The translations under genes and the position numbers were made by a program. A stretch of 64,000 bases of DNA from a virus (Duplodnaviria; Caudoviricetes), in the IMG/VR virus record IMGVR_UViG_3300037067_026422; one strand, written 5' to 3'. The notes beneath the pieces were generated by a model that was not told the origin of the DNA, did no database searches, and saw only the letters and a program-made list of their open reading frames with translations. Shown here in pieces: positions 1 through 64,000 of the stretch (positions within the stretch are counted from its first letter, which is position 1; each line of letters starts with the position of its first letter).

Positions 1-2
1 AA

Positions 3-209
3 GCTCTGGAACAATGCCTCATCTTTGTGAATCTTGTAGCTGTAGCATCTAAACGTACCATACATATGCCAAGAATTGGTGCAGTTCGTTCGGGTGGGGA
101 CTGGACTACCATTGAAGCCCTAATACGAGAGATATCTAAAGTGGAAACTTATATCTATACTCTTGAAACAGAAAAAGATATGTGGAATACTATCTATGAA
201 AATATTTAA
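3..209 (+). CDS. Macrodomain protein (TARG1/Poa1p-like), C-terminal part, truncated by window edge
   Basis: Frame is open from position 3: ALEQCL...IHMPRIGAVRSGGDWTTIEALIRE, matching the macrodomain C-terminal motif MPRIGxGxxGGxW. Confidence 0.65.
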   Translation, partial: ALEQCLIFVNLVAVASKRTIHMPRIGAVRSGGDWTTIEALIREISKVETYIYTLETEKDMWNTIYENI

Positions 210-223
210 AGGAGTCCTTAGCT

Positions 224-706
224 ATGGGATATAACGTTTATTTTTATGTTGGACCGTACATCAAAGCTTATCCCCCTGGGGAAGAGTATACTTTGACTAT
301 GTACACCTGTACAAAAGAAGAATGTCCTAATCATGGGAGAGGCCTATCTGATTCAAAATTTTGCAGTATCTGTGGCAGTCCTACAGGAAGATGCGGTGTG
401 AAAAGAAAGCAGCCATTAAATATGCGTGCTTTCCTGGATAAGCATCTTGGTAATGAAAATATGTTCTCCGTGGTTTATCAAGAGGATATATCCTCTCAGG
501 ATAAAAAACCCTTTTGTCTCATTATACCAAATAATGAGAAACAGGGTGGATTACTTAAGGATGAAAATGACGCAGGTGAATATTCCCTCCCAAATCTTGA
601 TCAAGATTTCTATAAGCATGGCGATTGGAAACTCCTATGGGACAGATTATATGAGAAGCAGATATCTATTGAAGAAAAAATTGGCTGTATCATTTACTCC
701 CGATAA
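224..706 (+). CDS. Hypothetical protein with Zn-ribbon
   Basis: AAGGAG RBS; CTKEEC and FCSICG Cys pairs. Confidence 0.6.
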   Translation: MGYNVYFYVGPYIKAYPPGEEYTLTMYTCTKEECPNHGRGLSDSKFCSICGSPTGRCGVKRKQPLNMRAFLDKHLGNENMFSVVYQEDISSQDKKPFCLIIPNNEKQGGLLKDENDAGEYSLPNLDQDFYKHGDWKLLWDRLYEKQISIEEKIGCIIYSR

Positions 707-724
707 CTTGTAAAAGGAAATCTA

Positions 725-1264
725 ATGGAAGTAACAAATGTAAAAGTCTTACATAAAGAACCCTTTTTGTACCTAAACAGCTCCAGCTATATAAATAATG
801 CTGGTAAGCTTAAGTCCTGGACATGGGCTGGACGTCCCCACAATGTCAGCGCCGTCATGGTAGCCGCTACACATGGAGACAAGCTTGTCCTGATCAAAGA
901 ATTTCGGGTGCCCATCAATGGCTATATATGGGGATTTCCCGCGGGACTTGTTGAAAGGGGTGAATCTCCCGAGGATACCGCAAAAAGAGAAATCTTTGAA
1001 GAAACAGGATTGACCATCAGTAACTACATAAGATCGACCAGTCCCACCACTCGAACTTCCCCAGGTATGACGGATGAGAGATTAAGCATAGTCTTTGCCT
1101 GTGCCACAGGTATACCGAATACTCGTCTTCTGGAAGATACGGAAGACATTGAAGTTCATTTATTGACCAGAATAGAAGTTGCACATATCATCGAGCGAGG
1201 TGATGAAATTGATTCAAAAGCGTATTTAATAATGCTTCGTTTTGTAGAAGATGGAAAGATCTAA
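725..1264 (+). CDS. Nudix hydrolase, ADP-ribose pyrophosphatase-like
   Basis: Nudix box GLVERGESPEDTAKREIFEETG, plus EFRVP and SPGMTDE motifs typical of the NudF/ADPRase group. Confidence 0.85.
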   Translation: MEVTNVKVLHKEPFLYLNSSSYINNAGKLKSWTWAGRPHNVSAVMVAATHGDKLVLIKEFRVPINGYIWGFPAGLVERGESPEDTAKREIFEETGLTISNYIRSTSPTTRTSPGMTDERLSIVFACATGIPNTRLLEDTEDIEVHLLTRIEVAHIIERGDEIDSKAYLIMLRFVEDGKI

Positions 1265-1337
1265 TACGAGATTAAACCGAGTCTTCTTTTTTCTCTGCGC
1301 ATTGGATTATGTAATAACCATTTAATAGGAGGTACAT

Positions 1338-2147
1338 ATGCCTAAAAAAGTAGTGCTACTCACCATTGACCCACAAGTGGACTTTTGTTCGCCTAATGGG
1401 GCTCTTTTTGTCCCGGGTGCTGATAAAGATATGAAGCGCTTGGCTACTATGATAAAACGGACTAAAGGTGATATCGATGATATTATTTGTACCCTCGATT
1501 CACACAGGACTCTGCACATCGCCCATCCGATTTGGTGGGTGGGTTCCAATGGAAACCATCCGACACCGTTCACCCTGATCAACGAAGGTGATGTCCTTGG
1601 TCCCAATCCGAAATGGAGAGCCACCAATCCGGGATATCAAAAGCGATCAGTCGAATACGTCCAGAAGCTGGCGGCAAATAAACGCTATGTCCTTTGTATC
1701 TGGCCCCCGCACTGCAGAATAGGCAGCTCCGGGTACTGTGTTGAGCCTTGTACCTTTGATGCATTTTGTGAGTGGGAAGAACAGTTTGCAAGCGTTAACT
1801 ACGTTACAAAAGGTAGCAATATCTTTACCGAGCATTATTCAGCTCTGTGCGCAGATGTAATAGATTCGGAGGACATCAGTACGGGTCTTAATACTGATCT
1901 TCTCAAAGTCTTGCAGGACCCAGAGGTGGCATTGATTGGAATCAGCGGAGAAGCCTCATCTCACTGCCTAAGATTTACTGTTATGGATATTGCTGATAAT
2001 TTTGGTGAAGAGAATATTAAAAAAATGGTATTCTTGGAAGATACTGCCAGCCCTGTTTCAGGGTTTGAAGATAAAACTATCGAGTTTGTGGATATCATGA
2101 CAAAAAAAGGGATGCAAATCTCAACTTCAGACAAGTTCCTGAAATAA
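1338..2147 (+). CDS. Nicotinamidase/isochorismatase-family cysteine hydrolase
   Basis: IDPQVDF, DSH, WPPHC, TKGSN and GEASSHC give the Asp-Lys-Cys triad and metal ligands; GGAGG RBS. Confidence 0.85.
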   Translation: MPKKVVLLTIDPQVDFCSPNGALFVPGADKDMKRLATMIKRTKGDIDDIICTLDSHRTLHIAHPIWWVGSNGNHPTPFTLINEGDVLGPNPKWRATNPGYQKRSVEYVQKLAANKRYVLCIWPPHCRIGSSGYCVEPCTFDAFCEWEEQFASVNYVTKGSNIFTEHYSALCADVIDSEDISTGLNTDLLKVLQDPEVALIGISGEASSHCLRFTVMDIADNFGEENIKKMVFLEDTASPVSGFEDKTIEFVDIMTKKGMQISTSDKFLK

Positions 2148-2170
2148 GTTCACCTGTAGTGAATAAATTC

Positions 2171-2205
2171 TTCTGGGGCTGCAGCTTAAGCCTCGGGAGT
2201 TTCTT
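2171..2205 (+). terminator. Possible intrinsic terminator or hairpin
   Basis: TTCTGGGGCT pairs with AGCCTCGGGA (several G-U pairs), followed by GTTTCTT. Confidence 0.35.
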
Positions 2206-2217
2206 AAAAAGGACAGT

Positions 2218-3036
2218 ATGAATTATAAAGATATAAGTTTCAAAAAAGCTGAAGTGGTACAAAATTCTACCACCTACAATCGGGAAATGAGAAAATCATT
2301 AATTGATAAGATATTCTTTCTTGATAAGGTTGGAGATTCTTCTGTATTTATTGATTATGGATGTGCAGATGGATCCGTCCTTAAACTCGCTTCATCTATT
2401 ATTCCGGAGGCTTCCTACATTGGATATGATATATCTGAAGAGATGCTTGGCATAGCCATAAAATCCTGTGATTCTACTATACAATTCACAAATGATTTAG
2501 ATCTTCTGGGACGGCTGATCAGTGAGCAAAAGAAAAAAGGAAACAAAATCTGTATAAGTCTTCTGAGTCTCATACATGAAGTATATGCCTATGGTCCTGA
2601 TAGTGTCAAAAAATTTTGGGGATTTGTATTCAATACAGATTTGTTTGATTACATAGCCATACGAGATATGTGTGTGGCTAAAACAACAAGCCGTCCCTCG
2701 GATCCTATAAGTGTGGCTAAAATCAGGATGTTATATGATAAAAATATGCTATCGCAATGGGAATCAACTTGGGGCTCTTTAAATGAAAACTGGAGCTTGA
2801 CGCATTTTCTGCTGACTTATCAGTATGTTGATTCTTGGGATAGAGAACTTCATGAAAATTATCTACCACTTTGTCTGGAAGATCTTATGGCGCTGATTCC
2901 AAACGGATGGAAGCCAACATATCTTGAACATTATACCCTACCCTTTGTTCGGCAGAAAGTCTATGAGGATTTTGGTATGGATTTGCAAGACAGAACACAT
3001 GTTAAGATTATCTTAGAAAGATATGCTGGTAAGTAA
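2218..3036 (+). CDS. Class I SAM-dependent methyltransferase
   Basis: Motif I FIDYGCADG and motif II IGYDIS. Confidence 0.75.
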   Translation: MNYKDISFKKAEVVQNSTTYNREMRKSLIDKIFFLDKVGDSSVFIDYGCADGSVLKLASSIIPEASYIGYDISEEMLGIAIKSCDSTIQFTNDLDLLGRLISEQKKKGNKICISLLSLIHEVYAYGPDSVKKFWGFVFNTDLFDYIAIRDMCVAKTTSRPSDPISVAKIRMLYDKNMLSQWESTWGSLNENWSLTHFLLTYQYVDSWDRELHENYLPLCLEDLMALIPNGWKPTYLEHYTLPFVRQKVYEDFGMDLQDRTHVKIILERYAGK

Positions 3037-3085
3037 TACTTACGAAGTTAAATTTGCGTAACCTTAATGAATTAGTAACTATTGT

Positions 3086-3343
3086 ATGAACCAAGCCATT
3101 ATTAGAATAGGTTATGAAAATAGCAGTAGTGGTAGCAGAAGCTGTAGCAGTAGCAGTAGCAGGAGTGGTAGCTGGAGCAGGAGTGGTAGCAGTAGCTGGA
3201 GCAGTAGCTGGAGCAGGAGCTGTAGCTGGAGTGGTAGCAGTAGCGGTAGCTATAGCATTAGTGGTAGCAGTAGCTATAGCAGGAGCAGGAGCAGGAGTGG
3301 TAGCAGGAGTAGTAGCTATAGCTATAGCGGTGATAGCAAATAA
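3086..3343 (+). CDS. Ser/Arg/Gly/Trp-rich micro-protein, MNQAIIRIGY family, copy 1
   Basis: 10-aa leader is shared with the copies at 61357-61657; low-complexity core built from AGY codons. Confidence 0.65.
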   Translation: MNQAIIRIGYENSSSGSRSCSSSSSRSGSWSRSGSSSWSSSWSRSCSWSGSSSGSYSISGSSSYSRSRSRSGSRSSSYSYSGDSK

Positions 3344-3430
3344 ATCTTTATGAAAAAGCACAAGCATAAATTTAATAAAAATAGATAATATTAAATACTT
3401 AATCCACAAACCTTTTAAAAAGGAATACAT

Positions 3431-4180
3431 ATGCCAAAATTAATGGGTAAAGATGAGCATCAAACTCATCAAACGTTACATGGATTTCAGTTCAGTGCAG
3501 CAAAAGTCGAAACTTTAGGAGCATCCGATTACACAATCGTGACCGTTGTACAGGATAAATCTGGGTCGGTTTCTTCTTTCTCCACAGACATGGAAGCCAC
3601 ACTTCAGAAAATCATCGAAGCTTGTCAAAAAAGCCCTAGGTCTCAAAACCTTCTCATACGCCTTGTCACCTTCAATGATGATGTCCAGGAGGTACACGGT
3701 TTTGTAGAACTCAATAACATCAATGCAGGTCAATACTCCGGTGTCCTGGACAAATGTTATGGATCAACTGCCCTCAATGATGCATCCCTGAATAGTGCCG
3801 AAGCTATCGAAGCTTATGGGCAACAGCTGTCCAGTATGGATTTTAGAAGTAATGCCGTCATGTTTGTCATCACTGATGGACAGGACAATGTATCCGTAGT
3901 CGCCAGAGACCCAGCTGTTCTAAAAAAAGCGTTCAAGAAGATCAAAACCAGTGAAATTGTTGAGTCTTTCCAAACTGTTCTTGTCGGAGTGGGTACCGAC
4001 CCGAACATTATCAGTGATCTCAAAAAATTTAAAGATGATGCAGGATTTGATCAATTCGTGGAGATGGGTGCTGCGACCCCCTCCAAATTAGCAAAGTTGG
4101 CGGATTTCATCAGCAAAAGTATTAGTTCGACCAGTCAGGCTCTTGGAACCGGTCAACCTTCACAACCTCTTACTTTCTAA
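3431..4180 (+). CDS. vWA domain protein (TerY-like)
   Basis: MIDAS motif DKSGS, GSTAL and VITDG. Confidence 0.85.
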   Translation: MPKLMGKDEHQTHQTLHGFQFSAAKVETLGASDYTIVTVVQDKSGSVSSFSTDMEATLQKIIEACQKSPRSQNLLIRLVTFNDDVQEVHGFVELNNINAGQYSGVLDKCYGSTALNDASLNSAEAIEAYGQQLSSMDFRSNAVMFVITDGQDNVSVVARDPAVLKKAFKKIKTSEIVESFQTVLVGVGTDPNIISDLKKFKDDAGFDQFVEMGAATPSKLAKLADFISKSISSTSQALGTGQPSQPLTF

Positions 4181-4265
4181 TGATATCTTATAAGATGTGG
4201 TTGAGACTATGCCCCAGCCACATCTTTTGTTTAAAAATGTAGGTCACAAAAGTATATTAAGTCTT

Positions 4266-4583
4266 ATGAGCCTTGTTAATAATGATTTTATGTGTCCAGA
4301 ATGCAAAAAATGCTTTTCATTCTTCTTGAATCTTGAGCTAAGCAATAACTATCGAATACATTGCCCCATCTGTGGGCATATGCACTATAGAAAAGTTTCT
4401 CAGGGTATCATAACTGATATAAGATTCACCGGAGAAGGTGACGGTATCCTTATAGAAGATATCTATCCAATGAAATCATCTTGCAAGGATGCCGTAGAAG
4501 ATACTGACAAAGATAGCTATTTTTACTGTAAAGCAGGAGAAGGATTTTTACATCGAAGATGGAAAGAAACGGTAAGTCAATAA
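4266..4583 (+). CDS. Zn-finger hypothetical protein
   Basis: FMCPEC and CPICGHMH; the ATG at 4266 is preferred over the GTG at 4197. Confidence 0.55.
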   Translation: MSLVNNDFMCPECKKCFSFFLNLELSNNYRIHCPICGHMHYRKVSQGIITDIRFTGEGDGILIEDIYPMKSSCKDAVEDTDKDSYFYCKAGEGFLHRRWKETVSQ

Positions 4584-4584
4584 T

Positions 4585-4893
4585 ATGCGTACATATAAAT
4601 TTCCATGTAGGCACCTCAGCTACCAAGAAGAAGATATGCAAATACTTGATCTGGACTATATCGTCTCGGTAGGGACTGCAAATGACTTCCATTATGAAGG
4701 TTCCTCTTGGAGAGAATCTCATGTAGAGTTCACAGTATATATAAAAATTGGGCAACCTATTGTTATACGTATTTTATCAGGAACAACAGGAAAGTGCCCA
4801 TCTAATTTCATAAGATGGGCCAATGAAGAACGACTTAAACTTATAAAAGCTTGGGAAAATAAAGATAAAACCAATCCAGAGGAATCAATATGA
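4585..4893 (+). CDS. Hypothetical protein
   Basis: Tightly packed ORF, ATGA overlap with the next gene. Confidence 0.55.
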   Translation: MRTYKFPCRHLSYQEEDMQILDLDYIVSVGTANDFHYEGSSWRESHVEFTVYIKIGQPIVIRILSGTTGKCPSNFIRWANEERLKLIKAWENKDKTNPEESI

Positions 4894-5225
4894 GTAAGAA
4901 ATTTCTAAAGATGCCAATAAAAAAAGATAAAAGTATCCTTAAAGAAGGGACTATCGGAGATCTTAAATATAAAATATTTGATCGAGGTAATATACAGATC
5001 TCAGAGGGGGATAAAATTTTCAGGAAAGAACTCACAATTCTTGAGAGGGTTCTTTCTGAAACAAATTATGAAACAATGAAAGAGGGAGACAGTATAAAGA
5101 TTGATGGTGCTGGAGATACTGACCCCCTTTTCATATACAAAGAAAAAGGGGTCATCGGATTGCGCTTGAGAAAAAACCTTCCGGTTATCATCAATGAACT
5201 CTTATCCATTATAGACTCCGTGTGA
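4890..5225 (+). CDS. Hypothetical protein
   Basis: ORF overlapping the previous stop. Confidence 0.55.
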   Translation: MSKKFLKMPIKKDKSILKEGTIGDLKYKIFDRGNIQISEGDKIFRKELTILERVLSETNYETMKEGDSIKIDGAGDTDPLFIYKEKGVIGLRLRKNLPVIINELLSIIDSV

Positions 5226-5265
5226 TAGTGTACAGTATAGCTTATTACTTAATCAGGAGAAACAT

Positions 5266-5520
5266 TTGTCAAAGATAGACCTTCAGAGTGCTATAGATGC
5301 TGAATATCGAATCGATCAGTTGTTTCTTGAGTGTGATTTTTCAGCAAATCATCCAGTAATGCTTGATTGGGTAGCAATTAAATTTGCCTTGAAAAATGCC
5401 AGGCAGATTACCAAGAACACGGGACTACAACCAACAAACACCTGCGATCATATTTTTCGCAGTGACGGAAACCAAGTTAAGTGTACTGTGTGCAATGCTA
5501 TTTATGATCTCAAATGCTAA
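5266..5520 (+). CDS. Hypothetical protein with C-terminal CxH/CxxC
   Basis: AGGAG RBS before the TTG start. Confidence 0.45.
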   Translation: MSKIDLQSAIDAEYRIDQLFLECDFSANHPVMLDWVAIKFALKNARQITKNTGLQPTNTCDHIFRSDGNQVKCTVCNAIYDLKC

Positions 5521-5553
5521 CAATGATATTTAATACTTTAAAAGGATAGCGTT

Positions 5554-5970
5554 ATGGAACAAATGTTGGTAATGGATCGCACTCTTGTGTGGGATCCCTG
5601 TCGATTGAAAGAAATCGATGAGGCAAAGGCACTATTTTTAAAATTTAAAAAACTTGGTCATACCATCATAAAAGCCAATGGCAGTCTTATGGAAAGATTT
5701 GAACCAGCTGCAGGACAGGCTACTGTTCTTGCTGAACAAATTAAATCCAATGTCATGAAAATACTCAATGATACTGGAGACGAAAGAATCATATGGACCA
5801 AAGAAAATGGAAAACAAGCAAAGAAAGCCAAAGAGACCTTCGAGGAATTAATAAAAAAAGGATACACAGCATATAGTGTGGGACGCGACGGCAATAAAAA
5901 GAACAAGATCACGGAGTTTGATGTTGACGCCGAAGAAATCATATTGATCCCTAAAACTTCCAAAGGTTGA
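5554..5970 (+). CDS. Protein with an internally duplicated ~65-aa domain and C-terminal Gly
   Basis: Two repeats of W..(A)K..F....K.G......F; ends IILIPKTSKG. Confidence 0.65.
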   Translation: MEQMLVMDRTLVWDPCRLKEIDEAKALFLKFKKLGHTIIKANGSLMERFEPAAGQATVLAEQIKSNVMKILNDTGDERIIWTKENGKQAKKAKETFEELIKKGYTAYSVGRDGNKKNKITEFDVDAEEIILIPKTSKG

Positions 5971-6029
5971 TTAGCTGAAGTCTTGCTAATGACTGTACAT
6001 TATCTTGAAGTAATCAAAGGAAATTAAAA

Positions 6030-6722
6030 ATGGATCCGGATAATATTTATACAAACAGCATTTGGAATACTGCTCATACACCTACAGTACTTTATAGCAC
6101 CAATACCTTGGGTAACAGGGATGAAATTGTCTATCTACGCAATAACGGTTATACCACTACAGGGACATACAATTTTACGTATTTATACAATGGTTATACC
6201 TACAGAGGGACAGACCTGAGCATAAGCTATGATGAAGAGTATCCAGGATATATTTCAAAATGGACCTACAATCCTCATTGGGATTTTAAAATACAATTCC
6301 CATATATGACTCAGTTTGATATGCCCCAAGACACTGCGGTTGATGCAAAACGGCGTGAAATAAAAAGCAACCTCACCATCATCATAAAGAGCAGGACACA
6401 GGAACTTAAAAATATCCCAACAAATGAATGGGTAGCTATGCAAACTCTTCGGGAGATGGTCACTGAAGCGGAGTTCAGAAAATACCTGAAAGATGGATTC
6501 ATCACTATTAAAGGGCAAAGTGGGAAAGTATATCAAATATTCCGGAACCGACCACATACCAAGGTCTATGAGCAAGGGAAACTTATTGAGGAAATTTGTG
6601 TTAGGTTGGATTATAGTATCCCGGCTACCGATAGTGTTATTGCTTTCAAAACTATGATAGAGACTGATGAGGAACTTTTTGCATCCCTCGGTAACCGATA
6701 TAATATGCAGAAAGCTGCTTAA
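6030..6722 (+). CDS. Hypothetical protein with a C-terminal globular domain containing one Cys
   Basis: GQSGKVYQI..EICV..PATD..MIETDEELF. Confidence 0.6.
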   Translation: MDPDNIYTNSIWNTAHTPTVLYSTNTLGNRDEIVYLRNNGYTTTGTYNFTYLYNGYTYRGTDLSISYDEEYPGYISKWTYNPHWDFKIQFPYMTQFDMPQDTAVDAKRREIKSNLTIIIKSRTQELKNIPTNEWVAMQTLREMVTEAEFRKYLKDGFITIKGQSGKVYQIFRNRPHTKVYEQGKLIEEICVRLDYSIPATDSVIAFKTMIETDEELFASLGNRYNMQKAA

Positions 6723-7015
6723 TGTTAAAAAAGATGATTTTCTTGATTAGCATGTTTCTGCTAACCATTACATATGCATATGATAGCATTTTGACAAGAT
6801 ATGCTGGAGTAGTAGAAGACATAAAATATGTTAGGGAGTCAAAAACAGGATACCTGTTCGTAGTTTGTACTGATAATGATCGTATCTATCAAATACTCAG
6901 TAATGGATTACCTTATTTCGGAGTAGGGGATACAGTCATGGAATATTGGTTTGATTATAAAATGAAAGGTATTGGTAAGAAAAATAAACTGTATTATTAT
7001 ACTGTAGTAAAGTGA
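6722..7015 (+). CDS. Hypothetical secreted protein
   Basis: Signal-peptide-like N-terminus; TAATG coupling to the previous gene. Confidence 0.55.
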   Translation: MLKKMIFLISMFLLTITYAYDSILTRYAGVVEDIKYVRESKTGYLFVVCTDNDRIYQILSNGLPYFGVGDTVMEYWFDYKMKGIGKKNKLYYYTVVK

Positions 7016-7118
7016 GGAGAATAGACACAGTGCTACCAATTATTCTTTAATGTGCCTGATTCCTGTTCTTTAGAAAAAAGGCAAAGCTTATTAAACACAT
7101 TATAGAGGAGATTAAATT

Positions 7119-7688
7119 ATGCTTCGTTTACCACTAATAGTCATTATAATAATGACTTCAATGTCTTACACACAGGCTCAAGACTCCACCATAAGTATTA
7201 AAGTATCAGATCTTGAAAAACTTGTCCCGGGAGCTTCAGTAGCTTTGAAAAAGGCTACCGAAGTTGAAGCTACTGAAGCTGCTCTTGAAAAACGAATAGA
7301 ACGATACGGCAGTTATGTGGGAGTTGGTAAAGAAATAGGAATAGCCGTCAACAGTGCCCTCGAAGCAGTAAATGACCAGGTAGTCAAATTTTCCGAAACA
7401 AAATTAGGAAAGATCACTGTTTTCCTAGTAGTATGGAAAGTTTTATATAAAGATGTCTTAGGTATAATAATAGGTATCCCACTATTATTAGGATGGACGG
7501 CTATCTTCGTATGGGTGATGGTTTATTTTTTCATGAAAAGAAAAATCAAATACACGGACAAAAACGGGCAAGTAGTTGAAGAAATTGTCGATAATGATTG
7601 GAACGATAATAAATGGGCAGGCATTGCCGTGACTGGAATCGGTTATGTTGTTATAGCTTGGGTAATTGTTGGGGGTGTAATACTATGA
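7119..7688 (+). CDS. Hypothetical membrane protein
   Basis: GAGGAG RBS, signal peptide and 2-3 hydrophobic segments. Confidence 0.65.
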   Translation: MLRLPLIVIIIMTSMSYTQAQDSTISIKVSDLEKLVPGASVALKKATEVEATEAALEKRIERYGSYVGVGKEIGIAVNSALEAVNDQVVKFSETKLGKITVFLVVWKVLYKDVLGIIIGIPLLLGWTAIFVWVMVYFFMKRKIKYTDKNGQVVEEIVDNDWNDNKWAGIAVTGIGYVVIAWVIVGGVIL

Positions 7689-8542
7689 ACGTGAATGCCT
7701 ATTTTCAAATTGGATCCTCGCACAAAGTATGCGAAGACTATGCCCTCTCTGGGCTGTATGAAGATATGGCCTATATCATAGTTTCTGATGGATGCTCCTC
7801 TTCCACAGACAGTGATGTAGGAGCCCGTATCCTGTCTCATATAGCTAAAGGTGTCCTGATTTATCTTAAGGGAAGAGATATTCTACTATCAGAAGCATTC
7901 CCGGATATCTTTCGGGAGCTTATGCTGAGAAAGTGTCTGGAAGTAAAAACCTCATTAGGGCTTATCACAGATGTATTTGATGCTACACTACTCATAAGTG
8001 TAGTCTTAGGTGGTAAAATGGTATGCTTGGGATGGGGAGATGGATATCTTGCTCTTGTGGACAAGAACAACACTATCAACTTTTTAGAGATCAAGTTTTC
8101 ATCCGGAGCCCCCTACTATCTCTCTTATGAAATGAACCCAAGTAAGAAAAGTGCCTATCAAAAAGAATTTGGGGGAGGTGAGTTATGTCTCACCCAATGT
8201 ACATTAGATTCCTCTGGAGGAATGTCTAATCTTGTCACTAAAAGTTCTCCAATACAATATCAGCACACTTTAGAAATAGCGGATAATATTACCGGTCTTA
8301 AATGTATAACACTATTGAGTGACGGCATCGACACCTATCAAGATGACCCCAGATTCCAGCATCCTGAGGGAAAAGAGAAACTCAAGTACAAAGCCTCAGA
8401 AATGGTGTTACCCCTGGTCTCTTATAAGAGTACTGCCGGAGAATTTGTCATACGAAGAATGCAGCGCAATAAAGAGGATCTGGACAAGAAGCATATCCTT
8501 CATTTTGATGATGTGTCCTGTGCAACCATAGTACTGGACTAA
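7685..8542 (+). CDS. PP2C-like protein phosphatase (TerY-P type)
   Basis: HKVCEDY, VSDGCSS, GDG, SDG and DDVS motifs; ATG at 7685 overlaps the upstream TGA. Confidence 0.85.
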   Translation: MNVNAYFQIGSSHKVCEDYALSGLYEDMAYIIVSDGCSSSTDSDVGARILSHIAKGVLIYLKGRDILLSEAFPDIFRELMLRKCLEVKTSLGLITDVFDATLLISVVLGGKMVCLGWGDGYLALVDKNNTINFLEIKFSSGAPYYLSYEMNPSKKSAYQKEFGGGELCLTQCTLDSSGGMSNLVTKSSPIQYQHTLEIADNITGLKCITLLSDGIDTYQDDPRFQHPEGKEKLKYKASEMVLPLVSYKSTAGEFVIRRMQRNKEDLDKKHILHFDDVSCATIVLD

Positions 8543-8562
8543 TTATTTACCCTAACATAAGG

Positions 8563-8850
8563 ATGGGTGTCATGGAAGCTAACGAAGCAGTTATTAATTT
8601 TGAGAATCAAGAGAAGCTTGATGCCTTCGTGAACAATTTCCCGGAGAATCAGCATATTGTAATGGACGAAGATAGTCTTAGGATACATTGCTACTTTCGT
8701 ATGGTAGAAGGTAACTACCAAAGAACAACTGTCCAAATAAAAAAAGAAAATGAAAGCTTATTTGAGGTAAAAACTTCTGTGGGAGGTGGCATAATATTAC
8801 TCGACAAAAACCAGACGGATTTATTTGATTTGGAACCCGTATTTGCCTGA
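8563..8850 (+). CDS. Hypothetical protein
   Basis: ORF in the co-directional array. Confidence 0.5.
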   Translation: MGVMEANEAVINFENQEKLDAFVNNFPENQHIVMDEDSLRIHCYFRMVEGNYQRTTVQIKKENESLFEVKTSVGGGIILLDKNQTDLFDLEPVFA

Positions 8851-8875
8851 TATTAGTAGATAATATTTGAGCTTG

Positions 8876-8894
8876 ATTAATTAATTAATTAATT
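8876..8894. repeat. (TTAA)4 palindromic microsatellite
   Basis: ATTAATTAATTAATTAATT in an intergenic region. Confidence 0.8.
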
Positions 8895-8946
8895 TTATTT
8901 TAGTATATTATATACACAAAAAGCTGCATAAATAAAGGAGATAGTA

Positions 8947-9078
8947 ATGGATGGGGAAGTAAAAAAGGTGTTATTTGGTGTAGGAGCTATAATAATAGCT
9001 ATAATCACCATTGCCGGAGTATTAGGGAAAGATGTAGGAAGTATAATAACAACTATTTTAATGGCTATCGCTAAGTAG
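8947..9078 (+). CDS. Small 43-aa membrane protein (absent from the ORF track)
   Basis: AAGGAG RBS; MDGEVKKVLFGVGAIIIAIITIAGVLGKDVGSIITTILMAIAK; stop lies 3 nt before the kinase ATG. Confidence 0.6.
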   Translation: MDGEVKKVLFGVGAIIIAIITIAGVLGKDVGSIITTILMAIAK

Positions 9079-9081
9079 AAT

Positions 9082-10782
9082 ATGAACCTACCAATCAAAG
9101 TCATAGTAAAAGGAAAAGGTGAACAAACCCTTGATCAAAATTCTTATGTAGCAGCGGGGGGATTTGGAACTGTATGCAAATTAGGCAGTGTGGCCTATAA
9201 AATATACCATGACTCAAAAAGCATGATCTCTCAAGCTAAAATAGACGAACTCCAGGCTATCTCCCACCTCGATAATGTACTCGGTCCCCGGGATACTCTT
9301 CTTGATCCTAAATCAAATGCTCCAATAGGGTTCACAATGCCTTACATCAAGGATACAGAGTTCCTCACCAGATTATTTAATAAGAATTACAGGGCAGATA
9401 ACAGCATCACTCCGGAAATGATTGTGAGCCTGGTAAAAATCATGCAGACTACCCTCTCCGAGATACATAAGTGTGGTATCCTGACGATTGATTTCAATGA
9501 AATGAATTTTCTAACCACTATGAAGTATGACAAGATTTATTTCATTGATGTAGACTCTTATCAAACAAAATCTTTTCCAGCGACTGCTCTTATGGAAAGT
9601 GTACGGGATCGATTATCTCCTAAAGGACTATTTTCTGAAAAAACAGACTGGTTCTCCTTTGCTATAGTATCATTCCAAATGTACATGACTTACCATCCAT
9701 ACATGAAAGGTAAGCATCCAAAGTATCTACCTAAGGACTGGTCTGCTCGAATGGACAAAAACATAAGTGTCTTCCATCCTGATGTCATACTCGCTGATAT
9801 ATGGAAAGATTTTGGAGTCATTCCTCCACCTCATATGGAGTGGTACAAGGCAGTCTTTCATAAGGGAGATAGATGCGCACCCCCACTGCCAGATGGAGCT
9901 ATCCTTATAGGTCCTATGCAGCCTACACTCATAACTGGAAATGAGCAGTTTGTGGTAAAGAAGCTATTGGATTTCCCGGAACCTATCATAGGATACTATT
10001 TCTTGAATGGGTTAATGTATGTCATCACCACCAAAGCCATATACACTGGTAATAGAAAAGTTAAAGATCTTGGGACAGTATCAAAAGGTGTTAGCTTGGT
10101 AAATGTACCCGGCTCTGATCCTGTACTGGCTATAAAATCAGAAGCTATAATTACTTTTGAGGACATATCTGGAAAACAGATAGGACAGATCGCAGCTACA
10201 CAAGCGATGCACTACAATGGTAATATTTATACGGTTTACAACGGTCGACTAACCGAGAATAGTTTTATACATGCCGGAAAAAACGTGATACACTCTACCA
10301 AACAGGTAAGCAATATATTTGAACCTGCTACCAGACTCTTTTCTGGTGTGGCTATCCAGGATATACTTGGAAAAAGTTGGGTAGCTATTCCCTATCAGAT
10401 CGGGAGATGCATTAATATCCCTGTAAAAGAATTGGAAGGCATGCGTATTATTGATGCAAAGTTCGAACATCATATCCTGATGGTCATCTCTGAGAAAAAA
10501 GGGAAGTACTCTCGATATATCTTTTGTTTTGAGGAAAGTATGTTAATGTATACCTGTAGAGTAGAAGATGATGTGAATGAAACATCAGTGAGCTTCACTT
10601 GTCTGAGTAACGGTATCTGTGTTCATCTCTCTGACGATGATACCCTTGAAGTCTTTCGGGACAATAGTAAGATAAAAACAGTAAAAAACCCTCCTATCAC
10701 TACAGATATGAAGTTGGTCAATGATTCTACTGGTATTATATTTATTAATAAGAAAGGACTTTATAGCTTAAAGCTCAAATAG
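9082..10782 (+). CDS. Ser/Thr kinase-like protein (TerY-P type) with a beta-rich C-terminal region
   Basis: AAGGFGTV, AYKIY, GFTMPY, IDFNEMNFL, FIDVDSYQ and TDWFSFA motifs. Confidence 0.85.
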   Translation: MNLPIKVIVKGKGEQTLDQNSYVAAGGFGTVCKLGSVAYKIYHDSKSMISQAKIDELQAISHLDNVLGPRDTLLDPKSNAPIGFTMPYIKDTEFLTRLFNKNYRADNSITPEMIVSLVKIMQTTLSEIHKCGILTIDFNEMNFLTTMKYDKIYFIDVDSYQTKSFPATALMESVRDRLSPKGLFSEKTDWFSFAIVSFQMYMTYHPYMKGKHPKYLPKDWSARMDKNISVFHPDVILADIWKDFGVIPPPHMEWYKAVFHKGDRCAPPLPDGAILIGPMQPTLITGNEQFVVKKLLDFPEPIIGYYFLNGLMYVITTKAIYTGNRKVKDLGTVSKGVSLVNVPGSDPVLAIKSEAIITFEDISGKQIGQIAATQAMHYNGNIYTVYNGRLTENSFIHAGKNVIHSTKQVSNIFEPATRLFSGVAIQDILGKSWVAIPYQIGRCINIPVKELEGMRIIDAKFEHHILMVISEKKGKYSRYIFCFEESMLMYTCRVEDDVNETSVSFTCLSNGICVHLSDDDTLEVFRDNSKIKTVKNPPITTDMKLVNDSTGIIFINKKGLYSLKLK

Positions 10783-11173
10783 AGGATAGATATCTGAGAA
10801 GAACTTTATGAATAAGTTCCTGAGAGGCTTTCTTCTTACGTGGTTTGTTTCGGGGACTCTTTTTCCAGAAATGGTTTCCGCGGGAAACATGGTCTCTTTG
10901 ATGGTCTCCATTGGTGACCAACTCTAAGTTAGAAATCTTATTATTAGTCTTATCTTTGTCTTTGTGGTCTACCTGTTCTTTATCAGTGAGGAGACGTCCA
11001 AGATGATTCTCCATCGTGACCCTGTGAAGATATATATACCGAGCCTTCCTATCAGACCTAGATTCTGAATGAGGGTGGACGGGCTCAGTCTGGCAATATA
11101 AATATCCGTCTTTGGTAGCCTTTATAATGCTACCCGGGATGATTTTAAAGTGTATACTGGCTTTCTCACTCAT
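10775..11173 (-). CDS. Free-standing HNH homing endonuclease
   Basis: YLHRVTME..LGR.L...EQVDHKDKDKTNNKISNLEL. Confidence 0.8.
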   Translation of the reverse strand: MSEKASIHFKIIPGSIIKATKDGYLYCQTEPVHPHSESRSDRKARYIYLHRVTMENHLGRLLTDKEQVDHKDKDKTNNKISNLELVTNGDHQRDHVSRGNHFWKKSPRNKPRKKKASQELIHKVLLRYLSSI

Positions 11174-11339
11174 ACTCTTACTAAAATATTAGGAGGTTAT
11201 CGGAAAATACCTTAAAACAAAGGCTTGTTTTGTTTTTTTTAGCCCTTATTCACACTACAAATTAGTATATTTAATATATAAACTATGGGTTAAACCAACT
11301 CATAGCTTAACCCTTGAGAGAAGTAAGAGTTTTCCCTAC

Positions 11340-11795
11340 ATGAGTGGGAATATTTCTTTCACTGTGCTCACTTTTAGGAACTTAGAAAGTAGCAGACATA
11401 CTACGATGGATGATACCGTTTCAAAGAAGGTGGGGGGTCAGACTCGAGCTGATGCTGCCAGACATGAACTCAAAAAAATATTCAAAAGTGATTCTCATCC
11501 AATGTACCTTTATAAGGATATTGAGTTAGCCAATCACTTCAGTGTCGCACGACACACCATATATAGCATTAGAGAAGAACTTGGGATACCCCCAAGAACC
11601 GAACGCATAATAAAAAAGCTCAAAAACATGGATACTAATAAGTATACCATTAATGAGCTCTCGGCTATGCTGAAGATAAAGTATCAAAATCTGTACAAGG
11701 TTCTCACTGAGGATAATATACCGGTGAAGCCTGATACCCCACCGATCGAAGCAATGATCAAATACCAAAAATCCAGGAAAAAGAAAATAACCTAA
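11340..11795 (+). CDS. Putative DNA-binding protein with two HTH motifs
   Basis: DIELANHFSVARHTIYSIREELGI and TINELSAMLKIKYQNLYKVL; the true start may be downstream. Confidence 0.6.
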   Translation: MSGNISFTVLTFRNLESSRHTTMDDTVSKKVGGQTRADAARHELKKIFKSDSHPMYLYKDIELANHFSVARHTIYSIREELGIPPRTERIIKKLKNMDTNKYTINELSAMLKIKYQNLYKVLTEDNIPVKPDTPPIEAMIKYQKSRKKKIT

Positions 11796-12217
11796 GCCAG
11801 GGTACCATCAGTAGTTACTTTGACTTTCCTCCATATATTGTTTGTATAATCAAATCCGTGTATTTCTACTGCCTTATACTGAGCTGAAAGCTCTGGTAAT
11901 GAAGGCACATATTCAATAGCACTGGGGTTGACAGCATCCTCCACACCAAGGACATTTACACCCTTAAGCCTCATATAAAAGACAGAATTGATAGTCTGTC
12001 CTATGGTTTCTCTCTTAAATTTGTAAAAGATATGCCTGTTACTATAATAAAAATCCGGTGTATTAGGGATACCCCCTTTTATCAAAGCTTCACCAGCCAT
12101 ATCAGAAGCTACGGACCAATACAAATTATATGAGGCATATGTTCCGGTACTGTCAAAGTCCCAGTATACTCGTATCTCCGAATCATTATAGGATATTTGA
12201 ATTGTTGGTGCTGCCAT
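11792..12217 (-). CDS. Hypothetical beta-rich protein, possibly virion-associated
   Basis: Last gene of the fibre cluster; FN3-like W..YNLYW pattern. Confidence 0.5.
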   Translation of the reverse strand: MAAPTIQISYNDSEIRVYWDFDSTGTYASYNLYWSVASDMAGEALIKGGIPNTPDFYYSNRHIFYKFKRETIGQTINSVFYMRLKGVNVLGVEDAVNPSAIEYVPSLPELSAQYKAVEIHGFDYTNNIWRKVKVTTDGTLA

Positions 12218-12257
12218 GTTCTACTCCTTTTTCAGAGCTAATTGTATTAACGTATTA

Positions 12258-13892
12258 TTAAGCTATCCCATAACACTTGAAGATACTTCTACATGTCTCA
12301 TCTATAGTAGGAAGATAAACTTCCCAGGCTTCCTTCTTGAGCTCTGCAGTAGCCCCACCTTCCATATAACTCGTAGGGCGTTGATCACAGTCATCCAAAG
12401 TAAGCTTCTTATAGTGTGCTATGGCTTTATGATAATTACTTATCTTTCCATCTGGACACTCTCTGAAAGGCAAGATATGATCAGGATGCTTACAGGTAGG
12501 CATCACTATTATCCAGTTATCAAATGCTCCTGCCATATGCACTGGGACAGAATCATTAGAAATCAATACAGGAGCTCTTGAAATTGCAGAGATCAGTGTC
12601 CCGACAGATGTTCTGTCTATAAGATTTATAGAATTGTCTCTTAGTTTGAGCTGATATGCTCCACGATTCTCTTGATCATCAGTACCTATAAGACATACCG
12701 GGATCTTTTCAGAGATCCTGTCTACTATCTCCTGCCACCATTCTTCCGGAAAGGATTTGCTTGCCCAATGGCGACCGGCATGCACTATGACCGCTTTAGT
12801 AAGATCAAACCCACCCAGGATACTGTCCAGTTCTTCATCATCTTCAGTTGATACCTCCAACTTGATAACCTTATCAGGAAGAGGCAGCACTCTTTGCAGA
12901 GACGCTATCGAGCAATAGTCTACTGTATGGCAAAGTAAATTAGATATTACAGAATATGTGACAGTAGTAGTATCCGGGAAGGTAGCCATCTTATAAAATG
13001 GAGTATATTTTCTTGGGTCAAACTCATCGTGACTATATACAGGATATTTACTATGTTTGAATAGACGAGGCCAGTGTGTAGTGATAACCACTCTCGCCTC
13101 GTCTTTATATACTTTTTCAATAAATCTTAATGTAGGCTCAGCATCTACCTGATCTCCCATACCACCAGATACTACCACTACTATATTTCGCTTGTATATA
13201 TAATCAGGGGTATCCTTTTTCCAGGTATTAATATCTCCGGATACTATACTATGGATCTCATCCCCAGATGTGGAATAACGATACCCCGCATAATGTATAA
13301 TATACGAAGCATGTCGTACCTCTCCCGAAATATCAAGGCAAGTCATTCGGTTGAACTTATATGACAGATCATACATTAATGATTCTTCTTGTTTTCTTCT
13401 GCTTTCATCGATGGCTATTTTGAGATTGAGGTATCCCTGCTCATAAAAGTTGGAGAATTCCTTTTCAGGCTTTTTGAAGAAATACTTATGACATTTTGAT
13501 ACTACCAGGACACCTGAATTATAATACTTACCATTCCAGTTGATATTTCCTATGTCTATCCCATAAGCCTGTGCAGTTTCTATCAAGGAATATTCACGAG
13601 GAACAAATTTGGCTTCATTGAATCCTCCCATCTTATTATATGGGACGACATCAAATAAATCCGGACAATCCTCCCTGATTATAAGATCTGTATCAAGATA
13701 TATGACACGGTCATAGGTGTTGAGAAGATTACATATTTGAAACTTCTCCCAATGGGGAGTAGTTTTACAGGAGTCAATGACTATGAACTCTGCACCTAAC
13801 CTATCTGCATATGCTTTTATGGTAGGGTGGGTCAGAACTGAAAGTTTTTTAAATTCATCTCCGATACAAATAGTAACAATTGCTTTTTTCAT
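12258..13892 (-). CDS. Bifunctional glycosyltransferase: GT8-like N-terminal domain plus GT9 (heptosyltransferase-like) C-terminal domain
   Basis: YLDTDL, YNSGVL and EQGYLN in the N-domain; GGMGD and ISNDSVPVHMAGAF in the C-domain. Confidence 0.75.
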   Translation of the reverse strand: MKKAIVTICIGDEFKKLSVLTHPTIKAYADRLGAEFIVIDSCKTTPHWEKFQICNLLNTYDRVIYLDTDLIIREDCPDLFDVVPYNKMGGFNEAKFVPREYSLIETAQAYGIDIGNINWNGKYYNSGVLVVSKCHKYFFKKPEKEFSNFYEQGYLNLKIAIDESRRKQEESLMYDLSYKFNRMTCLDISGEVRHASYIIHYAGYRYSTSGDEIHSIVSGDINTWKKDTPDYIYKRNIVVVVSGGMGDQVDAEPTLRFIEKVYKDEARVVITTHWPRLFKHSKYPVYSHDEFDPRKYTPFYKMATFPDTTTVTYSVISNLLCHTVDYCSIASLQRVLPLPDKVIKLEVSTEDDEELDSILGGFDLTKAVIVHAGRHWASKSFPEEWWQEIVDRISEKIPVCLIGTDDQENRGAYQLKLRDNSINLIDRTSVGTLISAISRAPVLISNDSVPVHMAGAFDNWIIVMPTCKHPDHILPFRECPDGKISNYHKAIAHYKKLTLDDCDQRPTSYMEGGATAELKKEAWEVYLPTIDETCRSIFKCYGIA

Positions 13893-13923
13893 TTTATACC
13901 CATCTTATTTAATATTATATTTA

Positions 13924-14697
13924 TTATAGATTACTTGCAGTTGCTATTTTTGTTACATTAGCATCAATAATTCCCTGAATTACCGTATCAGTTACAGCAT
14001 TCCCACTTGATTGTACTGTAGCATCCGTAGCTACAAATGCCATCATAGCTAAGGTATATTTATCCGGATCCAGTAAAGCATTAGCAGCCCATAATCTCCT
14101 CGCATCATTATTTGCCCCTGATACATAAGCATCATTAGCGGTAGTATAAGTATGAGCCAGGTTATTGACCATTGTTAAAGCATTAGTTGCTATACTTCCT
14201 ATAGTATTAGTTTCACTAGCGACACTATCTGCAATAATCACTGCTTGAGCCGGGACAAATAATGATCCATTTACCACATTAACCACCGGTTGCCCCGTAT
14301 TAGCATTACCAGTTAAAAGAGAAGAAGGAATTGCCTCAACAAAAATGCTTTGAGCTGCACTCATGATAGCAGAGCGCACTCTTTTTCTTAATTCTGGGGA
14401 TTCGAATATTTTGCTTATAGAGATAAAAGAATCATCCCCTGTAAAATCAGAATTAACCTCATTACTTAATTCGTTGGCTATGTAATATGCAGCTTCACCT
14501 GCCTCACCTTCATCATGCACTATGAAATTTACATACTTACTTGTTAATACTGGTTTTTTACTTTTCTCAGATAAACCCGTCTGATATACTAATATTTCAT
14601 AAGTTTTTATACTGTTCGGTATGCTGGTGTCTGTTGATGTAGTCTCACGAGCAGTACACCACTGTATAAAATGCAGTGATTTCTGCAATAAGCGCAC
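13924..14697 (-). CDS. Hypothetical virion or fibre-associated protein
   Basis: Position in the fibre module; Ala/Thr/Asn-rich composition. Confidence 0.55.
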   Translation of the reverse strand: MRLLQKSLHFIQWCTARETTSTDTSIPNSIKTYEILVYQTGLSEKSKKPVLTSKYVNFIVHDEGEAGEAAYYIANELSNEVNSDFTGDDSFISISKIFESPELRKRVRSAIMSAAQSIFVEAIPSSLLTGNANTGQPVVNVVNGSLFVPAQAVIIADSVASETNTIGSIATNALTMVNNLAHTYTTANDAYVSGANNDARRLWAANALLDPDKYTLAMMAFVATDATVQSSGNAVTDTVIQGIIDANVTKIATASNL

Positions 14698-14727
14698 TTT
14701 TTAGCATAAGTATCCCCCATTGTTATT

Positions 14728-15960
14728 CTATGTGTTTAAAGTAGAGTTTGCTTTCCAGGCACCATTGATAAGTTGATACATATTGATGACCCTTTTCCAA
14801 GATCCGCTGATATTCACCCAGTATGCAGGCCATCTATACCATGTCTCAGAGTTACAGACCGGTATCCTGTTAGTCCCCGATGCCATGTGCAAAAATGAAT
14901 GAGCTCCCACCACTTGTACCGGGGATGAGTATGATGTTGCATTATTAGTCCCTAATCTACCTTGTGTATTAGATCCCCAGCTCCATACTGATCCATCAGA
15001 TTTTACTGCCATCGAAAAGTTATTACCTAAATTGAACTCTAAAAAAGAGTGACTTCCCACTACTTGTACCGGGGAAGATCTGTTGGTTGTTGTCCCGTCA
15101 CCAAGTTGACCATAAGTATTAGTTCCCCATAACCACAATGACCCATCTGATTTTAAACCTCCGGCTGAACCTGCAGTTTGATCCGTGGTAAGCCCCCCAG
15201 ACACATATACAAAAGAATGACCCCCTATTACGGCTACCGGAGAAGATCTACTGGTGATAGTATTATCTCCAAGATTACCCGTACCATTATATCCCCAGGT
15301 CCATGCTGATCCATTTATTTTAAGACCTATGCTCATACCATTGGTGAGACCCCCAGCTGCTACTTGTATAAAGGAATGACCCCCTACTACTGCTACTGGA
15401 GAAACCTTTGGATCTAATGTATTATTACCTACCTGACCGGTATTATTAATCCCCCAGGCCCAGGCAGTACCATCCCCTTTCAATGCTATAACATGACCTG
15501 AAGAAGCATGCATTTGGGTAAATGAATGACTTCCTATCACCTGTATAGGAGAAGAATATGAGTTATTATTTCCGGTACCTAACTGACCATAAGAATTACT
15601 TCCCCATGCCCATATCTGACCCGTATCCTTAAGCCCATAAGAATTCCATGTACTGGTAGCTATTGAAGTAAATACATGATTACCTACCACCTGTACAGGA
15701 GAAGATCGCGTAGTGAGTGTGCCATCCCCTATCTGACCCTGAGCATTGGTTCCCCACCCCCACATCTGTCCTGCAGCCTTAAGCCCTGCACTACCTCCAT
15801 TAGATCCCGACAACATCATAAAAGAGTGGCTTCCCACTACAGCTACCGGAGAGGATCTATCGGTGAGCGTGTTATCCCCCAACCCTCCTACCCCATTATA
15901 CCCCCACATCCAGGAGGCACCGTTAAGTTTTAATGAAAACCCTTTATTATTACAAGACAT
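14728..15960 (-). CDS. RCC1/BLIP-II repeat beta-propeller protein
   Basis: About 7 repeats of W.WG.N..GQLG.....RSSPV.V.G.H.F; C-terminal VNISGSWK repeats. Confidence 0.85.
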   Translation of the reverse strand: MSCNNKGFSLKLNGASWMWGYNGVGGLGDNTLTDRSSPVAVVGSHSFMMLSGSNGGSAGLKAAGQMWGWGTNAQGQIGDGTLTTRSSPVQVVGNHVFTSIATSTWNSYGLKDTGQIWAWGSNSYGQLGTGNNNSYSSPIQVIGSHSFTQMHASSGHVIALKGDGTAWAWGINNTGQVGNNTLDPKVSPVAVVGGHSFIQVAAGGLTNGMSIGLKINGSAWTWGYNGTGNLGDNTITSRSSPVAVIGGHSFVYVSGGLTTDQTAGSAGGLKSDGSLWLWGTNTYGQLGDGTTTNRSSPVQVVGSHSFLEFNLGNNFSMAVKSDGSVWSWGSNTQGRLGTNNATSYSSPVQVVGAHSFLHMASGTNRIPVCNSETWYRWPAYWVNISGSWKRVINMYQLINGAWKANSTLNT

Positions 15961-15970
15961 AATAGCTACC

Positions 15971-16315
15971 TTATGCTATATACTGTATATAAATAGCATT
16001 ATTTGGATACCCAACAGGAGATGGTGGAGCTGCAGTACCGCTGGTGACATTAAGACCGACTATACCAGTTACACCTTGTGCTCCAGTGAATCCCGGAGCA
16101 CCGGTAAAACCCTGTGCTCCAGTGAATCCAATTATTCCAGTGGGACCGAGTAACCCCGTGGGACCAGGTAACCCTGTGAAACCCTGAGCACCCGTTTCAC
16201 CTACTATAGTGTGGGAATATAACAACCACCTGTCTTGGATTGCCTGATATTGATATATTGTACCTAAACTAGTAGTATATAACTGACCATCTGTAGGGCT
16301 TATAGGAAAAGCCAT
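15971..16315 (-). CDS. Short collagen-like fibre protein
   Basis: G-x-T triplets; N-terminal FPxSPTDGQ.Y motif; C-terminal NAIYIQY. Confidence 0.75.
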   Translation of the reverse strand: MAFPISPTDGQLYTTSLGTIYQYQAIQDRWLLYSHTIVGETGAQGFTGLPGPTGLLGPTGIIGFTGAQGFTGAPGFTGAQGVTGIVGLNVTSGTAAPPSPVGYPNNAIYIQYIA

Positions 16316-16342
16316 AAAAGCTCCTTAAAACTTATCTGTTTT

Positions 16343-17578
16343 TTAAGAAAGTACTGACTTCCAAGTACCGCTTGAGTTAACCGAAGAAGACTGTACCATC
16401 TTCCAGGTTCCACTGCTATTTATATATGTATTATCTACAGGTTTCCATGTCCCGTTTACATTCACGTACATATTAGTATTTTTCTGTATTATTTCTATTC
16501 CCATGTTAGTAGCATTATCCGTAACTCCCGTAGATATTATAATTACTTGACCAGAGCTATTTGCAGTAGTGGTGAATTCTCTTATAACTGCGGTCATATT
16601 GGCATTTCCAGCAGCCACATAAATATCAAAGTTATCCAAAACCAAAGTACCGTTTACCGTAATATCAAATAATCTTGCTCCGGCTGCAGACCAGTATATC
16701 TCTGCAAAATGTATCCGAACAAGATAAACCGCATAAGCAGTAAGCCCTGTTATGGTATAAGTAGTGTTTCCATATCTCTCTGTCTGATAAACTCCCGGAG
16801 GAGCCGGGTTGACTAAAGCATCGGGTATAGTAATAGTCGTGCCAGTAGAAGAAACAGTACCCCCACTATAAAACTGATCTGCAGAGTATGGAGAATCAGC
16901 AGAACCCCCTGTATTTATCTGATATACTTTTACAGCAGTCCTTACAGAAAGAGCCACTCTTACCAATCTATTTATTGTTATAGAACTGGTGGAACTTAAA
17001 GATGTTTCCCCACTTGCTCCTCTTAATTCTGTTATAGAAAAAGTCTGCCCCCCAGTAGTGCCAGCATCATCCAGAATTTCTGTTTGACTCCCACTGTGTG
17101 TAAAGGACCCTGCATTAACCCCCAACACCACAGCTGATAAAACCCAAGAACCACTTGAGGGGCTTAGGGTATTAGTAATAGTCTCACCTGTAGTTTGATT
17201 TGCTTGATGTCTGCTCTCTATAAGACCATAAAAGATACCAGTATATTCCGCACAAAAAACAAATAATTTAGGATTCAAGGAAGTCCCGGATACTGACACA
17301 GCCACTGTTTTAGACCCATCCGTTGGAAGATCATTCTCATATAAACACCAAATTTCACCAATATTATAGGGGCCACTTCCAGATATACCCCCTATGCCCC
17401 TTATCATGGAGTTACCCCCATAAGTCACCGTGTTTAAACTTATGGTGTTATCATTTTCCACGGCTATATAAACTGCTACCATTCTATCAGACCCAGTTAC
17501 AAGAGTATGTGAAAATGAGGCAGACAGTGAGGTAACCGTCCCGGAGTTTGTGTCTGTACCTATTTTAGCGATAGCCAT
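16343..17578 (-). CDS. Malectin-domain carbohydrate-binding protein (putative adhesin)
   Basis: INTGG..ADQFY, YQTERYG, VRIHFAEIY and RLFDITVNG..VLDNFDIY; C-terminal VNxxGTWK repeats. Confidence 0.8.
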   Translation of the reverse strand: MAIAKIGTDTNSGTVTSLSASFSHTLVTGSDRMVAVYIAVENDNTISLNTVTYGGNSMIRGIGGISGSGPYNIGEIWCLYENDLPTDGSKTVAVSVSGTSLNPKLFVFCAEYTGIFYGLIESRHQANQTTGETITNTLSPSSGSWVLSAVVLGVNAGSFTHSGSQTEILDDAGTTGGQTFSITELRGASGETSLSSTSSITINRLVRVALSVRTAVKVYQINTGGSADSPYSADQFYSGGTVSSTGTTITIPDALVNPAPPGVYQTERYGNTTYTITGLTAYAVYLVRIHFAEIYWSAAGARLFDITVNGTLVLDNFDIYVAAGNANMTAVIREFTTTANSSGQVIIISTGVTDNATNMGIEIIQKNTNMYVNVNGTWKPVDNTYINSSGTWKMVQSSSVNSSGTWKSVLS

Positions 17579-17582
17579 TTAA

Positions 17583-20500
17583 CTATGCCACATGCTGAAG
17601 ATATATAGTCCCATACGGGATGCCGGTAGTAGCAGGGGGAGATCCCGTACCATATCGTACAGCTGAAACCAAACCTGATAAGCCATGGTTTGCACTAGTT
17701 AAAGCAACTGTTTCAAAAATCGGATTACTACCTGCGATACCTATACCAGTTACCCCCTGAGCTCCCGTAGTACCCGATAGTCCAGTTGGTCCTCCCAACC
17801 CCGTAGAACCAATTCCAGAAGCACCCGTGACCCCTATCGGACCTTCCATTGAAGCAGAGGATATTTGTACCCAGGCTTGAGCATCTAAAGACCAAACAAA
17901 AAGTGCTTCTTCATCTGTATCCCAGTAGGTGTCCATATCATTAGGCGTTATTGGAGGATTAGAAGACTTATCTATCATGTAGTAACCAGTATATCCTTGT
18001 GATCCTGTAGCCCCGTTTAATCCGGTCTCTCCCTGAGATCCTGTTTCTCCTATACCTTGCATTCCAGTTATACCCTGAAAGCCTGTACTACCCTGGATTC
18101 CGGTTTCCCCCACTATTGATGCTCCAGTATCCCCCGCAACTCCTTGAGCACCAGTTTCACCTACTATAGTAGTACCAGTTTCTCCTTGAATTCCTGTAGC
18201 CCCTATGATAAAAATACCTGTAGTACCCTGAGCACCAGTTTCCCCTTCTATAGAAATACCTGTATGACCTTGGATACCGGTTTCTCCTACTATAGATACC
18301 CCGGTATCTCCCTGAGATCCTGTAGTACCTATGATAAATACACCAGTTTCCCCTACTATAGATATCCCGGTGTGCCCCTGAGATCCTGTATACCCTATGA
18401 CAAAAGCTCCTGTTACTCCTTGTATACCTGTTATCCCTTTAAATCCTGTAAAACCAATAGTACCAGTGTATCCTTGTATACCTGTTACACCCTGTATACC
18501 GGTGTCTCCTTGAGGTCCTACAGAGGTAGCCGCTACAGGAGCTGCTCTTGACCCAAATACCGTCCGTACAGACCTAATCAAGAAACTACCCGTAAGAGAC
18601 CCAGAACGTTGCACAGTTACCTGTGCCGTTATAACGAATTCAGAAACGCTATTACTTAGTGTACCGAATGTAATCTGCCTAGGATCCTCTATCTGAGCTG
18701 TAGCCAGAGTAGAATAGATATTTTGACCCTGCAACCATAGATATCGATATGTCTGTGATTCAGCATCCGAGGTCATAGGCATAGCTATCACCCATATATT
18801 TATATAATTATTTACTGCTACTTGAGTTTGTTGCCATGCTCCTCCGGTAAATTGATTATATGCCACCACACCAGTAACAAGAGGCACTATATTTGCAGCC
18901 CCTGTCACGATAGTGGCTGTAGCCCCAGCACCAGAAAGGTATAACTGTGAATAAGGACCATTATCTGCAAGAGAAGGCACGATAGTAGCAAGATCCTCAT
19001 CCATAACAGTACAGGTATCTACACCGGGCCTATTTTGATCATCTGTAGTGGGTGGTAATATATAGCCATTTAATGCTCCCCCACTATCCCGATATGTACC
19101 TATGGTTTTATGAAGCTCTTTATGAACTTCCCATTGCATGAGTCCATGTATTTCTCGTTGTGCATACTTATTAGTAGCTCCAAAACTAACAATAGCTATA
19201 TGGGCTGTGTAAAATGTCCAGATACTATTAGACCAGACAAAAGCAGAACCATTATAATACAGATACCAAGTTTCGTTAGTATCTGTATGGGGATCAGATG
19301 TCCACGATGTTATAGCATTCCATACCTTGATGCCTCTCCAGTACAATGTGATTGAGGCACCACTTAAAGAAATCGTACGTGCAGTAGAATCATAAGTCAC
19401 TGTTATATCTTCAGGACTAAGAAATCCGGTAGGTTCTCGAGTATCTGATAACATTGTGCTATCAAATACCCCCGTAAGTCCTTGTGATCCAGTCTCACCA
19501 TATACACCAGTAAAACCTTGAACCCCCGTAGCTCCTATGACAAACAAACCTGTTTCACCCAATAATGATAAACCAGTCAGCCCTTGAGGTCCTGTTTCAC
19601 CAACCACAGATGCACCGGTCTCTCCTTGAGGTCCTGTTTCACCAACCACAGATGCACCGGTTTCACCCTGGGACCCGGTTTCACCAACACCAATAAGACC
19701 CGTAACTCCTGGTATACCCTGTAAACCTGTTTGACCGTCACTTCCTTGGTCACCAGTTTCTCCCACTATGGACAAACCTGTATATCCCTGTGATCCTGTT
19801 TCCCCTATTATCGAATACCCAGTAGAACCCTGTGATCCTGTATTACCCTGAAGACCTGTTTCTCCAACTTTGGATTCCCCCGTAGCTCCCTGTATGCCTG
19901 TATATCCCTGTGATCCTGTTTCCCCAACAATAGATATTCCAGTAAATCCCTGAGGACCCGTCTCCCCTATTACAGATACTCCAGTAGCTCCTTGTGATCC
20001 TGTCTCTCCTGTTATGGATAACCCAGTGACCCCTTGTAATCCCGTAAAGCCGAAGAATCCTGTGACTCCCTGGGACCCAGTATAACCGACAACAGATAAT
20101 CCAGTCTCCCCTATTACAGATAATCCCGTGTCTCCCCTATAACCTGTTTCCCCCTGAAGACCTGTAAAACCTAATGCACCTTGAATACCGGTTGGTCCCT
20201 GTATAGATAAGCCTGTTTCTCCTACTCCAGGTGAACCTGTAATTCCCTGGGGCCCTGTATCACCTATACCTGTGTTACCTTGAATTCCTGTTTGACCTCG
20301 GAGGCCTGTTTCGCCTTGTAATCCAGTTTCGCCTTGTAATCCAGTAGTACCTAACCCGTGGGCACCGGTATATCCCTGAAGACCTGTTAATCCTTGTAAA
20401 CCAGTATCTCCTTTAGCTGAAGCTGAACCAGGTATCCCAGTTATACCCTGAATACCTGTTGAGCCTGGAAACCCTGTAACACCTACCCCTGATAACCCTG

Positions 20501-21629
20501 TGACTCCCTGGGATCCCGTAGCACCTATCCCTGATAACCCCGTGACTCCCTGGGATCCTGGCTCTCCTGCTGTAATGGGGGTCTGTATATACGACACATG
20601 GGTACTACCACTATAATAAAGGGTCAGAGTAATATCCAGATTTGATGTAGTCTTACCAAATATCTTTATTATCATTCGATCTGTGTCGATAAAAGGTATA
20701 GAAGTAGATATAGCTATATTACATAGAGTCAAAATTGGAGAAATGGACTCTATCGAAGCAGTCTCACCATTGTATATTTCAGTCTCTACACCTAAAGCAT
20801 CTCTCTTATACCCTCTAATAACTATAGAAGTATCTCCGCCTGTTGCATCAATACTAACCCAGGTATAAAAGCTACGCATACCAGCAGGTAGACCTCCAAC
20901 AGGAGTACCTATATCCGTAGCGAAAGACCTAATGAGATATTCTGTACCAGGTACAGATAGCACAGCTGAATCGGTTGTCTCAGCCATAAGTGGTAGGACT
21001 CTATCAAGAGCCTTATAACCCGTTATTGATGGTGGGGTAGTGTCAGAGTCTTTATAGTAATAAATAGCCCCAAGATATGATAACCCTGTAACTCCCTGAC
21101 TTCCTGTGTGCCCTTGTGATCCTGTATACCCCTGATATCCAGTAACTCCCTGACTTCCAGTTATACCATGGGCGCCAGTAAACCCCAGCTTATCTGTGAT
21201 ACATAATAGGTCTGTGCTATATGCACTTGTTACTATACCGGCAGGTAGATCAGAATAAACCTCTGTGGAAGGAATAACACCAAAGCTGTGATTGGTAGTG
21301 TTTTCACCAATCAAAGCATAAGAATCATCACTAGGAAGATCTATCTGTGGTCCACCTTCATCCCATAGAATAGTGGCAGATAAATGGATACCATCTGCGG
21401 ATGAAATAGCAGTAATTTTATATTTATGTGCTATACCCGGGACTTGAAGAGCAGATATTGAATCTGTAGCAGGTACAAATAAAATAAACCCAGTCTGAAT
21501 ATCCAGGGACCCATTACCGGTTGCATCCGCTTGATTTTCAAAAACAGCACTATTGAAAGTATATTCACCTGGATTAACAGTAGCATTATAAGTGTGAACA
21601 TATAAAGTACCATGTATCATTCTGCTCAT
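17583..21629 (-). CDS. Long collagen-like fibre protein (1348 aa)
   Basis: Extensive G-x-T-G-x-Q triplet tracts separated by globular domains. Confidence 0.85.
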
Positions 21630-21650
21630 CAGCTAATCTCCATAAAAACC

Positions 21651-23960
21651 TTAAAAATGAAGGCATATTATTCTTGACAATGCCCCCAAAGCACCAAACT
21701 GGAATGTGGCATAACCGGAACCGCCATTGTTCACTACCATAGTAGCCGCTATCGCCGACAAAGAATCGGAATCTGCCCTTATATTGAAATCAGGCACATA
21801 ACAATTACTTAATGCCGTATTATCCCCAGCTCCATTTACCGCACTTGCCGGTACCACTAAATCATACGTAGTACTTGATCTGGATCCAGTTCTTATTCGC
21901 ATGGATATCAGTTGACAGTCTGCTATAGTCCCAGTAGGAGCTGATAAAGTACCTCCTGTCTTAGGACTACCATCATGAGAGAAAGTAAATCCCAGACTAT
22001 ATGCCCCAACAATTCCGGAAGTACCCCCAGTGTTCGTAGTGGTCACTGTAAAGGAATTCGTAGCAATAGAATCTATAAGAGCTACCTGATAATCCATATT
22101 GGTATTTCGTATAATGACACGATTACCAGCAGTATGCCCGTGTGCTGTCTTATTTATCGTAAGTGTAGTCCCTGATCTTGTCCAAGCACAGTAGGAAAAT
22201 ATAGTGGAACTCGATACTACCCAAACCTCTTCATCAATAGTCTGAGCTACTTCATATCTGCTGATAGTATTATAGACAGAAAACTCACCAACAGTACCTT
22301 CAGCTCCTGTAAAACCTATAAGACCCGTGAAGCCTTGAAAACCAGTCTCTCCCTGAAGCCCTATACCAGTCTCTCCTGATATCCCAGTATATCCTTGGAT
22401 ACCTGTTTCACCCATTACCCCCGTAAATCCGATAGTACCCGTATACCCAGGATTGCCCTCTATTCCTGTTTCACCTTGCATTCCTGTCGTTCCCTGAATA
22501 CCAGGTAAACCTGTTTCACCCATGTATCCCGTAATACCTTGAGTCCCTGTCGATCCTGGAGGACCACCAAAGGCCCCAGTCAAACCAACTAAACCTGTAA
22601 AACCCTGAAGTCCTGTATTACCGAGACCCTGTATACCAGTTATACCTTGAAAACCCGTACTTCCAGGTAACCCTGTCGCTCCTTGGGGACCACCGAAAGC
22701 TCCCGTAGGGCCCTGTATTCCTCCAGTCCCTGTATATCCTTGTGCTCCTGTTTCTCCAGCGGGACCCATCCCAATAGAAACTCCATGAGAGATATATGAA
22801 GAACAAACCCCCATAGTAGTGACATCTGGCGATCCTGTAAGTTTCTCTATGATAAGATGGATATAATCGTACCCAAATACATTGGTACCATTTATAGTAA
22901 AGTTAAACTCAGAAAAATCATACTGAGTAGGTGTCGGATAAGTTTTGGTAACCGTACTTGTATAGTAAGGAGCCAGGGTACTTACATTGGAAGTCTTATA
23001 GAATCCTTTGTATGATAATCTAACCGACAGCTGAGCCCCGGTTGATAGCGGAGTATTTAGTATAGCACCAAGTATAAGGCTTATATCTCCCAATCCGTTC
23101 CATTCACTCGGTATGGCTATAGTAGTCTCTATCTTTTCCGTATCTAAGCTATTGAATCTCAAGACAGGAATTTCCCCAAAAACATCATAATCGACATTAA
23201 GGACTCTCCACACCTCCATGGGGAGTATCTTCACAAAGCTACTGAAAGATACTAACCCAGGTCCGGTAGCTCCTGGGACACCACCTAATCCTGTCAGCCC
23301 CCTCAAACCAGTCACCCCCGGAGGACCCCCAAGAGCTCCTGTAGCTCCCTGTACACCCATACCAGTGAATCCTCTCAAACCTGTTACTCCATATGCCCCC
23401 TCTAATACTACAGAGGACAATGAGCCACTAAGTAACTGAGTTTGCTTACCAGCAGTATCTATTTTCCAATAAGCTTGGATATCATGTGATCCTACAGGAA
23501 AATCAGAAGTCATCTGATACATGACCTCATCGCGTTCTCTGGTATCAGAAATATATTCTGAGAAAAAAGGCCCAGTTTCACCATCTGATTGCATCAGAAA
23601 GGAGGTAATATGTGACCCTGCAGATACATTTTTATATTTGAGTGACAGTAAGGATAATATTTTTCCGGATCGGGCAAGATTCACGGTAGTCTTAAGACCT
23701 GTGATAGGGACATAACTCAGAGCTTCCATCCCTGTAGGAGACATGCCTGTGATCCCGATAGTTCGTTCTACTACCATCTGATTCATTATTATCTGAGGTC
23801 CGGTATGACCCTGGATACCTGTAAGTCCCTGTGACCCAGTAAATCCTAACCCAGTTGTTCCTCGCATACCAGTGAATCCTACCATACCTGTTACACCTTG
23901 TATGCCCTGCAGACCTACAATACGCCACTGATTACCATCAAAAATCTTAAGTACACTCAT
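21651..23960 (-). CDS. Collagen-like fibre protein (769 aa)
   Basis: G-x-T triplet tracts with interspersed beta domains. Confidence 0.85.
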   Translation of the reverse strand: MSVLKIFDGNQWRIVGLQGIQGVTGMVGFTGMRGTTGLGFTGSQGLTGIQGHTGPQIIMNQMVVERTIGITGMSPTGMEALSYVPITGLKTTVNLARSGKILSLLSLKYKNVSAGSHITSFLMQSDGETGPFFSEYISDTRERDEVMYQMTSDFPVGSHDIQAYWKIDTAGKQTQLLSGSLSSVVLEGAYGVTGLRGFTGMGVQGATGALGGPPGVTGLRGLTGLGGVPGATGPGLVSFSSFVKILPMEVWRVLNVDYDVFGEIPVLRFNSLDTEKIETTIAIPSEWNGLGDISLILGAILNTPLSTGAQLSVRLSYKGFYKTSNVSTLAPYYTSTVTKTYPTPTQYDFSEFNFTINGTNVFGYDYIHLIIEKLTGSPDVTTMGVCSSYISHGVSIGMGPAGETGAQGYTGTGGIQGPTGAFGGPQGATGLPGSTGFQGITGIQGLGNTGLQGFTGLVGLTGAFGGPPGSTGTQGITGYMGETGLPGIQGTTGMQGETGIEGNPGYTGTIGFTGVMGETGIQGYTGISGETGIGLQGETGFQGFTGLIGFTGAEGTVGEFSVYNTISRYEVAQTIDEEVWVVSSSTIFSYCAWTRSGTTLTINKTAHGHTAGNRVIIRNTNMDYQVALIDSIATNSFTVTTTNTGGTSGIVGAYSLGFTFSHDGSPKTGGTLSAPTGTIADCQLISMRIRTGSRSSTTYDLVVPASAVNGAGDNTALSNCYVPDFNIRADSDSLSAIAATMVVNNGGSGYATFQFGALGALSRIICLHF

Positions 23961-24028
23961 CTATAGCACCTTTTAGTACGGTTTATTTTCATCTTATGCC
24001 AGAATAATTTTCTTATACCAATAGTATT

Positions 24029-25528
24029 TTATGCAAAACCCTTCATGAAGGAAATCAGCCAATTGGTACCATTATCGTAAGTTATACCCTGAATAATGTC
24101 TATGTTATTTACACCACTTGATACCGTATAAGCTACCCCACCCGGGTATTTCCAGCTTGCTGGTGGAGTAAAGGTTCTACCCCCTACACCATCTTGAGCT
24201 ACTCTTAATGAGAAATAGTTAACTTTACCATTTACTATATTTGTTGTAGTGACTGTGTTTACACTGTCAGTGAGTATTACCTCAAAAAATTCATAGGAGG
24301 ATAAGTTAAGAGTTATCTCATTTAAAACTATGGATAAGGTTCCAAATCCGGAATTACTTACCCCTGCTAATCCAGTCACACCCTGTGATCCAGTTTCTCC
24401 GATAAATCCCTGTAACCCAAGTCCTGTATTACCTTGAAGACCAGTATCCCCAGAAACACCTGTGACCCCCTGAGAGCCCGTTTCTCCCTGTATGCCTGTT
24501 GATCCTATGATAAATAATCCTGTAGCTCCCTGAAACCCGGTTTCTCCGACTACAGATGCCCCTGTATGACCCTGAAATCCAGTTTCTCCTCGAAGACCTG
24601 TAGCACCCAATAAGCCCGTTATTCCAGGACTTCCTGTATGCCCCTGAACACCCGTGTGGCCCTGTGACCCAGTATTACCAATTAATCCTGTAAATCCTTG
24701 TGATCCAGTATAGCCTCTTAAACCGGTTTCTCCTCGAAGACCTGTATAACCTGGGATAGATACTCCCGTAGATCCTTGTGATCCAGTATAGCCTCTTAAA
24801 CCAGTTTCTCCTCGAAGACCAGTATAACCTGGGATAGACAACCCAGTATAACCTTGTGGTCCTGTAACTCCTAATCCCGTGTCTCCTGTTGGACCCGTAA
24901 CACCCATATCTTCTATAGCATCTGTATCATACCATAGCATCCCTGTAAAAGGAATAGGAAGTGTAGGAGTATTAGGCTGAACTTTAGTCACCAAACGAAT
25001 ATCATGATCAGTTACCATACCCGTTACATCAGGCATATTGATTAACTGACCATGTGTGATGACTCCCCCATATCCAGTAGACCCCTGAATACCTGTATAT
25101 CCTTGTATACCTGTTTCACCTACAGCTCCAGTAAGTCCAGCATCTTTGCTTATACCTGTTATAGCATCATTTATGTAACTGACAAGAGCCTCTATAGACC
25201 CCTGTACATTTGTGGAGCCTGCCCCCGTGATTGGAGAAAAACCTACATTTATGGCTTGAAGATTATATACATAGGTAGCAAGATGGTAAACAGAACCGGT
25301 AAGCCCTAATATGGAGTTTCCTACCCCAGTACAACTAACTTCCAGATTAGATATAGCTCCCGTCATACCCGCTATCGTACCCTGAATAGCGTTGATAGCT
25401 CCCGTCATGCCCGCTATATTAACCTGCATACCGGTGACACCGGCTTTCAGATTGATGATATCGCCCTGCATTCCCGTGAGCTGGTTCGTAAGGTCAGCGT
25501 CGAGCCATCTTCTTGTTATCTTGGACAT
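24029..25528 (-). CDS. Collagen-like fibre protein with an N-terminal coiled coil and a fibre-type C-terminal domain
   Basis: Heptad N-terminus, G-x-T tracts and C-terminal QDGVGGRT...W.YPGG. Confidence 0.85.
   Translation of the reverse strand: MSKITRRWLDADLTNQLTGMQGDIINLKAGVTGMQVNIAGMTGAINAIQGTIAGMTGAISNLEVSCTGVGNSILGLTGSVYHLATYVYNLQAINVGFSPITGAGSTNVQGSIEALVSYINDAITGISKDAGLTGAVGETGIQGYTGIQGSTGYGGVITHGQLINMPDVTGMVTDHDIRLVTKVQPNTPTLPIPFTGMLWYDTDAIEDMGVTGPTGDTGLGVTGPQGYTGLSIPGYTGLRGETGLRGYTGSQGSTGVSIPGYTGLRGETGLRGYTGSQGFTGLIGNTGSQGHTGVQGHTGSPGITGLLGATGLRGETGFQGHTGASVVGETGFQGATGLFIIGSTGIQGETGSQGVTGVSGDTGLQGNTGLGLQGFIGETGSQGVTGLAGVSNSGFGTLSIVLNEITLNLSSYEFFEVILTDSVNTVTTTNIVNGKVNYFSLRVAQDGVGGRTFTPPASWKYPGGVAYTVSSGVNNIDIIQGITYDNGTNWLISFMKGFA
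24694..24838. repeat. Near-perfect tandem duplication with a 78-bp period inside the collagen gene
   Basis: atccttgtgatccagtatagcctcttaaacc... starts at both 24694 and 24772 (SIPGYTGLRGETGLRGYTGSQG twice). Confidence 0.85.
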
Positions 25529-25545
25529 TCTGGTGTTCCTATTTT

Positions 25546-25779
25546 TTAGTCTTTATCGACAGTGTATTCAAACGCACAAAATTTAATATCACTTATAGTG
25601 CCTTGTGTAAAATCTGCATTTAAAGCTGTTTTCATCCTGGAATCTGACAAAGCTACAATAATACGGTTCAAATTTTCAGCTTTAGAACCAACTGAAAACG
25701 TCCCTATACCCGATAGATCACTTACGGGAGTTAGAAATAAATCTTTTGTGTAATTGTTGGATTTATAAGCTGTTTTCAA
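25546..25779 (-). CDS. Hypothetical protein
   Basis: GGAG RBS before the TTG start; co-directional with neighbours. Confidence 0.4.
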   Translation of the reverse strand: MKTAYKSNNYTKDLFLTPVSDLSGIGTFSVGSKAENLNRIIVALSDSRMKTALNADFTQGTISDIKFCAFEYTVDKD

Positions 25780-25854
25780 TAGTATACTCCATCCAGATGC
25801 AGCTTTTTGATACTGTATCTGAATAATGTATAGTATTAAGAGAATATTATTGAA

Positions 25855-28047
25855 TCAAGCGAATCGAGACAAGTAATCCTGGTAGGCTAATCTTATACCT
25901 TCTTCAAGTCCTGTCTGTGGTTTCCACCCCATAGCATATATACGAGAAGAATCTATAAGTTTTCTTGGGGTACCGTCCGGTTTAGAAGGATCTGTGACTA
26001 TTTTTCCTTGATATCCAACTATTTTTTTTATAATCTCTGCCAGATCCTTGATTCTCACTTCAAATCCGGACCCAACATTGATGGTTTTGGAGTTACTGTA
26101 GTTTTGCATGAGAAAAATACATGCATCTGCCAGATCATCCACATATAAGAATTCCCTTAAAGGATTACCGGTGCCCCATATGACTACTTCAGGAGCATTG
26201 CTAATTTTGGCTTCATGAATTCTTCTCAACAGTGCCGGAAGAACATGTGAATTATCAGGATGATATGAGTCACCAACCCCAAAAAGGTTTGTGGGCATAC
26301 AACTAATAAAATTTGTATTATACTGCCTGTTATATGACTCACACATCATTATTCCGGCAATTTTAGCCAGAGCGTAGGGAGCATTGGTAGGTTCAAGTGC
26401 TCCTGTCATCAGAGCCTCCTCGGTGATAGGCTGAGGAGCATATCTAGGGTAGATGCAGTTATGAACTACAAAACCATTACAGGTATAAGTATAATCCTCA
26501 TCAACAGATAAGTCATGCACCAGACCCTTGTACGGGATGTTTGATAGGGATTTTATTCCCATATATATACAACTGTCTTTAAACTCTACCGAGGTGTTTA
26601 TACTCTTACCTCTACTCTGGAATCTCATGTCTAATATATTTATACCAAATAGTTCAGCCCACTTACCAGTTATTCTTAAATGATACTTTGTATTTTGGTT
26701 TATGGTTCTACCGTCAAGAACTTTGGTAGCTGGAAGCTTTTTAATGTACACGCTGGATAGTACCCCCAATCGAGCAAGGAGCATCTGAAGGTCATACATA
26801 AGTTCTTTGGAGGTACTAGCAGTAGCAGCTAAATACTGACTCTGTCTGTCTTTTCTTGGGGCAAAGTGACCATCACCAAACCAATATCCTTTAATAAAAT
26901 CTTTTATTACTAAGTCTGATTCATTATATTTTATAAAATCGGGGATTATTTTAGGAAACGTGCCTTTAACATTACCCTCTTCATACCCTTCATAAAATTG
27001 ATTGAAATAGTCAAACAAAACTTCGTTTGAAACCGTCAGGGTATAGCATACCTTTTTCTTTACCAAGTTTAAACGATCGTCGGTAATCTTTAAAAGTTCT
27101 TCTTCTATTACTTTAAGCTTTTCTATATCTTTGGAAAAACCAACTTGATGTTTACTTCCTCTTTTTCCAGATTTATTACCTGATATATGCCCATCAGCAA
27201 CAAAGAACCCACTTATAAACCCTAACCCGTCAACCAAATCAAATTCTTTACCCTTTATCTTGAAACCATATGGGATGTCCCCATGCCTCCACCCATCAAG
27301 AATCGATCTGCTAAGTCCATGTATTCGACTAAATTCGCATAAATTAGCCCCTTTTTCAAAGCTTTTAAATTCAATAAAAGCATCATATTTCCTTTCTAAC
27401 CCTTTATCTGTAAAAATATTAACTTTTGTTGGATACCTCCGTTGGATGTCTATAGGTATAACTAATATGTCTTTTGGTGTTAGATCCCCAGCTTTTTTGA
27501 AACCTGAATCTACAGTATATATCCTATGTTCCGATGTACACTCTATTCTATTCCACCCCCAAAAATTAATTCTTAATATATTCTCTTCTATTTCTCTCTT
27601 GTGGGTTTTTAAGATAGGCATATACCTATTTTTGTCAGTGAGAACCTTATCCCCTACCCTAATATCCTGTATAAATTTGAATCCAGTATCTGTTTTTATT
27701 ATGGAGTCTGGCACAAAACAGCTGCTACCAAGTTGGAGTAACTTTTTAACCTTATTTCTATGGGCAGCTTCCAAAACATTACACTGTATCTGAAGATTTT
27801 GATAGATAAAATCAGCAGGATAAGTATTATTAGCATAGATCCCGCCTACTTTAGCTGCAGCGAGAAAAATGTAATCGGGTTTATTCTCTTCTATATACTG
27901 AAAAGTAGCATGTTGATCTATAAGGTCAAGATCTCCGTGGGAGATGGTTAGAATGTTATAGTAACCACCTTTTTTAAGCATTCTTACTATGGCTGACCCC
28001 ACCAGCCCTGAGTGACCTGCTACAAAGATCTTATTTTGGATATCCAT
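25855..28047 (-). CDS. fcl: GDP-L-fucose synthase interrupted by an intein
   Basis: GHSGLVG, AAAKVGGI, LGSS|CIYP, YALAK, PTNLFG and SHVLPAL motifs; spliced length 309 aa. Confidence 0.92.
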   Translation of the reverse strand: MDIQNKIFVAGHSGLVGSAIVRMLKKGGYYNILTISHGDLDLIDQHATFQYIEENKPDYIFLAAAKVGGIYANNTYPADFIYQNLQIQCNVLEAAHRNKVKKLLQLGSSCFVPDSIIKTDTGFKFIQDIRVGDKVLTDKNRYMPILKTHKREIEENILRINFWGWNRIECTSEHRIYTVDSGFKKAGDLTPKDILVIPIDIQRRYPTKVNIFTDKGLERKYDAFIEFKSFEKGANLCEFSRIHGLSRSILDGWRHGDIPYGFKIKGKEFDLVDGLGFISGFFVADGHISGNKSGKRGSKHQVGFSKDIEKLKVIEEELLKITDDRLNLVKKKVCYTLTVSNEVLFDYFNQFYEGYEEGNVKGTFPKIIPDFIKYNESDLVIKDFIKGYWFGDGHFAPRKDRQSQYLAATASTSKELMYDLQMLLARLGVLSSVYIKKLPATKVLDGRTINQNTKYHLRITGKWAELFGINILDMRFQSRGKSINTSVEFKDSCIYMGIKSLSNIPYKGLVHDLSVDEDYTYTCNGFVVHNCIYPRYAPQPITEEALMTGALEPTNAPYALAKIAGIMMCESYNRQYNTNFISCMPTNLFGVGDSYHPDNSHVLPALLRRIHEAKISNAPEVVIWGTGNPLREFLYVDDLADACIFLMQNYSNSKTINVGSGFEVRIKDLAEIIKKIVGYQGKIVTDPSKPDGTPRKLIDSSRIYAMGWKPQTGLEEGIRLAYQDYLSRFA
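26458..27720 (-). mobile_element. Intein (421 aa) with LAGLIDADG homing endonuclease
   Basis: Block A CFVPDSII, block B ECTSEHRI, FISGFFVADG and FIKGYWFGDG endonuclease motifs, terminal VVHN with +1 Cys. Confidence 0.93.
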
Positions 28048-28112
28048 ATGCTATCTCCTTATACGAATGATAGCATATTAGGAGAGTATCATAGACTTAC
28101 CTTAACAAGGTT

Positions 28113-28784
28113 TTAATATAGATCCTTACGTATAAATTCAGCATCTGACCATATCCATCCTTCTGGGAGCGGATCATGCACACAAGAAAATCCTCTTGAG
28201 TCCATATATTCTTTCATCTCACTAAATAGGGATTGACCTGTATATGTCTCTCGTCCCCAAATCTCTGTATGAATAATCTTAACACTATTTAGATTTTCGC
28301 CAAGACTTTTTAAAGCAACGAGTTCTGCACCTTGTAAATCCATCCATATTATATCTGGATTAGGTATCTTAAATGTGCCCTGAAAATCAACGAGTCTCAT
28401 ACATGGCACCTCAATTTCATCCTGGATATACGTTTCATGTGGGTATGTTCCATTAGAAACATATATAGATGATGCTTTTGGGTTACCGTCGGGCCATGTA
28501 GTTATAGTTTTTTGCTGGTTAATGGGGTGGAACTTCACTAATCCTGTTCGATCATTTACGCATATTGGAATAAGGGTTATTCTCGGCTTATTTACTATGT
28601 TCTTTGAACAATCATAAATACAAGCAGGATTTGCTTCAAAAGAGTATACCTGAGCATTAACAAAATAGTCAGCAAGAGCAAGGGATTCGGTACAGTCCCC
28701 TGCCCCAACATCATATATAACTTTTATTGAAGCTCGATCAATATACTTATTTATCTTATCTAAAAAAGTGCCTACTAAAGACAT
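28113..28784 (-). CDS. FkbM-family methyltransferase
   Basis: YDVGAG, FEANP and MDLQGAEL. Confidence 0.8.
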   Translation of the reverse strand: MSLVGTFLDKINKYIDRASIKVIYDVGAGDCTESLALADYFVNAQVYSFEANPACIYDCSKNIVNKPRITLIPICVNDRTGLVKFHPINQQKTITTWPDGNPKASSIYVSNGTYPHETYIQDEIEVPCMRLVDFQGTFKIPNPDIIWMDLQGAELVALKSLGENLNSVKIIHTEIWGRETYTGQSLFSEMKEYMDSRGFSCVHDPLPEGWIWSDAEFIRKDLY

Positions 28785-28836
28785 ATCATTGTACCTCTTT
28801 TGTGGTAAATATTATTACAGTACTTTTTTAACTGCC

Positions 28837-29433
28837 TTATGTATACTTCTGAAATAAAGTCTGTCTACCCGTAAAAACAATGCTATACCCGTCTTTTACC
28901 GCCCTTTCAGATAGTAGCTTTCCTTTACCCCCAGGAAAAGAACAAGCGGGTATAAGTTCACCATTACAAAAGTCTACATCAGTGTCATCTATTAAAATTA
29001 AACAACCCTCATTCATTATAGCTTTTGCTGCAAGATATGCTTCTAAGTGCTTTTCAGGACTCTCAGGGATATCCACATCCCAGGCATCTAAGTATAGCAG
29101 GTCTATTTTTTTGTCATACTTTTTTATATAATCAATACCATCACAACAGGTAGCTGTACAAGTACTGATCGAATATTTTTTTAAAATATCTATGGATATA
29201 CTTGTCACATTTGGATTTATATCTACGGTATCTAATTCTAATCCAGATGCAGCAAACAAAGCTGTACTATGCCCATCATTGCAACACAAGTAATTATGAC
29301 AATTAAGGTCATGATTAAGGGGTTGTCTTGCAGAACCTATTTCTAATACCCTTTTACCCCCCAAACTTCTTAATAGTTCAATAGTACGTTCGATAAACGT
29401 ATATGGCCTATCTCTTTTATTCTGATCAATCAT
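28837..29433 (-). CDS. Class I SAM methyltransferase
   Basis: VLEIGS, TVDI, IDLLYLDA and LIDD. Confidence 0.75.
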   Translation of the reverse strand: MIDQNKRDRPYTFIERTIELLRSLGGKRVLEIGSARQPLNHDLNCHNYLCCNDGHSTALFAASGLELDTVDINPNVTSISIDILKKYSISTCTATCCDGIDYIKKYDKKIDLLYLDAWDVDIPESPEKHLEAYLAAKAIMNEGCLILIDDTDVDFCNGELIPACSFPGGKGKLLSERAVKDGYSIVFTGRQTLFQKYT

Positions 29434-29458
29434 ACTTGCTCTCTCAAATTTAAGATAT

Positions 29459-30229
29459 TCACCATTTAGTATTATTTATGCACCAGGAATGCATCGTAAT
29501 AACATCATAGTCAAGACTTTTTGAGCTACGTATTATATCTTCTATCTCTTTATCCGTATATACCGTATCTAATGGGTTTTCCTGAGGTTTTCCCCGAACT
29601 ATTGTTTTTAATTCCTTAAAGGTGTAAAAACCTGGATGAAACAAATGCATATACCCCCCGTATAACTCTGGCTCTGCCGGGTAACAGGTACTATTTATTA
29701 TTTCTTGAGATTTTTTTATAAAAGATTCCAAAGTGTAGTGATACCTCTGTAGCATTTCGTTTATCATAGATTTACTAAAAAAATTCATATCAGCTACAAA
29801 GGACTTGTCAAAAACTCTCCCAAAACCAAACATCTTCTCTTGAAAGTTAAAATATTGTGTATGATTGTGCGGCACAGAGGAATACCATATGGGTTTACCA
29901 TCTGCAGTAAAAAATGGAAGATTTCTATTTATAAGATTATCAGTATCTATAGTGACATAGAAGTCATTTTTAGTTACCTTCTGAAAAAGCTTAAGAAATT
30001 GCTGATATACCCAGCTAGGACGATGTTCCCATAAAAGCGGATTAACATCTAATATCTCTTTGTCTAAATAATAGAAAATATTACCTTTTTGTATCCCTAA
30101 GTCTATTTTTGTAGGAGTACTAATATAGATATTCTCATAACCAGGCACGTTCTCTTCAATTGCCCTTATAGTATAGGGTAGCTTTATATAATCCTTTTTA
30201 GCACAGCATAAAAATATATCAAATTTCAT
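29459..30229 (-). CDS. Putative glycosyltransferase (GT-A-like)
   Basis: WVYQQFLKL and IDTD; located in the glycosylation cluster. Confidence 0.55.
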   Translation of the reverse strand: MKFDIFLCCAKKDYIKLPYTIRAIEENVPGYENIYISTPTKIDLGIQKGNIFYYLDKEILDVNPLLWEHRPSWVYQQFLKLFQKVTKNDFYVTIDTDNLINRNLPFFTADGKPIWYSSVPHNHTQYFNFQEKMFGFGRVFDKSFVADMNFFSKSMINEMLQRYHYTLESFIKKSQEIINSTCYPAEPELYGGYMHLFHPGFYTFKELKTIVRGKPQENPLDTVYTDKEIEDIIRSSKSLDYDVITMHSWCINNTKW

Positions 30230-30282
30230 TATTATTGGTCTTCCAGACTAAAAAAATTAAATATAACTCCATATCGAGCTTT

Positions 30283-31017
30283 TTAAAAATCCCCAGTTCT
30301 TAACTGATAATTCCATAAGTCATCGTTAATCTTTATCCTTTTTTCCCGCTCTACATCATTTAATGAGTAGTCCCTAGAATGTTCTATATGATAGGTTATT
30401 AAATCGTCCCGGTTTTTTATCCTAATTTGATTTTTTAATACTCTTTTAACAAAGTTAGCATCTTCATAAGCAATGCCTTTACTAAACCTCTCATCGAAAC
30501 CCCCACATTTACTATAATTTTCTCTGGAGATTACTGTACAAAAATGATAATTAAAATTATTACCTAATGTAGTATGCTGAAACCAATAGTGAAACTTAAA
30601 TTCACTATTCAAATAGCTACCCCCATCCTTTATTAAAAATACAGAAGAACAGGCACATACTATATAGCTATTAAAATCCTCTAAGTCTAACTCACTTAAA
30701 ATATCCATAGTATGGGGGGTTTCAGGATTAGTCAAGATAATCCTGTCCCCAACAGATTCTTTTACGCCTAAGTTATACTTAGTAGAAGGATTATAAGACT
30801 CTATAGGGTCTACTATCAATCTTATACTTATTCTTTCTTTAAACTTATCAACTATGGATATCAAAGTATCGTGTAATTCTTTTATATTGTTATTCTTAGA
30901 ATCCTCTACTATAACTATCTCATAGTCTTTTCTCCCACCATAAAAGTGGCAAAAAGAATCTAATGCGAATCTCATATCTGGTTTACTAAAATAAGGCATT
31001 ATAAAAGAATATTTCAT
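30283..31017 (-). CDS. Glycosyltransferase, GT2-like
   Basis: SFIMPY, IVIVED and GGFDERF..G.AYED. Confidence 0.75.
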   Translation of the reverse strand: MKYSFIMPYFSKPDMRFALDSFCHFYGGRKDYEIVIVEDSKNNNIKELHDTLISIVDKFKERISIRLIVDPIESYNPSTKYNLGVKESVGDRIILTNPETPHTMDILSELDLEDFNSYIVCACSSVFLIKDGGSYLNSEFKFHYWFQHTTLGNNFNYHFCTVISRENYSKCGGFDERFSKGIAYEDANFVKRVLKNQIRIKNRDDLITYHIEHSRDYSLNDVEREKRIKINDDLWNYQLRTGDF

Positions 31018-31029
31018 AAGTGGGTCATC

Positions 31030-31956
31030 CTATATATTGTATACTTTTTTTAACCACGCTATAGTCATAGGAACACCCTCATCAAGAGTAATCCTAGGGT
31101 TATGACCAAATTGCTTAATAGCCTTACTGATGTCAGGTCGTTTGTTTACTACATTATGCTTATCTTCAGGTAAGTATGTCACTAATTCTTTACTAGCCCC
31201 TGTACACTTTAGTATAATGTCACTTAATTCCTCGACACTTCTATACTCTGTGCCCCCTATGTTGTACACTTCACCTGGTACAAAATTTTCACAAACACTT
31301 GCCAAAGTAGGAATAAAATCATTTATGTACATGAATACCCTACTATAACCCTTATATACTGTCCAGGGTTTTCCAAACAAAGCCCTGTAGCAGAATAAGC
31401 ATACAACACTTCTATAATGATGATAATATTCTCCAGGCCCATATGCATTAAAAAATCGACATCTAACTACTTCATTATTGTGCCGCTTCTCATAATTCAT
31501 TATTTGTACTTCATTGACCCATTTTGTTACGGCATAATCATTATGCTGTATAATGGGAGTCTTACTTGGTAAATCCTCGGTTAATATCGGAAGGGTAACA
31601 TCCCCGTATATCTCAGAAGAACTTGCAAAAATTAACTTGAATTTATATATTCTTTGCATTTCTAAAATATTTCTTGTACCTATAACATTAGTTTGCCATA
31701 AGGTATCATAATACTCCTCACCATTTATTCTACCAAACTCTGCAGCCAAATGATATACATAATCAAATTTATCTTTGAAAACCTTTTCTAACTGTCTATA
31801 ATTACTGACATCAGCTCTAATATAGTCATCTTCATTAGTGTGCATAAGATCACATTGGAATACCCTATGCCCTCTCAATTTTAATTCATTAACAAGAGGC
31901 ACCCCCAATGTCCCCATACTTCCAGTTACCAGTATATTCATATAAAATCCTTTCAA
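31030..31956 (-). CDS. NAD-dependent NDP-sugar epimerase/dehydratase
   Basis: VTGSMGTLG, HLAA, SSSEIYG, YAVTK and RFFNAYGP. Confidence 0.9.
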   Translation of the reverse strand: MKGFYMNILVTGSMGTLGVPLVNELKLRGHRVFQCDLMHTNEDDYIRADVSNYRQLEKVFKDKFDYVYHLAAEFGRINGEEYYDTLWQTNVIGTRNILEMQRIYKFKLIFASSSEIYGDVTLPILTEDLPSKTPIIQHNDYAVTKWVNEVQIMNYEKRHNNEVVRCRFFNAYGPGEYYHHYRSVVCLFCYRALFGKPWTVYKGYSRVFMYINDFIPTLASVCENFVPGEVYNIGGTEYRSVEELSDIILKCTGASKELVTYLPEDKHNVVNKRPDISKAIKQFGHNPRITLDEGVPMTIAWLKKVYNI

Positions 31957-31975
31957 AGGTGTATAATTAATAACT

Positions 31976-32734
31976 TTACAATTTTCTTAGCAGCACTTGA
32001 TATTCATCAGATATAATACTAAATTTATTTTTCAAATAAGGTAATGAGTATTTAGCTTTACCTAACAAACTTTTTTCATTCGACAAAATAATTGGAGCAG
32101 GGTTCATCACATCATCAATTAGAATTAAACCCCCATCAGATATCACATCACTATCCACTACTGCCTGAGCCTCCCTTAATTGATGTAGTGCGGTTTGCTC
32201 AATTGGGGTCATATCACCCGTATCTATATATAATAAATCTATTTTCTTACTATATTTTGATTCGAATGCTTCTATAAATGCTAATGAATCCTGTACATGA
32301 TACATGATCTTATGTGACAAATGCCCAGTGACTATCTTAGATCTATTTATGTGAGCTTCCGATATATCCACGGTGTGTACTGACACATCCTGATCAATAA
32401 ATTCATCTGCAGCCAATAAGGAAAATAAACCCGCCCCCCAATCCCAATCTTCACACCTTTCTGGATTCCAATATTTAGTATCGTCACTATTGCAACCTTC
32501 TACCCCTCCATGAACAAAACTTCTTATAGTCCCTAGTTCAACAATAGTAGACCCCCCTATAGCTTTAAATAGTTCAAAAGCTTTTTTAAAAGTGTGGTAT
32601 CTAAAAAGGGGCACTCTCCCAAAGAAACTTTTAAAGTCATAACAGGAAGATAGATTCTCATCCATAATATCTCTATACTTTTCAAGCATTTTTCGCTCCT
32701 TCATTGATACCAAAAATTTTACTCCATTTAGCAA
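31976..32734 (-). CDS. Class I SAM methyltransferase
   Basis: IVELGT, TVDIS, IDLLYIDT and LIDD; similar motif pattern to 28837-29433. Confidence 0.7.
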   Translation of the reverse strand: MLNGVKFLVSMKERKMLEKYRDIMDENLSSCYDFKSFFGRVPLFRYHTFKKAFELFKAIGGSTIVELGTIRSFVHGGVEGCNSDDTKYWNPERCEDWDWGAGLFSLLAADEFIDQDVSVHTVDISEAHINRSKIVTGHLSHKIMYHVQDSLAFIEAFESKYSKKIDLLYIDTGDMTPIEQTALHQLREAQAVVDSDVISDGGLILIDDVMNPAPIILSNEKSLLGKAKYSLPYLKNKFSIISDEYQVLLRKL

Positions 32735-33662
32735 GCTCAGATATCTGATGGGCTTTACTTACAGCACCTAATCGAGCGCTTATTTCCCTCCGATTAAGAT
32801 TAATGGCTTTATCCCGGAGATCCTCCCAAGAACTAAAGTACACAAAAACATCATTAAATTCCTCACAATACCACTCTGAATATCTTAGATTGCCTATCTG
32901 AAAAGGAGGTGACCAAAAAAAGTTACTTTTGCGAGACAACTCTATTAAGAAATCTATTGTGGGGATTAAATAGGGGATTCCTAAGTTAATCCCCTCGAAT
33001 AGAGCTAAATTAGACCATGCATAGGGAATATGAATAACACCTTTAAATTCCTGTAAATCTAAAGGTCCACTATATCTACCGGTATAACAGGGGATACCAA
33101 TTGACGTACACTTTTGATGTAAATTCATGAAAATTGTGTCGTTATGGTATGGGGGGATAAAAAAACTGGATTTTTTATCTATTGATACAGGGATACTTGA
33201 CGTAAGTTCTTTTTGGGTGATACCTGATATAGGTTTTATAGTAAAATCACTTAAATTGACCCCCCTTTGTCTAGCATAGAGGTATTCAAAGGGGGTGTAT
33301 GAGATTATCTTAACTTTTTCACTGTTAATACTATTCCATAAAGAAAAGTACTCGGGATCAGGAAAACCATCTCTATTGGGATAATCAAACCTGTTACAAA
33401 TCCAGACAATTAACTTGCCTTGATAATTATTCTGCAAAAATATTCTTGATAGAGGGGCAGTGTCTGAAGTTATAATGGTATCAAAGGTATTAAAATAATC
33501 TTTATGCTTAGCCCATATTTCAGCAGCCCTATCATGCGTGATAAGATAATCCCAGTCAGCTTGCAAGACGCTTATCTCTAAGCCTAATAATTTAGCTACG
33601 TTAGCTATGTCCCCTATACACCCCTTATGGTAACTAACATGTAATATTTTCATCAAAAACAC
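32682..33662 (-). CDS. Putative glycosyltransferase (GT-B-like)
   Basis: HIPY...LALFEGINLGIP; cluster context. Confidence 0.5.
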   Translation of the reverse strand: MFLMKILHVSYHKGCIGDIANVAKLLGLEISVLQADWDYLITHDRAAEIWAKHKDYFNTFDTIITSDTAPLSRIFLQNNYQGKLIVWICNRFDYPNRDGFPDPEYFSLWNSINSEKVKIISYTPFEYLYARQRGVNLSDFTIKPISGITQKELTSSIPVSIDKKSSFFIPPYHNDTIFMNLHQKCTSIGIPCYTGRYSGPLDLQEFKGVIHIPYAWSNLALFEGINLGIPYLIPTIDFLIELSRKSNFFWSPPFQIGNLRYSEWYCEEFNDVFVYFSSWEDLRDKAINLNRREISARLGAVSKAHQISELAKWSKIFGINEGAKNA

Positions 33663-34591
33663 CTTAGTATATTTTTTATTCTGTTAATGTAGGTATGCTC
33701 TTCTTTAACCAATTTCATTAATTCTATAGTTTTATTAACTGACATCCCTGTTTTAGCTTTCTCATATAAGCTATAACCATTGTCAGCATATATAAGCTCA
33801 TTATTAAATATTCTGTTTACTGCACTTGAATTAGTTATTCCAGATTGTCCATAGCTTATATTCTTGAATATTCTACAGGGTATATATCCCATTTCTATTT
33901 GAGGATCACTACAAAATTGCGGGGCATATTTAGACTCTTTTATAAGTTCAATGTGTCGCTCATCTGATATAAAATTAGCGTGTCTTTTTAAAAAACCTAT
34001 GCTGGTATTGGGGGTATATCCCCCATAAGCATGCATCTCTATTCCATCCTTTTGACAACCCTCTGAGAATCCAACGATATGCCTTCTAATATCATTCCAA
34101 CCAGAATCCAACACTGAACCAACATAGTTAACTATGTTCTTTCGACTTAGGGTAGCCCATTCTAAACAAATTTCCTCAGGAAGAAGATCTGTTGCCCAGG
34201 GCTGATATATTTCTCTACCTCTAATAAAAGTATAATCGTTTATTCTTTCTAAATTAGGCAGCGCGTATACCGGATTGGTAAGGACTTGCATATATACAGC
34301 CTGATCTGTTACAGGCTTAAATTGCTCATGAGAGCAATTATGAAGGATATACAGGCTATCTTTTCTTATAGGGATTCCAGTACATTCATCTGTACCTGAT
34401 GTTAAAAATAAGGTGTTAGAAAAGTCAAAGTTAGATATATCGGTTTTATTATTTAACCAATAAGACTCATAACCCATATATTTAAACGTTTTATAGAAAG
34501 CCCCGTGTATATAAGAGTGGGTATGAGTATCCTTCGGGTACCCCCACACTACTACTTTTTTTATTCCTACTAATCTGCTGCTCGTAGACAT
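33653..34591 (-). CDS. Putative glycosyltransferase
   Basis: PCRIFKNISYG and C-terminal HTYINR; cluster context. Confidence 0.55.
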   Translation of the reverse strand: MSTSSRLVGIKKVVVWGYPKDTHTHSYIHGAFYKTFKYMGYESYWLNNKTDISNFDFSNTLFLTSGTDECTGIPIRKDSLYILHNCSHEQFKPVTDQAVYMQVLTNPVYALPNLERINDYTFIRGREIYQPWATDLLPEEICLEWATLSRKNIVNYVGSVLDSGWNDIRRHIVGFSEGCQKDGIEMHAYGGYTPNTSIGFLKRHANFISDERHIELIKESKYAPQFCSDPQIEMGYIPCRIFKNISYGQSGITNSSAVNRIFNNELIYADNGYSLYEKAKTGMSVNKTIELMKLVKEEHTYINRIKNILRCF

Positions 34592-34602
34592 AATGTAAAA
34601 TC

Positions 34603-35256
34603 CTATGATTCTATTCTGGCATAGATATCACCAAAATTTATATTTTTTATATTGGTTACAAGATAAGAATTGATATCGTCTTTTTTTAACCACTGATTAT
34701 TACTAAATAGCAAAGATTCCCCTTCACTATAATTAAAGGTATACTTACCTAATGAATCTATCTTATTAAGACACTTGAGGGCATTAGTGTGTAACTCAGG
34801 AGTATATTCATAAGATATACATGGGATAGGCTGTGACAGCCCAGATAGTACCTCTATTTCACTACCCTCTACATCTATTTTACAATAATCGGGTACTCCA
34901 TACTTTTCTATAAGACTATCTAATGTAACTGTCTCAATATCAGTGGGGTTCCCCCATATGTACCCTCTAAATCTATCCTTACCCGTCTCATTAATGAATT
35001 CTTCAGAAAAAGTACTAATGGTATTAGCATTAGCTATCCTGAATTTTCTAGTCTGACCATCAGAAGATACCGCATAAGGAACTATTACTACCCTATCAGT
35101 TTTAAATCTTCTATGTAACTCAATAAGGCAATCTATTTGAGGTTCAACACAAACAACCCTTACACCATATGTAAGGTAACTCATTGTTTTATTTCCTATA
35201 TTGGCCCCAATATCAAATACTAAATGTTTATCTTTAATTATTTCGTTTAACAGCAT
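34603..35256 (-). CDS. FkbM-family methyltransferase
   Basis: FDIGANIG, VEPQ and KIDVEGSE. Confidence 0.88.
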   Translation of the reverse strand: MLLNEIIKDKHLVFDIGANIGNKTMSYLTYGVRVVCVEPQIDCLIELHRRFKTDRVVIVPYAVSSDGQTRKFRIANANTISTFSEEFINETGKDRFRGYIWGNPTDIETVTLDSLIEKYGVPDYCKIDVEGSEIEVLSGLSQPIPCISYEYTPELHTNALKCLNKIDSLGKYTFNYSEGESLLFSNNQWLKKDDINSYLVTNIKNINFGDIYARIES

Positions 35257-35267
35257 CCTTAAAACTC

Positions 35268-35975
35268 CTATATTTGATACAGTGTGTGATCTTTTACAAG
35301 TGCTCTTAATTTTATGTACTTTTTATATGGATTATTTTCTGCCCAGGTTACTCCCTTGGGGAAGCAATAGGATGGATCAAGTATAACTTTGGGGGGGTTA
35401 TCTATAAGATATCGATTAAGATGACTCTCATCATGCCATTTTGCTATATATCCAATATCCATATCATCTTGTATCCCTTTGTATATCGTCTCCGACATCC
35501 TCAAAAAGTTATTTGCACTTCCCCCATTAAAACCCCCTGCAAAGTACACTGTACCTTCATCTGGTTTAATGTATGCCTTAGATAGAGGATTTTTATCATA
35601 TGAAAATACGTGCCGGGGGGCATTCCAAAATCCAGGATGCCTTGTCCCTACTAAATCCCCAATAACTTCATTTCCTACATAATCCTCGAAAAGCATGTCT
35701 ATATCACAATAGTACAGATAATCCATACCAGAAAATATCTGACTATTTTTACAAAATATCTCATATCTTCTGAGAGTCATACCAGGCCAGGGGTAATGCT
35801 CCTGGTTAACTATTGTAACGTCATTTCTCTTCACTATATCTGGTAAATTCGTGAAAAGAAAAAATCTTATTTCATGCCCCTCTTTAGACAAAAAGTACTT
35901 TTTAGCTGAATCATACAAAGGATCTACGAATTCAAGGTATTTATTTGTAGCTATATTTATTAACCCTATTTTCAT
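35268..35975 (-). CDS. Glycosyltransferase family 6 (ABO/alpha-1,3-Gal(NAc)T-like)
   Basis: IATNKY, FLFTN, DID, YFAGGFNGG and WHDESHLNRY. Confidence 0.88.
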   Translation of the reverse strand: MKIGLINIATNKYLEFVDPLYDSAKKYFLSKEGHEIRFFLFTNLPDIVKRNDVTIVNQEHYPWPGMTLRRYEIFCKNSQIFSGMDYLYYCDIDMLFEDYVGNEVIGDLVGTRHPGFWNAPRHVFSYDKNPLSKAYIKPDEGTVYFAGGFNGGSANNFLRMSETIYKGIQDDMDIGYIAKWHDESHLNRYLIDNPPKVILDPSYCFPKGVTWAENNPYKKYIKLRALVKDHTLYQI

Positions 35976-36628
35976 ATGTTAAACCTTTGTTTCTTTAACT
36001 CATCAGACATTGCATTATTTTTTGTATTATAAAAGGAATTTTTATGTATCCTGTGCCTAACCAAACCACTATCTATATTAAAGAATGTAAAACCCTGCTT
36101 AACCAATCTTATCCATAAGTCATAATCCTCAACGCCATCCCAAGAAGCATCCCAATAAATATCCCTACCACGTCTAACAATCATAGATGAAGAGTTTATT
36201 ATAGAATTAATGTCTCTGAAATGCTCCTCCAACAACTCCCCAACATGAAGCCATGGTCTGGCATCCGACCCTTCAAAATATTGACAGTGTGTTCCTATGA
36301 CGTCATACTTATCCTTATAGTTAATCTGAGCTGATAATTTGTTACTCAGCCATAAATCATCCACATCAAGCAAGCATATAATATCATGCTTTGCCTTTTT
36401 TAATAGAGCATTTAAAGTAACCGATTTCCCCTTCAGCTCAGAAAAATCATATACGCGCACTTTCTCAGAAGAATAATTAATAGCAGTCTTATATACCTCT
36501 GAATTCTTTTCATACCCATTTATACCTATTAGCAACTCCCAAGCATCCATATCCTGCTGCATTACCGTATTTAAGCTCTCGGGCAGATACTCAATACCAT
36601 TGTATATGGGCATCAGAATAGATACCAT
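35972..36628 (-). CDS. Glycosyltransferase GT2
   Basis: VSILMPIYNG, LDVDD and EDYDLW. Confidence 0.88.
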   Translation of the reverse strand: MVSILMPIYNGIEYLPESLNTVMQQDMDAWELLIGINGYEKNSEVYKTAINYSSEKVRVYDFSELKGKSVTLNALLKKAKHDIICLLDVDDLWLSNKLSAQINYKDKYDVIGTHCQYFEGSDARPWLHVGELLEEHFRDINSIINSSSMIVRRGRDIYWDASWDGVEDYDLWIRLVKQGFTFFNIDSGLVRHRIHKNSFYNTKNNAMSDELKKQRFNI

Positions 36629-37288
36629 TTAATTTGCTCTTAATTCCTCAGTTGCTATTTCTACGTACTTTTTTTTATCTTTTCCAAGAGTCCTGAGCAT
36701 ACTATCTTCACGCTCAGTATGCTCATACACTAAAACTGGAACAAGCTTGAATTTAAACCCCGACATATAACACCTACACCAAAAATTCCAATCTTCATAA
36801 TGAGGTCCAGTTCTTACTTTATATCCCCCCACTTTTTTCCAAACTTCTTTCTTAAATAAGGAAGAAGAAAAAATTGGGTTTTCTTTAAGTAATACGTCCC
36901 TATTTATATTTCCTATATAAGGTTTCACCACTCTTCCAGAACACGTCATGAGCCCATAATAAATATCAAACTCAGGAGATAATACTTCCACCAATCCGGA
37001 TAGGCTTCTTGGAAAAAAGAAGTCATCTGAATCTAATGGTATTATAAGATCATTACAGGATACCGCTATACCCGTATTCCGGGCTGCACTTAAACCCCTA
37101 TTCTCCAGATGTCTAATTAATTGAATTTTGTTATTCCGTATCAATTCCATAGCCTCAGGTATAATAGGAATAGTCGAACAATCATCCACTACTATAATTT
37201 CTTTATCAACATTCTGAATTAAACAACTCTCAATAGCTCGGGGTAAATATTGAGAATCATTATAGGTGCATATTACTATTGATATCAT
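36629..37288 (-). CDS. Glycosyltransferase GT2
   Basis: VICTYN, VDDCS, GLSAARNTG, LDSDD and EDWNFW. Confidence 0.9.
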   Translation of the reverse strand: MISIVICTYNDSQYLPRAIESCLIQNVDKEIIVVDDCSTIPIIPEAMELIRNNKIQLIRHLENRGLSAARNTGIAVSCNDLIIPLDSDDFFFPRSLSGLVEVLSPEFDIYYGLMTCSGRVVKPYIGNINRDVLLKENPIFSSSLFKKEVWKKVGGYKVRTGPHYEDWNFWCRCYMSGFKFKLVPVLVYEHTEREDSMLRTLGKDKKKYVEIATEELRAN

Positions 37289-37290
37289 AT

Positions 37291-38100
37291 TTATTCTATC
37301 TCTATAGGAACATCAACGTGACATGATGCATTATTTATTATGTTGGGGTTATTTAATAGCTTTGTTAAAGATATCCGCTTACCTATCAAAAATTGTTCAT
37401 TTAGATATTGTGCGGATATCTGACCATGACGGTTGCCATTTACATTCTGAACTTTATTCGCGGGTATATTAACTATCTTAGATTTACTAAAACATGTCAT
37501 ATATGGCATGCATATAGGACTATTAGCTAAATTACCTTCTAATGTGTTTGGATTACGATAATCAATATATACCAGTTTTGATAGAATATCTTCTGTCCTA
37601 AATAAATGCCCATCCAAAGACATCGGATATGACCAATCGCCAGGACAGGCTTTTCTCCATTCCCATACTAATTCTTTGTTCAAAAACTCGGGAACAGTCA
37701 TAGGAACATTCATAGTATAGCAGTAATTTATTCCGGGATATAGTCTTAAAGATAAACAAGCAACACTTTGATCGGTTATTACTCTATAAGCTTCATGACA
37801 GGATAGCTTAAACTCTTCTTTAAATATCATATCATCAACAAAAAACATCGTGAGTGCATTTTTTAGGGGCACATTCTTCAATAAATCTTCTTTAAATTTA
37901 CCCTTATTTTCAAAAACATAATGAATATCCGGATGGTACGAAATAGCCTTTACATATCCAGCACCAAAAGACTCATTACTATATGTGTATAAGACATGTA
38001 TACTATTTATGTGGATACCTATAAAGAATTTCTTTATACTGCATAGAAATAAATCCAGCTGACATCCACGATCTTTACTGAAAACAACAATATTTATCAT
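37291..38100 (-). CDS. Putative glycosyltransferase (GT-A)
   Basis: VFSKDR and FFVDD; cluster context. Confidence 0.55.
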   Translation of the reverse strand: MINIVVFSKDRGCQLDLFLCSIKKFFIGIHINSIHVLYTYSNESFGAGYVKAISYHPDIHYVFENKGKFKEDLLKNVPLKNALTMFFVDDMIFKEEFKLSCHEAYRVITDQSVACLSLRLYPGINYCYTMNVPMTVPEFLNKELVWEWRKACPGDWSYPMSLDGHLFRTEDILSKLVYIDYRNPNTLEGNLANSPICMPYMTCFSKSKIVNIPANKVQNVNGNRHGQISAQYLNEQFLIGKRISLTKLLNNPNIINNASCHVDVPIEIE

Positions 38101-38841
38101 TTATAAAACCTCTCTATATACATAAGGAGTTTTTGCTGCAAAATAATCAGCAAACTGCATTTGCTCCCTAAGTCTTACTTTCCCATCATTATATGGAGTC
38201 TCCTGATTATAAGTATAGATTAACTCAGGCACATACCTAACCCTATCGGCCCCAGATAACTCAAGCATAGGGAACATAATCGCCAAATCCCATGCTACCC
38301 GAGCATATAACCCATCCGGACCTTTCAAATCCTCATCTTTTACATACTTCCAGACTTTATACTTAAAAGTCCTCAGATGAGAAGCCCTCCAACCCACTTT
38401 TCTTATACCCTTTTGCCAATCTGCAGCACTATATGGGGCATTATTTGTGTTGACAGCAGGATTTGGATAGGAAACCCAAGACCCATGCGTAATCAGAAGA
38501 TTAGGCTGTCTATCATAGTATCCTTTCACGATAGCTAAAGAATCAAGCCCGGAAAGCCAATCATCCCCATCAATAGTGACTATAATATCTTCATCCTGAC
38601 AAGGCTGCTCTTTTATCGATCGAATAATGTTCGCTGTAGCAAACTTCTGAGCACTATTCAATAATACTTTTATTCTACTATCCCCATTAGAAACCCTATA
38701 TGCTACATCATAGGAATTATCGTCTGAAGGATCAAGTACAACACACGCTGTCCAGTCCTTGTAGTCCTGATCCATAACAGATTTAAGACACTTCTCAATA
38801 TATTTATCTACTTTCCATCCTACGATAACAAGTCTAAGCAT
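38101..38841 (-). CDS. Glycosyltransferase GT2
   Basis: YIEKCLKSV..QDY and IDGDDWL. Confidence 0.8.
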   Translation of the reverse strand: MLRLVIVGWKVDKYIEKCLKSVMDQDYKDWTACVVLDPSDDNSYDVAYRVSNGDSRIKVLLNSAQKFATANIIRSIKEQPCQDEDIIVTIDGDDWLSGLDSLAIVKGYYDRQPNLLITHGSWVSYPNPAVNTNNAPYSAADWQKGIRKVGWRASHLRTFKYKVWKYVKDEDLKGPDGLYARVAWDLAIMFPMLELSGADRVRYVPELIYTYNQETPYNDGKVRLREQMQFADYFAAKTPYVYREVL

Positions 38842-38859
38842 AGTCTTATAGGACCTTTC

Positions 38860-39387
38860 TCAAATATTGCCGCGCCATTGCCTTCGATAATTATGAAATA
38901 CATACAAATCTTTCATAAGATAGATACGATACCCGGCTTTCTTTACACGGGTATGGTAATCATTGTCCATACCTAAAAATTTGTCATCTGGCACACCACC
39001 AACTTTGTCCCAAACTTTTCTTCGGGTAAGAAAAAAGAAACCCGATAACATTCCTGGCAAATCTGTAACATCTTCTATTTCACCATAATTACTTTTTTGT
39101 ATATCAGTAGATAAAGCTACCTGCTTTGATATATCATCAGAATTTGCTTCTGGATGATCGTATCTTTGAGTAACATATGCTATTCTATTAGTACGGCAGG
39201 ATATTAGCCCCGCATTATGCCCTACTTTATTAATGGCATTAAGACATAAATCATACCAATTGATATTCAATAGTAAAATATCCCAATCAAGTATTAATCC
39301 CCAATCCTCAACTGTTTTAAACATTCTATTACAAGCCTTACCCAACTGCTTTCCGGGTTCCCAGGGTATTCTGACATCTATATACAT
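38860..39387 (-). CDS. Putative glycosyltransferase (GT-A)
   Basis: LDWD, VWDKVGG and D.DY. Confidence 0.6.
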   Translation of the reverse strand: MYIDVRIPWEPGKQLGKACNRMFKTVEDWGLILDWDILLLNINWYDLCLNAINKVGHNAGLISCRTNRIAYVTQRYDHPEANSDDISKQVALSTDIQKSNYGEIEDVTDLPGMLSGFFFLTRRKVWDKVGGVPDDKFLGMDNDYHTRVKKAGYRIYLMKDLYVFHNYRRQWRGNI

Positions 39388-39392
39388 AAAGA

Positions 39393-39998
39393 TTAAACTT
39401 CCCGTCCCTTACCCGGTGTCTCACCCTGGTTTGGCTTATCTATCTCACAAACTACCTCATCAACCCAATTTATCTTATCTTCCCCATACATATCCACGAT
39501 ATCTTTTATATATGAATAATCTGAAGCATAAGGCGCTTTCCACTTTACTTTATTAGCCATTTCTACCGGTATAATAAAACAAGGAGTGCCTATATGCCCC
39601 CTTAGTACTTTATGCTCCTCCGGCAAAATTCCTGCTCGTATACTTTTCATCTTAAAGATATTTATCATACCCTCTTTTAAGTTATTACTTATTGTATGTA
39701 TAACTTCGTTATTAGGTAAAAAGTCATCATCATCTACCCCCCATACATAACCCTCATTGACCGAAGCTATTAAATAATTAAAATAAAGATCTGCAGTCTT
39801 CATGGATTCAGCATTTTTATTCATATATAGATAATCAGTAATACCGCTCTCTAATACATAGCTTCTTGTTTGATCGTTATCTATAGATACAATAAGCTTA
39901 TAATTATTATAGGTCTGATTCCTTATAGTCCCCAGCAGTCTTTTAAAACTTATAGGTCTATCCGAAGTTCTTATCATGATGTTAATAACCGGAAGCAT
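39393..39998 (-). CDS. Putative glycosyltransferase, GT2-like
   Basis: RTSDRP, QTY.NY and VDDDD. Confidence 0.65.
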   Translation of the reverse strand: MLPVINIMIRTSDRPISFKRLLGTIRNQTYNNYKLIVSIDNDQTRSYVLESGITDYLYMNKNAESMKTADLYFNYLIASVNEGYVWGVDDDDFLPNNEVIHTISNNLKEGMINIFKMKSIRAGILPEEHKVLRGHIGTPCFIIPVEMANKVKWKAPYASDYSYIKDIVDMYGEDKINWVDEVVCEIDKPNQGETPGKGREV

Positions 39999-40010
39999 TT
40001 GTTTTTCCTA

Positions 40011-40772
40011 TCATATCAAAAAGTTGTTTATTGGTATCTTAACCATAGGACTACCACTACTATACCTCGTACCATTAGCTTTAATATATGCCCCTTTTTT
40101 ATCCTGATCCGTAGAAGAAGAAGTATGTATATCAAGTTTAAGATATGCTTCCATTCCTTTAATGTGCGGATGACCAATTTTTACTGGAGGGTATAAATTT
40201 GCTAATTGACATCTCCTTGTATAATCACAATGCCCATACCCATAAAATTTATAATCAGGATCAAATATTCCTACTTCATTTATACATCTTTTTGTCATTA
40301 CCATCAAAGCTCCACCCAAGTCTTTATAATATTCTATGGTAAGATCATTGGGATACTTTATTTCATTACATTTATTACTCTGAGCTAATCCATGTATAAA
40401 GTTCATGTGATCATAACCAGTAGCTTTTAGCGCCTCAAGATACTTTTCTACCCATCCATTCTTTATAGGAATAAGATCATCTTCTATAATGAATATAAAG
40501 TCACAGTTTTGTAAATAATTAAGTAGCCTATTTTTATTACGTACCACTCCCTGGTTAGTACCTATTATGACTTCTCCACAATGTTTAAGCATTTCTGCAA
40601 TATTATAGCTACCTATATTACCACCATCGATACTGCATACAGTGTTAACCCCATTAGTAGTCTCTCTTATTGCCCTTATTACTCTTAATGCCATATCTGG
40701 TCTATTGTAGGTACTTAATCCAACACCTATTTTAATCTTCATGCTGCACCTATATCCAAGATTTTCCCTCAC
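40011..40772 (-). CDS. Glycosyltransferase, GT2-like
   Basis: STYNRP, IEDD and VGIFD...YG..H.DY; the true start is probably at 40742. Confidence 0.7.
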   Translation of the reverse strand: MRENLGYRCSMKIKIGVGLSTYNRPDMALRVIRAIRETTNGVNTVCSIDGGNIGSYNIAEMLKHCGEVIIGTNQGVVRNKNRLLNYLQNCDFIFIIEDDLIPIKNGWVEKYLEALKATGYDHMNFIHGLAQSNKCNEIKYPNDLTIEYYKDLGGALMVMTKRCINEVGIFDPDYKFYGYGHCDYTRRCQLANLYPPVKIGHPHIKGMEAYLKLDIHTSSSTDQDKKGAYIKANGTRYSSGSPMVKIPINNFLI

Positions 40773-42738
40773 AGTTGTCTGGTAAATTCGTGTTGTAAAA
40801 GGGGTCCCTGAACTTATTTAACTCCCATTTATCATTTATATATGATATCGCCTTCAAAAATTGTTCATCAGCTGCAGAATCCAATCCCCGGGTATAAGAT
40901 TCCCTATGGTATAGTCGAGCAAAAGGGGTGTATACTATAGATTTTTCCTTTTGTCGCAACTTAAGACACAAATCTATATCATTGAAAGCCTTTGGTAACT
41001 TTATATCAAACCCCTTAACCGCCTGGAAGTCACTCCGTCTAACTAGCATACAAGCACCAGTTACTGCCGTAATATCCTGTGTAAGGTGCGGTCGAGAGAA
41101 ATACCCGGGCACCCAGTCATATATATATTTATGACTATGCCCAGCCACCCCATTGACTCCTATAAATATCCCGGCATGCTGGATCTTATGATCCATATAC
41201 AATAACTTGGCTCCAACAGCAGCTACCTCAGGTCTTATGAAATGCTGAATCATGTTATGAAGCCACTCCGGATGCATTATCTCTATATCGTTATTCAAAA
41301 ACAATACAAATTCAGATTCACTAGTATAATTATTAACCGCATAATTATTGATGGCAGAAAAATTGAATTTCTTATTGTACTCTATAATCTTAATGCCCCT
41401 ATTAAAAGATAATTTTGAAAGATACTCAAAAGTCCCCTTTTCCTCACTCTTATTATTGACTAAAAGTAGCTCATAGTTCGGATAAGAGGTCATCTCAAAA
41501 GTTTTTAGCAGGTTATTAAGAACATGTATCTGATCCTTGAAGGGTATGATAATAGATACCCTCGGATAATTCAGGGGAATATATCGAACATCATAATGCC
41601 CGGGGAAATATCCAGCAGTCACTATAGCCTTCCTCCCAAGCCTCTTCAGATGCCCCTCCAGGGCACGAGCACCATTGAACCGGGCATCCGGCTTATTCAC
41701 TATGCTACTTGATGTAGAGGTAGGTGTAATACGCCAATGATACAGTATCCTGGGGATATGTCGAATGTTCTTGGTATGCTCTACAATCCTTAATGCCAAA
41801 TCGTAGTCCTGTGATCCATCAAATCCTTTTCTTATATCTCCTACTTCATTTACCAAACTTTTTCTGTATACTGAAAAATGACACATATACATAGAGGAAA
41901 GAAGAAGGCTATAATTAAAGTCAGGCTTATAAAAGGGCCCTACAAAAGACCCATCATCAAGCACCTTATCCTCATCAGTATAAATTAAATCAACACCCGA
42001 GTCAGCCCTATACTCCAAAGCCACATATAAAAGAGCATCTTTATCCAAAAGATCATCATGATCAAGGAATCCTACATATTTACCTGTAGCCATAGCCAAA
42101 GCTTCATTTGTAGCTTCGACTATCCCTTTATTAGCAGTGTTTATTCTAACCTTTATCTGGTTATATAAGATCGACTCAAGATAATTCTTGAGTTCCGGAT
42201 CATTAGATCCATCATCTACGATACACAATTCCCATATACCATAAGACTGATTAAGTACGCTTTCAACAGTCTTTTTCAGATATCCAAGATTAGTCTTATA
42301 GACAGGCATAATAATGCTTATCAAGGGAGGATCTTCAAATTCGTATAAAGTGCTGTTTTCCCCCTCCAAATAGAGGCACGGGCCTCCACTACACATTTTA
42401 ATACCAAAATGACCTGTACCCTTCCCTTTCTCAACTTCAAGAAGGATACTAATTATACAATCTGATTTGGGATGATAATTCATATCCAGGACTATAGGAC
42501 TATCCTGGATAATCTGCTCTGATTTTATAGTATATCTACGATGGGCTTTATCTAAATAAACCTCTGCAGTAATTTTTCCTGTCACTTCCCCAGAGGTATT
42601 GAAGAACAAACCTATGGAGTCTATTTTACCGGGTTTTACCGGGATATTGAAGGCGTAGCTACTTAAGGGTACATACCCTGAATCCTTGTCTACATTACTG
42701 TAGATTTGGTTGTCTCTTTTTGTTACTGTGTATGCCAT
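40750..42738 (-). CDS. Glycosyltransferase with two GT2 domains
   Basis: SIIMPVY/VDDGS/LDHDD/GSQDYDL and SIIIPFKD/LNND/VTGACM. Confidence 0.88.
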   Translation of the reverse strand: MAYTVTKRDNQIYSNVDKDSGYVPLSSYAFNIPVKPGKIDSIGLFFNTSGEVTGKITAEVYLDKAHRRYTIKSEQIIQDSPIVLDMNYHPKSDCIISILLEVEKGKGTGHFGIKMCSGGPCLYLEGENSTLYEFEDPPLISIIMPVYKTNLGYLKKTVESVLNQSYGIWELCIVDDGSNDPELKNYLESILYNQIKVRINTANKGIVEATNEALAMATGKYVGFLDHDDLLDKDALLYVALEYRADSGVDLIYTDEDKVLDDGSFVGPFYKPDFNYSLLLSSMYMCHFSVYRKSLVNEVGDIRKGFDGSQDYDLALRIVEHTKNIRHIPRILYHWRITPTSTSSSIVNKPDARFNGARALEGHLKRLGRKAIVTAGYFPGHYDVRYIPLNYPRVSIIIPFKDQIHVLNNLLKTFEMTSYPNYELLLVNNKSEEKGTFEYLSKLSFNRGIKIIEYNKKFNFSAINNYAVNNYTSESEFVLFLNNDIEIMHPEWLHNMIQHFIRPEVAAVGAKLLYMDHKIQHAGIFIGVNGVAGHSHKYIYDWVPGYFSRPHLTQDITAVTGACMLVRRSDFQAVKGFDIKLPKAFNDIDLCLKLRQKEKSIVYTPFARLYHRESYTRGLDSAADEQFLKAISYINDKWELNKFRDPFYNTNLPDNCEGKSWI

Positions 42739-43321
42739 TTTTTAGGTGATCCTCGAATAGGACTATGGTGTGATGAAGTACTTCCTGTTCATCCCCTACA
42801 GCAGGGATATTTATTATGGGCACTTTAATATATTCCTGTGTTTGCAGATAAGCCTTGAGTACCTCTCTCTGATTATCTATATCCAGAGAGGGATCCCGTT
42901 CTATGCATATCTCCACAGGAGTATCTACAAAGATATAAAGATCTGGCTGAAGAAACAATATCTCACTTAAATAGAGTTCTTTAATAAATCTGAAGCAATT
43001 AGGTGAAAATTTAAAAGCGTATGCCAGTCCAGACCATAAATAGCGTTCACAGACTACATTCTTTGCGGCTATGTAATTCTGGTGTCTTATACGGGACTCA
43101 AAAAAGATTCGTTCTCTGCGGTATTCATCGACGTACCCGGGAGAATTCAGTTGTTTAGCTTCTTCTATAGAAAAGGTGGGCTCTTTAGTCCAAATGAAAT
43201 CACCAAAGTGAGGATCCAACTTTAAAAGACCATCATCCTTACAGCTGTTAAGATACTCAGCAAACTTAACAGATAGGGTGCTTTTTCCCGCACGGTCGAT
43301 GCCTTCAAAGGCGATAAACAT
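42695..43321 (-). CDS. tmk: Thymidylate (dTMP) kinase
   Basis: FIAFEGIDRAGKST P-loop, KEPT and ERY..S..AY. Confidence 0.8.
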   Translation of the reverse strand: MFIAFEGIDRAGKSTLSVKFAEYLNSCKDDGLLKLDPHFGDFIWTKEPTFSIEEAKQLNSPGYVDEYRRERIFFESRIRHQNYIAAKNVVCERYLWSGLAYAFKFSPNCFRFIKELYLSEILFLQPDLYIFVDTPVEICIERDPSLDIDNQREVLKAYLQTQEYIKVPIINIPAVGDEQEVLHHTIVLFEDHLKNGIHSNKKRQPNLQ

Positions 43322-43388
43322 AAAAAGTCCTTTTATCTTATATGATCTAAATTTTAATATACTTTAAGTAGTATCCTATTCGCCAGCT

Positions 43389-43485
43389 ATAAAAAGAGGT
43401 GTCCGACCGGTGACGCGAACGCCAAGTCCTGCTTAATCTTCACTTACGTGACCGGAAACTTTTTTCATGGCAGACCTCTTTTTAT
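43389..43485 (-). promoter_or_regulatory. Structured intergenic element closed by a 12-bp perfect inverted repeat and containing an 11-aa micro-ORF
   Basis: ATAAAAAGAGGT at 43389-43400 and ACCTCTTTTTAT at 43474-43485; inner CCGGT/ACCGG stem. Confidence 0.45.
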
Positions 43486-43494
43486 TACTGACTA

Positions 43495-44364
43495 CTATTT
43501 ACACACACTATCGGACGTATCCCGAATATGCTCATCAATTCGATATCTTACGAACAATGTATCATATTCCTTCTTTTTCCGCAACACATTCGGAACATAT
43601 TCCTTGGTTTCCAAAGCAAGCTTTCCTTTATCACTCTTATAGTAGTAAGCCTGCCACGGTCCCCCATTATAGTCCGCCAAGGCCACCTCCCAGGATTGGT
43701 GCTGGGCATATAAGAAGTCAAAGAGCTTGACAGCAAATCTTGTACTTACCTGTATACTTGACGGAGATTTGTACAAAAGAGAATCAGTATATTCCACTCC
43801 AAAATGCCCCGCCATAATTCTCCCTGTAGAGGGCATGATCTGGTTGATCCCCAAGGCTCCAGCTTTACTTCTGGCATCCTTCTGAAACTTGGACTCTATA
43901 CACTGGGTCGCCAAGATAGTAAATGGCTCTATGTATGTATAACTTTCACATTCTTTAAGTATGACTTCTGCTATTAAATATGCTTCGTCAAGATTTACTC
44001 TGATCCTGCTGGTCTTCCACTGCTTTACTATCTGATCTCTCATGAACAGGGTCAACTGAGCCCGTCTTGATGACCAGTCTATAGTTGACAGAAGAAACTG
44101 ATTAGTTTCAGTGTGTCGCACAAACTGATCCTCTTGCACCTGACGTATACTGGTGATCTCTCTGTTGAAGTTCACTGACATGGTAATCAGGAGATAGGTC
44201 AGCCCTCCAGAAATGAGCATGAAAAAGAATGCCCATATCCGGCTTGCGGTCAGCCATTTACCTTTCTTTTTAGGTAAAACTTCCGCAGCATCATGTTCCT
44301 CATCCTGCATTGACTGCTCCTTTGAAAGGGATTCATAATTTCTCTCTCCGTAAGAATGTGCCAT
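43495..44364 (-). CDS. Membrane-anchored lytic transglycosylase (SLT family)
   Basis: IES.F, A.S.AGALGINQIMP, ALADYNGG and ETKEYV; one TM segment. Confidence 0.85.
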   Translation of the reverse strand: MAHSYGERNYESLSKEQSMQDEEHDAAEVLPKKKGKWLTASRIWAFFFMLISGGLTYLLITMSVNFNREITSIRQVQEDQFVRHTETNQFLLSTIDWSSRRAQLTLFMRDQIVKQWKTSRIRVNLDEAYLIAEVILKECESYTYIEPFTILATQCIESKFQKDARSKAGALGINQIMPSTGRIMAGHFGVEYTDSLLYKSPSSIQVSTRFAVKLFDFLYAQHQSWEVALADYNGGPWQAYYYKSDKGKLALETKEYVPNVLRKKKEYDTLFVRYRIDEHIRDTSDSVCK

Positions 44365-44602
44365 TTTTCCAAAACTCTATATGTTTATTCTTAGGATCAA
44401 TCAATGCGGGACCACCATCTCTATGCAATCTTCCATGCCAATACCAAGCTTCATAACCGGTTCTCCGATGTATCTCAGCGGGACCCTTTTCACGATGTTT
44501 CTTACCATCATAAATATAAAGCTCAATATCTCCAGACAGAATATTTTTTCCGTTTGGAAGCTTAGGTACTTTTCCTATATTGAAATTCACAGGAATATTC
44601 AA
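44333..44602 (-). CDS. Hypothetical protein with HRxxGPA repeats
   Basis: HREKGPA and HRDGGPA. Confidence 0.55.
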   Translation of the reverse strand: MNIPVNFNIGKVPKLPNGKNILSGDIELYIYDGKKHREKGPAEIHRRTGYEAWYWHGRLHRDGGPALIDPKNKHIEFWKNGTFLRREKL

Positions 44603-44612
44603 AAATCAGTCC

Positions 44613-45341
44613 TTACATTTTTAACTTATCTATAGGCTCAAATGTGTCAGTATTCTTCAATTCATATAAATAAGGCTTGCCATAGCCACTTTTTCTTGGA
44701 TCCATAGCTACCTGCTCCGAGGTATACCCCCAATTTACACACTGCCCAGCATGATAGCAAAAGATGTCCCTACAAAAAGCCACAGACCAGCCATCTTCTC
44801 TCATCATCTTAGAAACCAACCCATCATCTCCATATGCCCCTAAAGTCTGCCTATAAGTTCTTATTGGGAAGGCTTCTGTTCTGCACAATTTCAGGGTATT
44901 TCCTACAGCTAAACATCTAACTATATCTTTATCAACTTGATAGGGTTCTTGAAGGCACTGCGGAGGAAGCTGCGGAGCAAGTAATCCAAGATCAGGGTGG
45001 GCATCCATGATAGCTATCATCTGAGTCAACCAATCAGGCTCTATCTTAGGTGGGTATACATCATTATCGGTAACACAAAAGTATTTCTCGGTACTTTCAG
45101 TCATCATATAAAAAATACCCTTGTTATATAGACATCCGGTATTTCTGTTATCCAAATGTAAGGATTCAATTCTACCCGTATCCAAGAGTTTTACAAGTTC
45201 TTTCTGAGTCTCCTTATCACTACCATTGTCAAAGATATGCAACTTGAAGGTACCTGGATAGGTGCGTTCATGTAGCATATCGACAGTCTTTATTGTCATA
45301 TCAATTCTAAAAAAACTCGTGATATAGATGTTTATTGGCAT
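44613..45341 (-). CDS. Glycosyltransferase, GT2-like
   Basis: TSFFR, FDNGS and TDND. Confidence 0.7.
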   Translation of the reverse strand: MPINIYITSFFRIDMTIKTVDMLHERTYPGTFKLHIFDNGSDKETQKELVKLLDTGRIESLHLDNRNTGCLYNKGIFYMMTESTEKYFCVTDNDVYPPKIEPDWLTQMIAIMDAHPDLGLLAPQLPPQCLQEPYQVDKDIVRCLAVGNTLKLCRTEAFPIRTYRQTLGAYGDDGLVSKMMREDGWSVAFCRDIFCYHAGQCVNWGYTSEQVAMDPRKSGYGKPYLYELKNTDTFEPIDKLKM

Positions 45342-45560
45342 ACTGTTTCCTTCAGATATTAATAGATCATCATAATGTGTGTATGTCCCGCATACGTTGT
45401 ACTTTTCTGCTTAAATCCTATATCAAAAATCTGAACTAATTAAGCTACTGATATCTTAGATGTGATGATATACAAAGGGCTATATACAAATCAACTATTA
45501 TTTATAATCTATACTTTTAATAATTGTGCTGTGTCAATATAAGATGCTTCGCTGATCATC

Positions 45561-45881
45561 CTACACACCTATCTGTAAGCGAAATCTTGCTATCACTCCA
45601 GAAACGGGTTCATTTAGAAGCAAGGGCATCTTACCTATATCCTCATGAAACAGCACTCTCTTTAACTCTATGCAACTTGGAAGGATAGTATTTTTAGCTC
45701 TAATATCAAAATAAACCTCAGACATAGTCTTGAATTTTTTGCTTATATATCTTGTTACATCTAATAAAGCTTGTAATACATCTACCTCTTCACTGTGTAC
45801 GCTATTTCTTATTTGATCCCGAAGCATTCTGTGCAAAAGCGTAACCTGTCCTGTTGTGTATACTATTTCTTTGCTCTTCAT
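45561..45881 (-). CDS. Hypothetical protein
   Basis: ATGA overlap with the upstream gene. Confidence 0.55.
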   Translation of the reverse strand: MKSKEIVYTTGQVTLLHRMLRDQIRNSVHSEEVDVLQALLDVTRYISKKFKTMSEVYFDIRAKNTILPSCIELKRVLFHEDIGKMPLLLNEPVSGVIARFRLQIGV

Positions 45882-46519
45882 GGTACAATCTTTCTCACTT
45901 CCTTAGTCACAAAATCATAGAGTACATAAGACTTAGTCACAAAATCCAAACCTACCGACAGTATTCCATTTATATTGCCCATCTGAAACATATGATGATG
46001 ACCATATACATGGATAGAGGGTTTTAAAGCTTTAATCAAATCAGTAACTATCTGATTACCTATATCCTTACCTCCTTTGAAAAAAGGCTTTGGTGCTTCG
46101 TGGGTCAAAAGAATATCCGTTTCTGTCTTATAGCTGATAAGGTGCTGATATTCTTCTGCAGTAAAATGCCTTCTTCTATCACCACAAAGAGAAGCGGTTT
46201 TATTCAGATAGAATTTGGATGAATAGTTCCCACCAAGAACACATACATTATAAGATATACCTGAGCTCGTATACTGATTCATGCTACCGTTTTTAAGAAA
46301 CAGAGGATTATTTGTCTTTTTCAGCTCTTCAAGATAATTCCAGTTCTCGTGGTTTCCCTGAATGAAATGAAAGTTTGAAGGAAAGTCAGGATAAGTTTCA
46401 TCCTCAGCCCCAAGATCCCCAATCTGGAACCATCTCTTTACTTCAGGATGAGCTTTGATAATGTTGAACATTCCATCAAAATTACTATGTACATCTCCTA
46501 TGAATCCTATTATAGACAT
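45878..46519 (-). CDS. Calcineurin-like metallophosphoesterase
   Basis: GDVH, GDLG, GNHE, THEAP and GHHH; ATG at 46519 preferred as start. Confidence 0.88.
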   Translation of the reverse strand: MSIIGFIGDVHSNFDGMFNIIKAHPEVKRWFQIGDLGAEDETYPDFPSNFHFIQGNHENWNYLEELKKTNNPLFLKNGSMNQYTSSGISYNVCVLGGNYSSKFYLNKTASLCGDRRRHFTAEEYQHLISYKTETDILLTHEAPKPFFKGGKDIGNQIVTDLIKALKPSIHVYGHHHMFQMGNINGILSVGLDFVTKSYVLYDFVTKEVRKIVP

Positions 46520-46520
46520 C

Positions 46521-46979
46521 TTATAGCTCTTTCCTGATTTTTTCACAGGTATCCACCATAGTATCATTATTTATGACTTTTTCTTCTATAAACTTTTTAA
46601 ATTGAGGTAGTCGCGCTTTTACCTTTTCAAAAAGCCCTACCACATCCAATATTACCTTTCCGCTTTTATTATCAATTGCCTCAGTCAATTTATTGATGGA
46701 TAGTATTCCAAGCTGCACAGCTCTCAAAGTGACTACCAAAGCAACTATATCTTTTCTGCAAACATACTTATACAACATCCATATCCGACTACCATATATT
46801 CCATAAGTATCAAGTGCTAATATAGTAGATAAAGATCCAAGAGCAGCATCTGGATCAATAGCTTCAGATCTCTCATAGAGCAGCTTGAGTACGGACAATC
46901 CCCCAGGATTACCTTCAGACATCTTAATGAAAATATCTAATAGAGAATCATTCAATGCAATACGTTCTTGATGTCGCAT
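46521..46979 (-). CDS. Hypothetical protein
   Basis: MSEGNPGG..LDTYGIYGSRIWMLYK; AAGGA RBS. Confidence 0.6.
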   Translation of the reverse strand: MRHQERIALNDSLLDIFIKMSEGNPGGLSVLKLLYERSEAIDPDAALGSLSTILALDTYGIYGSRIWMLYKYVCRKDIVALVVTLRAVQLGILSINKLTEAIDNKSGKVILDVVGLFEKVKARLPQFKKFIEEKVINNDTMVDTCEKIRKEL

Positions 46980-46988
46980 ATTATATCC

Positions 46989-47489
46989 TTAAAGCTGTAA
47001 ATTGTGGCCACAGTTATAGCAGTACTTAAATCCTTCCTGTCTTAGCTTTTCATGGGCAGCATAACATTTAGCAGTCTTATCAAACTCCTCATCCAACTTT
47101 TCTTCTATTGCTTGTATTTCTTCATTATCTTTGATAGATTTGCTTATCAACTCTATTGATTCAGGCTTGCCCGGAGTCATGATAGCATCCAATAATGTAA
47201 TAGGTTCTTTGCTCCTGGCTTCTACCGCTTTTAATCTGACTTTCAGAATTTCTTCCCTATACTGTTCCTGATTGTATAGAAAAAACTGTACAGCAGTATT
47301 AAGGGCACTGGCTATTTCCATAGCTTCACAAGGAGTCATGTAAATAGAGATCTTCCTGCCTTCTACCTCGGTAAAATTAAGCTTTACTACATCACATGCC
47401 GGTTGCCCTTCTTCAGGAAACAACGTGATCGATAGTTGCTCATTAATTTCCATATCCATACGATCTTTAATAATTTCTGGTAATTCCAT
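46989..47489 (-). CDS. Hypothetical protein with a C-terminal Zn-ribbon
   Basis: FKYCYNCG. Confidence 0.55.
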   Translation of the reverse strand: MELPEIIKDRMDMEINEQLSITLFPEEGQPACDVVKLNFTEVEGRKISIYMTPCEAMEIASALNTAVQFFLYNQEQYREEILKVRLKAVEARSKEPITLLDAIMTPGKPESIELISKSIKDNEEIQAIEEKLDEEFDKTAKCYAAHEKLRQEGFKYCYNCGHNLQL

Positions 47490-47498
47490 TTCATCCCC

Positions 47499-48302
47499 TT
47501 AATGAGTTAATGCACTTCCATCAAATAAATTACTCTTTGTTAAATCCACTGTAGTCAAAACAGGAACATCTATGACCCATTTCTCCACATAGTCACGATC
47601 CTTACTTATAACAGGCATCTCATAATCAACAACCCATTTTGACCGCAGAGTACCCTTAAAATCAATGTGAATCTTATAAATTGCAGATCCCCTTTTAAAA
47701 AATGTAGGGATATCGTTCCAATTAATTCCTTTCTCAAGCATCAGCATATCCTGCTTTTGACTCCCATTTTTACCCATAAGCTGCTTATGTGAGAAATGAA
47801 CCATAGCCACTTGTGAGACTGAATTTTTTTCACAATCTCGTTGCCTCCAATAGAAATAATTCGTGACCTCTTCTTTCGGAAGATTCCAGGCTCGAGCATC
47901 AAATATCGCCGGTCCCTTCTTTTTATACTGCTCCGGGAGCAGCTTAAGACATACCTGATTAAATGCCGCGGTACAGATAGATGCAGCTACACTCTCAATC
48001 TTGTTCGCCCGGTAATCAAACCATGCCTGAGTACTAATATCCTGATAATCACAAACCAGAATCGATATCTCATCACTTTGAGTATATCCGAACCGAGCCC
48101 CCTCAATTTCACTACAAAGTTTATACATGGTATAGTCCATGCATTGTTTTAGCAAAAAATCAAAAGGTCGTGCAAGTCCTTTAGTCCAAGAATGAAATGC
48201 TTTTCCATCAAGTCTCAAAAGTAAAGGGGATCTCCTGAGTAGCTGCCTGTAAGCCCTTTGCTCATAATCCTTCATTCTATCCCCAAGTGAATCTTGTTTC
48301 AT
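47499..48302 (-). CDS. tRNA(His) guanylyltransferase Thg1-like protein
   Basis: RLDGKAFH, QSDEIS, FDAR and NYFYWRQ.D. Confidence 0.92.
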   Translation of the reverse strand: MKQDSLGDRMKDYEQRAYRQLLRRSPLLLRLDGKAFHSWTKGLARPFDFLLKQCMDYTMYKLCSEIEGARFGYTQSDEISILVCDYQDISTQAWFDYRANKIESVAASICTAAFNQVCLKLLPEQYKKKGPAIFDARAWNLPKEEVTNYFYWRQRDCEKNSVSQVAMVHFSHKQLMGKNGSQKQDMLMLEKGINWNDIPTFFKRGSAIYKIHIDFKGTLRSKWVVDYEMPVISKDRDYVEKWVIDVPVLTTVDLTKSNLFDGSALTH

Positions 48303-48937
48303 ATGTCAAATTCCTCTGTATTCTTGTAAGCACTTTTAGTGATACCATCATAAGCAAAGCGTATCTTAACAATTAGCATTCTTATCACCTTACCTATAAA
48401 GTCATCCAGCAATGACCACAATGCTGAAATGGGCCAGTACAATATCCAAAGTGATATCGTCCGCTTATGTTTGATGGCTTTAGGTATAGGATCTCTAAAA
48501 GAACTTCCAGTACATTTCCATTCTTCCATAAGATTTGTGGGTACTATGGTCTCAAGAGTTATATTCTCAAGGCCCTCTACCCGGAAACCTTTGGAAGTTC
48601 TTATCTCTTTTTGTTTCACAAGCCAATCGCTTCTCTTTACCTTATATGCAAGAGCTTCCTTATTCACGAATAGCCACCATTTTAAGAAAGACCATATAAA
48701 TCCTATCACGATGTACCCCAAAATAAAAAATAAGGTACGTGTAGGATGCTCTAAGAAGCCTTTAAATATATCTTTTTCTACTATGAATTGAATAAAAAGA
48801 AGATATACAAAGATATTAAATCCAGAGAGTACTATAAATTCTTTTGCTACCCAATAAAAGAGAAGGATGACCCATGCAAAAGTAAGAACAAAATACCAAG
48901 CTGTTCCAAGCGCAAAAAACGTAGATAGAACTTCCAT
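48299..48937 (-). CDS. Hypothetical membrane protein
   Basis: 3-4 hydrophobic segments. Confidence 0.6.
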   Translation of the reverse strand: MEVLSTFFALGTAWYFVLTFAWVILLFYWVAKEFIVLSGFNIFVYLLFIQFIVEKDIFKGFLEHPTRTLFFILGYIVIGFIWSFLKWWLFVNKEALAYKVKRSDWLVKQKEIRTSKGFRVEGLENITLETIVPTNLMEEWKCTGSSFRDPIPKAIKHKRTISLWILYWPISALWSLLDDFIGKVIRMLIVKIRFAYDGITKSAYKNTEEFDI

Positions 48938-48960
48938 AAATACCCCTTTCCTATAACTCT

Positions 48961-49233
48961 TTAAATAATTTCACATTCTTTTGCATTTTTTAATAATTTC
49001 ATAAAAGCCGCCTCATTGTCAAAGAAGGATAATAGTACGATATAGATAAGCGCCCCACCAACTACTAAAATAATACTAATAGTAACTATGGCCTCAACCT
49101 TACACAAAAAATCTAAGTTTAATTTTGTGACAAAGAAAAGAAGAGCAACTATCACAAGTATAGCTAAGATTATCCAAACACCTATCGGCATGCTATCCCC
49201 CTTTAATAACCTCTGACACATCAATATCCCCAT
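48961..49233 (-). CDS. Small membrane protein
   Basis: Two TM segments; true start probably at MPIGVW. Confidence 0.5.
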   Translation of the reverse strand: MGILMCQRLLKGDSMPIGVWIILAILVIVALLFFVTKLNLDFLCKVEAIVTISIILVVGGALIYIVLLSFFDNEAAFMKLLKNAKECEII

Positions 49234-49876
49234 CTGGATCCAGCTCTTTTGTATCCACCCCTTTCGATAATGAACTATATGCCTTAATGATATCCTTGAT
49301 CACCAGTATATCATACTCACTTAGGCACTCCTCATTGAATCTCGGGGCATTTCGGATAATAAATGAGGGATGGTACGTCGGCATCATACCTATATGCCCA
49401 AAAGCTATATTTGAAAAATTTAATATTTTGCCATGGTCCTTAAGCATCGATCCTGACTCAGGCATGAATACTGTTTTAGAGGCATTCCCGAGTGGTATGA
49501 TCATACCCAGCCCTCGCTTCTTAAGAGTATCTATATCCTGGTACAGATGCTGCAGACAAAAATCATATTCTTTTTGAGTAGGTACTCTATTATCATCAGG
49601 ATTGTCCCGTATTGTATTCGAAAAGGCTACCCCGATGTGCTTTTTCAGCTTCTGCCGAACATATAAGACTTGCTGGCGTAACCTTGATCCTGACTTCCCT
49701 ATAAAAGGTCTCCCTTGCTTTCGCTCATCCGATCCACCACCCTGACCTATGAACAACAGGGATACGTTTCCTTCAGGATCGGGATGAACTTCGGTCGGAA
49801 GAAAGCAGCACTTTTGATAAGCAGTACACATCTTGCAGATACACTTACACGGGATCAACTCATGGTCGATATGCAT
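49193..49876 (-). CDS. Uracil-DNA glycosylase superfamily protein (family 4-like)
   Basis: LFIGQG.G..E...GRPFIGKSG and TYHPSF. Confidence 0.8.
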   Translation of the reverse strand: MHIDHELIPCKCICKMCTAYQKCCFLPTEVHPDPEGNVSLLFIGQGGGSDERKQGRPFIGKSGSRLRQQVLYVRQKLKKHIGVAFSNTIRDNPDDNRVPTQKEYDFCLQHLYQDIDTLKKRGLGMIIPLGNASKTVFMPESGSMLKDHGKILNFSNIAFGHIGMMPTYHPSFIIRNAPRFNEECLSEYDILVIKDIIKAYSSLSKGVDTKELDPDGDIDVSEVIKGG

Positions 49877-51447
49877 TAAAGACCACCAGTCCTATTAGAA
49901 CCCTGACTGGGCCACATCTCAGGAGACTTTTCCTCACATATATCTTCACATTTATCTATATCCTGATACTTAAATGGATCTGCACCTCCAAAATTACATT
50001 CTCTTAATGCCTTTTTTGACTCCTCAAGGTTTCTTATGCTGCTGTCGATCGATTCATTGGTCACACTATTATTAATAAGCAAAGCCTTCTCAACAATTTC
50101 ACAAATATCCGCCTGGGTGTACTTTCTTTCAATGATCAATTTAATATGATTTTTACATATGTCGTTATAAGACATAAACTCTTCTATTATTTCACTATCA
50201 GCCCTCTTATTCTTGTCATACCTGCATTTCATGATATCATATACTTCTTCATGATTTTTTGGGGTACCTATACGGATCACTTCGTCAAATCTTCCCGGAC
50301 GATTGATAAGGGAATAATGTACCAGACTGGTATCATTCACTGAGGCTATAAGAATAATGTTTAACAAATTGTCGACGTCATCTATCTGCTCCAGGAACTC
50401 CCCCAGTGTCTGCTTCTTATCCTTCAGCTCACAAGAATCCAAATCCTCTACAATTCCAACACATGGCTGGATATACCGCAAAGTCTGAAAAGTATCCCTG
50501 ATAGTCGAGGAGGAAGAAAAACAGTTGGGTCCTAAGTATACCATGGGATATTCAGTAATAATAGTCTCCAAGCAATGTATGATAGTCGATTTACCCGTCC
50601 CAGGAATACCCACAAGCGCAAACCCACGTTTTTTCTTTCTCTTAAGTACTTTTCTTATCTCTGCCGACAGTTTATTAATGTCAAGCTGTCTTGGTCTCTC
50701 TACCACTTCCTGTCTCGGGCATGTTTTCAATCCCCCAGGAGATAGTAACAGAACATTATGTTCAATATCAAAATGCTTGATGAATTCCTTATATATAAGA
50801 CTCCTTAAAACATATATCTTTGATATATTGTCCATGGTAGAGTATATATCGGAAAAACGCACATAGACATCCCCCTCAATGTTTCTGTACATACGAATCA
50901 TCCACACAAACTTAGTCCCATTCAGATCAATGACAGTAATCAAAGTACTATCATCTTCCTTATATGTATCTGAAATACTTTGAAGGTTGTCATATTGATG
51001 ATATCCCACTATCTGAAAAGACTCTGTCTTAGGTCTCTGCAACAACCACTGTGTAACTTCTTCCCCTATCTGAAAAGGATAATTATCAATATTAACCTTG
51101 TCCCCCTTTAACCCCAATATCCCCCTCACCTTTTCGAAATTCTCGTTGCTGACAGTATTCTTACCAGCTTTTATCCTATAGAACTTGTTTATCTTAGCTA
51201 CAAAATTAGAAATGAGCACCCCAGCCGGGATGCCATACTTCATTAGCGTGAGTACTGTCTGATATCTCTTATCCTTCTGTCGGAACCTCTTTAAAAAATC
51301 AAGAGTACTATCCGCTATATCCAGGATAAAATCTACCCCGGCATACTCACTAATAAGATATGTAATGAGTTTTGTATTTTGACTGTACCCCTCCCGAGCA
51401 ATAGTCGGAGCATTCTCATTACTGACCGCATATTTTCTTTTACTCAT
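49876..51447 (-). CDS. AAA+ ATPase
   Basis: Walker A GIPGTGKS, Walker B IVEDLD and second region of homology NRPGRFD. Confidence 0.88.
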   Translation of the reverse strand: MSKRKYAVSNENAPTIAREGYSQNTKLITYLISEYAGVDFILDIADSTLDFLKRFRQKDKRYQTVLTLMKYGIPAGVLISNFVAKINKFYRIKAGKNTVSNENFEKVRGILGLKGDKVNIDNYPFQIGEEVTQWLLQRPKTESFQIVGYHQYDNLQSISDTYKEDDSTLITVIDLNGTKFVWMIRMYRNIEGDVYVRFSDIYSTMDNISKIYVLRSLIYKEFIKHFDIEHNVLLLSPGGLKTCPRQEVVERPRQLDINKLSAEIRKVLKRKKKRGFALVGIPGTGKSTIIHCLETIITEYPMVYLGPNCFSSSSTIRDTFQTLRYIQPCVGIVEDLDSCELKDKKQTLGEFLEQIDDVDNLLNIILIASVNDTSLVHYSLINRPGRFDEVIRIGTPKNHEEVYDIMKCRYDKNKRADSEIIEEFMSYNDICKNHIKLIIERKYTQADICEIVEKALLINNSVTNESIDSSIRNLEESKKALRECNFGGADPFKYQDIDKCEDICEEKSPEMWPSQGSNRTGGL

Positions 51448-51552
51448 CTACCATAACCCCCCTGCCCATACTTCTTAGGGGTAGCTTTCTTCTGCTCAAC
51501 AGAATCTTTTACAAAATCCTTTTTAAGATCTTCCTTTGCCTTTTTCTTCATT

Positions 51553-52058
51553 TCATTCGAAAGCTTTTTCATACTCACTCCAAGTTAATGCTTCTTTACC
51601 CACTTTAAGGTCTTCAGTGATCCTGATCACCTTAAGACTATCTCTCCCAAATCCACTATGCACCTCATTAGCTACATCCAAGACAGCTTCCTTCTTAAGA
51701 TACCACCCCTCTTCACCCTTATCCTTAAAGTCCCCTCTACAAACATGGGTTCTCTGTATTTACTTAGGTTATACAATGGAGTCCCGTCACAGTCCCTGGA
51801 ATGACCTATCACCCACAATCGGGCATGCACCTTCTCACATGCCCCATCTCCATACCATTCATCATACTTTACTTCAACAAGAGTACCTATAGGGATGTCA
51901 TGCGTTTTTTCGAGGTTATTCTCCCGGATGGTTTTTCCATTTTCCTCAACGATGTCAGCAACATTAATGGCAATCGCACGTATTGGACTCAGAGGGGGAT
52001 TCTGGAGGTTCACAAGATACCCCCATAGTTTTTGGTAGCTTTGTACGTGATTTGTCAC
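51553..52058 (-). pseudogene. Hypothetical gene with an apparent frameshift near 51730
   Basis: ORF 51672-52058 continues plausibly in the -1 frame (DFKDKGEEGWYLKK...GFGRDSLKVI...AFE) to a TGA at 51553. Confidence 0.45.
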
Positions 52059-52485
52059 TCTTCCGTATTTTATATGATCTGATGTATAACTTGATATCTA
52101 TGATAGTATACTCCAAACAAAATCTTATAGTCCCAAAAAGAATCCTGAAGATATTAAACTTCTTAGCCTCAGTGACTCGGAGATCCTCGTTATCATGAAG
52201 CTTCCACCCGATCGAGTCATAGTCGATCTTATACTTACTACCACTCCACTTAGTCTCTTCATCTATAAGAGATGTAATCCTGGGTGCCTGCCCATTGTAC
52301 AGAATCTTCGGTCGGAAATCCCCATCTCCATCCGCAAAAAATGAAGTCCATCGACTGGCACCTGCAGACCCCAACACTTGCCAGGTCGCCAGCATATCCT
52401 CCAGAGCAATAGACTGCGGGATCGATAGATTTCGTATCCTGATCACCGCAGTGAACTTTTTATGTCTGAGACTATCTTTTTTCAT
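51964..52485 (-). CDS. Hypothetical protein
   Basis: G..GASRW..FFADGDGDFRP. Confidence 0.55.
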   Translation of the reverse strand: MKKDSLRHKKFTAVIRIRNLSIPQSIALEDMLATWQVLGSAGASRWTSFFADGDGDFRPKILYNGQAPRITSLIDEETKWSGSKYKIDYDSIGWKLHDNEDLRVTEAKKFNIFRILFGTIRFCLEYTIIDIKLYIRSYKIRKSDKSRTKLPKTMGVSCEPPESPSESNTCDCH

Positions 52486-52697
52486 TGGGATATATCATCT
52501 GGTGAACACGCTGGACAAACCAATATATTTTTCCACACTCTATCTGTACCACATATGCTGCAGGGTTCCTTTGGGGAGGCTATGTACAAAACTTTTTTCT
52601 CTAACCAGTCTACATAGTCTATATCTGGTTCATCTTGACAATTTATAGCTGGAATACCTTGTTCTTGAAAAAATAATTCTCGAAGAGTCTTATTCAC
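52482..52697 (-). CDS. Hypothetical Zn-ribbon protein
   Basis: CSICG...CPAC. Confidence 0.45.
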   Translation of the reverse strand: MNKTLRELFFQEQGIPAINCQDEPDIDYVDWLEKKVLYIASPKEPCSICGTDRVWKNILVCPACSPDDISQ

Positions 52698-52712
52698 TAT
52701 AAATCCACCTTT

Positions 52713-53243
52713 TCATTTTACAAAATTTGTTCCACCAAACAAAGCATAGCAGGTAAGAACCGATGTAGCTAAACCGGCTACAAATCCTAAGTATCCGAGA
52801 TTCTTTTCAAGCCAGCTGCGTTCAGCCTTCTTATTCAGTTCCTTAATCTCTTTCTGATATAAAACTTCCGCAGATTTCGCCTTATCATAATACTCTCTCA
52901 TTAAATATTTCGAGTATATAAGTTCTTTTTGCTGGCGCTCCCACCCTGCCTTGTAAAATACATACAGAGCCCCCTTCCGGTCACTAATCACAAGACCAGC
53001 AGGCAGTCTGGTAGTATCCTTATTGATCCCTATAAGCTTCCCGCCTTCTATAGGAATAGTCTGAAAGTCCTCATAGGTGGAATCAACAACTCTGGCAGTG
53101 TCATCAAGCTTAAACGGCTGTATACTATCCAGATCCAGATATCCTGGCATGAAACTATACCCCAGAGGAGGATCATTACTAACAATTTTTGGAGTACAGG
53201 AAGCCATGAACAACAGAAAAATTCCAGTTACAATATGTTTCAT
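52713..53243 (-). CDS. Lipoprotein with a C-terminal TM helix (spanin-like architecture)
   Basis: Lipobox-like FMASC after a hydrophobic signal; C-terminal LGYLGFVAGLATSVLTCYALF. Confidence 0.55.
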   Translation of the reverse strand: MKHIVTGIFLLFMASCTPKIVSNDPPLGYSFMPGYLDLDSIQPFKLDDTARVVDSTYEDFQTIPIEGGKLIGINKDTTRLPAGLVISDRKGALYVFYKAGWERQQKELIYSKYLMREYYDKAKSAEVLYQKEIKELNKKAERSWLEKNLGYLGFVAGLATSVLTCYALFGGTNFVK

Positions 53244-53250
53244 AGTAACT

Positions 53251-53637
53251 TTACCCTACCATCGATGCAAGACGTTTGCGACGTTCAGTCTTATCTTCAA
53301 TTTTCTTTACTTCCTCTAACTGTTTAACAATTTCTTCATTTTTTGTTTTAGCTGCAGATACTTCTATGGCAGTCTCCATCTGAACTTCTTCTAATCGTTC
53401 CTTGAGCTTTCCCATCTCTTTTTCAAGATCCTTATCCCCAGATTGACTACCAGAAGAAATAACTTTCCCTTTAGATCCGGAGATGATTCGGAGTATAAGA
53501 AGTGCTGCAAAGGGTGCCAGGATCAACGCATATTTCCAGTTACTTTTTACGAAAGGAGTATTCCTGAAGATGATAAAAAATATTCCTACCACAGTGATAC
53601 CTATTAAACAAGGCCATTCCCATGACATGTATACCAC
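53251..53637 (-). CDS. Membrane protein with a C-terminal coiled coil
   Basis: Two TM segments followed by an E/K-rich heptad region. Confidence 0.55.
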   Translation of the reverse strand: MVYMSWEWPCLIGITVVGIFFIIFRNTPFVKSNWKYALILAPFAALLILRIISGSKGKVISSGSQSGDKDLEKEMGKLKERLEEVQMETAIEVSAAKTKNEEIVKQLEEVKKIEDKTERRKRLASMVG

Positions 53638-53729
53638 CTTTTGAGAATTTTTTTGAAATAAATAAAAAAATGTTCCTTATTCACATAGAGAACATAATTC
53701 CTGGTAAAATTATTATAAACTAAAATTTT

Positions 53730-54860
53730 TTAGTTTTCTTCCATAATCCTCTTCAACCGATCCGACCCTACTACAGAATCAGGAAGAATATTAAAGGTAG
53801 GACGAACTCTTCGGTGTATCCCCAACCATAGCTTGTTAAAATTCTTCTTATAATAATAAATCAACTCTCCAGCCAACTTTCCATAACGATCCTGCGCCGT
53901 CAGAAAAAAAGTTTTATGATCAACTTCTGCTGGCAGAATTTTCATCAATTCTTCATAGGTATCTTTCACCTTATTAAAAGGGTCATGGTGGAGGTCATAG
54001 ATTTGATGATATAAAGTATTCGTCATCTCACGAAACTCCTCCGGGATCCCCATCAAAAAATCTTTAGGGATATCCATTGCTTCTAAATCCCAAGCACCCC
54101 AAAATGCCAAAGGAGTCATATGGGACAATATCCGATGAATCTTACAATATTCATCCCCTTTGACTTTTATTTTAAAACCATTATGAAACGTTACTACAAA
54201 ACCTTCTTCAGTACATGGAAGCTTTTTGCAGTACTCATAGAGCTCATCAAGATCCCGAAACTCCACTGCCTCAACCACCGTAGCTCCGATTCTCTCTCCT
54301 TCGATTTTCATAGAAGCATAGGGCATTTCATTTCCAGTAGTGTTCTCGATGATCCCAAGCAAAACCATATCTTCACGATCTCCGTAATCTACCACAATCT
54401 TATTTTCTGGATAGATGATTTCAAAAAGATAAGAGTATCCTGGCAATATTTCCTGGTGTTTTATATGCTCCCGAAACCACTTTGTAGCCCATGCTGCCTG
54501 TTCTGATTCAAAAGACCCTTTAGTGGCTACATGCCATTGATTTTTGTATTTGAATAATAACCCAAGCGAGCCATCAATCTTGGTAAGCGTCAAGAAAGGT
54601 TTTCTGGCAAGCTCATAAAGATTGATCTTGCCCACAAGCTCAGATGCATTATGAAATTTTTGAAAAGGACGGCAAAGTACCTCTCCAGTAACTTTATTAA
54701 AAATGATTCCCCGGGCAGCACGGGTGACTTCATCCCAAAGACCCTCGTATTGACACTCTCTGGAATAGCAAAACAAAACAAGATCTTCCCATTCCTTGTG
54801 GGTGACCTGGGGATGCTCATAAAATTCTTTCAACAAAGGTAATGTAGTCATTTTGTCCAA
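53730..54860 (-). CDS. T4 Rnl1-like RNA ligase
   Basis: ARGIIF, PFQKF, motif I KIDGSL, EIIYPENKIVVDY, EGFVV and KVKGDEY. Confidence 0.9.
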   Translation of the reverse strand: MDKMTTLPLLKEFYEHPQVTHKEWEDLVLFCYSRECQYEGLWDEVTRAARGIIFNKVTGEVLCRPFQKFHNASELVGKINLYELARKPFLTLTKIDGSLGLLFKYKNQWHVATKGSFESEQAAWATKWFREHIKHQEILPGYSYLFEIIYPENKIVVDYGDREDMVLLGIIENTTGNEMPYASMKIEGERIGATVVEAVEFRDLDELYEYCKKLPCTEEGFVVTFHNGFKIKVKGDEYCKIHRILSHMTPLAFWGAWDLEAMDIPKDFLMGIPEEFREMTNTLYHQIYDLHHDPFNKVKDTYEELMKILPAEVDHKTFFLTAQDRYGKLAGELIYYYKKNFNKLWLGIHRRVRPTFNILPDSVVGSDRLKRIMEEN

Positions 54861-55339
54861 AACTCCGGATGATCAAAAAGTATTTTGGAGATTTCCGGGA
54901 ATTCATTAATCAAAAGAGGTATCTCCACCATTTTACCAAGATAAATCGAGCGGATCAAAATACCAAGAGTCCGTATTTTATTTTTTACCATAATATCCCA
55001 GTTCTTTTCAAAATAATCATACTCCTGATCAGTAAATATTTTATCCACAGCTATAACTTTGTTAGTCCCATCCAAATAAGTTACACTCTGGTTGATCCCT
55101 GTAGCTAATTTACAATCAGTAGTTCTGATTCCTTGGGTATCACTGATATGCAACTCCCGAATAATGTCTAGCACACCCCCCGGAGTCAAAGAAGACATCT
55201 CAGAAAAAGTTATTGCCTTATACTGCCTAAAGATTTCAAGATCAAAAGAACTAAACTCTTTTATACGAGAGCCATTCTTACCAAATATCAGGATAGCAGC
55301 ATGATAGTTGAACTCGTCTTTTTCAAAAGAAATATCCAT
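54848..55339 (-). CDS. Hypothetical protein
   Basis: Start probably at MDISFEK, just after the upstream stop. Confidence 0.5.
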   Translation of the reverse strand: MDISFEKDEFNYHAAILIFGKNGSRIKEFSSFDLEIFRQYKAITFSEMSSLTPGGVLDIIRELHISDTQGIRTTDCKLATGINQSVTYLDGTNKVIAVDKIFTDQEYDYFEKNWDIMVKNKIRTLGILIRSIYLGKMVEIPLLINEFPEISKILFDHPEFWTK

Positions 55340-55340
55340 A

Positions 55341-55598
55341 CTATACCTTATTAGAATTATTTCTTTGATAAATATGATTACATGTCTTGCAGTATGATGA
55401 GGGGATATGTTCATCCTTTTTATTCCAGCTATCAAGAGGAATTTTGGTAGTCATAACTTTGCTATTTCCACATAATGCTGGACGTGCTGTATCTCCACTC
55501 TCCGAAAGATGATAGCGCCATACACCTTCAACACCCTCAACTATTTTTAAAGAATTAGGTTCAGCTTTTTTATAATTTAATTCTGCATGTCTACCCAT
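55341..55598 (-). CDS. Hypothetical protein
   Basis: YHLS..ALCG..YCKTC. Confidence 0.55.
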   Translation of the reverse strand: MGRHAELNYKKAEPNSLKIVEGVEGVWRYHLSESGDTARPALCGNSKVMTTKIPLDSWNKKDEHIPSSYCKTCNHIYQRNNSNKV

Positions 55599-55602
55599 TA
55601 TA

Positions 55603-55881
55603 CTATCTCTTCTTCTTTTTCTTCATGCATACTCCAAAACTTCCTCTGCCCCTGACCCACTTTATCCATTTCTGGACTGCCGGATGAACACGGAGCTTAT
55701 CCATAGTATTATACAGATCCCGAAGCTCATTATTCGAAAAAAGCTGGTGGATCTGATCCCCGCAATCAATGCATACAATTTCAGCATTTTTACCCCCCTT
55801 TGCTGCTGGCACCAGATGATGCTTTTCCATATAGGATTTATGTGGGACATTTCTTCCACATAATGAGCACCTATCACCCAT
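55603..55881 (-). CDS. Small HNH-type (Zn) nuclease-like protein
   Basis: CSLCGR, HHLVP and VCIDC..QIH. Confidence 0.7.
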   Translation of the reverse strand: MGDRCSLCGRNVPHKSYMEKHHLVPAAKGGKNAEIVCIDCGDQIHQLFSNNELRDLYNTMDKLRVHPAVQKWIKWVRGRGSFGVCMKKKKKR

Positions 55882-55939
55882 ATCAGTATTCTTTACTATT
55901 ATACTTTTTTAGAACCAATATTTTAAGCACTATCGCAAA

Positions 55940-56476
55940 TTATTCAGAGAAAAGAAATTTCTTCAAGTTTTCAGAATGCTTAAATACAAAAGGGTCTGCA
56001 TAGAACATCTCTGTTTGTATGCTCCTATAAAGGTATAGATTTACCTTAAGAGTATAGAAATTCTCTGTATAGCGGATATTTTTCAAAATGACCTTTTTTA
56101 GCTCTGCTGATTTACTCTTATTCAAGGCAATCAAAGTGTCCCTCGTCCAACTGATTGTATGCTCATCTCGAAGCCTCTTAAAAATACTGATGAACAACAA
56201 CTTTTCAGATTTTGATATGACATCCTCAGGGCTATACATATTGGAGAATAAATACAGGAACCATCTGTATGTCCCGCATATAAGATCAGGGGGAATATAA
56301 TCAGGAGTATTATCATCCAGACTACAATGTAGTTTGGTTTTTGATAACTCTATAAGCATTATAATTTTATCCTGCTTAGTCACTACCACAACCTTTAGGT
56401 TTATATATACCCTTTTCCCGTACCACTTTATCATAGTAATAAACAGGAGGAACTCCCTGAACTTCCATACCATCAT
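55940..56476 (-). CDS. Hypothetical protein
   Basis: ORF in the array; true start probably near 56359. Confidence 0.45.
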   Translation of the reverse strand: MMVWKFREFLLFITMIKWYGKRVYINLKVVVVTKQDKIIMLIELSKTKLHCSLDDNTPDYIPPDLICGTYRWFLYLFSNMYSPEDVISKSEKLLFISIFKRLRDEHTISWTRDTLIALNKSKSAELKKVILKNIRYTENFYTLKVNLYLYRSIQTEMFYADPFVFKHSENLKKFLFSE

Positions 56477-57257
56477 CTTTGGCGATTACCCTGTAATCTG
56501 GATTGTATTCATTTTTGGCGATGTCCCCAACAATCTTCATATCCTCAAAACAAGCTAAGATTTTTCCGCCGAGAGTATGTCCCCCTATTAGTATAGTCTT
56601 ATATCCCTTACAACAAGTACAAAGATCCCCAAATTTCTTATACTCGAAATCTACAAAATTCCAATCCTCGATATCATAGGTACGTGCTTCTGTATTATCT
56701 TTACCCCGGTCATACCCCTTGAAATCCTGTACTTTAAAATCTATCCCACGAACCTTCCATATCCGTTTATGATCTCTTACAATTTTTCGTTCTCCAGGGA
56801 AGAGCAGCTCTTTCACATATACGTTGATACCATTTTCATGCAGATATAAGACATTATCCTCATACTTTTTCACGAGTTCAGGGATATGCCCTATCATTCT
56901 ACGGTGAAAAGTAAAACCTACCCGATGTATTCTATCTTTATATGGTAGAATCCGGGCATAATTCTCACGCTTTTGAAGACCATTAGTCAAAAAATCAAAA
57001 TGTTCAAGTGAGGTAGATCTTATCACAGTACAGATAGTATTAATATTGGTATCCATGAATGGTTCGCCACCATGGAAATGCATCCTGATATCCTCTGCAT
57101 CACCCAAATGAGTAATACGAAAAATATTATATTGATCTATCGTGAAAGATTGATGCTTGGTATAGTTGGAAATAAAACGCTCATAATGAAAACAATAACT
57201 GCATCGAAGATTACACTCAAAAGGGATAGGATAGGCTATATAGTATTTCATGATCAT
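56376..57257 (-). CDS. Radical SAM protein
   Basis: CNLRCSYC, GGEP and TNG; C-terminal Cys residues. Confidence 0.88.
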   Translation of the reverse strand: MIMKYYIAYPIPFECNLRCSYCFHYERFISNYTKHQSFTIDQYNIFRITHLGDAEDIRMHFHGGEPFMDTNINTICTVIRSTSLEHFDFLTNGLQKRENYARILPYKDRIHRVGFTFHRRMIGHIPELVKKYEDNVLYLHENGINVYVKELLFPGERKIVRDHKRIWKVRGIDFKVQDFKGYDRGKDNTEARTYDIEDWNFVDFEYKKFGDLCTCCKGYKTILIGGHTLGGKILACFEDMKIVGDIAKNEYNPDYRVIAKDDGMEVQGVPPVYYYDKVVREKGIYKPKGCGSD

Positions 57258-57298
57258 TTATTTCCATATTTTTTCTTATATAAGAAAAATTCCTGCCT

Positions 57299-58591
57299 CT
57301 AATCCATTTCAAAACTGGTTATATCCAGGTCATCTTTCCAGGGTAACAACTGCGCTCTATTTTTTTGACGTTTCAGTACCCTTAATGATCTGAGACAAGT
57401 CTGTCGTATGCCTTCAGTGGTAGTCTTAAGATTTTCACCTATCTCCGATAACGTTTTAATTCTACCATCATCAAGTCCATACCTCATTAATATCGCTTGT
57501 CGCTCTTTTACACGAAGGGTACTCAGCAGTATATTTATCTTATCACGCAAAGCTTCAAAAGACAACCTATCTAATGTATTCTCAACGGATATGTCTTCAA
57601 TAAGATCACTCAAGGTAGAATCACTCTCAAGAGTTGTTTCCATGTCCAAATATACCATGTTTATAGAACACTCATAAGCTTTCAGGACTTTATCTACTGA
57701 TATACCTATTCCAGAAGCTATCTCTTCGATTGATGGATTTCTACCATGTGTACTGCGGTAAGAATTTATATAATGATCCATATGATGCATAATCCCAGCA
57801 ATATTAGTAGGAATTCTGATCGTTCTTGATCTTTCATTTAGTGCCCGGGTAATAGACTGCTTCACCCACCATGTAGCATATGTACTGAATTTATATCCTT
57901 TTTTATAATCAAAGTTTTCAGCAGCTTTTATAAGCCCACGATTACCTTCCTGAATAAGATCTGCTATTTCCATTCCATTGTTTTGATAACGTTTGGATAT
58001 GGTAACAACTAATCTAATATTAGCTTCTATGAGTTTGGATCTGGCAGTATTGTACAAATTTTCAGAATCATATAAAAAATCAAGCCCTTCAACATTTCCA
58101 ACTCGGATAAGCCCCTTTTTATGTATACTCAGAATATCGCTTACCCAGCTATTGTTAAAGTGTATCAATCGACAAAGACCCACGTAATTATCTTCAGCAT
58201 CTCTTATGAAAGATGCAAATTTTTCACTCTTCTTTTTAGGGAGCTGCTTACGTAAAGAAATAAGCTTGTCTTGCTCGGAGATTATTAAATGAATACGGTC
58301 TATGAATTCTTTTTGCTGCTGGCCTACCTCAGAAGATGTCCCATCTACCCGAACAATATCCCTAAAACTAATCTTACCCTCATTTATTTTTTCAAGAATA
58401 TTTGTAAAGATATTAAAGGTAAGTGGATCTCTAAAAGCCTTATCCAACATCTCCAGCTGAGCATAGCGCATTAAAATCGCTTGCTGAGCCTCCTCTCCCT
58501 TATTTATAAGGGAATACTTTTTAAGGCCATTTAAGTATATCTGGGTAGAATTATTACTGTCTATTTTTAGGCTCTTATGGTATAAATTCAT
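57299..58591 (-). CDS. RpoD-like sigma70 factor
   Basis: [22 protein letters not shown]...FD...[17 protein letters not shown] and region 4 TLSEIG. Confidence 0.92.
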
Positions 58592-58621
58592 AGCTCACTA
58601 TAAATCTACATTTTACACCAT

Positions 58622-59260
58622 TTACCCACAAGAAGCAATATTAAAATCATTTAAAGAAATAAGATAATTTTCTTTATTCCCTGTTCTGATGTATCTAATA
58701 ATAGACTCAGTACCTACCACTACAGCTAACAGGGCTATATTTCGAGCAAGAGGATACTCACAAACATCAAGACCTGTAGATTTACTTGGAACCCGATATC
58801 GTTCATTCCAGGTTACTTCTGCACAATCCTGTGCCAAACCAATATGCAGACAATCAATTTTATTGTCTCGACAGTAATCAGTCACGATTTTTCGGCTTTC
58901 AGAATTATCAAACCCATCTACTACAATAGTTCCGGGTTTTAACAGCTTCTTTACATTGGCTGCAGTAAGCTCCTGGGAGATTGAATCAATAGATATCTTC
59001 ATGGCAAAAAACAGATAATTTTTAAGTGCTGCGGTTTTGAGTTGACCCACATCCCGACTGGTCCATATCTGATTGTTCCGATTATGATCAGCCACACGAT
59101 CCATGTCAATCACCGTGAGCTTCTGAAAACCCTGCCTGACCAGATTATTGGCAAGATTTGAACCTATAGCTCCGACACCACACAACGTAATGGGTTGTGC
59201 TGCAAGTTTTTTCAGAAGATCCACCCCACGGTAGACCTCTTCATGTACAAAAGTTTTCAT
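58622..59260 (-). CDS. ThiF/E1-like adenylyltransferase
   Basis: CGVGAIGS, IDMDRV...N.N.Q, DVGQLK and VDGFDN. Confidence 0.88.
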   Translation of the reverse strand: MKTFVHEEVYRGVDLLKKLAAQPITLCGVGAIGSNLANNLVRQGFQKLTVIDMDRVADHNRNNQIWTSRDVGQLKTAALKNYLFFAMKISIDSISQELTAANVKKLLKPGTIVVDGFDNSESRKIVTDYCRDNKIDCLHIGLAQDCAEVTWNERYRVPSKSTGLDVCEYPLARNIALLAVVVGTESIIRYIRTGNKENYLISLNDFNIASCG

Positions 59261-59460
59261 AGATTCTCTTCAATCATTTTTTTTGTCTGTTCTTGCTCTG
59301 AATAAAGCATAAGAGAACACAAGTTAAAATCTTCTTTTTGTCTGTTCATTGAAGCATCAAACCAGCTACACTGACCTACATGATAACCTATCGTATCTAA
59401 GGTCATTTTAGGTCCTCCAGATTTCAATTGTACAACATCACCTTGCTTTAAATCTGACAT
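59257..59460 (-). CDS. YodC/DUF2158-like small protein
   Basis: GDVVQLKSGGPKMT..C.WF. Confidence 0.75.
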   Translation of the reverse strand: MSDLKQGDVVQLKSGGPKMTLDTIGYHVGQCSWFDASMNRQKEDFNLCSLMLYSEQEQTKKMIEENL

Positions 59461-59595
59461 AAAACCTTTTCCTTCAAAGTTATACAAGCTTAACTTCATA
59501 TGGTTGATAACGGGCACCGTAGAGTCCCGTAAGAAATCGAGTCAATATATTCCTATCTCCCCAATATACTATTTTATAATGAGAGATGTAAAATT

Positions 59596-59970
59596 TTACT
59601 GCTTATCCCAAGATATTCTTACCCAGTAATATGTCGGTTGCTCTTCAGTAGTTTCTTCTCTTACGGGAGTATGACTCGTTATTTCGGTAGTATATCCATT
59701 ACTCTCTACCGCTTTAGCAACAACCATTGCCTGGCAGAGAGCATACTCATCCGAGTCCTCACAAGAATAAAGTACCCTATTCTCTTTGTTAAGGATAGCT
59801 TTTTTAATATTTTCTTCTATGCCCTTTAAAGTTACTGACAAGCGTTTTTCTAACCTTTCCTTATATCCTTCCATGTATTCTTTATGGGCCCTTTCCCTTT
59901 TAGCACTCTCGATGTCTTGTTCGTTTTGAGCTAATTTTGCAAGAACATTCGCTTCTTTAGCTGATAGCAT
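59596..59970 (-). CDS. Hypothetical protein
   Basis: GGAGG RBS before the ATG at 59970. Confidence 0.6.
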   Translation of the reverse strand: MLSAKEANVLAKLAQNEQDIESAKRERAHKEYMEGYKERLEKRLSVTLKGIEENIKKAILNKENRVLYSCEDSDEYALCQAMVVAKAVESNGYTTEITSHTPVREETTEEQPTYYWVRISWDKQ

Positions 59971-59984
59971 AAAAACCTCCACAT

Positions 59985-60019
59985 AATAAAAGAGGGACCC
60001 CTTTACCCGGAGGCCCCTC
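59985..60019 (-). terminator. Rho-independent terminator
   Basis: GAGGGGCCTC-CGGGTAAA-GGGGTCCCTC followed by TTTTATT on the minus strand. Confidence 0.7.
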
Positions 60020-60065
60020 AAGTAAATTATCTTTGCAGAGGCATACGCCCCTACTGTGATAGTTT

Positions 60066-60229
60066 AATGATCAAGAATCAATAACCATCGCCACTTATAA
60101 TAATTCTCCCCCTCTACCGACTGAGGTACAGACCCTCTTAATCCTTTTGTGGTAAGGACTTAGAGGGTCTGAGCGGAATTGAACCGCTGACCGGAGTTTG
60201 CTATGGCTCCCTATCAATTTTTGATCATT
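60066..60229 (-). ncRNA. Circularly permuted tRNA-mimic RNA B (YrlA-like architecture)
   Basis: Minus strand reads CTCC-GGTC-AGCGG TTCAATT CCGCT-CAGACCC-[29-nt hairpin linker]-GGGTCTG-TA-CCTC AGTCGGTA GAGG-G-GGAG; the flanks pair (AATGATCAA/TTGATCATT). Confidence 0.8.
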
Positions 60230-60306
60230 CTCATGTTTTGAGTCTGGGACAATCAAAACACTAACACAAAATTTTAAACTGGTACGCAAAAAGATAAAAA
60301 TAAGAT

Positions 60307-60419
60307 CTTTTGTTTATACTCTAAATGCTCTCCCAATCTGAGCTACAATCCCCATATATTTTATAGGGGGGAAAGGAGGGAATCGAACCCCCGACCTTTA
60401 GTTATTAGCATAACAAAAG
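60307..60419 (-). ncRNA. Circularly permuted tRNA-mimic RNA A (YrlA-like architecture)
   Basis: Minus strand reads CTAAA-GGTC-GGGGG TTCGATT CCCTC-CTTTCCC-[16-nt linker]-GGGATTG-TA-GCTC AGATTGGGA GAGC-A-TTTAG; the flanks pair (CTTTTGTT-ATGCT/AGTAT-AACAAAAG). Confidence 0.78.
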
Positions 60420-60443
60420 CTTTTTAAAGTAATAACTCAGGAC

Positions 60444-61214
60444 TTACTTTACTGTAAACCCTTCGTTAATATAATTGAAAAATGTTTGTCCAACTTTAAC
60501 TGCTTCAACTTCCTGTGCATTTGCTCTCGCTCGAGCAATCTTTACTCCTGCAATCAAACGATCGATACGATTAAGAATCTGACTCTTCTGCTTTGGTGAT
60601 AATGCTCCGCATGCAAAAGTTGAGGTCCAGGTACCGACTGGCTCATCACTCTGAACAATTTCTGTCTGAGCCTGAAATTTATCTGTAGCCTCAGCCTTTG
60701 TAATTACAATGGGGGTTTTCTTTGTCCGCACACGTTCAATTGGAGCTGACTTCCAAATCCCTACCTTTGTGGGATCAAGAGTCCAGACTTTTGCCGGATC
60801 AAGTGTCGGAATTTCCCCATAAACCTTTCGGATGCGCTCCAACACGGATTCCATCTGCACCAGGAATGTTACGGGGGCATTCTCAAGAATGGTCTGTGTG
60901 GTACCATCCGGAAGCTCCACTATAATGTCAGCTCTGGCATTTTGATTCGCCCGTTCCTTCTGGATCTCAATATCCATAAACCGAACAATATGCTCCTGTG
61001 CATAATCAAGCTTATCCTGAACAGTCGTGACCATCGGGGTAAATTCTTCATCGGGGCGGTCCTTATCCTCTTCACGAAAAGGACTATAGCTTTTTCTAGA
61101 TTCCAGAAAATGAGCTGAACGTTGATTAAATGTTTTTGAAGTCTCTTCAAGAATCTTAGCAAAAACATCCTTGGCTTCTTTTTCCACGGCTAAAAGCTCA
61201 TGAAGTAATCCCAT
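60444..61214 (-). CDS. Uncharacterised 256-aa protein directly upstream of the tRNA-mimic RNAs
   Basis: GGGGG RBS-like stretch; helical N- and C-terminal regions with a central RTKK beta-hairpin-like segment; no Ro60/TROVE or vWA features. Confidence 0.8.
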   Translation of the reverse strand: MGLLHELLAVEKEAKDVFAKILEETSKTFNQRSAHFLESRKSYSPFREEDKDRPDEEFTPMVTTVQDKLDYAQEHIVRFMDIEIQKERANQNARADIIVELPDGTTQTILENAPVTFLVQMESVLERIRKVYGEIPTLDPAKVWTLDPTKVGIWKSAPIERVRTKKTPIVITKAEATDKFQAQTEIVQSDEPVGTWTSTFACGALSPKQKSQILNRIDRLIAGVKIARARANAQEVEAVKVGQTFFNYINEGFTVK

Positions 61215-61223
61215 AAAACCCCC

Positions 61224-61355
61224 CTATATATAAGATGATATCCAATAGATATCTATTAATATATATAGGGCAACAAAGTATAGGCAAATATAAAATATTT
61301 TATTTTTATCACTTCCACTTCTATCATGCCCTACTTTAAGGATGACTTGATTTAT
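61224..61355 (-). pseudogene. Degenerate MNQAI-family copy (ATA in place of ATG)
   Basis: INQVILKVGHDRSGS aligns to the family leader, with the same stop-T-start spacing. Confidence 0.5.
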
Positions 61356-61356
61356 A

Positions 61357-61461
61357 CTATAAATTCCTGCTACCCCTACAGCTCCTGCTACTGCTATGCC
61401 TCCTGCTCCTGCTACAGCTACTGCTACTATCATAACCTATTCTAATAATGGCTTGATTCAT
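61357..61461 (-). CDS. Ser/Arg-rich micro-protein, MNQAI family (34 aa)
   Basis: MNQAIIRIGYDSSSSCSRSRRHSSSRSCRGSRNL; leader identical to copy 1. Confidence 0.65.
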   Translation of the reverse strand: MNQAIIRIGYDSSSSCSRSRRHSSSRSCRGSRNL

Positions 61462-61462
61462 A

Positions 61463-61657
61463 TTATTTACTACAGCTCCCACTCTCACTCCTACTTTTGC
61501 TACAGCCCCAGCTCCTGCTCCAGCTACTGCTTCGGCTACCGATCCTGCTACCACTACTACTAACCCTACGGCTACAACCTCTACTCCAACTCCTGCTATA
61601 GCTACCACTCCCGCCACAGCTACTATTATAACTTACTCTAAGTATGGCTTGATTCAT
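61463..61657 (-). CDS. Ser/Arg-rich micro-protein, MNQAI family (64 aa)
   Basis: MNQAILRVSY leader followed by an S/R/G/C/W core. Confidence 0.65.
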   Translation of the reverse strand: MNQAILRVSYNSSCGGSGSYSRSWSRGCSRRVSSSGSRIGSRSSSWSRSWGCSKSRSESGSCSK

Positions 61658-61685
61658 ATAGAAATTATGTCTCTTTTTAAATTAT

Positions 61686-61943
61686 CTATACATTTGGCAA
61701 AAATTCAACTATCTCTGTATCCGTATCAATCACACAAGTACAATCTTTTATGGCAGGATCACTTATTAGTCCTATTGTAATAATATCATGTCTCAGTCTC
61801 TCTAATTTAGAACTTATGTCCTCTACAGGAATAACAATTCTATTCATGTCTACATCTTCACAAATAGATCCATTTAAAGCCTTAAGCACCTCATTATAAT
61901 CACGAATGAGTTTTTTTCTCAAAACATTGAAATCTACTTCCAT
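61686..61943 (-). CDS. Hypothetical protein
   Basis: TAATG coupling to the upstream gene. Confidence 0.55.
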   Translation of the reverse strand: MEVDFNVLRKKLIRDYNEVLKALNGSICEDVDMNRIVIPVEDISSKLERLRHDIITIGLISDPAIKDCTCVIDTDTEIVEFLPNV

Positions 61944-62269
61944 TATTTATCCGTTTTTCCAGGCAACTTTTTATTCATATTAACTATCTCTACTGATATT
62001 GACTTTACTTTCTTACCTCGTATCATTACAGGTATTTTCTTTTTAAGTTCACTCATTTCTATAAGAACAGTCTGACGACCAATATATATAGCTTTCTCGG
62101 TATCAAACTCAATAATAACACGCAAAAGCTTTCTAACCTCTGGCTTTCGTTTCTTTTGAGATTCCATTACATAATCATGCAATTCATGAAATTCCGAGGC
62201 AGAAAAATATGGTGTACCCGGAGCTATCAATCTTTTTACTAATTCTTTAAATCGATTATCCATGATCAA
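61943..62269 (-). CDS. Hypothetical protein
   Basis: ORF in the co-directional array. Confidence 0.5.
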   Translation of the reverse strand: MIMDNRFKELVKRLIAPGTPYFSASEFHELHDYVMESQKKRKPEVRKLLRVIIEFDTEKAIYIGRQTVLIEMSELKKKIPVMIRGKKVKSISVEIVNMNKKLPGKTDK

Positions 62270-62281
62270 TCCTTAATAAGA

Positions 62282-62372
62282 GGGGAGCCGATAGGACGCT
62301 CCAACTCTGTGCTCTATCAAAAATAGAACGCATGGGCACTGCTTCCGCTACATGCACGCCTACCAGCTTCCC
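62282..62372 (-). ncRNA. Candidate structured ncRNA of unknown family
   Basis: 14-position closing stem GGGAAGCTGGTAGG/CCTATCGGCTCCCC enclosing two hairpins; GC-rich within an AT-rich intergenic region. Confidence 0.45.
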
Positions 62373-62438
62373 ATTATCTAAAAAATTTTGCTGTTTTAGA
62401 AGTATAAAAAAGTTTTCTATCAAACTCTTTACTTAAAA

Positions 62439-62855
62439 TTATAGGGTAATACCAATAAAGAAAGATCCAAAAAATTTAATATTAACCTTTATTTTCTTAA
62501 CAATCGTGGTTTTTTCTTTATTTATCCCCCCGACATAATAGCAATAGCAGGATGATCGACTACCACACCTTATACCACAAAGATACGCTTTGTACATAGC
62601 CTTTACCCAAGATCTCATTGTAGCATTGTCAATAGCACTCGCCACTATGTTCCTCGTCCCAGGATGTGTATGATACCACCCAATAACCTTTGGATTAATA
62701 GCTTGGGAATAATCCATCTCTACAGAAGTTGCTGCCCCCATGGTATGATACTTCTGATATCCAATAAAAGCTAATCTCTTATCGTATAGATATATTCGGA
62801 TACCATATAGGAACCAACACTCTTCTTTAAATTTCATATCCACTAAATTTTGCAT
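62439..62855 (-). CDS. JAB/MPN+ metallopeptidase domain protein
   Basis: E...GWYHTHP......S..D (JAMM motif). Confidence 0.75.
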   Translation of the reverse strand: MQNLVDMKFKEECWFLYGIRIYLYDKRLAFIGYQKYHTMGAATSVEMDYSQAINPKVIGWYHTHPGTRNIVASAIDNATMRSWVKAMYKAYLCGIRCGSRSSCYCYYVGGINKEKTTIVKKIKVNIKFFGSFFIGITL

Positions 62856-63010
62856 CCGTCAGATGTGCGTGGCACCTCTGGTTTCTTATAAAGGTTATGG
62901 CTACACTTGTTGCGCACACGAACTGCCCTCGACCCAACCGCCAGTGATAATACTAATGGGGCTAATCTGCCCATAGGAACATTAAATATCAACCAAAATA
63001 AAAAATTTTC

Positions 63011-63211
63011 TTAACATTGAGGATTTCTCCTATAATATTCCTTGTTTAAATTATGACAAGCTAAAGCTACATCTTCGAACTTTCCTTTATATCTTATAGT
63101 TTTAGTTTCAGTATCAAATACATTCCACTGCTGCTTTTGAATCCTCTGTTTTTGAAAACGACGGTCTTTAAATTCGGGCATTTCTACATGTTCAGTTATT
63201 ATCTCAATCAT
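63011..63211 (-). CDS. Hypothetical protein
   Basis: ORF in the co-directional array. Confidence 0.5.
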   Translation of the reverse strand: MIEIITEHVEMPEFKDRRFQKQRIQKQQWNVFDTETKTIRYKGKFEDVALACHNLNKEYYRRNPQC

Positions 63212-63286
63212 GTTTCTACCTATTTGAGAGCCGCAGAGTTCACACCAAAATCAACTATGCTTTAAATAATCAACCTATAGCTCATG

Positions 63287-63535
63287 CTATTCATCCAGCT
63301 TTAAATATCTCTTATCTACACCTTTTAGTATGAGAAAATCAAAAAGTTCTTTGACAGTCTTGATTGATTCAAACTCTTCATCTTCAAGCTCGACAGCATA
63401 AGCACCTTCAATCTCTATGACAGCACCCAAGAAATCCAAGGAATCAAATACAAGATCCTCTATTTTTGAATCCTCTTTAATCTGACTTCTGTTTACTGCT
63501 AAATAAAAATCGATCACATCAAGAATATCTTTCAT
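63287..63535 (-). CDS. Acyl carrier protein-like
   Basis: Acidic 82-aa protein with DSLD phosphopantetheine site and IKTVKEL. Confidence 0.75.
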   Translation of the reverse strand: MKDILDVIDFYLAVNRSQIKEDSKIEDLVFDSLDFLGAVIEIEGAYAVELEDEEFESIKTVKELFDFLILKGVDKRYLKLDE

Positions 63536-63639
63536 ACTTTTATTTATCCTTTATTATTTTTTATATCTTAAAAAAGCTATCTACGCTTCCGTGGCCTTTC
63601 CCGCCCCACAGGATCGTAAGTAACCTTTGTTACCTGGAT

Positions 63640-63999
63640 TCAATGAACATTAAATCGATGTACGACCCCTTTTCGTCGAGCCTCACGCACCACCGTAATA
63701 AGACTCTTGAGATCAAATCTGTGGTCATTACCTGCTAAGCAAATCCCCGCTGCTATCACATTATGCTGATTATCCTTAGAGATATGACTGGTGAACTCTT
63801 CCCCATCTACCCTATAGGTCACACTGTAATGATCACTACGTTCAGTAAAACGAACAAAGCTTCCACCCGCATGCTCAACATCACTTTTAATAATAAGCTC
63901 CTTACGATCTTCCAGAAAACGCTTATCAAAAGATGTCCGAAGAGTATAAGATAGCTTTTCCTCAAAAGTGAGATTTGGATATTTGATTTTTTGAGAATC
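63640..63999 (-). CDS. Hypothetical protein with an AGICL motif, C-terminal part, truncated by window edge
   Basis: Frame is open to the edge: ...VEHAGGSFVRFTERSDHYSVTYRVDGEEFTS...AAGICLAGNDHRFDLKSL. Confidence 0.65.
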   Translation of the reverse strand, partial: DSQKIKYPNLTFEEKLSYTLRTSFDKRFLEDRKELIIKSDVEHAGGSFVRFTERSDHYSVTYRVDGEEFTSHISKDNQHNVIAAGICLAGNDHRFDLKSLITVVREARRKGVVHRFNVH

Positions 64000-64000
64000 T

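Follow-up and report, generated by a model that had tools for sequence, protein, structure and literature searches.

The DUF7873 gene and a permuted tRNA-like RNA form a conserved phage cassette, which is found at about 90% of the loci in otherwise unrelated neighborhoods. The window analyzed here, a stretch of 64,000 nucleotides of phage DNA, contains one such cassette, in which the open reading frame (ORF) of a DUF7873 protein is followed on the same strand by two RNAs, termed RNA A and RNA B; this layout, noticed in an earlier sequence-only reading, was confirmed in our analysis (Table 1). The gene and the ~360-base RNA with its two permuted tRNA look-alikes probably represent an undescribed RNA-protein unit, and we consider the chances about even that this two-part cassette yields a DUF7873-RNA particle, parallel to that of Ro60 and Y RNA yet independent of it. 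To our knowledge, Ro60 has so far been the only route by which bacterial and phage Y RNAs that mimic tRNA were found and interpreted.

Table 1. Features of the DUF7873-RNA cassette in the window. R1 is the covariance model built in this analysis for the permuted tRNA-like domain.
Feature	Position	Strand	Basis or remark
Sigma-70-like promoter match upstream of the DUF7873 ORF	61258..61287	(-)	9/12 consensus positions; a consensus match only, as promoter-like sites are no more frequent here than in shuffled sequence
DUF7873 protein gene	60444..61214	(-)	256 aa, pI 5.8; PF25283 match, E 3.3e-71; end coordinate counts the stop codon
RNA A, permuted tRNA-like domain	60291..60427	(-)	Rfam YrlA, sub-threshold; R1, 61.2 bits
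RNA A outer stem	60408-60420 with 60307-60319	(-)	
RNA A T-arm	60376-60392	(-)	
RNA A acceptor 3' strand and C-CCT	60365-60375	(-)	A/T-rich spacer follows
RNA A acceptor 5' strand	60346-60352	(-)	
RNA A D-arm	60327-60343	(-)	
Linker between RNA A and RNA B	60230..60290	(-)	GCRTACCAG block and GTCCCAGA block, conserved in four relatives
RNA B, permuted tRNA-like domain in a long outer helix	60066..60229	(-)	R1; folding energy
RNA B outer helix	60210-60229 with 60066-60084	(-)	at least 18 pairs
RNA B T-arm	60172-60188	(-)	
RNA B closed 43-nt acceptor hairpin	60129-60171	(-)	
RNA B D-arm	60111-60126	(-)	
Intrinsic terminator-like hairpin and T-run closing the unit	59992..60019	(-)	10 pairs, 7 of them G-C; T-rich tail

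Both RNAs possess the permuted core of YrlA RNAs, i.e. T-arm, acceptor hairpin and D-arm in this order, with a closing stem made by the flanks. R1 recognizes both domains (RNA A at 60317-60406; RNA B at 60101-60202 with 59.7 bits), and the Rfam YrlA model (RF02553) detects RNA A with 38.2 bits and an E-value of 2.8e-6, below its gathering score of 69, and leaves RNA B unmatched. The start of RNA A, originally put at about 25 nt past the stop codon, lies 17-38 nt past it, a range that is due to the different boundaries of the Rfam YrlA and R1 matches. The linker contains no promoter- or terminator-like site, and the closing hairpin is the sole terminator-like site of the strand, in agreement with the earlier statement that no terminator precedes the end of RNA B. 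RNA B with its outer stem (60066-60229) folds with -62.2 kcal/mol (z -5.2); for RNA A by itself the folding energy is unremarkable (z -1.27), a consequence of two U-U mismatches that leave its acceptor stem with 5 of 7 pairs, compared with perfect 7-bp stems in the relatives. In four relatives the acceptor stem of RNA A shows compensatory changes, the stems being wholly different yet paired, and the acceptor of RNA B (GACCCUC/GAGGGUC) is kept out to relatives whose DUF7873 protein is 44-46% identical.

Analysis of other DUF7873 loci reveals that the gene-RNA pair recurs in phages. In 78 of 85 phage sources an R1 match of at least 48 bits is located 40-600 nt downstream of the DUF7873 gene on the gene strand, and no such match occurs elsewhere in these sources (537 kb, both strands), which excludes chance as the reason for the adjacency. 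Other isolated R1 matches, of 45-53 bits and inside jumbo-phage genomes, were not counted, because tandem isoacceptor tRNAs can give artefact scores, e.g. a 60-bit match over two tRNA-Pro genes. An independent descriptor scan found the module at 72 of 84 loci, with 70 high-scoring matches downstream of the gene versus 4 elsewhere; in four cultured phages, whose hosts are Rhizobium, Arthrobacter, Ralstonia and Gordonia, the Rfam YrlA model has a match at this site as well. The RNA is the sole conserved neighbor of DUF7873, as no other protein family was found at more than 6 of the 84 loci, and at 24 of 60 loci tRNA genes are absent within 2.5 kb. The earlier proposal of a conserved cassette thus holds for phages. 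Outside them the picture is mixed: among 38 homolog loci from bacterial and archaeal genome assemblies only 14 have an adjacent RNA module, which speaks against obligate pairing, so that the general lack of downstream RNAs, named in advance as the outcome that would count against the proposal, is absent among phage homologs and partly seen elsewhere. On one Cytophagales-like chromosome the DUF7873 gene is located among housekeeping genes and leaves 60 nt to the following convergent gene; DUF7873 can therefore exist without a cis-encoded RNA. One bacterial genome encodes two DUF7873 paralogs, with the RNA directly downstream of one of them.

Among the DUF7873-linked RNAs, 20 of 21 pairs exhibit changes on both sides of the pair, a figure obtained partly by construction, since pairing was itself demanded by the descriptor used for choosing the sequences. 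The outer flanks of 72 RNAs pair with a median of -21 kcal/mol, versus -11.8 kcal/mol when a flank from another locus is used. In 53 of 78 modules the acceptor stem is directly followed by one arbitrary nucleotide and CCA (N-CCA), the chance expectation being about 1 in 64. We found no universal protein-binding motif in the outer helices, only motifs of subgroups: AGCTTYA near position -43 in a subgroup of loci, repeated approximately every 22 nt in some of them, and RRCGAAAG near +20 at roughly a fifth of the loci.

The product of the ORF belongs to DUF7873 over its full length (240.3 bits against a cut-off of 27; residues 1-250 aligned with profile positions 1-242 of 244), and this is its sole Pfam match. 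The family comprises ~2,500 clusters at 50% identity, and its length stays at ~245-275 aa throughout the best 150 of them. The sequence-only reading had supposed an uncharacterized family of actinobacteria and phages, and DUF7873 does occur in actinobacterial and many other phages, including cultured phages of Ralstonia (RSL1), Klebsiella, Vibrio, Rhizobium, Gordonia and Arthrobacter; our literature search retrieved no paper that mentions "DUF7873", and neither PHROGs nor PADLOC contains a family that matches the protein. The basic RVRTKK segment noted before is indeed present at residues 161-166, and its last residue, K166, is near-invariant in an alignment of 31 sequences. The description of the protein as largely helical has to be corrected: the AF2 model (pLDDT 86) comprises four long helices and long beta-hairpins. 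The structure prediction suggested earlier thus provided a fold, and the accompanying Foldseek search provided no PDB relative at E <= 0.001. In a wide VIA-align search with the same model the top match, at Z 8.3, was a designed helical protein. Apart from DUF7873 itself, BFVD and the ESM Atlas yielded nothing but matches with TM <0.45, and an ESM Atlas feature search with the DUF7873 clusters excluded gave no named family (best score 0.81). On the strength of these model-based searches DUF7873 has no detectable fold relative, which does not make its fold new. They also revealed no recognizable RNA-binding fold, and together with the mildly acidic character of the protein this argues against binding of the RNA by DUF7873.

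By its Pfam match and its length, DUF7873 is not a Ro60 protein. Ro60 consists of a TROVE HEAT-repeat ring and a C-terminal vWA domain and has ~500 aa; the protein studied here is, as stated previously, too short and devoid of vWA. No Ro60 was among the matches listed in the fold searches, an absence that by the tools' own caveat is not decisive. A different explanation assigns the RNAs, as ordinary Y RNAs, to a Ro60-type protein, either a divergent Ro60 of the phage or the Rsr of the host, and makes DUF7873 an accessory, e.g. an effector held to Ro60 by the tRNA-like domain; in Deinococcus, a Y RNA tethers PNPase to Ro60. We regard this as unlikely, even if it fares best among the alternatives. 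The RNAs are of the YrlA class, R1 assigns 56-71 bits to RNAs adjoining TROVE genes, and with the Rfam YrlA model RNAs adjacent to Ro60 genes obtain, in comparable genomes, 32-40 bits, just as the DUF7873-linked ones do, with no more than 36-40 bits for those beside TROVE genes. No TROVE match was found among the large ORFs of the window. The closest relative (DUF7873 78% identical), in turn, possesses a gene 5.4 kb upstream that encodes a TROVE-negative protein of 520 aa, the AF2 model of which matches Ro60 structures from end to end (E 5e-11 to 1e-7, TM ~0.6). The immediate neighbor of that Ro60-like gene shares 77% identity with the last ORF of the window, and by synteny we infer that a divergent Ro60 gene lies just beyond the window end (coordinate 64000). 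With a divergent Ro60 encoded nearby in this lineage, it could be Ro60 that the RNAs serve in the source phage. The same proximity (~3-7 kb) of a Ro60-like gene to DUF7873 is observed in Rhizobium phage TM21B and in the phage records G031 and G036.

Across the family the evidence points the other way. According to three profiles (Pfam TROVE, the divergent family A5, and DUF2828/DUF7788), which would miss a host Rsr and Ro60 forms of greater divergence, a Ro60-like gene is present in only 8 of 49 DUF7873 phage records and in 4 of the 22 that are at least 90% complete, i.e. it is missing from 41 of 49 and from 18 of 22, respectively. The partner was originally termed "non-Ro", and this designation suits most records and is not supported for the source phage. 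In G003 the Ro60-like gene is ~300 kb away from DUF7873 and both RNAs stay with DUF7873, and in G002 the two RNAs occur in the absence of any Ro60-like gene. Moreover, in four of the eight records (G048, G031, G049 and G032) each Ro60-like gene is accompanied by a strong tRNA-like RNA of its own, distinct from the one linked to DUF7873, and the Ro60-like genes in G001 and G003 each have a separate, only weak tRNA-like match just upstream. The 5' motif CGUAGA...WACUUCG is found in 5 of 6 modules beside Pfam-TROVE genes versus 0 of 72 DUF7873-linked RNAs. For YrlA, Chen et al. (2014, PMC4201824) give a conserved 5'-strand motif associated with binding by Ro60, GNCGAAN0-1G; it is found in 1 of these 72, and neither RNA A nor RNA B carries either motif.

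It is also conceivable, if hardly probable, that the tRNA-like structures act in cis, as elements in the 3'-UTR of the DUF7873 mRNA that provide an end made by RNase P or RNase Z, stability or regulation, with no stable particle involved. This would agree with the position of the RNA, invariably just downstream of the gene and on its strand, with the lack of a terminator between ORF and RNA in the window, and with the 7-bp acceptor stem and G at +1 of most modules, which suit RNase P. A simple cleavage signal, however, needs neither the permuted order nor a conserved long outer helix, two domains and an encoded CCA; besides, the distance from stop codon to module varies from 37 to 473 nt, with tRNA genes in between at some loci, and many homologs from bacterial and archaeal assemblies lack the element.

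YrlA has been proposed to act as a competitive inhibitor of tRNA-directed nucleases (Hughes et al. 2020, PMC7790460), and the RNA alone might likewise be a tRNA decoy, with DUF7873 an unrelated companion in a co-travelling mobile unit. The frequent location of the cassette in phage tRNA arrays would fit such a role, as would a protein that lacks both a basic character and any known RNA-binding fold. We nevertheless consider this improbable, because the tight pairing over very diverse phages, with no other conserved neighbor, is hard to explain without functional dependence, and a chromosomal paralog retains the gene-RNA arrangement. Finally, it is highly improbable that we deal with circularly permuted tRNA genes, such as those of Cyanidioschyzon, or with a two-piece tmRNA-like gene, whose product would mature to a functional tRNA or tmRNA. 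In the 53 modules mentioned above the 3' half, including CCA, does come before the 5' half, and permuted and beta-proteobacterial tmRNA models match weakly over the T-arm and acceptor. However, these models yield 17-25 bits where gathering requires 47-84 (17-20 against 47 for Rfam tmRNA_permuted), neither a tRNA nor a tmRNA is called in the window by ARAGORN, RNA B has G3:C70 instead of the alanine G3:U70, and long irregular flank helices replace the 5-bp anticodon stem and the 7-nt loop, no such loop being formable.

In the reading that we prefer, a DUF7873-RNA particle, the gene and the RNA, which are adjacent on one strand between the promoter-like site and the single terminator, would be transcribed as one RNA, from which the non-coding part would be cut out. 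In each domain a long irregular helix formed by the 5' and 3' flanks occupies the place of the anticodon arm. In most relatives exactly N-CCA and then an A/T-rich spacer come after the 7-bp acceptor stem, from which a cut by RNase P and a 3' end like that of a tRNA can be predicted; for YrlA from Mycobacterium smegmatis, a 7-bp acceptor form, cleavage by RNase P and a CCA end have been shown experimentally. The C-CCT of RNA A could be trimmed and then completed by the CCA-adding enzyme, and RNA B differs in having its acceptor hairpin closed. DUF7873 would bind the RNA, probably on the non-tRNA helices, which are unlike the stems of Ro60-adjacent RNAs. Most speculatively, the particle might present the acceptor/elbow half of a tRNA to tRNA-recognizing enzymes during infection, as a decoy or adaptor, with host tRNA-directed nucleases or toxins and processing or repair enzymes as candidate targets. 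In its boldest version, which we think doubtful, the cassette would encode a new ribonucleoprotein unrelated to Ro60 that traps or redirects enzymes reading the acceptor or elbow, e.g. anti-phage tRNA nucleases or CCA-modifying toxins, and the protein would have been domesticated by Bacteroidota.

Such loci are currently annotated as a "hypothetical protein" followed by an unannotated gap of ~400 nt. Here the RNA architecture so far linked with Ro60 is tied to a large protein family without a known fold relative. If DUF7873 and the RNA do bind each other, the family would be a second, independent protein platform for tRNA mimicry, and would offer a direct handle on the purpose of the tRNA-like domain in such RNAs, a long-open question. 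The encoded N-CCA and the 7-bp acceptor stem lead to concrete predictions, namely cleavage by RNase P, a two-piece RNA and possible charging.

A search of the literature on YrlA, phage, permuted tRNA and tRNA-like RNAs uncovered no description of a partner other than Ro. The motifs treated in a 2026 preprint on tRNA mimics of bacteria are different ones. Comparison with known systems places the RNAs closest to the YrlA Y RNAs, with which they share the permuted T-arm, acceptor hairpin and D-arm on a helix of the RNA ends, as well as the tandem arrangement beside the gene of the protein. They differ in that the neighbor is DUF7873 and not a TROVE/vWA protein, most carriers having no Ro60-like gene, in the missing 5' motif of the Ro60-adjacent RNAs, and in the CCA encoded in two thirds of the modules; the score of RNA A is below the Rfam gathering threshold, as are those of the TROVE-adjacent control RNAs. 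With two-piece tmRNA (permuted ssrA) the DUF7873-linked RNAs share the order of T-arm, acceptor 3' strand, CCA, spacer and acceptor 5' strand, and the predicted processing to two base-paired pieces, but they have a full D-arm and a partner gene other than SmpB, and those of the window have neither the alanine identity pair nor an ARAGORN tmRNA call. Compared with Ro60 proteins, including that of Thermus phage phiLo (PDB 9l5y), DUF7873 is a mixed alpha/beta protein without TROVE or vWA; in both cases, however, a phage gene adjoins tRNA-like non-coding RNAs, and in the closest relative a true divergent member of the Ro60 family is encoded near the cassette itself.

The DUF7873 gene and a permuted tRNA-like RNA form a conserved cassette, as the sequence-only reading had proposed; this gene-RNA unit is portable and of YrlA-type architecture. 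In four cultured phages, from four host genera, an Rfam YrlA match lies 130-400 nt 3' of DUF7873 on the same strand, and in three of them that site is an annotation gap of about 400-480 nt. We collected 80 IMG/VR loci and searched with a hand-written descriptor of the module and with a covariance model, R1, trained on 29 of the modules. The descriptor located a module at most 700 nt downstream of DUF7873 in 72 of 84 loci, its high-scoring matches numbering 70 downstream versus four anywhere else on both strands. R1, for which tandem isoacceptor tRNAs can produce false matches up to 60 bits, gave at least 48 bits in 78 of 85 sources, always downstream on the strand of the gene, and nowhere else in the 537 kb of these sources. 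The other seven include four whose match at this position is weaker (30-41 bits), one with only 175 nt of sequence after the gene, one with a tRNA array directly after it, and one with a 17-bit match only. All-against-all ORF clustering revealed no further protein family in more than six of the 84 loci, therefore the RNA is the only conserved neighbour of DUF7873; since tRNA genes are absent within 2.5 kb in 24 of 60 loci, the module is no by-product of tRNA arrays. Two adjacent tRNA-Pro genes in another locus (L134:1319-1486, minus strand; about 140.3-140.5 kb of virus record G048) score 60 bits with R1, and tandem isoacceptors are a source of false positives for any YrlA-type search.

In the window, the 422 bases between the stop codon of DUF7873 and the next ORF contain two permuted tRNA-like domains, RNA A and RNA B. 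Across the whole window ARAGORN calls no tRNA or tmRNA, and every Rfam match stays below the gathering score of its family; RNA B matches permuted tmRNA models only in their T-arm and acceptor part. As anticipated, no terminator precedes the end of RNA B, the sole terminator-like hairpin of that strand lying beyond it. RNA A folded alone is unremarkable (z -1.27) because of two U-U mismatches in its acceptor stem; in the four closest relatives the sequence of this stem is wholly different, yet complementary. The linker between RNA A and RNA B is conserved among these relatives and has no promoter- or terminator-like site in the window, which, together with the complementary acceptor changes, is consistent with a single two-headed RNA of about 360 nt. 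RNA B has a continuous closed hairpin, and its acceptor GACCCUC/GAGGGUC is retained in relatives down to 44-46% protein identity; as these possess an RNA B-type module only, RNA B is apparently the ancestral partner in this clade, with RNA A added.

Features of the window and of its closest relative (locus L087, contained in virus record G001)
Feature	Coordinates	Strand	Remark
NAD-dependent epimerase/dehydratase split by an intein with a LAGLIDADG homing-endonuclease domain	25855-28047	-	
T4 Rnl1-type RNA ligase	53730-54860	-	PF09511, E 8e-23
ThiF/E1-like protein	58622-59260	-	also matches PADLOC E1-E2 models
DUF2158 small protein	59257-59517	-	flanks cassette
Terminator-like hairpin	60019-59992	-	downstream of RNA B
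RNA B with outer helix	60066-60229	-	folding energy -62.2 kcal/mol, z -5.2
RNA A	60291-60427	-	sub-threshold Rfam YrlA match, 38.2 bits, E 2.8e-6 (gathering score 69)
DUF7873 ORF, 256 residues	60444-61214	-	Pfam end-to-end match, E 3.3e-71
Promoter-like site	upstream of DUF7873 ORF	-	sequence match
Short overlapping ORFs, Gly/Ala/Val- or Ser/Arg-rich	61224-61657	-	directly upstream of DUF7873 promoter region
JAB/MPN peptidase	62439-62855	-	flanks cassette
Ro60-like protein, 520 aa, closest relative	L087:4410-5972 = G001:60912-62471	- (L087)	structure match

The DUF7873 protein of the window (pI 5.8) has no family in PHROGs or PADLOC. It had been described as largely helical, which its AF2 model (pLDDT 86, pTM 0.74) contradicts, with long beta-hairpins besides four long helices; we found no convincing structural relative of this model in PDB, BFVD or ESM Atlas. 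At E <= 1e-10 the family comprises 2,153 clusters; among the best 150, every protein is single-domain and 244-275 aa long. With tblastn it is detected in 75 cultured phage records, with hosts among Vibrio, Rhizobium, Gordonia, Klebsiella/Serratia, Arthrobacter, Ralstonia, cyanobacteria and Rhodococcus. In bacterial and archaeal assemblies DUF7873 is concentrated in Cytophagales, Microscillaceae, Saprospiraceae and Chitinophagales, and only 14 of 38 loci have an adjacent RNA. On one 1-Mb contig the gene is located amid TerC, PNPOx, GSCFA and ribosomal protein L9 genes, and the space after it is too short to accommodate an RNA; a second paralogue in the same genome has the RNA directly downstream. 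Thus, the expectation that homologues are followed by the RNA is borne out by the phages and by some cellular members of the family, but is not universal.

The window is part of a large uncultured phage. Close DUF7873 homologues reside on contigs of 210-424 kb, and the gene content includes collagen-repeat, glycosyltransferase, sigma-factor and T4-type RNA ligase genes. The ligase gene, about 6 kb from the cassette, adds an RNA-repair theme, but its proximity is not conserved in other loci. The ThiF/E1-like, DUF2158 and JAB/MPN genes, syntenic with a Ro60-like gene in the relative, suggest a ubiquitin-like conjugation set beside the RNA genes.

DUF7873 had been proposed as a non-Ro partner of the RNAs. 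Pfam TROVE has no match in the large ORFs of the window, nor in 47 of 49 virus records bearing DUF7873. In the closest relative, a gene 5.4 kb upstream of DUF7873 encodes a 520-aa protein that Pfam matches only weakly, to vWA, and the AF2 model of which (pLDDT 81.5) matches Ro60 structures over its full length. Ro60 or TROVE proteins make up all of its top twelve distinct structure matches (E 5e-11 to 1e-7, TM 0.5-0.6; Foldseek targets include 9kop, 2nvo, 1yvp and 9l5y), with only vWA domains below them. Judged by this model, the 520-aa family of huge phages is structurally homologous to Ro60 over its full length, and as the Pfam TROVE model misses it, TROVE-based surveys undercount phage Ro60. 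The last, cut ORF of the window shares 77% identity with the immediate neighbour of the Ro60-like gene in the relative, and the JAB gene is syntenic too; by this synteny a divergent Ro60 almost certainly lies a few kb upstream of the cassette, just beyond coordinate 64000. Thus a lack of Ro60 cannot be claimed for the lineage of the window. With three profiles (Pfam TROVE, the 520-aa family and the DUF2828/DUF7788 Ro-like family) combined, a Ro60-like gene is detected in eight of the 49 records and in four of the 22 that are at least 90% complete, and 18 complete genomes (53-230 kb) possess the cassette but no Ro60-like gene that these profiles detect; in most carriers the cassette is independent of Ro60 genes.

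Where both genes occur, each tends to keep its own RNA. Records G048, G031, G049 and G032 possess a Ro60-like gene with its own adjacent strong tRNA-like RNAs, separate from the DUF7873-linked RNA; G001 and G003 have only a weak match (24-30 bits) just upstream of the Ro60-like gene, which in G003 is about 300 kb from DUF7873, yet RNA A and RNA B both stay with DUF7873. The 5' motif CGUAGA...WACUUCG is common to five of six RNAs beside Pfam-TROVE genes and occurs in none of the 72 distinct DUF7873-linked RNAs, and the motif GNCGAAN0-1G of Chen et al. (PMC4201824) in one of the 72; therefore the tRNA-like core is shared, and the presumed protein-binding helices differ with the neighbouring protein. 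DUF2828/DUF7788 proteins, with weak vWA_Ro60 matches, are a third family paired with this RNA architecture (L135:301-1683, adjoining a YrlA-like module at L135:1785-1912; L133:2951-3601, with a module at L133:1987-2100).

We favour a functional DUF7873-RNA particle, at about even chances: gene and RNA would be co-transcribed, the RNA part would be processed by tRNA enzymes, and DUF7873 would bind it directly. A Y RNA of Ro60 or of host Rsr, with DUF7873 as an accessory, is unlikely. A cis-acting 3'-UTR element, compatible with the constant position on the strand of the gene but not with the many cellular DUF7873 genes that do without an adjacent RNA, is about as unlikely. A stand-alone decoy, an idea raised earlier for YrlA (PMC7790460), would have to accommodate the recurrent link to one gene and is improbable. 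That the module is a true permuted tRNA or tmRNA gene, despite the tmRNA-model match of RNA B, is hardly credible. In the literature we found no non-Ro partner of YrlA-like RNAs and no paper naming DUF7873; the present analysis adds the structural evidence for a divergent Ro60 near the cassette, the own-RNA-per-protein pattern, the missing Ro motif, the N-CCA statistic, and the absence of any other conserved neighbour.

Among 29 diverse modules, 20 of 21 base pairs vary on both sides, the pairing percentage being partly by construction, as these sequences were chosen by a descriptor demanding pairing. The flanks of the module pair mutually (median duplex -21 kcal/mol versus -11.8 with the flank of another locus; z below -2 in 49 of 72 modules), and therefore form a long helix in place of the anticodon arm. 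CCA is encoded in most modules: in 53 of 78, a single discriminator base and exactly CCA come after the 7-bp acceptor stem, and an A/T-rich spacer (3-91 nt) separates this CCA from the acceptor 5' strand, which usually begins with G; the others, including RNA B of the window, have a continuous closed hairpin. In a subgroup (about a fifth of loci; e.g. L072:3274-3318, L026:3617-3651) the module has AGCTTYA some 43 nt before it, in some cases as repeats spaced by about 22 nt, and RRCGAAAG some 20 nt after it; protein-binding or promoter elements of the subgroup are a possible reading of both. In 17 of 60 loci (e.g. L052:3483-3555, L064:3478-3550, L068:3481-3553, L053:3540-3611) a conventional-order tRNA-like gene begins 39-51 nt past the module; in those clades it may be the second head of this RNA. 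Sixteen of the 17 reach the tRNA threshold of Rfam; several show oddities, namely unusual anticodons (ATT, ATA, ATG, or two or four bases), a "Ser" lacking the long arm, acceptor stems that are weak and A/T-rich, and CCA not encoded. A 209-kb phage contig has an ARAGORN tmRNA call (L055:5005-5395, plus strand; tag ending ...KLAA) about 1.7 kb downstream of its cassette. Among known systems, Y RNAs likewise have a long helix where the anticodon arm would be, and YrlA of M. smegmatis, which is cleaved by RNase P and receives CCA in vivo, has the same 7-bp-acceptor/CCA form as the 53 modules (PMC4201824).

Follow-up and report, generated by a model that had tools for sequence, protein, structure and literature searches.

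Tandem and dispersed genes for Ser-X repeat micro-proteins in phage genomes, commonly coupled to a gene for a predicted Sm/LSm-fold protein

Architecture of the locus

The window, i.e., the whole 64,000-nucleotide stretch of phage DNA analyzed here, carries on its minus strand a tandem array of three units with a shared N-terminal head, and on its plus strand a fourth, dispersed copy. The four units and a promoter candidate are as follows.

61463..61657, minus strand: unit 1, intact micro-protein gene, 64 aa plus TAA; MNQAILRVSYN head, about 26 Ser-X pairs, net charge +10
61357..61461, minus strand: unit 2, intact micro-protein gene, 34 aa plus TAG; MNQAIIRIGYD head, short Ser-X core, net charge +6
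61311..61355, minus strand: unit 3, start-less 5′ remnant of a third gene, reading INQVILKVGHDRSGS, with ATA in place of ATG and the repeat core deleted
3086..3343, plus strand: fourth copy, dispersed and intact, 85 aa, MNQAIIRIGYEN followed by about 36 Ser-X pairs, between a methyltransferase-like gene and a vWA gene
61681..61708, minus strand: weak sigma-70-like promoter candidate, TTGAAT-16-GATAAT, about 20 nt upstream of the unit 1 ATG

Unit 1 starts with the ATG at 61657, ends with the TAA at 61463-61465 and reads MNQAILRVSYNSSCGGSGSYSRSWSRG...SCSK. The ATG of unit 2, at 61461, lies 1 nt past this stop; the gene reads MNQAIIRIGYDSSSSCSRSRRHSSSRSCRGSRNL and terminates with the TAG at 61357-61359, and its 34 residues fall inside the family span of about 20–117 aa. 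The ATA that opens unit 3, at 61355, follows one T after that TAG. The arrangement seen on the minus strand is thus the one described by the original prediction, in which two leader-sharing micro-ORFs are joined as TAA-T-ATG and a third unit follows as TAG-T-ATA.

Only R-S-G-S of the repeat core is kept in unit 3, and past this remnant its frame enters the AT-rich promoter region upstream of the next gene. Its leader (V4, H10, DRSGS) is nearest to that of unit 1 in the related loci L009 and L030, MNQVILRIGHDKSGS. Judging by this leader, unit 3 is a dead 5′ stub from a different head subfamily. The degenerate third copy proposed earlier is therefore present as a remnant, but it is not a decayed unit 2. 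As a whole, the array is a small phage gene family amplified in tandem; two of its genes are intact and the third survives as a 5′ remnant.

When up to 3 mismatches are allowed, a 24-nt leader pattern occurs at 4 sites in the window versus 0.00 expected from 100 shuffles. Comparison of the four window leaders bears out the earlier observation that their differences are mostly synonymous or conservative: there are 4 synonymous changes (AAT/AAC; ATT/ATA/ATC; GGT/GGG), and the replacements I/L, R/K, I/V, G/S, A/V, and Y/H are conservative. In the cores, Tandem Repeats Finder detects repeats with 6-, 12-, and 18-nt periods. Single-sequence AF2 modeling of unit 1 gives a mean pLDDT of 54.7, i.e., no confident fold.

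The promoter match is a candidate only, because the number of such matches in the region does not exceed the shuffle expectation. Shine-Dalgarno sequences are weak or absent at the starts of unit 1 and of the 3086 copy. Neither tRNA genes nor Rfam elements were found in the window, and a search with positions 59000-64000 found no similar DNA among deposited phages.

The window belongs to a huge phage, a 210-kb IMG/VR relative of which encodes the DUF7873 protein at 78% identity. The genes around the array are listed below.

61686-61943: 85-aa gene flanking the array
60444-61214: DUF7873 gene, on the other flank of the array
62439-62855: JAB gene
63287-63535: acyl carrier protein gene
58622-59260: ThiF gene
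56376-57257: radical SAM protein gene
between 56376 and 59517: DUF2158, ThiF, sigma factor, and radical SAM genes
53730-54860: T4-type RNA ligase gene

The presence of the T4-type RNA ligase gene in this region was counted in favor of the nucleic-acid-binding proposal discussed below.

A widespread family of phage peptides

The original prediction called for a leader search across this genome and other phages, with examination of gene neighborhoods. This search produced the fourth window copy and about 135 relatives in about 100 phage contigs plus one GenBank phage (MW202573), and the neighborhoods of these genes were compared. The relatives came from several sources. Among 1.84 billion representative proteins, 43 matched in a profile search. 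A word-based protein search with frame-0 and +1 ORF queries gave one true relative (P0001, MNQVILRIGHDKSGSRSVSWSRS...) and one chance match. When metagenome contigs were scanned for the leader with four alternating AGY codons behind it, 86 loci were returned, 55 of which encode true family peptides (78 in all); arrays of this AGY type reach five to seven units. The DNA of two profile matches and of MW202573, together with a second pattern scan of IMG/VR, revealed lineages in which Ser is encoded by TCN codons (TCG, TCA, TCT), and that scan added 54 TCN-type peptides on 47 IMG/VR viral contigs. Two strict leader patterns run against IMG/VR found nothing real.

Family members are defined by the head MN[QA]AI[LIM][RK]xG[FYW][DE], 11 residues long and placed at the start codon, followed by (Ser-X)n, in which X is mostly Arg, Trp, or Gly. 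In an alignment of units 1 and 2 and the 3086 copy with 26 relatives, positions M1, N2, Q3, and I5 do not vary. All three of these window copies begin with the family head and carry a Ser-X core that ends at a frame-0 stop; unit 3 has the head with an ATA start and no such core. The tails comprise about 10–50 Ser-X dipeptides, in peptides of 20–117 aa.

The cores consist of 44–47% Ser, 15–16% Arg, 12–14% Gly, and 12% Trp, while Cys accounts for 1% family-wide. Cys occupies 4 of the 64 residues of unit 1 and 2 of the 34 of unit 2. The window copies are poorer in Trp, with 3 residues of 64 in unit 1 and none in unit 2. Thus, of the Ser/Cys-rich core originally described, the Ser component stands, in the form of a strict alternation of Ser with Arg, Gly, or Trp, whereas Cys is a minor constituent.

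No family in Pfam, NCBIfam, or PHROGs corresponds to these peptides, and a literature search found no paper on them. In MW202573, a complete GenBank phage genome, both genes of the cassette described below are annotated as hypothetical. Scans of prokaryote genomes returned only about six real matches, all on MAG contigs of varied phyla, and therefore no host can be inferred. As judged from the sequences collected here, the peptide family is real, undescribed, and widespread among phages.

Evidence for the reading frame

The cores consist of AGY-NGN hexamers, which leave two frames open in the window: frame 0, which continues from the head and encodes Ser-X, and frame +1, which encodes Gly/Ala/Val-rich sequence. 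The +1 ORFs are open because of this codon composition, and they overlap the peptide genes as listed here.

61357-61617, minus strand: +1-frame Gly/Ala/Val-rich ORF, judged a by-product and not a gene
61224-61433, minus strand: +1-frame Gly/Ala/Val-rich ORF, judged a by-product and not a gene
3114-3353, plus strand: +1-frame Gly/Ala/Val-rich ORF, judged a by-product and not a gene

Synonymous codon usage, compared with that of 42 long window ORFs, initially favored the +1-frame peptides (z of +2.6, +1.6, and +1.1 for the +1 frame versus −3.7, −2.5, and −1.7 for frame 0). These candidates were ruled out by the relatives, in which the +1 frame is often closed and Ser may be encoded by TCN.

Five lines of evidence indicate that frame 0 is the selected frame. 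The first is synonymy in the leader. Family-wide, its Ala is encoded by GCA, GCG, GCC, or GCT, its Leu by TTA, CTA, TTG, or CTN, its Arg by AGA, CGA, CGG, or CGT, and its Gly by all four GGN codons. Leader conservation in the homologues respects the reading frame; conservation that ignores it, which the original prediction had named as contrary evidence, was not seen. The second is Ser-codon switching. For each of the six Ser codons there is some array in which it holds the majority, and individual arrays are internally homogeneous, the major Ser codon having a mean share of 0.86 versus 0.42 expected. Third, 45 of 81 AGY-type cores have a closed +1 frame, among them those of the closest relatives L030, L067, and L070, and in TCN lineages this frame reads (Arg-Gly)n or His/Gly/Gln-rich sequence. 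On the P0001 contig it is interrupted by TGA and TAA; the start of the peptide gene there overlaps the stop of a JAB-domain gene (ATGA). Fourth, in 68 testable ORFs the AGY periodicity drops at the frame-0 stop, from 0.40 to 0.12, the sole exceptions being arrays in which the next unit begins immediately. Fifth, the indels that separate the closest pairs are multiples of 6 nt. Taken together, these observations show that the leader frame is, by all signs of selection, the translated frame. They also support the earlier view that a fixed leader is under peptide-level selection while the core varies in length and sequence. The tail gains and loses whole 6-nt units.

It could still be argued that the real products in this phage are the hydrophobic Gly/Ala/Val-rich +1-frame peptides, with translation beginning at internal starts or shifting to +1 behind the head. 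All three window copies keep the +1 frame open, two of them with an ATG at a matching position, and the window's synonymous codon usage suits this frame and misfits frame 0. Nevertheless, the +1 ATG arises incidentally from the conserved [YH][DE] codons (xAT GAx), and the frame that is closed in more than half of the AGY-type cores specifies a different peptide where Ser is TCN. Moreover, the window cores contain only three codons with T at position 2, and we estimate from the same codon usage that the +1 frame would be open throughout by chance with p ~0.09. A programmed +1 frameshift was considered separately and rejected: the sequence offers no slippery site, and there is no need for the frame. 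We give the +1-frame products almost no credence.

Another possibility is that the arrays are a non-coding hexamer VNTR, or decaying junk, without a product. Low complexity and fast gain and loss of units are what such a sequence would display, two window copies have weak ribosome-binding sites, and unit 3 is dead. On the other hand, in about 135 cases, from very different genomes (36–64% GC in one subset of loci), each array has in front of it a head whose amino acids are conserved, the repeat always stops at a frame-0 stop, and starts overlap stops. An explanation without a product is, in our opinion, highly improbable.

Codon bias within the repeats

The X codons of the Ser-X cores are nearly always NGG, with TGG, AGG, CGG, and GGG used about equally. 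Gly is encoded by GGG in 81–90% of its occurrences in cores versus 19% in flanking genes, and AGG makes up 83% of AGR codons in cores versus 38% in flanking genes (Fisher p of ~1e-160 for Gly and ~1e-71 for Arg). The synonymous third position of the X codons is more constrained than the non-synonymous second. The bias holds where the +1 frame is closed, and it holds where Ser is TCN and no GGAG motif is formed. Arrays occasionally fix other codons; in the window copies, most Gly is GGT (13 of 17 Gly codons) rather than GGG.

We prefer to explain the bias by concerted evolution of the hexamer units, with Trp, which is encoded by TGG only, anchoring G at codon position 3. A Shine-Dalgarno-like (GGAGYN)n array and an Hfq A-R-N motif were considered as causes and rejected, since the motif is gone from the TCN lineages and the bias remains.

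The bias could alternatively mean that function resides in the mRNA or in the act of translation and that the peptide is secondary. The repeats would then serve as a sponge or sensor for rare NGG plus AGY/TCN decoding, or as a G-rich RNA, with GG every 6 nt, bound by the Sm-like protein introduced below. The preference for NGG with T, A, C, and G almost equally frequent at the first position, which goes far beyond what amino-acid selection alone would produce, speaks for an explanation of this kind. It is difficult to reconcile with the retention of Ser while its codon family flips between AGY and TCN, which alters the RNA sequence, with the amino-acid conservation of the head, and with the lack of the GGAG motif in TCN lineages. 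Concerted evolution with Trp anchoring can account for the same bias, and the window copies mostly use GGT for Gly. We regard a primary role of the RNA as distinctly unlikely.

A predicted Sm/LSm-fold protein as the recurrent neighbor

Clustering of flanking ORFs at AGY-type loci identified a single recurrent neighbor, a protein of 90–130 aa encoded directly upstream of the peptide genes and characterized by the motifs IGKNYLIRTVT, AAWIADTGR, EVEP, IGRGAIIDA, and LPxEQK. The upstream ORF could be captured at 88 of 104 loci and matched the partner profile at 64 of these 88. The peptide start overlaps the partner stop in 36 of the 64 cases and lies within 15 nt of it in a further 23, so that coupling is tight at 59 of 64 junctions. 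Genes downstream show no conservation across loci. The usual unit of the family therefore consists of one or a few peptide genes placed after a gene for a predicted Sm/LSm-fold protein and tightly coupled to it. About a quarter of the loci have no Sm-like gene upstream.

The assignment of the fold rests on structure prediction. The AF2 model of the partner (mean pLDDT 89.4) consists of an N-terminal helix and a strongly bent five-stranded β-barrel. Its top Foldseek matches are all LSm/Sm proteins (probability 1.0, E ~3e-3) and include the peptide-binding LSm domains LSM14 and EDC3. Comparison with solved Sm/LSm/Hfq chains by VIA gives Z 9.1 and an rmsd of 2.1 Å over 67 residues, and nearly all of the top 30 rows are Sm, LSm, or their kin. 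At the sequence level, the partner has no match in Pfam (LSM and Hfq included), PHROG, or NCBIfam, and no link to DUF6948 emerges. It is nonetheless predicted to have an Sm/LSm fold and probably binds RNA, with the reservation that the shared fold alone does not prove RNA binding. Clustered at 90% identity, the partner family numbers at least 6,202 clusters, all of them labeled "hypothetical" or unnamed and devoid of a Pfam domain.

The cassette occurs in phage genomes that carry large terminase, DnaB, and helicase genes. Its neighbors include RecT-like, RecE-like, NinB, DnaB, helicase, methyltransferase, or repressor genes, and in MW202573 it is found just after the repressor switch. The cassette is located in early replication/recombination modules, not in lysis modules.

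The huge phage studied here departs from this pattern. An hmmsearch with the partner profile found no Sm-like gene in the window, and its copies occupy different sites from those of close relatives. In L030 the peptide genes directly follow JAB. In L070 they precede the 85-aa gene, and a six-unit array stands directly before ThiF. L001 has an SPFH-like gene and no array at the syntenic site. The family has multiplied in this phage and dispersed to sites without an adjacent Sm-like gene.

The RiPP precursor hypothesis

The original prediction placed most emphasis on a resemblance to RiPP precursors. According to this hypothesis, the head is a leader recognized by a maturase (ThiF/E1-like, radical SAM, or other) and later removed, and the Ser/Cys core is dehydrated, cyclized, epimerized, or phosphorylated. 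A conserved N-terminal segment before a hypervariable Ser-rich core, multiplied in tandem arrays, is indeed what such precursors look like. ThiF and radical SAM genes lie 2–5 kb from the array, as had been noted, and the six-unit array of L070 directly precedes ThiF. This proximity, however, is seen only in close kin. Because the array sites differ among L030, L070, and L001, it is both lineage-specific and shifting.

The cross-locus comparison weighs against precursors of this type. Over about 100 loci no modifying enzyme is co-conserved with the peptides, and only the Sm-like protein recurs. The radical SAM protein has only weak matches to the radical SAM core region, far below family cut-offs, and no SPASM match. 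The scanned 49.9–64 kb segment and the flanks of the 3086 copy revealed no YcaO, SPASM, or lanthipeptide enzyme. The peptides match no RiPP precursor family in NCBIfam or Pfam at E ≤ 1, no Gly-Gly-type cleavage motif is visible in the alignment, and Cys, as noted above, is scarce in the cores. The RiPP reading is unsupported, given the lack of a co-conserved maturase, the lack of a precursor-family match, and the shifting positions of the arrays relative to ThiF and radical SAM, and we consider it very unlikely.

Functional proposal and significance

Besides RiPP precursors, the original prediction offered SR/protamine-like nucleic-acid binders and translational sensors as alternatives, and among these the nucleic-acid binder fits best. 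Our specific proposal is that the head docks on the Sm-like protein while the disordered, cationic tail adds nucleic-acid contacts, and we would put the chances of this being correct at about even. Docking would rest on the 11 residues of the head, and the contacts of the Trp-bearing tail with RNA (or DNA) would be multivalent. The peptide would in this way supply in trans what the Sm, LSm, and SR proteins of eukaryotes have in cis in the form of Arg-Gly and Arg-Ser tails.

A competing explanation makes the peptides stand-alone Arg/Trp-rich effectors that act without an Sm-like protein, either as membrane-active peptides like (RW)n antimicrobials, with a role in exclusion or lysis, or as β-sheets with Trp-Arg ladders. 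In a β-strand, strict alternation in Arg/Trp-rich cores would turn every X side chain to the same face, and the copies in the window and in its relatives, a lineage with many paralogues, have no adjacent Sm-like gene. The tight coupling to the Sm-like gene at 59 of 64 junctions nevertheless argues for joint action. The cassette, furthermore, sits in early/replication modules and not in lysis modules, the window copies are poor in Trp, and AF2 finds no confident fold for unit 1. An independent effector role is unlikely in our view.

The docking proposal can be extended to a bolder, doubtful model, in which the two-gene cassette is a new ribonucleoprotein device. An Sm-like ring would be armed in trans by the docking peptide, the length of the tail would be tuned by 6-nt slippage for RNA binding or condensates, and huge phages would amplify the peptide genes into arrays that give a single ring a repertoire of arms, possibly against host RNA-targeting defenses.

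The results have practical consequences for annotation. Being very short and repetitive, the peptide gene is often missed or misframed by gene callers (e.g., P0025 and P0030). The correct frame and the two-gene unit together provide an annotation rule for abundant phage "dark matter". In a more general sense, a comparison of lineages with different Ser codon families allows overlapping open frames in hexamer repeats to be separated. The phage carries at least four copies in 64 kb, next to RNA-repair genes, which marks the family as an investment; the cassette is small enough for direct testing. New here are the choice between the two frames, the recognition of two lineages by Ser codon, the pattern of concerted evolution, and the test of the RiPP idea across loci. 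The pairing itself suggests that bacteriophages, too, combine an Sm fold with a repeat tail rich in Arg, as is best known for RNA-processing proteins of eukaryotes.

Comparison with known systems

Strict Ser-X dipeptide repeats are also found in the Ser-Asp regions of staphylococcal Clf/Sdr proteins, which gave weak compositional matches to L086 and L067 (E of 1e-3 to 1e-2, far below cut-offs). The window's own peptides do not match the Clf/Sdr families. The staphylococcal repeats differ from the phage peptides in being acidic, glycosylated, and part of large wall-anchored proteins, and they are not homologous.

RiPP precursor arrays, such as those of microcin B17 and other thiazole/oxazole-modified microcins, of heterocycloanthracins, and of cyanobactin- and prochlorosin-type loci, share with the phage arrays a conserved N-terminus, a hypervariable Ser/Gly/Cys core, and, in some cases, a tandem arrangement. 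Unlike these loci, the phage arrays have no co-conserved maturase, protease, or exporter and no match to a precursor family.

The literature nearest to this system deals with T4, whose small early proteins GoF, MotB.1, and Frd.2 have a predicted LSm-like fold and are proposed to act on RNA (PMC12152347). By this description they resemble the partner family; the abstract of that paper makes no mention of a Ser-X peptide partner.

The RS domains of SR splicing proteins and protamine-like Arg-rich peptides resemble the Ser-X tails in being alternating in Arg and Ser, cationic, disordered, and encoded by slippage-prone repeats. Unlike SR proteins, the phage peptides have no RRM and no linked kinase, are free-standing at 20–117 aa, and contain Trp and Gly as frequently as Arg.

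The eukaryotic proteins SmD1, SmD3, SmB, and LSm4 are Sm/LSm proteins with Arg-Gly dipeptide tails that aid RNA or partner binding. The phage cassette likewise combines a predicted Sm fold with a low-complexity, Arg-rich dipeptide repeat. In contrast to the Arg-Gly tails, the phage repeat is Ser-X, with Trp, Gly, and Arg at the X position, and is carried by bacteriophages. The eukaryotic tail is part of the Sm/LSm protein, whereas the phage repeat is a separate, translationally coupled gene with a conserved head of its own.

Head variants and the Sm-like partner

Two variants of the peptide head are each associated with a distinct form of the Sm-like protein, whose gene usually lies directly upstream of the peptide gene. 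In alignments A1 and A2, which cover both partners, heads ending in E-[LGA]-W co-occur with Sm-like proteins bearing 'ET[EK]RW', while G-[FY]-[DE] heads co-occur with those bearing 'D[TS]GR[FL]'. This pairing of sequence variants may represent co-variation at a contact site, or it may merely reflect shared ancestry.

Dispersal and amplification

A further member of the family lies 58 kb away from the array, on the opposite strand, between two other genes:

2218-3036, methyltransferase-like gene
3086-3343 (+), fourth intact family member, 85 aa
3431-4180, vWA-domain gene

An open frame of 140 aa runs antisense to this copy (3008-3430) and is probably a chance product of composition.

Family members are also carried by another very large phage contig, IMGVR_UViG_3300037067_027616 (466,729 bp), in which five TCN-type units stand in tandem at locus L131 (161-1300) and at least one further unit is found at a second locus, L143. 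Huge phages have therefore amplified the family more than once.

Neighborhood of the array

Genes on either side of the array are as follows:

53730-54860 (-), T4 Rnl1-type RNA ligase (PF09511, E 8e-23)
55603-55881, HNH endonuclease, adjoining the ligase gene
56376-59517 (-), cluster of ThiF/E1-like, DUF2158, sigma-70-like and radical SAM genes
60444-61214 (-), DUF7873 protein gene (Pfam, E 3e-71)
62439-62855 (-), JAB/MPN-like protein gene (HxH...S..D motif)
63287-63535 (-), acyl carrier protein gene

The RNA ligase strengthens the RNA-repair character of the surrounding region. The radical SAM protein of the cluster lacks a SPASM match, and L070, a locus of close kin, keeps ThiF and radical SAM at about 70% identity. 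The cluster, together with the JAB and acyl carrier proteins, could constitute a ubiquitin-like conjugation or cofactor pathway unconnected to the Ser-X peptides.

Immediately upstream of the DUF7873 start is an imperfect, AT-rich inverted repeat (61220-61270; 23-nt arms, 74% complementary), possibly serving as an operator or promoter; a comparable 'agatatc...' motif precedes the homologue in the related locus L001 (2935-2960). The gene is followed by a gap of roughly 420 nt (60022-60443, -), which the original prediction considered a tRNA mimic and which is matched by neither ARAGORN nor Rfam.

Variant family members

In L107 (1428-1724, -), Ser makes up 77% of the core, which contains SWSP repeats as well as long stretches of poly-Ser; evidently, the X position is able to collapse to Ser. 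The second unit of L009 (5201-5401), which shares its contig with the close relative L030 (7428 onward), carries TGA in frame at a position that is TGG in relatives, with Ser-X alternation continuing beyond it. Possible explanations are a nonsense allele, read-through and an assembly error.

Some phages may have a third component, a zinc ribbon or zinc finger protein: family member P0003 (127 aa) carries a CxxC...CxxC zinc ribbon as a C-terminal fusion, and in GenBank phage MW202573 (L100, 2897-3238) the annotation of the gene next after the peptide gene is zinc finger domain protein.
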